Source: Hadesarchaea archaeon
Lineage (GTDB): Archaea > Hadarchaeota > Hadarchaeia > Hadarchaeales > WYZ-LMO6
DNA length: 41,151 nt
Direction: 5' to 3'
Assembly (NCBI GenBank): GCA_029259185.1
Contig: JAPDJF010000024.1
Coordinates: 1-41,151, forward strand
Numbering within the stretch: position 1 is the stretch's first letter; each line of letters begins with the position of its first letter. The notes beneath the pieces were generated by a model. That model made no database searches, had not been told where the DNA came from, and saw nothing but the letters and a program-made list of their open reading frames with translations. Positions 1 to 41,151 of this stretch are shown here, one piece after another. The position numbers and the translations under genes were made by a program.

Positions 1-10
1 GGAGATCAGG

Positions 11-703
11 GTGAGGAAATTCAAGTTTGGAGACGAAGAAACGAGTGGGGAGGGAACGGACTTCACCTTGACGCTTCAAGCCGATAACATCATGGCCAAA
101 CTAACGGTGAGTGGGGGGTGGGTGGAGGTGGGATACAGGATAGAGCTGTGGGACATCTGGCCTCGATGGGATACTGAAACCTCACCCGGTGTTGACAATT
201 CTTTTGAGGTTGTGGTGGTCAGGCGCTCGGCTGTCATGAGATACGGGAAGAGTGTGGCCGAATCCGCGAGAATAGGGGTGGGGAGATCTGGACTCGTGAC
301 CGACAACTTGTGGTTCGAGATACCGATAGGGGGGCTCGACGCTTTTGATTGGTTCCTCCTAGTAAGAACTGGATCGGGTGAAGAGAGGAGAGAGTCTGCT
401 GAAATCTTTGTGAACCGGGAAGTGCGAGATGTCTATGACTACAAATTCGTATCGAGACCCGATGAACTCGAAGCCATATTCCCGGAGAAGCATGGGGGGA
501 TAGAGAACGATTTGCCAGATCCGCCGAGGACCGGTGAGATTCACGAGGGATCCAATTATCTGAAGATCAAAGTCACATCCGGGAATGCACAGGCTTGGAT
601 CAAGGTATACGTCGTCGCTCTCCCCAAGTGCTCTGATTGGAGATTAACCAGCGGGGTCTCTTATGTGTTCCCGGTCACCATGGAGATAAAGCTCTGGAGG
701 TGA
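11..703 (+). CDS. Pilus-locus hypothetical protein, probably 5'-truncated by the window edge
   Basis: Frame is open back to the window start; beta-rich; ends in ...EIKLWR, like the ...TLYVWR near the end of the next pilin-like gene; tightly linked to pilin-like genes. Confidence 0.55.
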   Translation: MRKFKFGDEETSGEGTDFTLTLQADNIMAKLTVSGGWVEVGYRIELWDIWPRWDTETSPGVDNSFEVVVVRRSAVMRYGKSVAESARIGVGRSGLVTDNLWFEIPIGGLDAFDWFLLVRTGSGEERRESAEIFVNREVRDVYDYKFVSRPDELEAIFPEKHGGIENDLPDPPRTGEIHEGSNYLKIKVTSGNAQAWIKVYVVALPKCSDWRLTSGVSYVFPVTMEIKLWR

Positions 704-713
704 TTCCCTGAGC

Positions 714-1181
714 TTGAGAACGGATCGAAAGGGATTCGTCTTCACCCTCGATGCCACTTTTGCCGTGCTCGTGGTGCTTGTGCTCATCACCGGAATCATC
801 CGAGCCCAAGGGCCTTTCTACGGACACGACTACCTGCGCCTGCAAAGGTATGCCAGCGATGCACTCGAGGTGATGCGGCTGACGGGGGCTATCGACAACA
901 TTTTAGATTTGCTCGAGAACGATGAAGCGGAAGCCGCCAAGATCCTAGCGATGGGAGAACTCCGAGAAGTCATGCCGTCTGAGGTGAAGTTCAGGCTCTC
1001 CATCGGGGACAACCTTCTGACCGTTTACCCGGATCACACGGATCCGGAGCGGTGGGCGACCGAATTCGAGAATGTGGCGCAGAGGGCGGTGGCAGTCAGG
1101 GTATCGATCTATTGGGAGAACCAAGAGAGATGGGAGTTCATGCCGATAACACTTTACGTCTGGCGGGAGGGAGTCGGCTGA
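714..1181 (+). CDS. Minor pilin-like protein with class III signal peptide
   Basis: N-terminus MRTDRKG/FVFTLDATFAVLVVLVLI: basic leader, KG|F cleavage site, hydrophobic helix; TTG start. Confidence 0.75.
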   Translation: MRTDRKGFVFTLDATFAVLVVLVLITGIIRAQGPFYGHDYLRLQRYASDALEVMRLTGAIDNILDLLENDEAEAAKILAMGELREVMPSEVKFRLSIGDNLLTVYPDHTDPERWATEFENVAQRAVAVRVSIYWENQERWEFMPITLYVWREGVG

Positions 1182-1552
1182 AGTCGGTGGGGAGAACAGA
1201 AAGCGGATTCGTCCTAAGTGGGATCGCGTTGCTCCTGACACTGCCCGCGATGCTCATGGTGGCTTCTCTTCTCGTGATAACCGAAATCGGAAGTGAAACG
1301 ACATCTCTCCAGACATTGGTCGATAAGGTTACCTCCGCGGGTCACGACATCGAACGGATAATAAGCCGTATGGAAAACCAAGATATTCAGATCACCCCCA
1401 AAACGCTCGCCGAACTGGCCGATAACTATCGTGCTACCACGGGGCTCTTGGTAGAGATCGTCCTAAGCGATGAGAACCTCATATCGATCAGCATCGAGGA
1501 TCCCGGGGGAGTCGCGAGGTACTCATCCGTGATGCGGATCGGTGGAGAATAG
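1178..1552 (+). CDS. Minor pilin-like protein with class III signal peptide (start CTG 1178 or GTG 1187)
   Basis: RTESG/FVLSGIALLLTLPAML prepilin-like segment; GGAGG at 1166-1170; the ORF-track start at 1052 overlaps the previous gene and is unlikely. Confidence 0.65.
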   Translation: MKSVGRTESGFVLSGIALLLTLPAMLMVASLLVITEIGSETTSLQTLVDKVTSAGHDIERIISRMENQDIQITPKTLAELADNYRATTGLLVEIVLSDENLISISIEDPGGVARYSSVMRIGGE

Positions 1553-1559
1553 CGATAAT

Positions 1560-2312
1560 ATGTCAAACCGGAGCTCGAAGATCGTGGATGCGTTTCGCAG
1601 GGTAGGAGAGGGGGTAATGCGAATCGGGGAAGTCTTGCAGGATTTGAGACAGAGAGGCAAGCGTGGGAGAAAGCCCCCCAGAAGGCCAGAGATCCCGAAG
1701 CCGCTCCAAGCTTTTTTCAGGAGGCATCGCGCGGGCTGGCCCGAGTACGTCATCCTGAAGATTCAATTGGTAATCCTGATCCTCTTCGGGGGCACGGTAA
1801 TTCACCTTGTGCTATTCCCCGGGAGAGGGGCGATGTTCGTTCCGATCCTTCTCATCCTGAGCGCGTACGCGATCTACTTGACCTCCAAAGAACTAAAACC
1901 AGCGTTCGGACGGGATTACCCAGCATACCGGAGCTTTACCTCGATCTGCGTGGGGATCGCCTGGATCTTCATACTTGCCTTCAAATACTTACCCCCCATC
2001 GCGCCTGAATCGATCCACCTGATCGTGATCCGCTCACTCGGTGTGCTGGGTTTGGTGCTCTCGCTCTTCCTCGTGTTCAGAATGAAATACGGCCGAAACT
2101 ACACCTATGGCTGGGTGGAAAAATCTAGTGGCAAAAGTGCGATTGTCAGAGTCGGATACGACATCCGTAGCAACGTGAGATCGGGTACGTACCTTGTCGA
2201 GAATTTGGCCGGGGCGAAGGCGGGCGACCGGGTGAAGCTCATCGTGGAAAGACCGATGTTCGGACTGAGGGGATCCAAGGTCAGAGCTATCTCGGAGAAG
2301 CTCAAACGCTGA
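1560..2312 (+). CDS. DUF2101-like membrane protein of archaeal type IV pilus loci
   Basis: About four TM helices followed by KYGRNYTYGWV...VRVGYDIRSNV beta-rich C-terminal domain; pilus-locus context; ATG 1560 (alternative GTG 1542). Confidence 0.7.
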   Translation: MSNRSSKIVDAFRRVGEGVMRIGEVLQDLRQRGKRGRKPPRRPEIPKPLQAFFRRHRAGWPEYVILKIQLVILILFGGTVIHLVLFPGRGAMFVPILLILSAYAIYLTSKELKPAFGRDYPAYRSFTSICVGIAWIFILAFKYLPPIAPESIHLIVIRSLGVLGLVLSLFLVFRMKYGRNYTYGWVEKSSGKSAIVRVGYDIRSNVRSGTYLVENLAGAKAGDRVKLIVERPMFGLRGSKVRAISEKLKR

Positions 2313-2320
2313 TAACGAGT

Positions 2321-2554
2321 TTAAGGTGCGACCAAGAGGTTTATAACCTCCTCCCGCAGGTTCTCTATTTCACCCGTGACGCTCGAACCTAATGTCTTAG
2401 AAGTGAGGGCTATCGTCGCCATCACCCCCGCCACCAACGACAGGACAGCTCCGAGCATCAACATGTACTCCACCGCCCCCTGCGATCTCGTCTCCCGGCC
2501 CAGGCTACTCCTCTTGAGACACCTAAAAGGATTCAAACTTCTCCCAATGATCAT
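2321..2554 (-). CDS. Short type IV pilin (class III signal peptide, QxxxE type)
   Basis: RSQG/AVEYMLMLGAVLSLV motif; exact start uncertain. Confidence 0.75.
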   Translation of the reverse strand: MIIGRSLNPFRCLKRSSLGRETRSQGAVEYMLMLGAVLSLVAGVMATIALTSKTLGSSVTGEIENLREEVINLLVAP

Positions 2555-2610
2555 TCGGAGGAGGATTTATATCTTTGTTCGAGGAGCGAACGCCGGCTCA
2601 CTTGAACATC

Positions 2611-2622
2611 AAAAATAAAAAA
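2611..2622 (-). terminator. U-rich archaeal terminator after the major pilin candidate
   Basis: Minus strand reads TTTTTTATTTTT about 30 nt after the stop at 2650. Confidence 0.5.
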
Positions 2623-2649
2623 GATAGGCTTCTAAGCTCCCAGCGACCC

Positions 2650-3057
2650 CTAGGCCTTCTTCACTATTCTGAACTCGTAGACGTGTCCGGAGGGTTCGTG
2701 TTTTATCTTTATCGTGTCATCCTCACCTAGGTTACCCGCATCGACTTGTGCTTTCGCAGCCTCCAGCGTTATTTCCTCTCCGGGTGCTATATCGGATGGC
2801 CCATCCGTCCACTCCACCACCCGGGTTCCGCCCGCATATGCAGCGTACTGCCAGTCCTCCGCCTTTATGGTTCCAGATGGTGACTGCACCTTGAGCACTA
2901 TATTATTGTCCGCTTGGAGTTCGGCCGTAGCTGTAAGAGTGGGCGCACCTCCCGTCCGGGATATGTAGTAAACCGCACCAGCAACCACGATGAGCACCGC
3001 TGCGAGTATCAAGAGATATTCTACCGCTCCTTGTCCCTTCCGTTTATCCATCTTCAT
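2650..3057 (-). CDS. Type IV pilin, major pilin candidate
   Basis: MDKRKGQG/AVEYLLILAAVLIVV class III signal with QxxxE motif, followed by a beta-rich globular domain; has its own promoter and terminator. Confidence 0.85.
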   Translation of the reverse strand: MKMDKRKGQGAVEYLLILAAVLIVVAGAVYYISRTGGAPTLTATAELQADNNIVLKVQSPSGTIKAEDWQYAAYAGGTRVVEWTDGPSDIAPGEEITLEAAKAQVDAGNLGEDDTIKIKHEPSGHVYEFRIVKKA

Positions 3058-3078
3058 CAAAAAACGTGAGAGAAGGAG

Positions 3079-3087
3079 TATATAAAA
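3079..3087 (-). promoter_or_regulatory. TATA box for the pilin gene (probably leaderless mRNA)
   Basis: TTTTATATA on the minus strand about 22-30 nt upstream of ATG 3057/3051. Confidence 0.5.
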
Positions 3088-3136
3088 GATACCGACGGAT
3101 TCGCTCGTTGATTTAAAACGGATAAAAGCCCAAAAG

Positions 3137-3859
3137 TTGTTAATGGCCTATCCGGTCTCGTTCGCTTCTGGCAAGGGGGGAACTGGCAAAACGACCGTAG
3201 TAGCCAACTTGGGAGCCGGTATCGCCAAGCTGGGGAAAGATGTCATAGTTCTGGATGCCGATGTCACGATGGCCGACCTAGGCTTGGTATTCAATCTGGA
3301 TGAGAGATTCTCCCTCCATGAGGTTCTGGCCGGAAAGCGCAAGCCAAGCGATGCCATCTACGATGTGGGGGACGGTCTGAAAGTCCTTCAGGGTGCGCTA
3401 TCTCTAAAGGAAATCCAGAAGATCAGACTCGATCGCTTGAAATGGGTGGTGAGGGAGCTGACGAGAAAAACCGAGTACCTGCTGGTGGACTGTCCCTCCG
3501 GATTCGAGCGTGACTTCGTGACGGCTCTGGGTTCGACCACCCATCTCGTACTGGTGGTGAATCCCGACTTCCCGTCCCTCCTGGAAGCCATGAAAGTCAA
3601 ACGGGTTGCGGAACGCCTCCACATTCGTCCCGTGGGAGTGGTGGTCAACCGCACGCTGGGGAAGGGAATCGATATCCCACCGAACGAAATCGAGTCCATC
3701 CTAGAACTCCCAATCATGGGTTCCATACCCGAGGATATTGAGGTAAAACGTGCGTTAGCGATGGGAACTCTTGTGATCCTCCATCGTCCTAAATCTCCAG
3801 CCGCCAAAGCCTTCGAGAGGCTAGCTAGGTCTTTCGTCAAAAAATTCAAGGCCCTCTAG
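3137..3859 (+). CDS. minD: MinD/ParA-family ATPase (likely start ATG 3143)
   Basis: Deviant Walker A SGKGGTGKTT, DAD motif, LVDCP, VVVNR, IPED; typical archaeal MinD. Confidence 0.9.
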   Translation: MLMAYPVSFASGKGGTGKTTVVANLGAGIAKLGKDVIVLDADVTMADLGLVFNLDERFSLHEVLAGKRKPSDAIYDVGDGLKVLQGALSLKEIQKIRLDRLKWVVRELTRKTEYLLVDCPSGFERDFVTALGSTTHLVLVVNPDFPSLLEAMKVKRVAERLHIRPVGVVVNRTLGKGIDIPPNEIESILELPIMGSIPEDIEVKRALAMGTLVILHRPKSPAAKAFERLARSFVKKFKAL

Positions 3860-3917
3860 CCTCCCTCCGAGCGTGCAACTTTATAAATTTCCCGTACGAG
3901 ATCTTCTCAGAAGGTTT

Positions 3918-4295
3918 ATGCCGAAGAGATCCAAGCGTGTCTCGAATATTCAACGCCAGCTGGAGATAACCCAAAGGGAACTCCGTCACCTCTCAGACTT
4001 CGAATGGAGTTACACGAAACGTTTGTGGAGATTCAGCTTCGCCTCTTGGATTTTCGGAATATCCTGTTTCTTCTTCACCGTTGTCCTATATGACCCATCC
4101 CTGATATCCGAGGTTCCGCTAGCATATCCGATCCTGATACTCGCTATCGCCGCGCCGCTCGTGATAGTCTTGCTCCTCATAGGAAGACTGGATCGAAAGG
4201 TAAGGAACTTGGAGCGAAATAGGAGGATACTGTTAGCCCGGTATGAAAAAGCACTCATCGACCACGCGAGTGAACTCATGGAGGAGGAGCACTAA
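3918..4295 (+). CDS. Small two-TM membrane protein with coiled-coil termini
   Basis: Two hydrophobic segments flanked by charged helical stretches; ATG 3918 preferred over GTG 3873; stop overlaps the convergent MinD stop. Confidence 0.65.
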   Translation: MPKRSKRVSNIQRQLEITQRELRHLSDFEWSYTKRLWRFSFASWIFGISCFFFTVVLYDPSLISEVPLAYPILILAIAAPLVIVLLLIGRLDRKVRNLERNRRILLARYEKALIDHASELMEEEH

Positions 4296-4999
4296 CCGGA
4301 TTTCACCAGTTTTTCGGCTAGCTTCATTATCGCCTTTGAGGCTGAGGACTTCGGATAAGCTTCAAGCACCGGTTCGCCCTTCCTCCAGGCTTTTCTCACA
4401 TTGATGTCCTCGGGTATCTCTCCAAGCAACGGGAGATTCAACAGACGTTTCACCTCGGCACTGGGGAACTCGAATTCCTCCCCCAGCACCCTGTTCACGA
4501 TTATCCCAGTAGGTGTGAAGCCCAAGAACTCCGCCATCACCCTGGTCCTCATCATGTTCGAAATCGAAGTGGTTTCTGGGAGGGTAACCAACACCACCTC
4601 TTCACCGGCTCGGAGTGCTGCCACCGTTTCCTTCCTGAGCCCACCGGGAGCGTCTATGATGAGAAAATCTACTCTGGCATCCAAGGTACTCAGTACGTGG
4701 GGGAGCTTGAAGGGATTCACTTTTTTCGCATGCTCAAGAACGACGCTGGCGGGTGCAATCCGGAGCCCATGGGGCCCCGAGTAAATCGCATCGCTCAGGG
4801 GGATCTCACCCGCGAGCACATCGTTTAGGGTATAGGGTACTTTTTCGAGCTTGAAGAGGGGGCCCAAGTTGGGGGTCGTTAAACTGGCATCGACTAACAC
4901 CGTGGATTTCCCCATCTTGGCGAGCGCGATACCCACGTTCGCCACCAAGGTAGTACGCCCCACCCCCCCCTTGCCCGAAGCCAAAACGATTCGACGCAT
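4292..4999 (-). CDS. Second MinD/ParA-family ATPase with Walker A Lys-to-Arg change
   Basis: SGKGGVGRTT, IIDAPGG, IIVNR, IPED. Confidence 0.88.
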   Translation of the reverse strand: MRRIVLASGKGGVGRTTLVANVGIALAKMGKSTVLVDASLTTPNLGPLFKLEKVPYTLNDVLAGEIPLSDAIYSGPHGLRIAPASVVLEHAKKVNPFKLPHVLSTLDARVDFLIIDAPGGLRKETVAALRAGEEVVLVTLPETTSISNMMRTRVMAEFLGFTPTGIIVNRVLGEEFEFPSAEVKRLLNLPLLGEIPEDINVRKAWRKGEPVLEAYPKSSASKAIMKLAEKLVKSG

Positions 5000-5036
5000 T
5001 TAATAGTTTTGTATTCACGTGTATTTTTACCCGCCG

Positions 5037-5216
5037 TGCTTTGCACAAAAATATCGCAAAACCTAAAAATGGGTTCCAGCGAGGATCAGGCGCATCTTAC
5101 ACCCGATGCCCCACCACCGACTGTCGAGGTGCATCGAGTACAAAGGCTCTCTTGGAGGGGATCCCGAGCCTCCAAGCACAAAAATTGGTCTCAGGGGCTA
5201 ATTTTTGTGCAAAGCC
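5037..5216. mobile_element. MITE with IS5 (IS903-group)-like terminal inverted repeats and 9-bp target duplication
   Basis: Perfect 15-bp TIR GCTTTGCACAAAAAT (5038-5052) / ATTTTTGTGCAAAGC (5201-5215); flanks TACCCGCCG (5028-5036) and TCCCCGCCG (5217-5225); related copy near 22757-22902. Confidence 0.85.
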
Positions 5217-5253
5217 TCCCCGCCGATAGAATTTAAATCTCCCCTTCTAGAGT

Positions 5254-6357
5254 ATGAGGATGGCCAGAAAACAAAAATCTGTGGACGTACGTGCCTTACT
5301 CGGGGCAGCCGTTGTTTTCGCTCTAATAGGGATTGCGATCTTCAGCGCGTATTTCTTCCTCGTTCTCCGACCCGCCGCAGAAGAACTTCAGAGGGCGAAG
5401 GAATCCGCACTGAATGAAATCAAGGCCACCTTAGGAGAGATAAACACCGACCAGGCCCAAGCAGCGGCCTCCGATTACACGTCACGAATCATGGCGGCGG
5501 GATCCAAGAGCGAGGTGTCCTCCATAATGGTCGAAGTCACGAAAACAACCCAACTTGAGCGGGAACGCGAAAGGCTCTTAAATAAAATCCAGATGGCCAC
5601 CACGGGAACGTATCACTCAACCGCAGACGTGCCTCTACTGGCTTCGCTGGCCGAGAACCTCAACGCCGAAATAAACTCCAAAAGCACTCTGAGCGAGCTA
5701 AAGCGAATGGATGGGGTGATAGACAACGAAGCCACCTCCGTCTGGCGGACTTACTTCATGAACCTGCTCTCGAGAATAGAGAACGACACTGTGATAATGA
5801 AACATAATTCACCCACCAGCTGGATTTATCTCCCGAAAGACAATGCACTTGAGACCGTACTGGCTTCTGACTGGCAAACCCTACGTGAATTGCACTTCGA
5901 AGGTACAGAGGAACTGAAAGTGCCGATCATCGACACGCTTCAAAGGTCCCCTCTTGTCCTCCCCGGGTCTACAGTGAATGTGTACGTGTACGATCTCTCA
6001 ACGAATGATATGAGCATGCTCGTTGGGAACGCAGAAGTATCAGAGATCTTCTGTTCCGACGAAGAACTGAGAACCATTAATTGGGCCCAAACTATCGACC
6101 AGACCAGTTACACCTATAGCACGGACATCTGGGAGACGATCAAAGCCGCCGCCGCTGGCTCCTCTCAAGCTGCCAGCGTGTACCTTCAGGATTACATCAC
6201 GAATGTGCTGAAGAGGCTCCAGCAGAGCGGAGTGGGGAACTGCGAGATATCCATGATATACGTGATCAAGGTTCCGAGGGAAGCCGGTGAACTCATCCTT
6301 CAATACGAGTTCTATCAAGCTTCGAGCAAAGACATCGTCCTAGCTTCTGTGGTCTAA
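5254..6357 (+). CDS. DUF515-like membrane-anchored protein of archaeal pilus loci
   Basis: N-terminal TM helix, long coiled/helical region, TYSTDIWETIKAAAAG segment; directly upstream of the pilus ATPase. Confidence 0.65.
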   Translation: MRMARKQKSVDVRALLGAAVVFALIGIAIFSAYFFLVLRPAAEELQRAKESALNEIKATLGEINTDQAQAAASDYTSRIMAAGSKSEVSSIMVEVTKTTQLERERERLLNKIQMATTGTYHSTADVPLLASLAENLNAEINSKSTLSELKRMDGVIDNEATSVWRTYFMNLLSRIENDTVIMKHNSPTSWIYLPKDNALETVLASDWQTLRELHFEGTEELKVPIIDTLQRSPLVLPGSTVNVYVYDLSTNDMSMLVGNAEVSEIFCSDEELRTINWAQTIDQTSYTYSTDIWETIKAAAAGSSQAASVYLQDYITNVLKRLQQSGVGNCEISMIYVIKVPREAGELILQYEFYQASSKDIVLASVV

Positions 6358-6395
6358 TCTCTCCCATCTTTTATTTCTAGGATTCCAAATTTAAT

Positions 6396-8711
6396 ATGGG
6401 AAGAGCCGTGGGGAAGAAAAAGAGGGAAGTTACCGGTGAGAGAAAGGATGTGAAGAGGATCCTGAAAGTCAAAGCTGAACTCTCTGGAAATGCTGAAGGA
6501 TTCCTCTCCGAAATACTGGGAGACGTCCCACCCGAGGTATCCACACGTGGTAAGGGAGTCGAACCCAGCGAAGAGGTATCCAAGGAAGGTGGAGAAGCTA
6601 CTGTATCAGCGGTGACCGCTCAGGTTCTGTTCGCGCCCAGTCCAGAGGGTGAGGTAGAAGTTGAAAGGGTGCTCGACCAGTACAGCATGACTCAGATCGT
6701 GAAAATCCGTGGAGGAGCGTTGCCATTATACAGGGTCAAAATGCCCGAGCTGACGGACGAAGAGAAGGAAATCCTCACCAAATGCAAGAAGAGGGCCGTC
6801 GAGGAGATCAAGATAGACCCCCAGAGTATTCCAGACCCCGCCGAAAGACGAAGGATATTCATGCAGGAGCTCGTGAAAATAGTGGAGCGGGAGACGAGGG
6901 GGATGCGTCTTCCCCAAGGTCGCATAAAAGAACTCTCCGACGCGGCCTTTCATGACATGATAGGCTACGGTCCGCTTGACTCCCTGATAGCAGACGACAA
7001 GCTTGAAGATATCTTGGTGATAGGGGTGAACAAACCCGTGTACGTCTACCACAGCAAATATGGCATGTGCGTTACCAACATCTCTTTCAAGAATGAAGAT
7101 ACAATCAGGTACTTCATCGATAAAATGGCTAGATTGGTGGGTCGGAGGATCGACCATCAAATGCCCCTGCTCGATGCTAGGTTACCCGACGGGAGTAGGA
7201 TAAACGCTACCATATCCCCCGTATCGCTCGATGGTCCCACCTTATCGATAAGGAAATTCAGAAAAGACCCTCTGACGATAATAGACCTCCTGAACCTGAA
7301 CACCCTATCAACCGATATCGCGGCTTTCCTTTGGCTGATAGTGCATGGCTTGGACGTCAAGCCCGCCAACATTCTGTTTTCGGGTGGTACGGGAAGTGGG
7401 AAAACCACGATGCTGAATTCCGCGACCACCTTCGTACCCGCGTACGAGCGCATAATATCCATCGAGGACACTGCGGAGCTCCAGCTTCCTCACCAACACT
7501 GGATAAGACTCGAAACACGCCCACCGAACATCGAAGGGAAGGGAGAGATAACAATGGACGACTTGGTAAAGAACGCTCTCCGCATGCGACCGGATCGGAT
7601 AGTGGTGGGTGAGGTTCGCGGATCGGAGGCCAGGACCATGTTCACGGCGATGAACACCGGACACGACGGGGCGGTGGGGGGCGAGACTTCGGTCCTGCTG
7701 GCAGGGGGGGAATGGGAGCCGATGGGGGATCTCTGCGAAAAGTTCTTTGACGGGTGTGCGGAAACTTACCCCAACGGTATGGAATACGTAAGGGTCCCGC
7801 CCAAGTATCTGTTCAACGTGATCTCTTTCGACGAAAAGTTGAATCCTCATGCCAATCCCGTACAGAGGGTGTGGCGGAGGAAGATCGGCCCCGGAGAAAG
7901 ACTCCTCAAGATACGCGTGCGCTCGGGCAAAGAGATCACCCTAACCGAGGATCACCCTGTGTTCATCCTAGCGGGGAACGATGTACGCAGGAAAGAAGCC
8001 GGGAGGGTAACACCGGGAGATCGAATAATGACTACCGCCCCCACCCTCCCGGTTCCGGGCGTGCGGGAGATCGATGCTCGGAAGTTCGAATCAACGAGCC
8101 CCCGCCTTCTCGCTAGCCCCGGTGTGGGTTGGGAGGAAGTAACGGGAATAGAGAGGGAAGAGAGCTCTGGATACGTGTACGATCTAACGGTGGAGAGAAA
8201 CCATAATTACGTGGCAAACGGTTTCGTGGTCTCCAATTGCATGGGAACCCTGCATGCCAATAGTGCCGTCGAGACCATCGCCCGACTGACGGAGGCTCCT
8301 ATGAGTGTGCCCCCGATAATGATCCCCGCCCTCGATGTGATCGTGATGTTGCAGAGAATATACCACAGGCAGAAGGGACACATCCGGAGGATAACAGAGA
8401 TCGCCGAGGTGACGGGCTTAGAAGGTGGGAAACCTCAGCTCAGCAGGATATTCAAATGGAATCCGAGAACGGATACGGTAGAACCCACGGGAGTCCCGAT
8501 AAAGCTCAAACATTCTCTCTCCGAGCTCAGTGGGAGAAGCGGGACGGAGATAGAAATAGAACTGAAAAGACGTGCAGCCGTGCTCGAGTGGATGAAGCGG
8601 AAAGGTGTGAGAAATGTTTTCGATGTGGGCGCTGTGATCCAAGAGTACTACCAGAATCCGGACAAGGTTCTAAAACGTGTCAAAGAGGAAGTTCGATTGA
8701 AAACCAGGTGA
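6396..8711 (+). CDS. klbA: Type IV pilus/secretion ATPase (KlbA/TadA/CpaF, VirB11 family), intein-containing
   Basis: Walker [33 protein letters not shown], and MNTGHDG|CMGTLHA split by an intein. Confidence 0.93.
7671..8237 (+). other. Mini-intein (189 aa), Ala1 class 2 / KlbA type
   Basis: Interrupts GHDG|CMGT; starts AVGGET, block B TLTEDHP, block F YVYDLTV, ends GFVVSN before Cys+1; no homing-endonuclease domain. Confidence 0.93.
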
Positions 8712-8720
8712 GGAGAAAGA

Positions 8721-9827
8721 ATGGGTAAAAAGAAAGGGAGGGGGCTCACCTACTTCTTCGCCCGAGTTGGTGAAGGTGTGATAAGAACTGGAGAGGCCAC
8801 GAGCCAGCTCAGTAAAGCCGTGAAGAAGATCCAACCGAAGGAGAAAAGCGACGAGATCACCCGGAGGTTGAGGGAGCTCAAGGAGCTAGAGATGCTACGC
8901 AGGGAAGAATTAAGGGAAGGACTGAGGCTGAGGGAGGAAAAGAGGATGAGGGGAAAGATAGAGGCCCTCAGGCGGGAGGAGCTTAAGAGACCCCTCTCCG
9001 AACGCCTCTCGGAGACCCTCTACGTACCGTTCAGACGGCCCGCCGAAAAACTGATGAGACTCTTCAAAGGGATAGATGAGGATCTTTACAGGGCAAATAT
9101 ACCACTTCCCCCCGACCGCTATGTAGCGGTGGTAACCGGAGCGAGTGTGATGGTTGGGGCCACCTCAATCCTCATCGGCATGCTCTTGTTCCCCCCCATC
9201 CTAGCTTTGGCGATTGGCTTCGGGGGCTCGGTGTTCGCCCTCCTGTTGGGAAGAAGCTATCCCAGCAGGCGCGTGAAGGCCAGGTCGATCGAAACCAACA
9301 AAGAAATTCCATACGTGCTCCGACACATGGCTACCCACCTGTCCTCAGGTATAGGTCTCCCAGAGAGCATGACCTCCATAAGTAAAGCAGACTATGGAGT
9401 GCTTTCGGAAGAGTTCGGGAGGGTGATCAGGGACATGCGGAGTGGGATGAGCATGGACGAGGCGCTAGCGGCATTATCCAAAAGGATGGACTCCGAACCC
9501 CTGCGTCGCTTCGTCCGACAGGTCCAGCGAACGCTACGCACCGGAGGGGACCTCGCGGACATCCTGAATTCCCTAGCCGAAGAAACTTCCTTCGAAATGC
9601 GTATGAAGCTGAGAGACTACACCCAATCACTCAACATGCTCACCATGATGTACATGTTCGCCTCCTCAGTCGTTCCCGCTCTCCTCATAATAATGACCGC
9701 CGTGTCGAGCGGAATGGGTGGTGCCACCCTCACCACTGGAACGGGGGCCGTTCTCTTGCTCCTTATGGTTCCGCTCCTTTTGGTGATTTTCCTCATCACT
9801 GTCAAAAGGTTCGAGCCGAGGGTATAG
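8721..9827 (+). CDS. TadB/TadC (type II secretion F domain) pilus platform protein
   Basis: EIPYVLRHMATHLSSGIGLPES...YGVLSEEF...TGGDLADIL and TM helices; follows the ATPase. Confidence 0.88.
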   Translation: MGKKKGRGLTYFFARVGEGVIRTGEATSQLSKAVKKIQPKEKSDEITRRLRELKELEMLRREELREGLRLREEKRMRGKIEALRREELKRPLSERLSETLYVPFRRPAEKLMRLFKGIDEDLYRANIPLPPDRYVAVVTGASVMVGATSILIGMLLFPPILALAIGFGGSVFALLLGRSYPSRRVKARSIETNKEIPYVLRHMATHLSSGIGLPESMTSISKADYGVLSEEFGRVIRDMRSGMSMDEALAALSKRMDSEPLRRFVRQVQRTLRTGGDLADILNSLAEETSFEMRMKLRDYTQSLNMLTMMYMFASSVVPALLIIMTAVSSGMGGATLTTGTGAVLLLLMVPLLLVIFLITVKRFEPRV

Positions 9828-9829
9828 GG

Positions 9830-10735
9830 ATGGGACTGGCAGCCCAAGCTTCAGCTTTGGCAAAGCGCTTACTCCCGGATAAGATCCTGGAGAGAATGGA
9901 TCGAAAACTGCTGTCTGCGGGAATCGCGCTCAGCGCCGAGGAATATGCGGGATTATGCCTGCTCCTCTCCATCCTAGGAGGCGCTATCCTAGGGATCCTA
10001 GGAATTCTATTGATCAAAACGATACCCACTCCGGTACTCATCACCGGAGGGGCCGCGGGTGTTTTCTTTGGGTCCACCTTTGGGATTCCCTCCTACCTAG
10101 CCCAACGAAGGGCTGCGGAACTCGAGAGGAATTTACCTGACGCCCTCCGTCAGATGTCGAGCACGCTCAGGGCCGGGATGAGCATAGATGTGGCCATGGA
10201 GGAAGTGGCGAAAGCGGACTATGGAGCTCTCTCAAAAGAATTCGAACGCGGGCTGGCGGAGGTCAGGAGGGGAAGACCGCTAATCGATGCCCTGTGGGCC
10301 ATCTCGATCCGCTCGAATTCACCCCTCTGCGAGCGGGCTTTTAGCTTGGTCATCGAAGGCATAGAACGGGGGGTAGCCCTCGCAGATGCACTCAACGCTG
10401 TAGCCACCGATATACGGGAGATACACGCGATCCAGAGGGAGAGGAGGGCCACCACGATGCAGCAGGTGTTATTCCTCCTTGCTGTCTCGCTCTTCGCCGC
10501 ACCTTTCATCATAGGACTTACCGTCTCCATAGCATCTGGGGGTGAAGGAGCAGCCATCATGCTTCCAGAAGGAATGGATACCATCGCCTTAGCTTACTCC
10601 GTGATCCAAGCGTTTATATGCGCCCTAGCTGTGGGGATAATCAGGTACGGAAAAGTATCGAAAGGGTTCACATTCATTTTGCCGTTCACGGCGACCGCAG
10701 CCATCGTTTTTCACTTGCCGGCTTTTCTAGTGTGA
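9830..10735 (+). CDS. Second TadB/TadC (type II secretion F domain) protein
   Basis: LPDALRQMSSTLRAGMS...YGALSKEF and TM helices; paralogue of the preceding gene. Confidence 0.88.
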   Translation: MGLAAQASALAKRLLPDKILERMDRKLLSAGIALSAEEYAGLCLLLSILGGAILGILGILLIKTIPTPVLITGGAAGVFFGSTFGIPSYLAQRRAAELERNLPDALRQMSSTLRAGMSIDVAMEEVAKADYGALSKEFERGLAEVRRGRPLIDALWAISIRSNSPLCERAFSLVIEGIERGVALADALNAVATDIREIHAIQRERRATTMQQVLFLLAVSLFAAPFIIGLTVSIASGGEGAAIMLPEGMDTIALAYSVIQAFICALAVGIIRYGKVSKGFTFILPFTATAAIVFHLPAFLV

Positions 10736-10919
10736 ACTACCGCACCGCTAAAGCGGTGGCTTCATGCTTCGACGACGAGGCTCGATCCCCCTTGGAAGGG
10801 GGGTTACGGGGGTCTTGGTCTCCAGGCGTTCGTTCGGGCCGTTAGCTATTGCGGAATCGGCCCTCGGCACGCATTCACCCCACGGCTAAAGCGCTCGGGG
10901 TTTCTCGCTCGATTCCGCT
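10732..10919 (-). mobile_element. Non-autonomous IS200/IS605 mini-element (PATE) with omega-RNA-like right end
   Basis: Two subterminal TTTA-loop hairpins (CACCGC-TAAA-GCGGTG at 10743-10758; CCCCACGGC-TAAA-GCGCTCGGGG near 10878-10900); minus strand ends GAAGCATGAAGCC...GGTAGTTCAC as in tnpB right ends; TTTAG target motif at 10920-10924. Confidence 0.8.
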
Positions 10920-11028
10920 CTAAATTTTCGCGTATCTAACGAACTAACGAACTTCAATTTTTTTAAATAGAGAACTCCGATTCTTTATGATTATTCAATA
11001 CTTCTGAGGGCTCTGGAGGATGATTTGA

Positions 11029-11583
11029 ATGGATCCTAAGGGAGCTGAGCGGGATCTGCCCGAGGTGTGTCGGTTTTGCGGGTGTTGGGGAAAAGTAAGC
11101 AAGCTAGTGAACCACCTCCGAGAACTTCTGTCAGAGAAGGAGAAAGCGGGAGAGGAGTGCCTCTCAAAACTTCGGTGGTTAAAAGCTGAATTCGAGAACT
11201 ATCAAAAAAGGAGTGCGAAGGAGAAGGAGGAATTGATCGAGCTCGCAAATCAAGAACTGATACTGAAGCTCCTCGATGTCTTAGACAACTTCGAGAGGGC
11301 TCTAGAGAGTGCCAAAAAAGGGGGGGATAGAGGTTCGGTGATCCAAGGGATAGAAATGATCCACCAACAACTCCTTAAAACCTTGGAAGAGGAAGGATTA
11401 TCCCCTATAGAGGCCCTCGGAAAGCCTTTCGATCCGTTTAAACACGAAGCTGTTGAAAAGGTAGAATCTCAAGAGCATGAGGATGGAACGATAGTCGGGG
11501 AAATCCAGCGGGGGTACCAGTTCAAGTCCAGAGTTTTAAGACCGTCCAAGGTAAAAGTGGTTAAAAACCCTTCCCCCAAATAA
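11029..11583 (+). CDS. grpE: Nucleotide exchange factor GrpE
   Basis: AEFENYQKR, LLDVLDNFERAL, FDPFKHEAV, GYQFKSRVLRPSKVKV; upstream of dnaK. Confidence 0.95.
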   Translation: MDPKGAERDLPEVCRFCGCWGKVSKLVNHLRELLSEKEKAGEECLSKLRWLKAEFENYQKRSAKEKEELIELANQELILKLLDVLDNFERALESAKKGGDRGSVIQGIEMIHQQLLKTLEEEGLSPIEALGKPFDPFKHEAVEKVESQEHEDGTIVGEIQRGYQFKSRVLRPSKVKVVKNPSPK

Positions 11584-11605
11584 TAATTTTATTGGGGTGT
11601 AGAGG

Positions 11606-13450
11606 ATGGCGGAGAAAATCATCGGAATCGACTTGGGCACCTCCAACTCGGCGGCGGCCGTCTTACAGGGGGGGAGACCGGTACTCATCCCGAGCGCCGA
11701 GGGTCTTACCCCTTACGGCAAGATGTTTCCATCATATGTGGCCTTTACCGAGGACGGGCAACGGCTCGTGGGTGAGCCTGCAAGGAGACAGGCAACCGTT
11801 AACCCTGAGAGAACCATAACCGGATTCAAACGGAAGATGGGTACGGATTTCAAGTACAGGATCGGAGATAGGGAGTACACTCCTCAAGAACTCTCCGCTT
11901 ATCTGCTCCAGAAGATAAAACAGGATGCCGAGGCGTTTCTGGGCCAAGAAGTGAAAAAAGCCGTGATCACGTGCCCCGCTTACTTCAATGACAATCAGCG
12001 CCAGGCCACCAAAGACGCGGGTACCATCGCCGGACTCGAAGTGGTTCGGATCATAAATGAGCCTACCGCTGCCTCTTTGGCATACGGAATAGACAAATTG
12101 GAAAAGGAACAGAAAATCATGGTCTTCGACTTCGGTGGAGGAACCTTAGATGTCACGGTGCTAGAGTTCGGAAACGGGGTCTTTGAAGTGAAGAGTACGA
12201 GCGGTGACACCCAGCTTGGGGGGACCGATATGGACAACGCCATCATCGACTACATCTGCGAGGAGTTCAAGAAGAATAACGGGATCGATCTAAAGGCCGA
12301 TCAAACGGCGATGGTGAGGATTCGAGAAGCTGCGGAGAAGGCCAAGATAGAACTCTCGACCACCTACACCGCAGAAATAAATCTGCCATTCATTGCCTCC
12401 GATTCTAGAGGACCCAAGCACCTACAAATGCAGCTGACGAGAGCCAAGCTCGAGGAACTCGTGCGACCGATCGTTGAGAGATGCAGGCCGTGTATGGAAC
12501 AAGCCATCAAGGATGCCAAGCTCACTCCTGAAGAGATAGACAGGATAATTCTGGTGGGCGGCCCGACTAGGATGCCTATCGTGCAGCGCTTCGTTGAAGA
12601 GGTGATGGGCAAAAAAGTGGAGAGGGGGGTCGACCCCATGGAATGTGTAGCGTTCGGTGCTGCCATCCAAGCGGGGGTGATAGCTGGAGAATTGAAAGAC
12701 ATATTGCTACTCGATGTTACCCCCCTCACGCTTGGAATTGAAACGCTCGGGGGGATATTCACCCCTCTCATCCCCAGAAACACCACCATCCCCACCAAGA
12801 AGAGCCAAATATTCACCACAGCATCCGACTTCCAAACCGCCGTTACCATCCATGTCCTCCAAGGTGAAAGACCCATGGCCGCTGACAACGTTTCCCTGGG
12901 GCGCTTCGACCTGATCGGGATTCCACCCGCTCCAAGAGGGGTTCCCCAGATCGAAGTCACGTTCGATATCGATGCCAATGGTATCCTACAAGTATCCGCG
13001 AAAGACTTAGCGACGGGGAAAGAACAAGCGATGAAGATCACGGCTCCCATGAAGCTCTCCAAAGAGGAAATAGAGCGAATGATAAAGGAAGCAGAGAAGT
13101 TCGCAGAGCAGGACAAGAAACGGAGGGAGGAAGCAGAGTTACGCAACCAAGCTGATTCCCTGGTCTACACGGCAGAACGAACTCTGAAAGAGTTGGGTGA
13201 CAAACTCAGCAAGGGGGAGAAAGAGGAGGTTGAGCGGATAGCCAACGAACTGAAAGAAGCGTTGGCGGGAAAAGACATCCAGTCGATCAAGGAGAAAATG
13301 GAAAGTTTGAAAAGGGTCTTGGGAGAGGCTAGTGCGAGGGTCTACCAGAAGGTGGGGGGAACGGAGAAGGGTGGAGAAAAGCCGGGGAAGGGAAACGAGA
13401 AAGTAGTGGATGCTGATTACAAAGTCATGGACGAGGGAAAGCAAAATTAA
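11606..13450 (+). CDS. dnaK: Chaperone DnaK (Hsp70)
   Basis: [50 protein letters not shown]. Confidence 0.99.
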
Positions 13451-13480
13451 GACCCTGCATCGAACTTATCCGGGTAATCC

Positions 13481-14569
13481 ATGAAAAAAGATTATTACGA
13501 AATCCTAGGTGTAAGCAGGAACGCCACCAAGGAGGAGATAAAGAAGGCATACAGGGAACTGGCATTAAAATATCATCCGGATCGAAACAAGTCACCTGAT
13601 GCCGAGGAGAAATTCAAAGAGATCTCAGAAGCTTACGCGGTTCTATCGGACGATGAGAAAAGGGCCCAATACGATCGATGGGGGCACGCTGACTTCACTG
13701 GGCGCTACACCAGATCAGACATATTCAGAGATTTCGACTTCGATATTTTCAGGGACTTCGGCTTCAGCGACTTGGGCCGCATCTTCGAGATGTTTTTCGG
13801 CCGGGAGGAGGTGGGAAAGCGTGCTTGGACATACGTCCACCCCCGGGGGGCAGATATTCAACAAGATCTGGAGATCGAACTCAAGGAAGCCGCTTTTGGA
13901 TCCAAGAGAGAAATCGAGGTAGAAAGGAGCGAGGTGTGCATTGCGTGCAACGGAAGTGGGGGAAAGCCTGGAGGCGGCATCAAGACATGTCCGACATGCA
14001 GGGGCTCAGGGTGGAGAGAGTATACCAAACATCTGGCCTTTGGGTTCACCAGTGTGCGGATGATGTGCGACAGGTGCAGGGGGAGGGGGGAGATAATAGA
14101 GATCCCCTGTCCCGAGTGTAGGGGAAGGGGGAGAGTCCTGAGAACACGAAAGCTCGTCGTGAATATTCCCCAAGGGGTTGAGGAGGGATCCGTGCTCAGG
14201 ATTGCTGGAGAAGGGGAGCCGGGAGATGGAGGACCTCCTGGGGATCTTTACCTCAACATCCACATCAGGAAACATCCCATCTTCGAGCGCAGGGGAAATG
14301 ACATCTTTTGCGAAGTTCAGGTAAGCCTCCCCCAAGCGGCGCTGGGGGCCAAAATTCTAGTGCCTACCCTAAAAGGTAAGACCAAACTCAAGATACCTCC
14401 AGGAACCCAGAGCGGAAACGTCTTCCGTTTGAGAGGGCTGGGGATCCCCAAGCTAGGTGGTGGAAAACCGGGAGACCAGTACGTGAGAGTCCAAGTCAAG
14501 GTTCCCACCTCCCTGACGGAAGAGCAAAAACGCTTCCTTCGAGAATACGAACGTATCTTCGGGCACTGA
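13481..14569 (+). CDS. dnaJ: Chaperone DnaJ
   Basis: J domain with HPD, four CxxCxGxG repeats, C-terminal domain. Confidence 0.98.
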
Positions 14570-14621
14570 CGATCTCTGGGCTCGGCTAAGGTTATTTGTG
14601 GAATCTACTCAAGTGATAGTG

Positions 14622-15911
14622 ATGACCATCCTGAAAGTCAGGTCCTCCAAGCTTAGAGGGGGGATCGAAGCTCCACCATCCAAAAGTTACACTCACCGTG
14701 CAACGGCCATTGCACTCCTAGCAAATGGAGAGAGTGAAATCGATAAACCTTTAACGAGCTTGGACACCAGAGCCACGCTCGATGCATCTAGAATCCTAGG
14801 AGCACGGATCTCCGTTTTCGAAAAAACTTGGAAGATCTCAGGAACTGGCGGTGAGCTGAAACCGAAGGCTAAGACGATAGATGTGCGCAACTCCGGTACT
14901 ACCCTCCGATTCATGAGTGCCATCGCTTCTCTTTCACCCACGCCGATTCGGCTCACAGGTGACCAGTCCCTGCTCAGGCGGCCTATGGGCCCCCTGATCG
15001 ACGCCTTGAGAGAACTTGGCGCTCAAGCGGAGTGTGAAGGCAAGATGGGCCGTCCTCCCGTAGTGGTGGGGGGAGGGATCCAAGGGGGGGAGGTGGAAAT
15101 AACAGGGGGGACGAGTTCTCAATTCATCTCCGCTCTGTTGATAGCTTGTCCACGTGCGAGGGATGATGTGAAAATAACCATCGTGGACGAACTCCGCTCG
15201 AAGCCCTATGTGGAGATGACCCTTCACTTACTCAGTGAGGCTGGAATCAAAATAAGGAAAAATAGAAAACTTACAGAGTTCAGGATCCCTTCAGAGCAGG
15301 AATTCAAACCCCTCAGCCTCACCATCCCTGGTGATTTTTCATCAGCCTCGTTCATACTCGGAGCTGCAGCCGTAACGGGATCGGAGGTGAGCGTGGGCAA
15401 TCTCGACTCCCACTATCCCCAAGGGGACATGCTAATAATTCCCATTCTCAGGGAGTTCGGAGTCGATGTTGAGTTCTCCGGAAGAACCGTGATGGTCTTG
15501 GGTTCGGAGGAATTAGAGGGAACGGAGATCGACTGTGGCGATGTCCCTGATCTCGTGCCAATACTCGCGGTGCTCGGGACGGTGGCGGAAGGCAGGACAA
15601 CCCTGGCGAACATTCCTCATCTTCGCTTCAAGGAGACCGACCGCATTCACGCCTTAGCTTCCGAACTGCGGAAAATGGGTGCTGAAGTGCGGGAACTGGA
15701 AGACGAGTTGAGGATAAGAGGAACCAGAAAGCTGAAGGGAACGTATGTAAACTCCTATGGAGACCATCGAATGGCCATGGCTTTAACCGTTGCTGGACTC
15801 GTCGCAGAGGGTACCACCGTCGTTGGAGGGGCGGAATCCATACCAGTATCTTATCCGCAATTCGTCGAGGACATGCTAACGCTCGGTGCCAGGATCGAGG
15901 TGAAGCCTTGA
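14622..15911 (+). CDS. aroA: 3-phosphoshikimate 1-carboxyvinyltransferase (EPSP synthase)
   Basis: PPSKSYTHR, NSGTTLRF, SSQFISALL, KETDRI, GDHRMAMA; start could be 14598, 14619 or 14622. Confidence 0.97.
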   Translation: MTILKVRSSKLRGGIEAPPSKSYTHRATAIALLANGESEIDKPLTSLDTRATLDASRILGARISVFEKTWKISGTGGELKPKAKTIDVRNSGTTLRFMSAIASLSPTPIRLTGDQSLLRRPMGPLIDALRELGAQAECEGKMGRPPVVVGGGIQGGEVEITGGTSSQFISALLIACPRARDDVKITIVDELRSKPYVEMTLHLLSEAGIKIRKNRKLTEFRIPSEQEFKPLSLTIPGDFSSASFILGAAAVTGSEVSVGNLDSHYPQGDMLIIPILREFGVDVEFSGRTVMVLGSEELEGTEIDCGDVPDLVPILAVLGTVAEGRTTLANIPHLRFKETDRIHALASELRKMGAEVRELEDELRIRGTRKLKGTYVNSYGDHRMAMALTVAGLVAEGTTVVGGAESIPVSYPQFVEDMLTLGARIEVKP

Positions 15912-15980
15912 ATCATTTCATGGAAGGGGGATATCTTTTAGTCAGGCACTCCCACGTTGTTAGGAATCGAGGGTGAGAGG

Positions 15981-17078
15981 TTGGGAAGCATTTTCGGAAA
16001 AATGTTTCGAGTGACAACATTCGGCGAATCCCATAACCTGGGAGTCGGGGTAGTCGTCGAGGGGACTCCCGCTGGCATCCCCCTGAGCGTGAGAGACATC
16101 CAAAAAGAGCTTGAGCGGAGGAGACCGGGGAGGACGGTGATCAGCAGTCCGAGAAAAGAGTTGGATCGTGTAGAAATCCTCTCCGGAGTCTTCGAGGGAA
16201 AAACGATAGGAACACCGATCGCGATGCTGATCCGCAACGTCGATGTGAACTCAAGACCTTACGAGGCGATAAAAGATAGACCCCGTCCAGGCCATGCCGA
16301 TTTGACATATTTCTTGAAGTACGGCCATGTGGATTGGCGTGGAGGGGGAAGGGCGTCGGGGAGGGAAACGGTAGCACGAGTCGCAGCCGGAGCCGTGGCG
16401 AAGAAATTCCTCTCCGAGCACGGAATCGAGGTCTTGGGCCACACCGTCGAGGCCGCCGGGATAAAAGTCGAGAAGGAAGTCGGGTTTGAGGAGATAAAGA
16501 AATACTCAGACAAAAATTCGATGAGATGTGCCGATCCAGAGGTGGCGAGGAGGATGGAGAGGGCCGTACTAGCTGTGGCGAAAGAGGGAGACAGTACGGG
16601 CGGAATCGTGGAGGTGAGGGCCATTGGGGTCCCCCCAGGACTCGGAGATCCGATTTTCGACAAACTCGATGCTGAGATCGCTCACGCGATGATGTCCATA
16701 GGTGCGATAAAAGCTGTCGAGATAGGGGCCGGCACCAAGTTCGCGCGTATGAGAGGATCCGAGGCCAACGATCCCATCACCATCGAGGGGGGGAAGATCA
16801 CGATCTCCACCAATAACTCCGGAGGGATCCTAGGTGGCATAAGTGTGGGAGCCCCAATAATCGTGCGTCTGACCGTCAAACCCACACCCTCGATCTCATT
16901 GCCCCAACACACCGTGAATATCCGAAAAATGAAAGAGACCATGATCGAGCTGAAAGGGAGGTTTGACCCAAACATATGCCCACGCGTGGTGCCTGTAGCC
17001 GAAGCCATGTTGGCTATCGTTCTGGCCGATCACATGCTCCGTTCGGGCAAAGCAAAACCTGATCGGGTGGGTGGATGA
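15981..17078 (+). CDS. aroC: Chorismate synthase
   Basis: TTFGESH, RPGHAD, GGGRASGRET, GGILGGIS; TTG 15981 follows an SD-like GAGGGTGA. Confidence 0.97.
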   Translation: MGSIFGKMFRVTTFGESHNLGVGVVVEGTPAGIPLSVRDIQKELERRRPGRTVISSPRKELDRVEILSGVFEGKTIGTPIAMLIRNVDVNSRPYEAIKDRPRPGHADLTYFLKYGHVDWRGGGRASGRETVARVAAGAVAKKFLSEHGIEVLGHTVEAAGIKVEKEVGFEEIKKYSDKNSMRCADPEVARRMERAVLAVAKEGDSTGGIVEVRAIGVPPGLGDPIFDKLDAEIAHAMMSIGAIKAVEIGAGTKFARMRGSEANDPITIEGGKITISTNNSGGILGGISVGAPIIVRLTVKPTPSISLPQHTVNIRKMKETMIELKGRFDPNICPRVVPVAEAMLAIVLADHMLRSGKAKPDRVGG

Positions 17079-17946
17079 ATTGGAGGGAAGGTCATCTGCC
17101 TGTGCATCAGCGACAGTTGTAAATGCCATCGCCACAGGGGAGGGGGGAGCATTCGGGATAGAACTTAGAGTCCTAGCAAAAGTTAGGCTCGATGAGCACT
17201 CGAAAAAGATCAGGGGAAAGATCAGGGGTGCCCCCCAGGAGGATACCACCCTCATGGAAGTATGCGTGCGAAAAGTACTCGAGTTTCTGGGACTCGAAAG
17301 GGAGTACGGGGCGATCGTCGAAACAGACACAGGCATTCCGATCGCGGTGGGGCTATCGAGTAGTAGTGCTGCAAGCAATGCCGTAGTACTCGCCACTTTC
17401 GCCGCCCTCGATGAGAAACCAAAACCGGAGACGGTGATCGACCTCGCAATAGACGCGTCCTTCGAAGCGGGGGTTACGGTAACTGGGGCACTGGACGATG
17501 CAGCCGCTTCTTATTTAGGTTGCGGGGTGATAACGAACAATCGGGAGCGAAGGATTTTAAAAAAATTCACGATCGATCCCGAGTTGGAGGTGCTGATCCA
17601 TATCCCGCCCGAGAGGACGTATACCTGCTCGGTTACACCTCGGAGAGTCAAATCGATAGCCAAATTCGTAAGAGCGGCCCACCGGCAAGCACTGTTGGGC
17701 AATGTTTTTGGTGCGATGACTCTCAACGGTCTCTTATACTCCTCTGTCCTCGGCCAGGATCCGACCACAGCGCTAGACGCCATATCGAGTGGAGCGATCG
17801 CGGCAGGTTTGACCGGCACGGGGCCGGCGACCATAGCCATCTCAAAACCCGAAAAAAGCCAACGCATAAAGAGAGTTTGGAAAAGTAGAGGTGGAAGGAT
17901 CTTGGTTACCAAACCATCCACCGCTGGAGCGAGGGTGGAAAGCTGA
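17071..17946 (+). CDS. aroK: Archaeal shikimate kinase (GHMP family)
   Basis: ATVVNAIATG, PIAVGLSSSSA, TVTGALDDA, GLTGTGP; aro operon context. Confidence 0.93.
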   Translation: MDELEGRSSACASATVVNAIATGEGGAFGIELRVLAKVRLDEHSKKIRGKIRGAPQEDTTLMEVCVRKVLEFLGLEREYGAIVETDTGIPIAVGLSSSSAASNAVVLATFAALDEKPKPETVIDLAIDASFEAGVTVTGALDDAAASYLGCGVITNNRERRILKKFTIDPELEVLIHIPPERTYTCSVTPRRVKSIAKFVRAAHRQALLGNVFGAMTLNGLLYSSVLGQDPTTALDAISSGAIAAGLTGTGPATIAISKPEKSQRIKRVWKSRGGRILVTKPSTAGARVES

Positions 17947-18731
17947 GAGAAGCAGCACTCGAGAAGCTTCGCAAAGAGATAGATAACATCGATGAGAAGC
18001 TCATCGCGCTGCTGGCGAAGCGAGTTGGGTTCGCTGAGGAGATAGCCAAGCTGAAGAAGAGAGCGGGAAAACCCATCAGAGATGAAAGGAGAGAAGAGGC
18101 CATCATATCTAGGATCAGAGAACTTGCTAAAACGTCCAAACTGGATCCCGAGATCGCGGAGACCGTGATGAGAGTGATCATAGCCCGGATGACCTCCAAG
18201 CAAGTGGAAAAGCTTGAAAAAGCTGAATGGTGGGGTCGGATCCAAGAAGCTTTCAGAGAGTACCCGGCCCAACTTCAAGTAATAAGAACTATCTTCAAGT
18301 ACGGGCTCCGGGTGGGGGAAAACGGGAAGATCATGTGTGGAAACATAAAAGTCCCCTCAATTCAAGTCGCAAAGGAAGCTGGAGTGGACAGGCGCACGGT
18401 CGAGACTACCGCCCGAAGCATACTGAGCGATGAGAGACTCAAGGCGATATTTTCTAACCTTGAGCCGGTGCCGTATCTGAAGAACGTCGCCCAATATCTC
18501 GGCCTTGGGGTGATAGAGATAACGGCCAAGGATGCCACGAAACCGGGGATCATCCACGAAGTATCAGGAGTCCTATCCAAATTCAAAATAAGTGTTCGTC
18601 AAGCCGTAACCGATGATCCTTACCTCGTCGCTCTCCCCAAGTTAACCATAGTGACGGACAGACCTGTGAAGGGAAGAGTCATCGAAGCTCTCCGGAACCT
18701 TCACAGCGTCCAAAGCGTGGTCGTGTACTAA
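17943..18731 (+). CDS. AroQ-type chorismate mutase fused to an ACT-domain amino-acid-metabolism regulator (COG2150-like); probable CTG start
   Basis: In frame upstream of the ORF-track start (18165): LEKLRKEIDNIDEKLIALLAKR...IAKLK...PIRDERREE chorismate mutase signature; continues without a stop into WWGRIQEAFREYPAQ...VDRRTV...PGII...SVRQ. Confidence 0.85.
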   Translation: MREAALEKLRKEIDNIDEKLIALLAKRVGFAEEIAKLKKRAGKPIRDERREEAIISRIRELAKTSKLDPEIAETVMRVIIARMTSKQVEKLEKAEWWGRIQEAFREYPAQLQVIRTIFKYGLRVGENGKIMCGNIKVPSIQVAKEAGVDRRTVETTARSILSDERLKAIFSNLEPVPYLKNVAQYLGLGVIEITAKDATKPGIIHEVSGVLSKFKISVRQAVTDDPYLVALPKLTIVTDRPVKGRVIEALRNLHSVQSVVVY

Positions 18732-18895
18732 CCGGTTTCCTGATCCCCCGTTTCCGCTGAGGGGTGAGACTCCTCGCACGGAGTGGATGCGTTAACCTTT
18801 TTCACTTTTTTCATGCATAGAGCACGATACTCTTTCCAGCCATCTAAGTTCTTCAACTCCAGATACTTTTTCAAAATTTTTTCTCCGGTGGCCAT
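18728..18895 (-). CDS. Possible 55-aa protein (MATGEKILKKYLELKNLDGWKEYRALC...)
   Basis: ATG-started ORF filling most of an AT-rich intergenic gap; protein-like N-terminal half; no family recognised. Confidence 0.3.
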   Translation of the reverse strand: MATGEKILKKYLELKNLDGWKEYRALCMKKVKKVNASTPCEESHPSAETGDQETG

Positions 18896-18997
18896 CTGCT
18901 ACTTCTCTAAGGGAGGGACTAAATCCGTTTCGGAAAGTGCTTCAGAAAGTTCTCCGCAACCCAACATGGAAGTTAAATTTTTGAAAATCCATCGGAT

Positions 18998-20530
18998 ATG
19001 ATGCCTAAATACCTCACGGTTAAACCAATCGAAATGGAATCCGAACATAGCTTGGTCCTCTTGCATGAAGAGGATGCTGAGGAGCTGGGGGTGTATATTG
19101 GAGACAGGCTGAAGCTCTCCACATCTTCTTCCTCCCTGATAGCCATCGTTAACCTGACCACAAAGATGGTACAACCCGGTGAGATAGGTACTCCGGTAGA
19201 GGTCTCAAGAGAAATGGGATTGAATGTTGGGGAAATAGTGATGGTCTCGCCGGTTCCCCAACCGACATCCGTCAGGGCCATCAGGAAGAAAATGGAAGGA
19301 AAGCATCTGAGCCACCAAGAGATAGGCGAAATCGTTACAGATATCGTGCGGAACAACTTAACCTCCACCGAACTCTCGGCATTCGTGGTCTCGGAGTATA
19401 CTCAAGGCATGTCCATGGATGAGATCGTATCACTGACTACCCACATGGTCGAAACGGGAGAAAAACTTCACTTAGAGGTGGGACCAGTAGTTGATGTTCA
19501 CAGCATAGGAGGAGTACCGGGAAACAAGTATGCGCTGATCACGGTTCCGATCGCCGTGGCAGGGGGGGCTGTGGTGCCGAAGACCAGCAGTCGAGCGATA
19601 ACGAGTGCCGCAGGGACTGCGGATATCATGGAAGTGTTGGCTGACGTAAGCTTTGATCTGGGTGAGATCAAGGAAATCACCGAGAGGGTCGGGGGACTCA
19701 TCGCATGGGGGGGTGCAGTCAAACTTGCCCCGGCAGACGACATCCTGATAAGGGTTGAACGTATGCTCCGTATAGATCCGAGATGTCAGATGCTCGCGAG
19801 TGTCATGGCAAAAAAACTCGCAGTCGGGGCGGAACACGTTCTCATAGACATCCCCACCGGCCCAGGAGCGAAAGTCGAAAACAGGTCGGAAGCTCGTTCC
19901 TTGGCCCAGAGCTTCATGGAACTGGGGAGAAGACTCCGCGTTGAGGTCGAGGCAGTAATAACCTATGGGGGGCAACCGCTGGGACGGACGATAGGACCCG
20001 CCCTAGAGGCGAGGGAAGCTCTGGAAACTCTGCTCGGCAGGGGGCCCAACAGCTTGGTTGAAAAATCAGTTGGCCTAGCCGGGCTCATGCTCGAGATGGT
20101 GGGCATAGTCCCGACCGGGAGGGGGAAGGAAGTAGCTTTTGAAATCCTCCGATCGGGCAAGGGATATGAGAAGATGCGCCAGATGATAGAAGCGCAGGGT
20201 GGGGATCCGAACGTGAAACCAGAGGAGATACCCGTGGGTGAAAAGAAGGAAGTCATTCCAGCAAACGAAGAAGGATACGTGACGCACATTTACAATGACA
20301 GGATAACTGCGATCGCGTGCACGGCCGGTGCCCCTAGGGACAGAGGAGCTGGAGTGAAGCTCTTCGTGAAACGTGGGCATAAAGTTAATAGGGGAAAAAC
20401 TTTGTTTGAAATTTATGCTGAACACGAAAACAAACTCGAAGAGGCTATAAAGATGACGAGGAAAAATTTCCCAATGAGGATAGAGGGAATGCTACTAGAA
20501 AAAGTCTCCGAACGTCCACGAGAATGGTGA
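18998..20530 (+). CDS. AMP phosphorylase (archaeal thymidine phosphorylase family)
   Basis: Extra N-terminal domain, DVHSIGGVPGNK, PKTSSRAITSAAGTAD, LAPADD, IGPALEA. Confidence 0.93.
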   Translation: MMPKYLTVKPIEMESEHSLVLLHEEDAEELGVYIGDRLKLSTSSSSLIAIVNLTTKMVQPGEIGTPVEVSREMGLNVGEIVMVSPVPQPTSVRAIRKKMEGKHLSHQEIGEIVTDIVRNNLTSTELSAFVVSEYTQGMSMDEIVSLTTHMVETGEKLHLEVGPVVDVHSIGGVPGNKYALITVPIAVAGGAVVPKTSSRAITSAAGTADIMEVLADVSFDLGEIKEITERVGGLIAWGGAVKLAPADDILIRVERMLRIDPRCQMLASVMAKKLAVGAEHVLIDIPTGPGAKVENRSEARSLAQSFMELGRRLRVEVEAVITYGGQPLGRTIGPALEAREALETLLGRGPNSLVEKSVGLAGLMLEMVGIVPTGRGKEVAFEILRSGKGYEKMRQMIEAQGGDPNVKPEEIPVGEKKEVIPANEEGYVTHIYNDRITAIACTAGAPRDRGAGVKLFVKRGHKVNRGKTLFEIYAEHENKLEEAIKMTRKNFPMRIEGMLLEKVSERPREW

Positions 20531-20536
20531 AAAAGG

Positions 20537-20998
20537 TTGTGGAGAATCCCTAAAAAATTCGCACTGGTGTCTGCGAGCGCAGAGGGTCCATTTGAACTCG
20601 TGGCCCTCGACAATGCGTTGAGAAAGGCTGGAGTGGGTGAACTGAATTTGATCCCCGTTTCGAGTATCTTGCCCAAGGGATGCGTTCTCTCCGATCTCCC
20701 TTCCCTCCAACCTGGAACGCTCACACCGGTTGTGATGGCCAAGATATGTAGTTCGACCCCAGGGCAAAAGATAGCCGCTGCCCTAGGAGTAGCCATAAGC
20801 GAAGATTCTCACGGGATGATCTCGGAATATCATGACATAGGAGTCACAGAAAAAACCGCCGGGAAAACTGCTGAGGCTATGGTGAGATACATGATGGAGG
20901 AAAGAGACCTGAAACCAACCAAAGTGATATCGGTATCAGCAGGTCACACCGTGAGACACCATGGGGCAGCGGTGGCCATCGCGGTGTTTTTACCCTGA
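20537..20998 (+). CDS. pdaD: Pyruvoyl-dependent arginine decarboxylase
   Basis: DNALRKAGVGELNLIPVSSILP with the Ser-Ser self-cleavage site. Confidence 0.88.
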   Translation: MWRIPKKFALVSASAEGPFELVALDNALRKAGVGELNLIPVSSILPKGCVLSDLPSLQPGTLTPVVMAKICSSTPGQKIAAALGVAISEDSHGMISEYHDIGVTEKTAGKTAEAMVRYMMEERDLKPTKVISVSAGHTVRHHGAAVAIAVFLP

Positions 20999-21039
20999 GA
21001 GCTTGGAATCGGTACCCCAAATTCCCTTTTAGAAGAGAC

Positions 21040-22680
21040 TCACTCGCTTTCGCCCGTCTCTCCCTCTTCCCCTCCACCCGGGGTCTTCGGGGATGGGAAG
21101 GATTTCTTGGCAGCCGCTATGACATCGTCGATACGTAAGATCATTATGGCAGCCTCGGTCGCCGATTTCACGGCTTGAGTTTTAACCCTAAGGGGCTCAT
21201 AGACTCCTATCTTCCGCATGTCGTCGATCTTCCCTTCAAATACGTTAATCCCATAATACTTCCCGTCCGGTTTTTCGTGCTTCGCCCTCAACTCCACGAG
21301 GACATCCACGCTGTCCATCCCTGCATTTTCCGCTAAGGTCTTGGGTATGACTTCCACCGCATCCGCAAAAGCTTTTATCGCTAGGGCTTCTCTCCCACCC
21401 ACGGTATCCGCATAGTCCCTTATCCTCTTAGCCAACGCCATTTCTGGAGCCCCTCCACCGCAGAGGTACTTGTTATCCTCAATTGCCGCCGCGACCACAC
21501 CCAAAGCATCATTTAATCCCCTTTCGATCTCATCCGTCACATGCTCCGATCCCCCACGGACTAATACCCCAACAGCTTTCGGGTTCTCACACTCTTGGAC
21601 GAATATGAACTTCTTGTCTCCGATCTTTCTCTCTTCCACCATGCCAGCCTTGCCGAGTTCGCTTGAGCTGAGATCGTCTAGATTCGTAACGACCTTTCCC
21701 CCGGTCGCACGGGCGAGCTTCTCCATGTCCGATTTCTTCACCCTCCTAGCCGCTAAGATTCCGGCTTTCGCGAGGTAGTGCTGGGCTATGTCGTCTATTC
21801 CTTTTTGACAGAAGACTACATTGGCTCCACTCGAGACCACCTTTTCAACCATTCCTTTGAGCATCCTCTCCTCCTCATCCAGAAACGCCCGCAACTGCTC
21901 AGGTCTCGTTACCCTTATCTCAGCATCCGTCTCCGTCTTTTTGACCTCCAAGGGTGTGTCCAGCAAGGCTATCTTAGCGTTCTTTATTCGCTCGGGCATC
22001 CCCGGGTGAACCCTTTCCTTATCCAAGACGAGCCCACTTACGATCTCTGAATCCGCCACGCTTCCTCCAGCTTTTTTCTCGATGCCTATGTAGTCCAAGT
22101 CAACCCTATACCCGCCATCGAATTTGTCCACCACTTTCCTCACCGCCTCAACGGCTAGATTCGCAAGTTTTTCACGCGCGCCTTCCGACTTCTTTCCAGT
22201 CATTGAGGTTATGGCTATCTTCTGCAATTTCTCGGTATCTTCAATCGTCACCTCATCGGCTATTTCTTCCAAGATCTCCCTAGCCCTATCGGACGCTGCC
22301 CTATAGCCTGAAACGATGATCATGGGGTGAATCCCCTGGTCTAAAAGCTTCTCTGCTTGATGCAGGAGCGCACCAGCTATAACGACTGCCGTGGTTGTCC
22401 CGTCTTTAACCTCTTCATCCATCGTCTTCGCAACTTCTACCATCATCTTAGCCGCGGGGTGCTCGATATCCATCTCCTTGAGGATGGTGACCCCGTCGTT
22501 CGTGATGGTCACATCACCCAAGCTATCGACCAGCATCTTGTCCATCCCTCTGGGACCAAGCGTCGTTCTAACGGCCTCGGCTATTATCCTAGCCGCGCTT
22601 ATGTTCATACGTTTGGCATCTTTTCCTGCGAGCCTCGTCGCGCCTTCTGGCAATATCAAGATGGGTTTAGCTGTAGCCAT
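21040..22680 (-). CDS. ths: Thermosome (group II chaperonin) subunit
   Basis: [36 protein letters not shown]. Confidence 0.98.
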
Positions 22681-22756
22681 TCACGATCCCCAAAACCTAG
22701 TTCATAATCTGTGATGTGACATCTACCTTTTATGTTTTTCGGTGTCGGTGTCGGGG

Positions 22757-22902
22757 CGCCTCGCACAAAAATATGGCAAAAGCAAATGGATCCGAAAGGT
22801 CGTGGTTAGTTGGCCTCCAAGACGAGGATGGCTTTCGCCCCTTGAAGGGATCCCGAGCCCCCAAGCACGGAAATTGGCCTCAAGGCTATTTTTGTGCAAG
22901 CT
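22757..22902. mobile_element. Degenerate second copy of the IS5-like MITE
   Basis: GCACAAAAATA...TATTTTTGTGC inverted ends; shares GGATCCCGAGCC(C/T)CCAAGCAC..AAATTGG.CTCA with 5037-5216; no clear TSD. Confidence 0.75.
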
Positions 22903-22915
22903 CAAGAGATGAGTG

Positions 22916-24037
22916 ATGAGAAAAATTTCTAGGTGTAGGGTATGCGGGAGGGAAGGATCCGAGATCTCCAGCTCTCTCGGTGTTTGTGTGAATTGCATTC
23001 GCCATCGTTTCGAGGAGGCGGTACCTTACATAGAAGCGGCGCATGCGAGAGCGAGGCGACCACTCGGTCTTCCTCCTACCGTCCCTTCCAACCCGAAGGA
23101 TCCCCGGTGCGATGGATGCGGAAATTCGTGCCGGATACCGGAGGGAGGTCGGGGATACTGCGGGTTGGTGGAAAACGTGAACGGTGAACTCATCCGCGGG
23201 TACGGAACCTCTGAGCGAGGTTTGGTCACGTGTTATCTCGATCCCCTGCCAACCAACTGCGTACCTGCGGATTTTTGTGCTGGTTCGAGCGGTGCAGGGT
23301 ACCCGAAGTGGTGCAGGTCGCCCGCGGGGGATCTGGGTTACTTTAACTTGGCAGTATTCATCGGGAGCTGCACGTACGACTGTCTCTTTTGCCAGAACTT
23401 CACGTTCAAATCCATGCTCTCTGAAGGCGGCCCGACGATGAGGGCCTCCGAACTCGCTGAAAAGGTCGATGAGAGGGTCGGGTGTGTGTGTTATTTCGGG
23501 GGAGACCCCTCCAGTCAGATACCATTCGTGGTGAGCTCGGCTACCATAATGCGGAGAGCAGCTGAGGAGGAGAGGAGACTCCTTAGGGTGTGCTTGGAAA
23601 CGAACCTCAACATGAACCCTTCTCAGCTGGATGGGATCGCTGGGCTTTGTATGGAGAGTGGTGGGGGGATAAAGGTGGATCTGAAGTGTTGGTCAGATAA
23701 AATCCTGTACGCACTCTCAGGTGTGCGGACGAGGATCCCATACAAGAACTTCGAGAGACTCTCCAAAATGCATCGTGAGAGACCAGAGGTCCCCTTCCTC
23801 CGCGCCAGCACCCTGCTCGTGCCCGGGTACGTGGACGAGGATGAGATAAGATCCATAGCTTCATTCATAGCGGATCTAGATCCCACCATCCCGTACTCCC
23901 TACTCGCCTTCCACCCAACCCACTTGATGAGCGATATGCCCTACACGAAGAGGGAAGACGCTGAGAGATTTCTGCACATATGCTTACGTGAGGGTTTGGA
24001 GAGGGTGAGGGTGGGAAACCCTTGGTTGTTGAGGTAG
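22916..24037 (+). CDS. Radical SAM protein (PflA/AmmeMemoRadiSam-like) with Cys-rich N-terminus
   Basis: CTYDCLFC (CxxxCxxC), YFGGDP, STLLVPGYV, extra N-terminal CxxC pairs. Confidence 0.88.
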   Translation: MRKISRCRVCGREGSEISSSLGVCVNCIRHRFEEAVPYIEAAHARARRPLGLPPTVPSNPKDPRCDGCGNSCRIPEGGRGYCGLVENVNGELIRGYGTSERGLVTCYLDPLPTNCVPADFCAGSSGAGYPKWCRSPAGDLGYFNLAVFIGSCTYDCLFCQNFTFKSMLSEGGPTMRASELAEKVDERVGCVCYFGGDPSSQIPFVVSSATIMRRAAEEERRLLRVCLETNLNMNPSQLDGIAGLCMESGGGIKVDLKCWSDKILYALSGVRTRIPYKNFERLSKMHRERPEVPFLRASTLLVPGYVDEDEIRSIASFIADLDPTIPYSLLAFHPTHLMSDMPYTKREDAERFLHICLREGLERVRVGNPWLLR

Positions 24038-24077
24038 GGATTTATCATCACACCCCTCATTTGTTGGGGGGATCGAT

Positions 24078-25235
24078 TTGAGGGTACACATCGCAGAATG
24101 CGTGCTGGGTGTTTTCGCTTTCAGCGGGGGAAAGATGGTGGGGTTCAGATCCTTCCCCCCCAATCCGAAAGAGATCGCAGAGCGGATACTGTCTGTGCTC
24201 GGAGGGGTCCCGACCGAGGAGCACCTCCAGCTGGTTAGGGATATGCTGGTGTGTGGGCATAAAAAGTTCACGGTGGAGTCAGAGGGATTGGCCAAGGGCC
24301 TCAGGGAGAGATTGGGTGATGGGGAGTTCATCCCAGAGTTTCCGAACGAAGCCGGGAAGGTGCTGAGGAAGGATCCGGGCAGAGTGGTGGGGTGGGTCGG
24401 GGTAAAAGACATCGATCCGCTGGTGCGGGAGGTGTGTATGTACCTGAGCAGGAAAGGGGTCGAAGAAAAGGCCGAAGAGAAAGACAGGCTCGTGATCAAC
24501 GCGGTGAAAACCTTGGATGAGATCGATAAGGCATGTAACATGATCTGTAGTATTCTCCGGGAGTGGTACTCGCTCCACTTTCCCGAGCTCGACGAGCAGA
24601 TCCGAGATCACGAGCTTTACTTGGAGCTCCTCGTTTCGCTCGGCCAGAGGGAGAATTTCGAAGAGGAGAAACTGAGCGGGTTTGGGGTTCCCGAAGGGGT
24701 GAGGAAAAAAATTGCTCGCGCGGGGCGAGGTTCGGGGGGGACCCCGTTGGCTGAGGCCGACATGGAAGTGATAAAGGAGTGTGGAGAGGCGGTGCTGGGA
24801 CTCTTCAGGACGCGCAAGCGATTGGCAGAGTATGTGGATCGAACCATGGCTCGAGTGGCACCCAACCTGCGTGCTGTGGTCGGAGGTCTGCTTGGGGCCA
24901 GACTCATAGCGCTCGCCGGAGGATTGGACAGGCTCGCCAGAGCACCCACCAGCACCATCCAGCTTTTAGGTGCTGAGAAAGCACTCTTCAGGGCATTGAA
25001 GACGAAGGGGAAGCCTCCGAAGCATGGAGTGATATACCGATTCCCCCAGCTCCGCGCGGCTCCGAGGAAGGTCAGAGGAAAAATAGCTAGGGCGCTCGCT
25101 GGGAAGGTTAGCATAGCAGCTAGGGTCGATGCGATGGGTGGGGAGTACGTTGGTGAAAAACTCGGGGCGGATCTCCGAAGGCGCATCGGGGAGATCATGT
25201 CGAAGTATGAGAGATCCAAAGAGGCACTGAGGTGA
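24078..25235 (+). CDS. nop5: Box C/D sRNP protein Nop5 (Nop56/58)
   Basis: LREWYSLHFPEL, APNLRAVVG, STIQLLGAEKALF, PPKHGVIY, RGKIARALA. Confidence 0.96.
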   Translation: MRVHIAECVLGVFAFSGGKMVGFRSFPPNPKEIAERILSVLGGVPTEEHLQLVRDMLVCGHKKFTVESEGLAKGLRERLGDGEFIPEFPNEAGKVLRKDPGRVVGWVGVKDIDPLVREVCMYLSRKGVEEKAEEKDRLVINAVKTLDEIDKACNMICSILREWYSLHFPELDEQIRDHELYLELLVSLGQRENFEEEKLSGFGVPEGVRKKIARAGRGSGGTPLAEADMEVIKECGEAVLGLFRTRKRLAEYVDRTMARVAPNLRAVVGGLLGARLIALAGGLDRLARAPTSTIQLLGAEKALFRALKTKGKPPKHGVIYRFPQLRAAPRKVRGKIARALAGKVSIAARVDAMGGEYVGEKLGADLRRRIGEIMSKYERSKEALR

Positions 25236-25250
25236 GGTATATAGTCATAG

Positions 25251-25611
25251 ATGCACATGCGAGAGGAAAAACTCTACCCACCGGGGCAAGCGATATGAGG
25301 TGGTTGCGACTTTCGAGAACCGACGGGGGTTGAAAAAAGTGTTCGAGATGCTTAGGGCTGGCGAAGCCGATACCGTGATCGTTGCGTGGAAAGATTGCCT
25401 CACCCGCTTTGGCTTTGAGCATTTGAAAAATCACGCTGAGGATCTCGGCGTTCGAATAGAAGGGGTAAATGAACGAGAAGAACGAACTCCCCACGAGGAG
25501 TTAGTCGGAGATCTCCTCTCCGTTGTCGCCAGCTTCTCTGGCAGGCTCTACGGTATGGGTTCAAACAAAGCGAGAATGGTGGTGGAGAGTGTCAAGCGTG
25601 CAGTCCGTTAG
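25251..25611 (+). pseudogene. tnpA: IS607 TnpA serine recombinase, internally deleted and frameshifted
   Basis: MREEKLYPPGQA start stops at 25298; second frame has ENRRGLKK...DCLTRFGFE...EELVGDLLSVVASFSGRLYG; HTH and catalytic YARVS segment are absent. Confidence 0.85.
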
Positions 25612-26956
25612 TTCGGCCCGATTTGTTACCCCGCCCTTGACCCGGCGAAAACAAGAGGTGCTAAAACAATTGCTCGACCGGTTCGCGGCCTCGGTGAACT
25701 TCTGCATTTGGAAGTGTCTTGAGCACAAGGTCACCTCTCGCGCCTCGCTGCACCGCGTTGCCTACGAGGAGTGGAAGTCGCGCTTCGATCTCGCTACTCA
25801 CTGGTTCCACTCGGCCGGGCAGGTCGCCACACAGATGCTCCGCTCATGGCGGAAGCTCTGCCGCAAAGGACGAGCTGATCCAAGCAGGCCACCTCGTTAC
25901 GAAGCTCGAACTATGCGCTTGGAGCTTTGGGGTGAGAGTAGCGTCTCTGACATCTGCCGTTTCCATGGGCACGCGGTTCAGATCCGCACGCGCAAGGACG
26001 AGCACCTCTGGCTTCCGCTGATCGTAACCGAGCACCACGAGTTTCGCTACCTCAAGGACTGGCGCGAGGGGAAGACGAGAGTTGGTGAGATCACCATCTC
26101 GACATTTAAAGACAGGGCGGACATCTTCGTGTCCTTCAAGCGCGAGGTAGAACCAAAGCTTGTGGGAGGCATCTGCGGAGTCGGCATCAACGAGCGGAGC
26201 GTCGATTTGACCGTCCTGAAGCCGAGCGAGCGGCCAAAACACACCAGCCTCGACGTTTCAAAGCTCCCAGCGATAAGGCACGCCTCCCAGCTCAAGCGGA
26301 AGTCGATTCAGCAAAAGCTCGATGCGCTGCCGCAGCGCCCCGTGCAGAAGCGGAGGCTTTGGGCGAAGTACTGGCGCAGGGAGCGAAATCGAACGAACCA
26401 GATCATGCACGTCGTCAGCAAGCGGATCTCCGAGATCGCCGAGCGCGAGCGCACCGCGTTTGCATTCGAAGGCATCGAGAAGATTCGAGAATCTATGCGC
26501 TCGAAGCGAAAGTCGAGGAACGGCAAAACCCTGCACAAGGACATGCGCAGGCGGCTCAACCAGTGGCCTTTCAGGAAGCTCCAGTTCTTCGTCGAGTACA
26601 AGGTGGCGCGACAAGGGTTGCCGACGGTAGAAGTAAGCAACTATCACAAGTCGAAGGACTGCCCGGTGTGTGGCCGTTACAATAGGCCGAATGGGCACGC
26701 CCACAGGTGTCAAACCTGTGGGTTCGAAGCCAGCCGCCACCTCGTGACGAGCTGGAATCTTCCCTGCTCCGACAGGGAAGAGAACCCAGCTAAGGATGGG
26801 GCGAGGCACGTCCCCGCCGACTGCTGGCAGATGCAACGGGTAGCGGAGGGGCTTGTAGCTCCTGAGAAGCTATCCGTGGAGCCAGAAAAAAATCCCGTGT
26901 CAGACTGGTGTAGTTTGATACGGGATTTTAGGACGGTCGTTAGTGCGAGGTTTTAG
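25598..26956 (+). CDS. tnpB: TnpB-family RNA-guided protein with substituted RuvC catalytic residues
   Basis: GVGINE (RuvC-I Asp to Gly), AFEGI (RuvC-II), WPFRKLQFFVEYK, CPVC...CQTC zinc finger, SRHLV (RuvC-III His); GTG 25598 overlaps the tnpA end. Confidence 0.9.
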   Translation: MQSVSSARFVTPPLTRRKQEVLKQLLDRFAASVNFCIWKCLEHKVTSRASLHRVAYEEWKSRFDLATHWFHSAGQVATQMLRSWRKLCRKGRADPSRPPRYEARTMRLELWGESSVSDICRFHGHAVQIRTRKDEHLWLPLIVTEHHEFRYLKDWREGKTRVGEITISTFKDRADIFVSFKREVEPKLVGGICGVGINERSVDLTVLKPSERPKHTSLDVSKLPAIRHASQLKRKSIQQKLDALPQRPVQKRRLWAKYWRRERNRTNQIMHVVSKRISEIAERERTAFAFEGIEKIRESMRSKRKSRNGKTLHKDMRRRLNQWPFRKLQFFVEYKVARQGLPTVEVSNYHKSKDCPVCGRYNRPNGHAHRCQTCGFEASRHLVTSWNLPCSDREENPAKDGARHVPADCWQMQRVAEGLVAPEKLSVEPEKNPVSDWCSLIRDFRTVVSARF

Positions 26957-26961
26957 AACGG
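26891..26961 (+). ncRNA. Putative 3' part of the TnpB omega-RNA (reRNA) scaffold
   Basis: 16-bp hairpin AATCCCGTGTCAGACT/AGTTTGATACGGGATT (26891-26927) with two G-U pairs, at the tnpB 3' end and element right end. Confidence 0.55.
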
Positions 26962-27635
26962 TCAGATCCCACGCTAAATTTCCCGGGGTTTACTGGATTG
27001 AGTCAAAGGAGGGGAGGAAGCTGGCGACGGCCAACTTGATCCCGGGACGAAGCGTGTACGGGGAGGAGAGGGTGGAGTGGGAGGGGACGGAATACAGGAG
27101 TTGGGATCCCTACAGGAGCAAGCTCGCCGCTGCGATCATCAAGGGGATGAAGAGTATGCCCATCAGAGAGGGGTCGAGAGTACTTTACTTGGGGGCGGCA
27201 ACTGGAACAACGGTCAGTCATGTGTCGGATATCGTGGGAAAGATGGGAATGATATACTGCGTCGAGATCTCCCCGAGACCGATGAGAGATCTCCTCTCCC
27301 TTTGCGCTCTCAGGGAAAATCTCTCGCCGATATTGGCCGATGCTAGGAACCCTCAGAGTTATGGCATGTTGGTAACGGGAGTGGATGTTATATACCAAGA
27401 CGTGGCTCAACCCGATCAAACGGAGATCTTGCTGAGGAACGCTAGGGTTTTCCTGTCCTCCGGCGGATGGGCCGTGTTCATGCTCAAGGCCCGGAGCATA
27501 GATGTCACTAAGGATCCCCAGGAGATCTTTAGAGGAGAGGTGGAGGCTCTGAGAGAGGAAATGGAGCCGGTGGAGGTGAGGGTGCTGGATCCATACGAGA
27601 AAGATCATGCGATGCTTCTGTTGAGGAAGAAGTGA
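26943..27635 (+). CDS. flpA: Fibrillarin-like rRNA/tRNA 2'-O-methyltransferase
   Basis: SVYGE, YRSWDPYRSKLAAAI, VLYLGAATGTTVSHVSD, YQDVAQPDQ, KARSIDVT. Confidence 0.97.
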   Translation: MRGFRTVRSHAKFPGVYWIESKEGRKLATANLIPGRSVYGEERVEWEGTEYRSWDPYRSKLAAAIIKGMKSMPIREGSRVLYLGAATGTTVSHVSDIVGKMGMIYCVEISPRPMRDLLSLCALRENLSPILADARNPQSYGMLVTGVDVIYQDVAQPDQTEILLRNARVFLSSGGWAVFMLKARSIDVTKDPQEIFRGEVEALREEMEPVEVRVLDPYEKDHAMLLLRKK

Positions 27636-27753
27636 TTCGTGGGTTTTCATGGTGTCCCCCCAACGGCCCATCGGTTGATCCAATGGAAAAATCCGCCCGT
27701 GCGCCGGGGGCCCGCTTTTTGGGTGAGTGTTATAAACCTCTTTTTCGAACTCT

Positions 27754-28899
27754 TTGGTGGACGGGTCGAAGATCCTCCTGCTCTCATGCGTGATAGTCTT
27801 CGTTGATGCGGCGGGATATGGAATCGTGGTTCCGACAGTTCCCCTCCATGCCTCAGAACTTGGAATAAGTCCATTCCAGTTGGGTTTGGTGTTCGCGGCA
27901 TACCCGATAACCCATCTCGTGGTTTCCGTGCCGTTGGGAGTTCTGTGCGACCGACATGGGAGAAAGTTGACCGTGCTCCTGGGGATGCTGGCTCTCGCGA
28001 CTTCGAGTCTCTCTTTTGCACTGGCAGGTGATTTCATCCAGCTCTTCATGAGCAGGGCCGTCCAAGGAACGGCGGCGGCCGCGACATGGGTTGCGGCCCT
28101 AGCCCTCTTGGCCGATGTCACACCTCCGATGAAGCGCGGGGAGAGGATGGGGTGGGTCACCGCGGCGATGGGGGTGGGAGCAATAGCCGGCCCACCACTC
28201 GGCGGGGGGCTCGCTGACATGTTCGGATACTCGTTCCCTTTCTACGTGTGGTCGACGTTGGCACTTTCGCTAGCTTTGACGATATTTTGGGGGATTGAGG
28301 AGCCTCCGCACGTGGGGGGTGCACGATTCTCCCTCCGTGAAATGTGCTCCGCCTTGAGGAACAGAAACGTGGTGATGTGTTGTTTGGTGGCAGGACTCGT
28401 CTGGCTGGGATTCGGTTTCTTTGAGCCCCTTATGCCGGGCTACGTGGCCTCTCGGTTCGATGTCGGTGGGGGAACGGTGGGTGGAATGTTCGGCGTGGCG
28501 GCTCTCTTCATGGCCTTCTCCCGGCCGGTATTCGGAATAGTAAGCGATAGGGTGGGAAGAAAAAAGGTCATAGTGGGGGGCATGTTTTTCTACGCAATTT
28601 CCGTGCAGTCCATCCTCTTCGCGGACTCGATCACGACGATGACTTTAGCGTTCGCCCTCATCGGGCTAGCACTTGGAATCCCCCTTTCTGCGGCCTTGCC
28701 CCTCATAACCGAATCTCTCCCCTTGGCTGGTACTGCGTCGGCCCTCTTCCTCACCGCGTACTCGGTGGGCCATGTGGTGGGCCCGATAATGGGTGGATCC
28801 CTTGTGGGATACGTTGGGATGGCGGCGCTAATTTACTTCTACGCATTCATGATGTTGGGCGGAGGAATGGCTTCCTCGATCCTCATAAAGGAAAACTAA
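27754..28899 (+). CDS. MFS transporter
   Basis: About 12 TM helices; motif A GVLCDRHGRK and GIVSDRVGRK. Confidence 0.92.
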   Translation: MVDGSKILLLSCVIVFVDAAGYGIVVPTVPLHASELGISPFQLGLVFAAYPITHLVVSVPLGVLCDRHGRKLTVLLGMLALATSSLSFALAGDFIQLFMSRAVQGTAAAATWVAALALLADVTPPMKRGERMGWVTAAMGVGAIAGPPLGGGLADMFGYSFPFYVWSTLALSLALTIFWGIEEPPHVGGARFSLREMCSALRNRNVVMCCLVAGLVWLGFGFFEPLMPGYVASRFDVGGGTVGGMFGVAALFMAFSRPVFGIVSDRVGRKKVIVGGMFFYAISVQSILFADSITTMTLAFALIGLALGIPLSAALPLITESLPLAGTASALFLTAYSVGHVVGPIMGGSLVGYVGMAALIYFYAFMMLGGGMASSILIKEN

Positions 28900-28958
28900 A
28901 CCGAGCTTGGCCCACATCTCGGGTGATGATCCCCGCTAGCTCGATGGGAAAACAAGGG

Positions 28959-29855
28959 TCACTCGGTGGTGACCTCGCACCCCTCCTCCGTCACGATGAT
29001 GGTATTCTCGGCTTGGGCGACTTTTTTCCCAGATCGCTCGGCCAGCACGTGGTAGGGCCAGAGCGCCCCGACCTCTACGAGTTCCTTAAGGGTAAGCTTC
29101 AACCTCAGCTTAGACATGCGTTTGGCCAGCCACCTCTCCGCGAAGGGTAGACCGTTATACGTTCGTTTGATGTCCCTAAGCAATTCCCTCGTCATCCGAA
29201 GTCTCACTGGGCGGTCATGTAGATATCGGTAAATCAGGATCTCCCTCTTGTCCTCCACGTATCCCGCCCCACTCGTCACGAAGGGCTCGAGGGCTATGAC
29301 GTCTCCTACTTGGAGTTTCTGTCCGGTCTCTCCTCGGATGTTGGGTATGCTCAAGCCGGCGTGGAGCGTCCATCGGGCGAGGCTGTGCCCTGTGAGGTTC
29401 CGGATGGGTTTCAGGCCGGCTGCGGTAGCCGTTTCCTCGACGGCCCTTCCTATCTCCCCTATGTCCACCCCAGGTTTGACCACCTCGGTCGCCGCTTGGA
29501 GGGCTTTTTCCACCGTTTGCACTAGAAGCTCTCCCTCTTGGTCGGTAGCAACGCTGAACGCGGTATCCGCGATGTATCCATCGAGATGCGCCCCTATGTC
29601 GACCTTGACGAGATCTCCTTCTTGGATCACGGTATCTGCGTCCGCTGGGGGGGTGTAATGGGCTGCGATATCGTTTACGGAAACGTTACAGGGGAAAGCG
29701 GGCTTCACCCCCCTCTCCCTAATAAGAGATTCGGCGGTTTCAGCTATCCTCAGGATGGACTCTCCCGGCTTAACCATGGGGCGGATGGTTTCCCTGATCT
29801 CAGCGAGGATCTTCCCGACCTTTCTGTAGGCTTCAATCTCGGATTCCTGAGCCAT
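28959..29855 (-). CDS. map: Type II methionine aminopeptidase
   Basis: AFPCNVS, AAHYTP, KVDIGAHLDGYIADTA, NLTGH, ALEPF. Confidence 0.96.
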   Translation of the reverse strand: MAQESEIEAYRKVGKILAEIRETIRPMVKPGESILRIAETAESLIRERGVKPAFPCNVSVNDIAAHYTPPADADTVIQEGDLVKVDIGAHLDGYIADTAFSVATDQEGELLVQTVEKALQAATEVVKPGVDIGEIGRAVEETATAAGLKPIRNLTGHSLARWTLHAGLSIPNIRGETGQKLQVGDVIALEPFVTSGAGYVEDKREILIYRYLHDRPVRLRMTRELLRDIKRTYNGLPFAERWLAKRMSKLRLKLTLKELVEVGALWPYHVLAERSGKKVAQAENTIIVTEEGCEVTTE

Positions 29856-29905
29856 AACTCACCGGGAGTCGTTCATTCCTCATCGATAAAAGTTTTCTCC
29901 CGATC

Positions 29906-30403
29906 CTAATATCCGAGGGGGTGGAACGGTTCTCTCTTCTTCACCCGGACAAAGACCGTCACCAAGATGCCCGTTACCAAGAGGATCAGACCGAGTGCGG
30001 TGAGGAAAGGGCTCAGGCTCCTGGGGATCTCGTGGCCTGGAGATATGAGGGTGAGGGTTTCGGCGTGGATGTCCAAGTCGCCTCCGTGGTCGGGACAAGC
30101 CCGGTGGAAAACTCCGGTCACCTCTATGGTATCCCCGATGTGGGTGTAGTCTCCGACCACTGAGATCTTCTCCGCATCCTCGGCCGTGCACCACACACCT
30201 ATGGCGTACCCGTTCTCGAGTATGTTCACCCAAGCGTGATCACCTTTCACGAGTACCCCTATGACCTCCCCCCGCACCGTTACGATCTTTCCATCGAACG
30301 CATCAGAGTTCTCGAGAAGCCCCATGATGGATGTAGCCTTCACACAGGGGGCTAGGAACATGGTGATGATGAGTGAAATCAAGAGGATTTCTCTTCCCGC
30401 CAT
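29906..30403 (-). CDS. Exported OB-fold protein with C-terminal membrane anchor
   Basis: Signal-like N-terminus, FDGKIVTVRGEVIG...GDTIEVTGVFHRACPDHGGDLDIH, C-terminal TM helix; overlaps the trkH end. Confidence 0.7.
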   Translation of the reverse strand: MAGREILLISLIITMFLAPCVKATSIMGLLENSDAFDGKIVTVRGEVIGVLVKGDHAWVNILENGYAIGVWCTAEDAEKISVVGDYTHIGDTIEVTGVFHRACPDHGGDLDIHAETLTLISPGHEIPRSLSPFLTALGLILLVTGILVTVFVRVKKREPFHPLGY

Positions 30404-31911
30404 TCTTTTCCCCTCCATATTCCCAACGCCAACGCGGCTAGCAACACGAGCACCGTGATTACCTCAAGCCTTCCCATCCACATGAGGAGCATGTACGTTA
30501 TCTTGAGCCCGGTCGGCATGGAAGGTGAGGTGATGCCGGAGCTTAGCCCCACGTTACAAAGGGCCGAGGAAGTCTCGAACATCGATGCTTCCGTATCGTA
30601 TCCGTATCCCATCGTGATAAGGGTTCCGAGGGTGAAGAGGAGAAGGTATCCCGTAGCTATCATGGCGGCCCCTTTGATCACGGTATCGGTCAGAGGGGAA
30701 TCCTCTACGTGGTGGAATCTCCCCCTCACCACCGCCGATCTGGGTAGGAGAGCCCTCTTCACCTCCAAGAAGAAAGCTTTTATCAGGATGCCGACTCTGA
30801 GGGCCTTCACCCCCCCGGAAGTAGAGTTGGCGCACCCCCCCACGAGCATCGCGATCGAGATGATGATGATGGGTAGGGCAGGCCACATCAGCGCCAGCTG
30901 TGGTGAGGGTACCGTGGCGAATCCGGTGGTGGTGTGGGCTGAAACTAGCTGGAACACCCCCTTGCGGAAAACGGCTTCGGTGGAGGAATAGACGTTGGAC
31001 GAAAGGAGGCAGAACGAGATGAGGGTGCTCGCGAGCAGCAGGGTGAAGAAGAAAGTCCTCGTCTCTATGTTGTCGAGTATCTCCCTCCGCTTTCCTCGCA
31101 GGACCACGTAGTGGAGATTGAAGTTCAGAGCACCTATGATGGCCAGAACCATTCCCACGAGTTCGTACCACAGTCCGTGATAATAGAGCAGGTTTTGGGA
31201 GCGGGTGCTGAACCCTCCGGTGGCGTAGCCCGTCATCGAGTGGCAGAAACCGTCGAAGATGGAAGAGCGGAGGTCCAAGCCTTCGTGCAGTCCCGCGATC
31301 GCGAACATGATGGCCCCTATAAGGAGGAATGTTATCGCTATCCCGAATATCGTTCTGGAGGTCCGAACCACACTCGGCCTTATTCCTTCTTCCCTCGCTT
31401 CTCCCCTGAACGCGAGCACGCTGCTTATTTCGGTCCGGCCTAGGATCGTGAGCGAGACCACTATGATCCCTATACCATCTCCCACGAACTGCAGGAGATG
31501 GCGGTGGAAGTTCACGCTGTGGGCCATGTGATCTATATCCACGGCCACCGTGAGCCCCGTCCCCGTGAAGCCACTGAGGGACTCGAAATTAGCATCCAAG
31601 TATGAGCTAGTAGCATTCGCGAGCCAGAGGGGCGTGCTCGCGAGTACTGAGGCTAGCACCCAAGTCAGTGCGACGAGACATATGGCGTGTTTAAGCTCCA
31701 TGGGCTTCTTGGTGCATGTATAGAATATGAGCACGTTCCCGAGGATGAGCGTGACGCCCGAGGTGATGAGGAAGTATGGGATGGTGTCTATCTCCCCGTA
31801 GATCAGGGCCACCACCACGGGGATCGAGAAGAGAATGGCGAGGAAGTTGAATATCTTCCCCAAGTTGTATCCGATTATTTCAAAATCTTCCCGTCCGAGC
31901 TTGGGTATCAA
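30379..31911 (-). CDS. trkH: TrkH potassium uptake membrane protein
   Basis: Pore motifs FESLSGFTGTG, YATGGFS, HTTTGFA, LCNVGLS; GGCANSTSGGVK; MWMGRLE. Confidence 0.95.
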   Translation of the reverse strand: MIPKLGREDFEIIGYNLGKIFNFLAILFSIPVVVALIYGEIDTIPYFLITSGVTLILGNVLIFYTCTKKPMELKHAICLVALTWVLASVLASTPLWLANATSSYLDANFESLSGFTGTGLTVAVDIDHMAHSVNFHRHLLQFVGDGIGIIVVSLTILGRTEISSVLAFRGEAREEGIRPSVVRTSRTIFGIAITFLLIGAIMFAIAGLHEGLDLRSSIFDGFCHSMTGYATGGFSTRSQNLLYYHGLWYELVGMVLAIIGALNFNLHYVVLRGKRREILDNIETRTFFFTLLLASTLISFCLLSSNVYSSTEAVFRKGVFQLVSAHTTTGFATVPSPQLALMWPALPIIIISIAMLVGGCANSTSGGVKALRVGILIKAFFLEVKRALLPRSAVVRGRFHHVEDSPLTDTVIKGAAMIATGYLLLFTLGTLITMGYGYDTEASMFETSSALCNVGLSSGITSPSMPTGLKITYMLLMWMGRLEVITVLVLLAALALGIWRGKEWREEKSS

Positions 31912-31920
31912 GGCCGCACC

Positions 31921-32073
31921 TTAGATGGGGGATTTAGCTAGGGCTAGCAGGAAGCAGATCGTGATCGCGAGTAAAAGGAGGACGGAGGCGAGAATGAATT
32001 CGGTTAAGATCCCTGCTATGAAATTCAAGTTCTTCTTGAGGATCTCCCGAATGCTCGTCTTCCTGAAGGCCAT
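31921..32073 (-). CDS. 50-aa single-TM protein between trkA and trkH (below the ORF-track cutoff)
   Basis: MAFRKTSIREILKKNLNFIAGILTEFILASVLLLLAITICFLLALAKSPI; fills the gap 2 nt after the trkA stop and 9 nt before trkH. Confidence 0.7.
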   Translation of the reverse strand: MAFRKTSIREILKKNLNFIAGILTEFILASVLLLLAITICFLLALAKSPI

Positions 32074-32075
32074 CC

Positions 32076-32747
32076 TTACCTACCCGTGATCTGTTCAACG
32101 ACTTTTCCTATCGCGTCCTCCCTCCCCATTATCGCTATGACGTCTCCCGCTTCTAGGGTGGTATCCCCTCTTGGAACGACGAGTTCTCCCGCCCTGTAGA
32201 TCATCCCTATCACACACCCCTTCGGGATCGAGAGGTCGGCGAGCTTCTTGTGTACGACTCTGGATCCCTTGGGCACTTGAACCTCGGCCGCTCTAACGAG
32301 CGTGTTCGAGAGGAAGATCGAAGTGGTTCCGGGTAGGGTTATCGCATTCTCGAAGACCATGGAGGCAACGTGGGAGGGGCTAACGATGAGATCTATATTA
32401 AACCCCTGCACCATCTGGGCCCTTTCCAAGTCTTCGACCCGGGCCAGAACGAGTGGAACCTGGTACACGTTTTTGGCCAGCTGGGAAGCGACTATGTTCT
32501 CGTTGTCGTTACCCGTTGCGGCGACGAAGACGTCCGCTTCTTTGATCCTAGCCTCCTCGAGCATTTTCTTGTCGGTGGCATCTCCGCAGATGATGAGCGC
32601 GTTGAGCTCCTCGGCGAGCTTCTCACACACCTCAGAACTCTTCTCGATCAGCGTTACATCTTTTCCATGCTGGGTGAGCATCTTCGCGAGGTGGGATCCG
32701 ACCTTCCCACCGCCGGCTATGATTATGTATCTCGGTTTTTTGGTCAT
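32076..32747 (-). CDS. trkA: TrkA potassium uptake regulatory subunit (RCK N+C)
   Basis: IIAGGGKVG, ICGDAT, AATGNDNEN, PRGDTTLEAGD. Confidence 0.95.
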   Translation of the reverse strand: MTKKPRYIIIAGGGKVGSHLAKMLTQHGKDVTLIEKSSEVCEKLAEELNALIICGDATDKKMLEEARIKEADVFVAATGNDNENIVASQLAKNVYQVPLVLARVEDLERAQMVQGFNIDLIVSPSHVASMVFENAITLPGTTSIFLSNTLVRAAEVQVPKGSRVVHKKLADLSIPKGCVIGMIYRAGELVVPRGDTTLEAGDVIAIMGREDAIGKVVEQITGR

Positions 32748-32851
32748 CTTCCTAAATCTCTTCTTTTGGAGACCCCCTTTAAAAATTAGTCGGGGTGTCC
32801 ACCAAAACCCTGACGGAAAGATATTTGAGGCCCATTATAAAAAAGGAGTCG

Positions 32852-33265
32852 ATGGGCGAGATAGACGAGGAACTCTCAAAAATACGTGAGAAGAAGCTGA
32901 AGGAGTTGGAGCGCAGGCTCATGGGTGGGAAATCTAAGAGTTCACCAGCGGAGCCAGTTGAGGTGACGGAGAGGACATTCGATCAAGTGATCAGAAACAA
33001 CCCCCTGGTCGTGGTGGACTTCTGGGCCCAGTGGTGTCCGCCTTGCAGGATGATCTCCCCCATCGTTGAGGAGCTGGCTAGGAAGTATGCGGGGAAGGTG
33101 GTCTTCGGGAAGTTGAACGTAGACGAGAATCCATCGGTGGCGGCGAGGTATGGGATAATGAGCATCCCTACCATTCTCTACTTCAAGAACGGGGAGCTAA
33201 GGGACGAAATCGTAGGGGCGGTGCCCGCGGAGTTCATCGAGGAGAAGATAAAGAAGTTGCTTTAG
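32852..33265 (+). CDS. trxA: Thioredoxin
   Basis: DFWAQWCPPC, KLNVDENP, SIPT; ATG 32852 follows AGGAG. Confidence 0.95.
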   Translation: MGEIDEELSKIREKKLKELERRLMGGKSKSSPAEPVEVTERTFDQVIRNNPLVVVDFWAQWCPPCRMISPIVEELARKYAGKVVFGKLNVDENPSVAARYGIMSIPTILYFKNGELRDEIVGAVPAEFIEEKIKKLL

Positions 33266-33271
33266 GTTTTG

Positions 33272-34402
33272 CTAGAGGTGGAGCTCAACCACGTCCCCGT
33301 CGCGAAGCACGTAGTCTCGGGGTACGCGCTGGCCGGGGAATTGAGCGGATCCCCATACCCTGGCGGATCTCAGTTTTAGTTCAAAATCCCTGTGGATGGC
33401 TCTCGCGACGTGGAGGATCGTGGAGCCCTTCCGGAGGACCAAGGGTCGCTCAGACGGCTTTTCGTTCGGTCTCTTCGTGTACACCCGGATGAGTTCTAGG
33501 TTCTCAAAAATCTTCCTCTTGAGTTCCTCGATCGGTCCTATCGCACGGATGACTGGAAATGGACCTAACCTCTCCGGTTCACCCTCCGCTGAGTCGCATT
33601 TGGTGAGGATCACGAACGAGTGGCGATACACGAGCGACCCGTCGAGCACCTCTTCAAGATCCTCAATCGAAATCCTTCCCTCCACGGTGACGAGAGCGTT
33701 GTGTATCCTACGCTCACGTAGGACGCGCTTGATCTCCTCTTCTCCCCCCTCGATCAAGTTGGCACCTATCACATCGATTCCTCCTTCCTGTCTCTTCTGC
33801 ACGGATACCTTGGGAGGATCCCGGTTGAGCCTCACCCCCATAGCCTCGAGTTCCTCAACTAGGGTTCGCAGTTGGGGCTGCGGGTCGCTGGAGGCATCGA
33901 TGACGAGGGCGATCGCATCCGCGTTTCTCGCAACACTTAGGGGTTGGGTTCCGAGTCCCTTTCCCAGGCTCGATCCCTCGACCACGGCAGGAATTTCGAT
34001 GAGTTGAATCTGTACATCTTCGTATTCCATCATCCCTGGAACCGGCACACGGGTGGTGAAAGGGTAACTCGCCACTTCGGGTCGTGCGCTCGTGAGCATC
34101 CTGAGCAAGGTGGACTTACCCGAGTTCGGCAACCCGACGATTGCCACTTGCGCACATCCCTCCTTCTTTATAGCGAAGCCAGTCCCCCTTCCTCCTCTGG
34201 GTCTCGATCTCTCCCTTTCCTCGAGCTCCTTTCTCAGCTTCGCAAGCCTCCGCTTGAGTACCTTGAGGAGCTTCTCCGTTCCTTTGTGTTTGGGGGCTAT
34301 TCGAATCATTTCCTGCGTGGCCTCAATCCTCTCCTTGATCGTTTTTGCCTGTAGGTATCTCTGCTCGGCCTTAAAATACTCAGGAGGGAGGTTGGCCGGC
34401 AT
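33272..34402 (-). CDS. DRG-family (OBG) GTPase with TGS domain
   Basis: MPANLPPE, PKHKGTE, GLPNSGKST, YPFTT, ARVWG...LRDGDVVELH. Confidence 0.92.
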   Translation of the reverse strand: MPANLPPEYFKAEQRYLQAKTIKERIEATQEMIRIAPKHKGTEKLLKVLKRRLAKLRKELEERERSRPRGGRGTGFAIKKEGCAQVAIVGLPNSGKSTLLRMLTSARPEVASYPFTTRVPVPGMMEYEDVQIQLIEIPAVVEGSSLGKGLGTQPLSVARNADAIALVIDASSDPQPQLRTLVEELEAMGVRLNRDPPKVSVQKRQEGGIDVIGANLIEGGEEEIKRVLRERRIHNALVTVEGRISIEDLEEVLDGSLVYRHSFVILTKCDSAEGEPERLGPFPVIRAIGPIEELKRKIFENLELIRVYTKRPNEKPSERPLVLRKGSTILHVARAIHRDFELKLRSARVWGSAQFPGQRVPRDYVLRDGDVVELHL

Positions 34403-34430
34403 CAATCAAGATTCGGTGGGATGGTTAAAA

Positions 34431-35285
34431 TCATTCCCACGCAGCCCACTTCTCAAAAACTTTCTCCTGGGTTTCGAGGGCCCTAGATGGATTGAAATCT
34501 CTCCGCCTCCGCTCACTTTTGGTCGGGATGAATATGTCACTTTCTGGATTCTTGAATGGACATGCGGGGTAGTGGGGATGGGGTTCCCCCTTTCTCACTC
34601 CCGTCACCCCTGCCTCAGGACAGACCCCTGACATGAATCCCCTACACCCGACCAGCCCACGGAGGAGAGGTAGGTGTTTGAGGAGTTCGAAGTAGAGCTG
34701 GGCAGCGAGACACCTGAATTCGGGTGAGGTCCTGACGCAGAGCCGGAGGCCGAGGAGGTTGAGGAGGGAACGCAGGTTTATGGTCACGTGGTAAGTTCCA
34801 ACGGCCGAGCAGAACGGGAGGACGTACCTAGCGGATTCTCTCGGTATCCCACCGTCGAGCATCCTCTTGTACGACTCTATCCCCTGCATAACACTCTTCC
34901 AAAATTCTCTCTTCGGGGAAGAATCATCGTCGAGCCTGAGCAGATCCCAAGGCAGTATCACTTCGTAGGTTGGTTCCTCTTTGTCTATTCCCTCATCTAC
35001 CCTGACGTATCTCGTGGAGAAACCCGTGTGGCTTGCAATTCGATGCTCTAGGAATTCGGGAGCGATACCCTTCGACATTTTGATGTCGAACTTGATGATC
35101 ACGTGTTCTAGGGCGGATCCGTAATCGTTCCGAACGATCATCTTGAACACTTCTTCCCCCTTGAGCTGGGGTGGCACCCCTGATAGTCGTGCGGAGTAGA
35201 CCACTTCCTCCCATGCTTTCTCCCCGCCGAGCACTTGGAAGTTCCATATGGTGGGTTTAATAGTTTTTATCCTCTCCTCGCTCAT
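34431..35285 (-). CDS. thyX: Flavin-dependent thymidylate synthase ThyX-like protein
   Basis: SALEH, EHRIASHTGFSTRY, RESARYVLP, INLRSLLNLLGLRLC; start taken as ATG 35285. Confidence 0.82.
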   Translation of the reverse strand: MSEERIKTIKPTIWNFQVLGGEKAWEEVVYSARLSGVPPQLKGEEVFKMIVRNDYGSALEHVIIKFDIKMSKGIAPEFLEHRIASHTGFSTRYVRVDEGIDKEEPTYEVILPWDLLRLDDDSSPKREFWKSVMQGIESYKRMLDGGIPRESARYVLPFCSAVGTYHVTINLRSLLNLLGLRLCVRTSPEFRCLAAQLYFELLKHLPLLRGLVGCRGFMSGVCPEAGVTGVRKGEPHPHYPACPFKNPESDIFIPTKSERRRRDFNPSRALETQEKVFEKWAAWE

Positions 35286-35402
35286 CCAACGAATTCTACG
35301 GAAAATCTTATTAATCCTTGGGTAGGGGGTTCTACCCACGATGTGTACATCGAGATTGGGAGTAAAATATTTTTGGCCTCTAAATAACAGATTAGCGGTG
35401 AG

Positions 35403-35924
35403 ATGAAGGAGAGTCCGTACGAAAAGACGAAAGAGAAAGTGCACAACTTCCTGAGTGAGAAGTGGTCTGCGGCATTTGAGATGTGGTTGGAGTGCATAAT
35501 AGATCTCTCGAACATCTTGAGAGACTCGATTCCACCGGATCCGAAGACGGGAATTCCCGATGCTTTGGTCTACGAAGCAGGAGTCAGGTCTGGGAAAAGG
35601 ATATGCGGCTGGCTGTTCGATTACTTCTCACTCGGGAAGCTCGGAATCAAGGAGAGAACGTACTACACGGATGCGTTCTTCTCGATGAGTGGGATGGGTA
35701 CCATAGAGTTCTTGAAGGAGGAGGGTGGACGCGTGCTCAGGTTCAGAGGGGGGACGTACATAGCAAAGCACATGGGGAGAACGGGCAGGAAAACGTGTCA
35801 TTTCGTGGCAGGCTTCATCGCTGGAGCGACCAGTCGGATGGTTGGGAAGGAGTTCGTGGCGGAGGAGGTAAGGTGTTTCTCCGAAGGGAACGAGAACTGT
35901 GATTTCCTAGTAAAACCTCAGTAG
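35403..35924 (+). CDS. V4R (4-vinyl reductase) domain protein
   Basis: LVYEAG...G, GMG, CHFVAGFIAG, EEVRC...G...CDF. Confidence 0.85.
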   Translation: MKESPYEKTKEKVHNFLSEKWSAAFEMWLECIIDLSNILRDSIPPDPKTGIPDALVYEAGVRSGKRICGWLFDYFSLGKLGIKERTYYTDAFFSMSGMGTIEFLKEEGGRVLRFRGGTYIAKHMGRTGRKTCHFVAGFIAGATSRMVGKEFVAEEVRCFSEGNENCDFLVKPQ

Positions 35925-35981
35925 CGGTCTGGGCACGAAAATCGTCTCAAATTTTTTCCTTTTTAAACTGGCTACGGTTGA

Positions 35982-36069
35982 TGCGGCCGGCGGGATTCGA
36001 ACCCGCGCCACAGGCTCTCCTCCCGCTGGCTGGAGGGCCTGAGTCCTAACCAGGCTAGACTACGGCCGC
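35982..36069 (-). tRNA. tRNA-Gly(UCC) with a 14-nt intron at 37/38 (36017-36030) and C33
   Basis: Acceptor GCGGCCG/CGGCCGC-A, anticodon stem CAGGC/GCCTG, T arm GCGGG-TTCGAAT-CCCGC; bulge-helix-bulge with CCUC/GAGG central helix; CCA not encoded. Confidence 0.9.
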
Positions 36070-36165
36070 ACCAATAAATCACAAGGGGTTTAGCCGATTT
36101 AATTGCTTTCGGCGAGAAGGGCTTGTACCAAGAAAGATAAATAGGAATCGGTAAAACATGAGACG

Positions 36166-36378
36166 ATGTTGCCTGAGGGATACGCCGAGTACAGGAAAAG
36201 AGAATTTTGTCGGAGCGTCAAGTGTCCCATTCAGCTAGAGTTGGACAGCAAGGAACCGGGTTCGGAGGAGTATGAGGATGTGAGGCGAACGTGCAGGACG
36301 GGGTGTAGACACACCGCTTGGGAGTTTCACCACTGGCTCATGGAGAAAGGTTATTTAATCGTCAAGCCCGAGAGGTGA
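36166..36378 (+). CDS. Small Cys/His-rich hypothetical protein
   Basis: 70 aa with C-x4-C...C-x3-C-x-H...HH; ends 8 nt before the lsrF-like start. Confidence 0.7.
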   Translation: MLPEGYAEYRKREFCRSVKCPIQLELDSKEPGSEEYEDVRRTCRTGCRHTAWEFHHWLMEKGYLIVKPER

Positions 36379-36386
36379 AAGGAAGC

Positions 36387-37184
36387 ATGGATTGGGGAAT
36401 GAAGAATCGGCTCGCCCAACTCATTCAGAGGGATGGTAGGGCACTTTTCCTACCCATAGACCACGGATACTTCCAAGGCCCCACCCGCAGGCTAGAGAGA
36501 CCTGGAGAAACGATCAAGCCACTGCTTCCCTACGCGGATGCCATCATGCTCACCCGTGGGATCCTTCGATCCTGCGTGGATCCAGAGAACACCAAACCCA
36601 TTATCCTAAGGGTGTCCGGTGGAACCAGCGTAGTGGGGGAGGACCTTTCCCATGAGGGTATCGCTACTTCGGTCAAAGAGGCCATTCGTCTCAACGCGAG
36701 CGCGGTTTCCCTTTCGATCTTCGTGGGTAGCAAGTATGAGCACGATACGCTCTTGAACCTCGCTAGGCTCGTGGATGAGTGTGAGGACTACGGCATCCCT
36801 GTGATGGCGGTCACGGCAGTAGGCAAAGAGCTTGAGAAGCGAGAGGCCCGTTACTTGGCCCTCGCCTGCAGAATAGCAGCGGAACTCGGAGCGAGGGTGG
36901 TGAAAACCTATTACTGCAAGGAGGGTTTTGAGAAGGTGGTCGAGGGGTGTCCCGTTCCCATCGTCATGGCTGGAGGGCCGAAAGTGGACTCAGAGATGGA
37001 AGTCTTCGAGTTCGTTCATGATGGCATTCAAAAGGGTGCGATAGGTGTGAACTTGGGAAGGAACATCTGGCAACACGACCATCCGGTGGCAATGATCAAA
37101 GCCCTTCGGGCGATCATCCACGAGAACGCAACACCAAAGGAAGCCCATGAGCTGTTCATCGAGGCGAGGGGAAGCAGGAAGTAG
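36387..37184 (+). CDS. lsrF: LsrF-like thiolase / DhnA-type class I aldolase
   Basis: MDWGMKNRL, IDHGYFQGP, LACRIAAELGA, VKTYY, AGGPK, GRNIWQ; SD GAGGTGA upstream. Confidence 0.88.
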   Translation: MDWGMKNRLAQLIQRDGRALFLPIDHGYFQGPTRRLERPGETIKPLLPYADAIMLTRGILRSCVDPENTKPIILRVSGGTSVVGEDLSHEGIATSVKEAIRLNASAVSLSIFVGSKYEHDTLLNLARLVDECEDYGIPVMAVTAVGKELEKREARYLALACRIAAELGARVVKTYYCKEGFEKVVEGCPVPIVMAGGPKVDSEMEVFEFVHDGIQKGAIGVNLGRNIWQHDHPVAMIKALRAIIHENATPKEAHELFIEARGSRK

Positions 37185-37248
37185 AAACTCTAAGCGTGTG
37201 GGGATTGAACTTCAAAATCCTAAATAGGCTGGCGACCGAGCCATAGAT

Positions 37249-39555
37249 ATGCTGATGAGGCTTCCCCATCCGGGCTGGTCTGTGGTCGAGGAGGGGGTGG
37301 ATGCGGGGAGGGTGAGGTTCTGGGAAGCGGCGTTCACCTTGGGAAACGGCTACCTCGGTTCCAGGGGAGTGCTTGAGGAAGGTCACCCACGCATGTACGC
37401 GGGCACGTATCTCGCAGGGGTCTACGATAGGGGTGAGGGGGAGTCGTTCGAGATAGTCAATTTTCCAAATCCGATTCCCTTGCAGGTGTACGTTGGGGGC
37501 CAGAAGTTGGATCTCGAGCGAATGGAGGTACTCGAGCATCGCAGGGTGCTCGATCTCAGGAGGGGACTGCTCCTCCGACGTACCTTGTTCAGGGACGGAG
37601 AGGGGTTCAGGTACGAGTACGAATCCTTGAGGTTTTTCAGCATGGCCGAGCCTAGGGTCGGGGTGATTAGGGCATCTCTATCGTCCCTCGACATAGATGC
37701 AGAGGTGGTCGTTAGGTCGGTGATAGACGGAACGACCAAGAACGAGATGAGGGCGACTGGAAGGCCTATCAAACACTACTCGGTGGTAGAGAGCGGGGAG
37801 GGCGAAATGGAGTTTCTCGGCGTGAAGACGAATGACCTAAAGATATCGGTGGGATTCGGCTCGAAGTTAAGCGTTCGCTCGGGCGGGAAACATGTTGAGG
37901 GGTCTCTCACACGCTCGTACTCAGGGAAGGATGGAACGGTTCGAGAGGTTTCGTTCATGGCTCGAAGAGGGAGGAAATACTTGATGGAGAAACTGATTGG
38001 GATTTTGAGATCCTCAAACCAGAGCATGGCAGAACTCAGAAGGGCATGTGAGGATTTTCTCCGTGAGAAGAGTGAACATGGGTTGGGCTCATTGCTCCGG
38101 AACCACACGAGGGCGTGGAGCAGACTCTGGCGGGTTGCGGATGTCGAAATAGAGGGGGACGAGGAAATCCAGCGGGCACTCAGGTTCAACATTTATCACC
38201 TCCTGATAGCCGCGCCTCGCCCGGGGATGGATGCCAGTATCCCGGCGAAGGCGCTCTCGGGGGAGTGGTACCAGGGGCATGTGTTCTGGGACACCGAGAT
38301 CTTCGCCCTCCCGTTCTTCATCTACGTAAGACCAGAGGTAGCGAGGGAGTTGCTCCTTTACAGGTACCGAAGACTTGAGAAGGCACGTCAGGGTGCTAGG
38401 AGACAGGGTTACTCAGGGGCTCTCTGGCCGTGGGAATCGGCTCTCACCGGGGAGGACGAAACTCCGGACCAATGGGTGAACTTCGATGGCACCGTTATTC
38501 CCGTGTACAACAAAGAGAGGGAACACCACATAGCGGGAGACGTGATCTACGGGCTGGCCAATTATTGCGAGACCACGGGGGACGAAGCCTTCATGCTGGA
38601 CTACGGAGCTGAAATGGTGTTCGAGACAGCGAGATTCTGGGCCTCGCGCGTGACCTACGATGGAGGGAAGAAGAAGTACGTAATCAGAAAGGTGGTGGGT
38701 CCAAACGAGTTCCAAGAATGTGTAGATAATAACTCCTACACAAACGCCCTAGCAAGGTGGGCCCTGCGCTACGCCTCGGCGCTCTACCGCGATCTTCGGA
38801 ATAGGTATCCACGGAAGCTGGGGAAGGTGATGAGGAGAATAGGGCTCGAGGAGCACGAGGTCGAGCGTTGGGAGGAGATAGCTGAGAACATCCTCATCCT
38901 CGAACATCCCGGTGGGTTGATAGAGGAGTTCGAAGGGTACTTCCAGCGGAGGGATGTGGTGGTCGAGCGGGATGATCGGGGCATGCCAAGCTGGCCTCCG
39001 GGGGTCAAGATGTCAGAGGTTGCAAACACCCAACTCGTGAAACAGGCCGATGTACTCCTTCTCCTCTCCATCTTTCCTGACGAATTCCCCCCCGACGTGA
39101 AGAGGGTGAACTTCGAGTACTACGAGAGGAGGACCACGCATAAGTCCTCCCTCAGCCTCCCCAGCCATGCGGTCGTCGCACTGGAGGTGGGAGAGGTAGA
39201 CATGGCTTACAAGTATTTCAAAACGGTCGCGAACACGGATCTACAGGACATCCACGGCAATACCGAGCTGGGGGTGCATGTCGCGGCTCTCGGTGGGTCT
39301 TGGCAAGTTCTAGTCCACGGCTTTGCTGGTTTGAGGCCTAAGGGGGGAACGCTCAGGGTAAATCCAATCCTTCCCGCCCATTGGGGGAAGGTGAGACTCA
39401 GGGTCTGGTTCAGGCGGAGCTTGTTGGAGTTCGTTATCGCGAGAGATGGAATCGAGGTTTCCTCACTCGGGGGAGCACGTGAGGCAAACTTGGAAATATG
39501 GGGTAAGAGATACGTAGTGAGAGTCGGAGGCAAGATCCATGTCACTAGGGGATGA
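37249..39555 (+). CDS. Glycoside hydrolase family 65 phosphorylase (kojibiose/trehalose/maltose phosphorylase-like)
   Basis: LGNGYLGSRG, YQGHVFWDTE, LWPWES, GPNE, VKQADV, HKSSLS. Confidence 0.93.
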   Translation: MLMRLPHPGWSVVEEGVDAGRVRFWEAAFTLGNGYLGSRGVLEEGHPRMYAGTYLAGVYDRGEGESFEIVNFPNPIPLQVYVGGQKLDLERMEVLEHRRVLDLRRGLLLRRTLFRDGEGFRYEYESLRFFSMAEPRVGVIRASLSSLDIDAEVVVRSVIDGTTKNEMRATGRPIKHYSVVESGEGEMEFLGVKTNDLKISVGFGSKLSVRSGGKHVEGSLTRSYSGKDGTVREVSFMARRGRKYLMEKLIGILRSSNQSMAELRRACEDFLREKSEHGLGSLLRNHTRAWSRLWRVADVEIEGDEEIQRALRFNIYHLLIAAPRPGMDASIPAKALSGEWYQGHVFWDTEIFALPFFIYVRPEVARELLLYRYRRLEKARQGARRQGYSGALWPWESALTGEDETPDQWVNFDGTVIPVYNKEREHHIAGDVIYGLANYCETTGDEAFMLDYGAEMVFETARFWASRVTYDGGKKKYVIRKVVGPNEFQECVDNNSYTNALARWALRYASALYRDLRNRYPRKLGKVMRRIGLEEHEVERWEEIAENILILEHPGGLIEEFEGYFQRRDVVVERDDRGMPSWPPGVKMSEVANTQLVKQADVLLLLSIFPDEFPPDVKRVNFEYYERRTTHKSSLSLPSHAVVALEVGEVDMAYKYFKTVANTDLQDIHGNTELGVHVAALGGSWQVLVHGFAGLRPKGGTLRVNPILPAHWGKVRLRVWFRRSLLEFVIARDGIEVSSLGGAREANLEIWGKRYVVRVGGKIHVTRG

Positions 39556-40312
39556 ATTCTCCCGCGTAGGTTTCATATGGGACATCGACGGGGTGGTCGT
39601 TGATAGCCCCCACGAGGAGGCTTGGCGGGTGGTCGCCACGAGGGAACCCTGGAGCGTGGATGAGCTCAGTTCGGAGTTCTATTTCACCCACGTCGCGTCA
39701 AGGCCGAGGTATGAGGGTGGGGACAACATCCTGCGTCTGAAGGGCGTTTACGATCGACTCGGGGTCAAGGGGGATATGGAGCGGAGAGCGATCCTCGAGA
39801 GGTTTTGCACCGAGAAGAACGAACTCATACGGGAACTCATAAGGAAGGGAGAGTTCAAGCTCTTCGCGGATGCGGTCATCCAGCTCCTGAGGGCCAAGAG
39901 GGCCGGAATCTTGCAAGCAGCAGCCTCGGCCTCGAAGAACGTGAGGGACATGCTCGTTCGAACCTCGAGGGATAGGATCCTACGCGAGGTGGGCGACGAT
40001 TCAGGCGTGCTTCGAGAAGATGACACCTTGTATTCGGTCTTCGATGTCGATGTGTGTGGAATGGATCTGGGGGGGAAGGTGGAGATCCAAAGATTCGCGG
40101 CGGAACGACTGAACGAGCTCGCGGGTGGGAGGTTGCGAAAATTTGTAGTATTCGAGGACGCACCCTCGGGTGTAAGGGCGGCTAAGTCGCTGGGGTATCG
40201 TGCCGTCGGAGTTCTCCGGATAGGAAAAGAAGAGGAACTACGCGGTGCTGGAGCGGACTTGGTGGTCACCGACCTGAGGGAGGTAGGCGTCGAAGAGTTG
40301 GTGCGCCTGTGA
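39539..40312 (+). CDS. HAD-family beta-phosphoglucomutase-like protein
   Basis: WDIDGV (DxD), ASASKN, VFEDAPSGVRAA; coupled to the GH65 gene. Confidence 0.8.
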   Translation: MSLGDEFSRVGFIWDIDGVVVDSPHEEAWRVVATREPWSVDELSSEFYFTHVASRPRYEGGDNILRLKGVYDRLGVKGDMERRAILERFCTEKNELIRELIRKGEFKLFADAVIQLLRAKRAGILQAAASASKNVRDMLVRTSRDRILREVGDDSGVLREDDTLYSVFDVDVCGMDLGGKVEIQRFAAERLNELAGGRLRKFVVFEDAPSGVRAAKSLGYRAVGVLRIGKEEELRGAGADLVVTDLREVGVEELVRL

Positions 40313-40320
40313 GGGGCCCC

Positions 40321-41151
40321 ATGCGCGTGGCTGTGTACTACAGCAATCGAGATGTGAGGCTTGAGGAATTACCCGCACCGGTGGTTGGTCCAGGAGAAAT
40401 CCTGATGAAAGTGATGGCGTGCGGCATATGTGGGAGTGATGTGCTTGAGTGGTACAGGGTAAAGCAGGCCCCTAGGGTGCTCGGCCATGAGGCCACGGGT
40501 GTGGTGGTGAAGTTGGGTGAAGGGGTGAAGGGGGTTGAGGTGGGGGATAGGGTTTTCGTTTCCCACCACGTCCCTTGTGGTGAGTGTCGCTATTGCAGGA
40601 GAGGTCATGAGACCGCGTGTGAGACTTTGCGCACCACGAACTACGAGCCAGGCGGTTTCGCGGAGTACGTGCGTGTCCCAAAGATAAACGTGGAGCGAGG
40701 GATTTACCGACTCCCAGCGCACATGTCATTCGAAGAAGGCACCTTCATCGAGCCCCTGGGCTGTGCGGTGCGAGGACAGAGGTTGGCAGGGGTGGAAAGG
40801 GACGACACGGTTCTGGTGCTTGGTAGCGGGGTTTCTGGGCTATTGCATGTGCAACTATCCAGGATCCAGGGGGCCAAGCGGATCATAGCCACGGACTTGA
40901 ATGAATACCGTCTGAAGATGGCTAAGAGATTCGGGGCTGATGAGGTGGTGAACGCTGAGGAGGACGTTCCGAGCAGGGTACGGGAGTTGAACAGGGGCAG
41001 AGGGGCAGATCGTGTGATAATTTGCACGGGAGCTCCTTCCGCCGGTGAGCAAGCACTCCACTGTGTGGATCGGGGGGGGACAATTCTTTTCTTCGCAGTT
41101 CCTGGCCCAGACGTAAGCCTGCCTTTCCGTGTAGCGGACTTCTGGCGGGAT
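40321..41151 (+). CDS. Zinc-dependent (sorbitol/iditol-type) dehydrogenase, runs off the window end; missing from the ORF track
   Basis: ATG 40321: MRVAVYYSNRDVRLEE...ACGICGSD...LGHE...CGECRYC...C...EPLGC...GSGVSG. Confidence 0.9.
   Translation, partial: MRVAVYYSNRDVRLEELPAPVVGPGEILMKVMACGICGSDVLEWYRVKQAPRVLGHEATGVVVKLGEGVKGVEVGDRVFVSHHVPCGECRYCRRGHETACETLRTTNYEPGGFAEYVRVPKINVERGIYRLPAHMSFEEGTFIEPLGCAVRGQRLAGVERDDTVLVLGSGVSGLLHVQLSRIQGAKRIIATDLNEYRLKMAKRFGADEVVNAEEDVPSRVRELNRGRGADRVIICTGAPSAGEQALHCVDRGGTILFFAVPGPDVSLPFRVADFWRD

Follow-up and report, generated by a model that had tools for sequence, protein, structure and literature searches.

The element that separates nop5 from fibrillarin, two essential RNA-modification genes of this hydrothermal-vent archaeon, is most probably an immobilised IS607-family element of Hadarchaeota in early decay, with a recently inactivated tnpB, and not a repurposed regulator. 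In the window, i.e., the whole 41,151-nt stretch of DNA analysed here, the element occupies positions 25236-26936, with the stop codon of nop5 on its left and the start codon of fibrillarin on its right. The features of the region are as follows.

24078-25235, + strand: nop5 (Nop56/58-type C/D sRNP protein; Pfam PF01798 Nop, 3e-65), stop codon TGA at 25233-25235
25236-25237, + strand: GG at the left junction, putative serine-recombinase crossover dinucleotide (left-flank comparison)
25238-25299, + strand: truncated left end and first 13 codons of the old tnpA (comparison with intact copies)
25300-25611, + strand: tnpA remnant ORF, 103 aa, C-terminal part of a serine-recombinase catalytic domain (Pfam Resolvase, 1.2e-09)
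25598 (GTG)-26956, + strand: tnpB ORF (P0001), 452 aa, uninterrupted by a stop (ORF and profile searches)
26183-26185, + strand: tnpB codon 196, GGC (Gly) in place of the catalytic Asp of RuvC-I (profile alignment with TnpB/Cas12f chains of solved structure)
26468-26470, + strand: tnpB codon 291, GAA (Glu), RuvC-II, retained (aligned to the RuvC-II Glu of solved chains)
26660-26719, + strand: zinc finger CxxC...CxxC (C355, C358, C371, C374), retained (near-invariant alignment columns)
26738-26740, + strand: tnpB codon 381, CAC (His), aligned with the Asp of RuvC-III in solved chains (profile alignment)
26757-26783, + strand: private in-frame 27-nt insertion with a perfect 8-bp palindrome at 26759-26780 (alignment)
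26789-26936, + strand: predicted omega-RNA scaffold region, overlapping the tnpB 3' end (RNAalifold)
26889-26929, + strand: predicted terminal 19-bp hairpin of the scaffold and right end (-26.1 kcal/mol)
26926-26936, + strand: right-end terminus, TTTTAGGACGG (similarity among all copies ceases there)
26937-26956, + strand: guide position of the putative omega-RNA, first 20 nt of the flank (coordinates and right-end alignment)
26943-27635, + strand: fibrillarin, GTG start (Pfam PF01269, 8.7e-95)
26951-26963, + strand: 13-nt near-repeat (12/13) of the right-end terminus within fibrillarin codons 3-7 (read from the sequence)

Coding is nearly continuous across the region: nop5 runs to 25235, the tnpA remnant overlaps the start of tnpB, and the tnpB stop overlaps the start of fibrillarin. 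Since fibrillarin is a single-copy gene (one match only in the whole genome) and must be expressed through the element, co-transcription of the element with nop5 and fibrillarin is probable.

Insertion site

The insertion is private to this genome. In 13 of 13 relatives examined, nop5 directly abuts fibrillarin without an insertion (aligned ends at most 108 nt apart), and neither gene was found in the flanks of 73 other loci (12 genome, 61 metagenome). Left flanks of family copies finish in RGGG; among 27 distinct left flanks, position -2 was G in every case and position -1 was G in 25, and the right end likewise finishes in GG. On the other side of the element, a co-directional ORF of at least 80 aa starts at +7 or +8 in 11 of 62 distinct right flanks, compared with a null expectation of 1.85% (binomial p ~2e-8). 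Insertion shortly ahead of a start codon, at a distance of 7-8 nt, is characteristic of this IS607-type family and explains the location within the nop5-fibrillarin operon. The abstract of PMC4058570 describes IS607 transposases as having minimal target specificity, whereas this Hadarchaeota family markedly prefers such sites. A literature search of titles and abstracts found no report of ribosome-binding-site targeting by IS607, although one may still exist. Insertion upstream of a start, together with the purine-rich right-end terminus, would explain how such elements are tolerated inside essential operons.

Element ends, tnpA remnant and predicted omega-RNA

The left end is short by its outer 29 nt, i.e., the conserved left-end motif that is present in copies C2, L051 and others, and the original tnpA ATG now meets a stop after 13 codons. 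Approximately 290 nt found in copies C2, L051 and L048 are missing from tnpA, comprising the HTH and the catalytic-Ser region, and the reading frame is shifted; the remnant covers only positions 45-136 of the 145-position Resolvase profile. A preliminary description of this locus had reported a frameshifted tnpA without its HTH and catalytic segment, which the profile coverage and the comparison with intact copies bear out. It had also extended the element to 26961; the family-wide alignment of copies puts the right end, which is intact, at 26936. The near-repeat at 26951-26963 was considered as the true right junction and rejected, since it would leave the reconstructed fibrillarin out of frame and since all other copies finish at the first motif. 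This 13-mer is absent from the fibrillarin N-termini of relatives and is unexplained. There are nine right-end termini of the family in the genome, including that of this copy, and several of the others lie on deletion derivatives; this copy is the only one with a full-length tnpB.

RNAalifold, applied to 12 copies, predicted an omega-RNA scaffold of 28 pairs, 16 of them with compensatory changes; as predicted, the scaffold is intact and covarying, and stops at the right end. A comparison with Rfam assigned it to no family, the single match (E = 0.88) being taken as chance. The hairpin that the preliminary description had placed at 26891-26927 is real, although the 16 bp given for it were too few (19 bp at 26889-26929), and each of the 12 family copies tested forms a corresponding hairpin at its end. 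The guide had been tentatively identified there with the adjacent fibrillarin 5' sequence, which is correct as to position; within the guide segment lie the start codon of fibrillarin (GTG, +7 to +9) and the stop codon of tnpB (TAG, 26954-26956). However, it is flank, as in any TnpB element, and has no second target: allowing up to 4 mismatches, the 20-nt guide had no second match in the 95%-complete genome, and none of the shorter near-matches in the genome is preceded by GG. The right-end terminus has C where the left flanks have G (24) or A (3; n = 27), so binding of TnpB to its own DNA locus would not be expected.

TnpB and its catalytic residues

By sequence homology and by the fold of its model, the protein is a member of TnpB/Cas12f with a WED-REC-RuvC-zinc-finger architecture. 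It matched Pfam PF07282 (Cas12f1-like TNB, 4.9e-12) and, among PDB profiles, TnpB chain 9nzp (6.5e-12), and its AlphaFold model (pLDDT 84.5, pTM 0.75) retrieved 8dzj (6.4e-19), 8h1j (ISDra2 TnpB, 5.3e-13) and 8iaz (ISFba1 TnpB, 6.6e-13) in Foldseek. The uninterrupted 452-aa ORF and the retained zinc finger of the preliminary description both hold, and profile alignment places the two codons that it had singled out, GGC and CAC, on the RuvC-I Asp and the RuvC-III Asp, respectively. It had taken both residues as apparently dead; the Gly at RuvC-I is indeed informative (1 of 105 rows), whereas the His at RuvC-III is the norm of the clade (93 of 102 rows and all 38 metagenome copies), a possibility that the description had itself allowed for.

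The RuvC-I column of the alignment (106 rows) holds Asp in 104 rows, Gly in this copy and a gap in one; Asp was also present in 38 of 38 near-full-length metagenome copies, and Gly in none, in a metagenome set that shares sources with the aligned rows. At RuvC-II, Glu occupies 104 of the 105 rows with a residue. The RuvC-III column holds His in 93 rows, Asp in 6, Gln in 2, Arg in 1 and a gap in 4, and the rows with Asp are outgroups at 31-34% identity. His is found at this position in 38 of 38 near-full-length metagenome copies and also in autonomous elements with an intact TnpA of 208-211 aa; it is presumably functional, as the clade's normal catalytic-site variant. Alignment with homologues leaves Asp196 as the only triad position at which this copy differs from its relatives and, with Gly at RuvC-I, it has neither an Asp-Glu-Asp triad nor a clade-conserved rearrangement of one. 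Gly196 is unchanged in contigs of runs X1 and X4 from one study and X5 from another, i.e., in every strain variant sampled; its presence in the contigs of both studies rules out an assembly error. At codon 384, where the window encodes Thr, a strain variant in X4 and X5 still encodes Ala, the consensus residue. Overall, tnpB of the window and of X4 differ by 2 synonymous and 2 non-synonymous changes, too few for any selection test. The sampled runs were all DNA contigs, and no form with an empty, rejoined site came up among them, although contigs cannot demonstrate that such a form is absent.

The 27-nt insertion is absent from 9 of 9 aligned relatives, is unique in the genome, and falls in a low-confidence loop of the model. 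The last ~20 codons of tnpB are frame-shifted relative to relatives by two small indels, and the ORF runs 8 codons into the flank. A conserved acidic residue in the C-terminal 'VPAD/VPPE' peptide was considered as a relocated catalytic residue and rejected, since the peptide is encoded by the covarying omega-RNA stems and the model has a pLDDT <50 there.

Selection and signs of decay

Pairwise dN/dS (NG86) between this tnpB and its five closest relatives was 0.12-0.17, compared with 0.09-0.16 among those relatives. Considering that these values are barely above the relatives' own range, the history of tnpB has been almost entirely one of purifying selection. Dating the loss of constraint by pairwise NG86 was rejected because dS, at ~0.8-1.3, is near saturation and old divergence dominates; searches of the protein database, genome contigs and metagenome contigs gave no relative above 81% identity. 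Across 182 columns with conservation of at least 97%, this copy keeps the conserved residue at 172 and has 10 private changes, the highest count of 47 sequences (the next are 8, 8, 7 and 7) and no clear outlier given branch length. The tnpB core is without indels or stops, and the rest of the 1.7-kb element has taken at least five or six indel events; by a rough estimate, the chance that uniformly spread indels would have spared the core is under 1%. The dN/dS, the count of private changes, the spared core, the intact scaffold and the fixed Gly196 fit recent loss or continued selection on the ORF or protein alike.

Comparison with known elements

The family resembles IS607 in several respects: intact relatives have a tnpA of the MerR-type-HTH/serine-recombinase kind overlapping the start of tnpB (complete TnpAs of 208-211 aa in L051 and L052), GG is found at both junctions, a structured RNA extends over the 3' end of tnpB as far as the right end, and no terminal inverted repeats were noticed. 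Unlike IS607, this copy is without most of tnpA and without the outer left end. Most relatives are non-autonomous, tnpB-only elements, with no tnpA and with tnpB and the right end intact; a TnpA match of at least 190 aa was obtained at only 8 of 38 metagenome loci, several loci having too little upstream DNA to tell. Unlike these, this copy has lost the left-end terminus and the Asp of the Asp-Glu-His triad.

TnpB branches with His in place of the RuvC-III Asp are known ('RIIIr'), and passages of PMC10691335 infer that they retain activity. As described there, such branches share with this family a clade-wide RuvC-III His, Asp and Glu at RuvC-I and RuvC-II, an archaeal host and association with a serine recombinase. 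This copy differs from the candidate branches in those passages (RIIIr-4, RIIIr-6 and Ser-6) in being without the RuvC-I Asp.

Discussion

In the history that we favour, the element entered the ribosome-binding region at a GG dinucleotide, with the nop5 stop immediately before it and the fibrillarin start codon 7 nt further on. It then lost ~290 nt of tnpA and, from its left end, the outer 29 nt; with these went the conserved motif that is a likely binding site of TnpA, so that the element is probably no longer mobile. tnpB would have outlived tnpA, as in most family copies, before the private Asp196-to-Gly change arose at RuvC-I, which, by analogy with characterised TnpBs, should end both DNA cleavage and RuvC-dependent processing of the omega-RNA. 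The gene has also gained the private 27-nt in-frame insertion and the two small indels behind the frameshift in its last ~20 codons. The hairpin is the conserved terminal stem of the family omega-RNA and right end, and no lesion, and the guide is flank by default.

The preliminary description had proposed an archaeal IS607-derived domestication and had held it to be as likely as decay. The assignment to the IS607 family stands, and the private Gly and the private insertion favour decay; domestication, with neither a conserved mutation nor a conserved association, is not supported. In such a TldR-like domestication, the nuclease-dead TnpB and its omega-RNA would form an RNA-guided binder, on DNA or on polycistronic mRNA, that regulates fibrillarin or another gene. 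Like TldRs, the locus combines a TnpB fold that lacks a canonical catalytic residue with a guide-RNA scaffold next to it, and has no functional transposase. The fold, zinc finger and scaffold are intact despite the loss of the RuvC-I Asp, the element is immobilised, the strain variants from both studies all carry Gly196, and the guide segment covers the fibrillarin GTG. However, passages of 10.1101/2023.11.30.569447 describe conserved mutations and new gene associations in TldRs, whereas Gly196 is private to one copy (1 of 105 rows, 0 of 38 metagenome copies) and conserved in no clade. The nop5-fibrillarin association is likewise not conserved, either in the 13 relatives or at the 73 other loci; the gene still lies within recognisable transposon ends, as the right end is still present and the left end partly so, and has acquired no new partner gene. 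Unlike TldRs, it has no C-terminal truncation, its host is archaeal, and its guide matches only its own locus, with no TAM-flanked promoter target and no other match in the 95%-complete genome (near-matches are without a preceding GG); the own-locus target itself follows a right-end terminus with C for G/A. We therefore regard this reading as very unlikely. Very little weight, too, can be given to a form of it in which the dead TnpB and omega-RNA act in cis on the polycistronic transcript, with the fibrillarin translation-initiation region as guide. If true, the fibrillarin start would be sequestered, or the transcript protected after loss of RuvC-dependent RNA processing, and the stoichiometry of C/D-box sRNP components would be tuned by an archaeal, RNA-level analogue of TldR that originated in an IS family's insertion into ribosome-binding sites. 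That the protein is still an active nuclease, Gly196 being tolerated and another acidic residue substituting as in described rearranged TnpB sites, is extremely unlikely. Rearrangements of RuvC-II and RuvC-III are documented (passages of PMC10691335), and the clade already has one of them, the RuvC-III His; the RuvC-I Asp, however, is present in 104 of 105 rows, no relative has an alternative, and there is no sign of an evolving compensated state. The same passages give no compensated RuvC-I replacement, although subtype V-U24 has a noncanonical RuvC-I site, and in passages of 10.1101/2023.11.30.569447 any triad mutation abolishes nuclease activity.

The spared tnpB core could also reflect selection on the open tnpB ORF as a spacer cistron, and not on the protein, with Asp196-to-Gly a tolerated missense change; we consider this unlikely. 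As 1.7 kb now parts the single-copy fibrillarin from nop5, a stop or frameshift in tnpB would create a long untranslated stretch and break translational coupling. The near-continuous coding from nop5 through the tnpA remnant and tnpB to fibrillarin is consistent with this idea, as are the single fibrillarin match in the genome, the absence of indels from the tnpB core and the absence of any run of at least 5 T on the + strand in 25236-26942. Moreover, L049/P0019, the one further copy that has lost a catalytic residue (Glu to Gly at RuvC-II), has kept its ORF open and lies between tightly linked, co-directional genes for the large and small subunits of a hydrogenase. That parallel is a sample of two, however, and polarity or coupling in this host is an assumption. 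Selection on the ORF would also not predict that 172 of 182 conserved residues are kept, which recent inactivation would explain. Early decay of an immobilised element remains the reading that we prefer.

Judged naively by its triad residues, this protein counts as doubly mutated, but one of the two "mutations" is what a large archaeal TnpB clade associated with transposases normally carries, and the other occurs once, in an element that is visibly decaying. Clade-aware baselines and synteny checks are therefore needed when domesticated TnpBs are screened for. The Hadarchaeota Asp-Glu-His TnpB family, which includes autonomous copies, is a good test case for DNA cutting with a RuvC-III His.

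Organization of the nop5-fibrillarin locus

The window corresponds to contig C11 of the MAG (1.27 Mb, 54 contigs, 95% complete), and loci related to its IS607-family element are mostly from Hadarchaeota. The uninterrupted 452-aa tnpB frame described between nop5 and fibrillarin was confirmed. The tnpA remnant overlaps tnpB, and tnpB in turn overlaps fibrillarin:

24078-25235, + strand, nop5 (Pfam Nop, 3e-65)
25300-25611, + strand, tnpA remnant ORF (Pfam Resolvase, 1.2e-09, profile positions 45-136 of 145 only)
25598-26956, + strand, tnpB ORF, 452 aa (Pfam Cas12f1-like TNB domain, 4.9e-12)
26943-27635, + strand, fibrillarin (Pfam Fibrillarin, 8.7e-95)

An AlphaFold model of the TnpB, built with 106 aligned sequences as input (mean pLDDT 84.5, pTM 0.75), was confident over residues 1-390 and of low confidence at 394-404 and 410-452. 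Over its whole length it matched Cas12f and TnpB structures, namely 8dzj (E 6.4e-19), ISDra2 TnpB (8h1j, 5.3e-13) and ISFba1 TnpB (8iaz, 6.6e-13).

Element ends and lesions

The 3' ends of ten elements are similar up to and including TTTTAGGACGG and no further, with the same stop point at nine right-end termini in the MAG and at many further loci; the right end was therefore placed at 26936. In relatives, the tnpB stop is a TAG inside this motif. Because of an additional A in an A-run and two missing bases in the hairpin loop, tnpB of the window copy reads eight codons past the right end, to a TAG at 26954-26956. Just 3' of the RuvC-III motif it also carries a private in-frame 27-nt insertion. 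At 26759-26780 this insertion contains a perfect palindrome of 8 bp around a 6-nt loop, which lies immediately 5' of the omega-RNA block and has no second copy in the genome. Fibrillarin codons 3-7 contain a 13-nt sequence (26951-26963), 25 nt 3' of the true right end, that matches the right-end terminus plus the first two bases of its flank at 12/13 positions. Right-end-like fragments occur in several other right flanks as well, and this one may have arisen by local duplication, be left over from an older end, or reflect resemblance to the target.

Intact copies show GG followed by a conserved left-end motif, the first 29 nt of which are missing from the window. As the preliminary description had held, tnpA has lost both a segment and its frame: ~290 nt present in the C2 copy of the same genome and at related loci L051 and L048 are gone, and the former ATG reads 13 codons before a stop. 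The window holds the only full-length tnpB of its genome, where the next-best protein match covers residues 1-102, and complete Resolvase domains occur elsewhere only at C5:51607-52008 and, in another element, C5:12011-12397. The C5 copy (C5:51393-52384) has an intact tnpA and an internally deleted tnpB, the C2 copy has lost tnpB, the left and right ends of the C14 copy are only ~230 nt apart, and several other right-end termini are accompanied by tnpB fragments or none. In this MAG the family is decaying. Among the miniature and internally deleted derivatives in this 1.27-Mb genome, one has a MITE-like look, reduced to its left end, a short piece of tnpA and the terminal hairpin.

Catalytic residues

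RuvC positions were assigned by aligning the family profile to solved TnpB/Cas12f chains. The Asp of G-[IV]-D-[IV]-N-E fell at the RuvC-I Asp, F-E-[GD] at the RuvC-II Glu, and the His of S/D-R-H-[LF]-V at the RuvC-III Asp position.

Residues at the RuvC positions in 106 rows (the window protein and 105 database relatives, 25-81% identity)
RuvC-I: Asp 104; Gly 1 (window copy only); gap 1
RuvC-II: Glu 104; Gly 1 (P0019, the TnpB of L024/L049); gap 1
RuvC-III: His 93; Asp 6; Gln 2; Arg 1; gap 4

The rows with Asp at RuvC-III were without exception distant outgroups (31-34% identity). Asp, Glu and His were found at the three motifs in 38/38 near-full-length metagenome loci, whose sources are partly common with the protein set and so not independent, and also in the autonomous copies L051 and L052, where a complete 208-211-aa TnpA with HTH and catalytic-Ser motif overlaps the tnpB start. 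Six large TnpB branches have been described with altered RuvC-III, the largest having exchanged Asp for His; several rearranged branches are almost exclusively archaeal, and conservation of the altered motif is argued to imply retained activity (PMC10691335). PMC10278001 likewise holds that inactivity of such clades should not be presumed, and the TldR preprint warns of spurious "dead" calls from alternative residue positions (10.1101/2023.11.30.569447). Considering these tallies, the autonomous Asp-Glu-His copies and the cited papers, the RuvC-III His is clade-typical, as had been cautioned, and only Asp196-to-Gly is informative. The apparently nuclease-dead triad was therefore upheld at RuvC-I but not at RuvC-III.

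Among aligned relatives, loss of a catalytic residue is seen in just one further copy, L049/L024, where the RuvC-II Glu is replaced by Gly; this copy is without tnpA, its ORF is open, and it lies exactly between hydrogenase large- and small-subunit genes.

Codon 196 was unchanged in all public-run contigs that cover it.

Public-run contigs compared with the window (X1 and X4, one study; X5, another)
X1, 10,409 nt: covers 25835-27300; 0 differences (possibly the MAG's source sample, hence not independent support)
X4, 19,678 nt: covers 25751-27300; 6 differences, none at codon 196
X5 contigs: cover 25943-27171; 0, 0 and 1 differences

Contigs of all three runs bridge the right-end/fibrillarin junction, and those of X1 and X4 bridge the nop5/left-end junction. 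Within tnpB, the X4 contig differed by G112G, S114S, Q339R and T384A. Since the last is a return to the family consensus Ala, Thr384 of the window is a recent change, private to this copy, at a position where conservation is high.

Omega-RNA and guide

RNAalifold, applied to the last ~150 nt of 12 copies, predicted 28 consensus pairs, with compensatory double changes at 16, and the terminal hairpin folded in 12/12 copies, most stably in the window. Because of this covariation and uniform folding, the omega-RNA scaffold is a predicted family feature, intact in the window copy; an Rfam search returned no family match. The hairpin reported as 16 bp at 26891-26927 is real, but its extent is now 19 bp at 26889-26929 (-26.1 kcal/mol). 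The omega-RNA stems themselves encode the conserved C-terminal TnpB peptide, whose conservation is consequently uninformative about a relocated catalytic residue, and that candidate was rejected.

The guide of a TnpB element is established as the sequence just beyond its right end (10.1101/2023.11.30.569447). The proposal that the adjacent fibrillarin 5' sequence serves as guide held in that 26937-26956 spans the fibrillarin GTG (+7 to +9), but this is plain flank as in TnpB elements. No second match with <=4 mismatches in 20 nt was found in the genome, and GG precedes none of the few near-matches of 16 nt and 12 nt. Among 27 distinct elements, the left flank ends in R-G-G-G (-2 G in 27/27; -1 G in 25; -3 G in 24 and A in 3). 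The right-end terminus carries C in place of this -3 purine, so TnpB is not expected to bind its own locus at the DNA level.

Insertion site

The insertion, whose privacy the preliminary description had set against domestication, is private at genus resolution, since the collection contains no second genome from the genus of this MAG. In 13/13 relatives' loci examined nop5 abuts fibrillarin (aligned ends <=108 nt apart, the nop5 stop and fibrillarin start often overlapping), and neither gene was found in the flanks of 73 other loci with the same TnpB family (12 genome, 61 metagenome). Fibrillarin is present once per genome in 21/21 searched genomes of the order. A nop5-fibrillarin fusion at L037, L038, L041 and L042 (same-family genus g2) was rejected, as the frame crosses nop5 in a different frame; the fibrillarin-containing stop-to-stop frame of 499-613 codons is a GC-rich open frame.

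We looked for co-directional ORFs of at least 80 aa in 62 distinct right flanks, each extending 300 nt or more downstream. An ORF started within 12 nt of the right end in 17/62 (random 12.5%, binomial p 1.2e-3) and at exactly +7 or +8 in 11/62, window (+7) included (random 1.85%, p ~2e-8), where the null is 4,000 random positions in this one genome, related flanks are not independent and ORF calling is crude. Right flanks of the family noted in this connection are window 26937-26945, L062, L071, L080, L097, L103, L104, L117, L049 and L051 and, in the MAG, C5:52384, C14, C12:127 and C6:4151. This preference and the purine-rich RGGG of the left flanks suggest that integration takes place at sites resembling Shine-Dalgarno sequences, behavior of which one literature search found no report for the IS607/TnpB family, whether as Shine-Dalgarno or start-codon-upstream insertion. 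They also suggest that the right-end terminus AGGACGG occupies the former ribosome-binding position, where it might act as RBS. Given the site preference, the nop5/fibrillarin location is family-typical behavior rather than a sign of recruitment.

Selection and fate of the element

Pairwise dN/dS was 0.12-0.17 between the window tnpB and its five closest relatives and 0.09-0.16 among those five, with dS near saturation. The core of tnpB has been spared by indels, which fall in the left end, in tnpA and within the final 200 nt of tnpB; by rough reckoning such a pattern is unlikely under a uniform model. From the low dN/dS and indel-free core, tnpB remained under purifying selection after tnpA loss, as is also the rule in relatives; only 8/38 metagenome loci show a TnpA match of 190 aa or longer, several having too little upstream DNA to judge. 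The window protein carries 10 private changes at 182 columns >=97% conserved, the highest of 47 sequences (7-8 in four other long-branch sequences). The dN/dS values, private changes and indels are compatible with constraint either continuing or ending after Asp196-to-Gly.

A tnpB without tnpA occupies the same place in two genomes of different genera (L054, 2501-3825; L055, 2501-3819), with tRNA-Glu(ctc) ~300 nt upstream, identical first 15 nt of right flank and intact Asp-Glu-His triads; tRNA-Leu(taa) lies downstream in L054. These shared features point to long-term vertical retention of solo tnpB.

The proposed archaeal domestication as a TldR-like regulator is very improbable: three defining TldR features open to testing are absent from the window element. 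Alternatively, the tnpB ORF may itself be preserved as an open frame, because expression of the only fibrillarin gene runs through it. The overlaps at both ends of tnpB, an insert without any T5 run and the parallel Glu-to-Gly copy inside the hydrogenase operon speak for this, which we nevertheless consider unlikely. Ordinary decay, also put forward at the outset, fared best, given the tnpA and left-end loss, the deletion derivatives in the genome and the lone Gly196. The most economical reading, and probably the correct one, is of an immobilized element at an early stage of decay, which would have lost its RuvC-I Asp recently.
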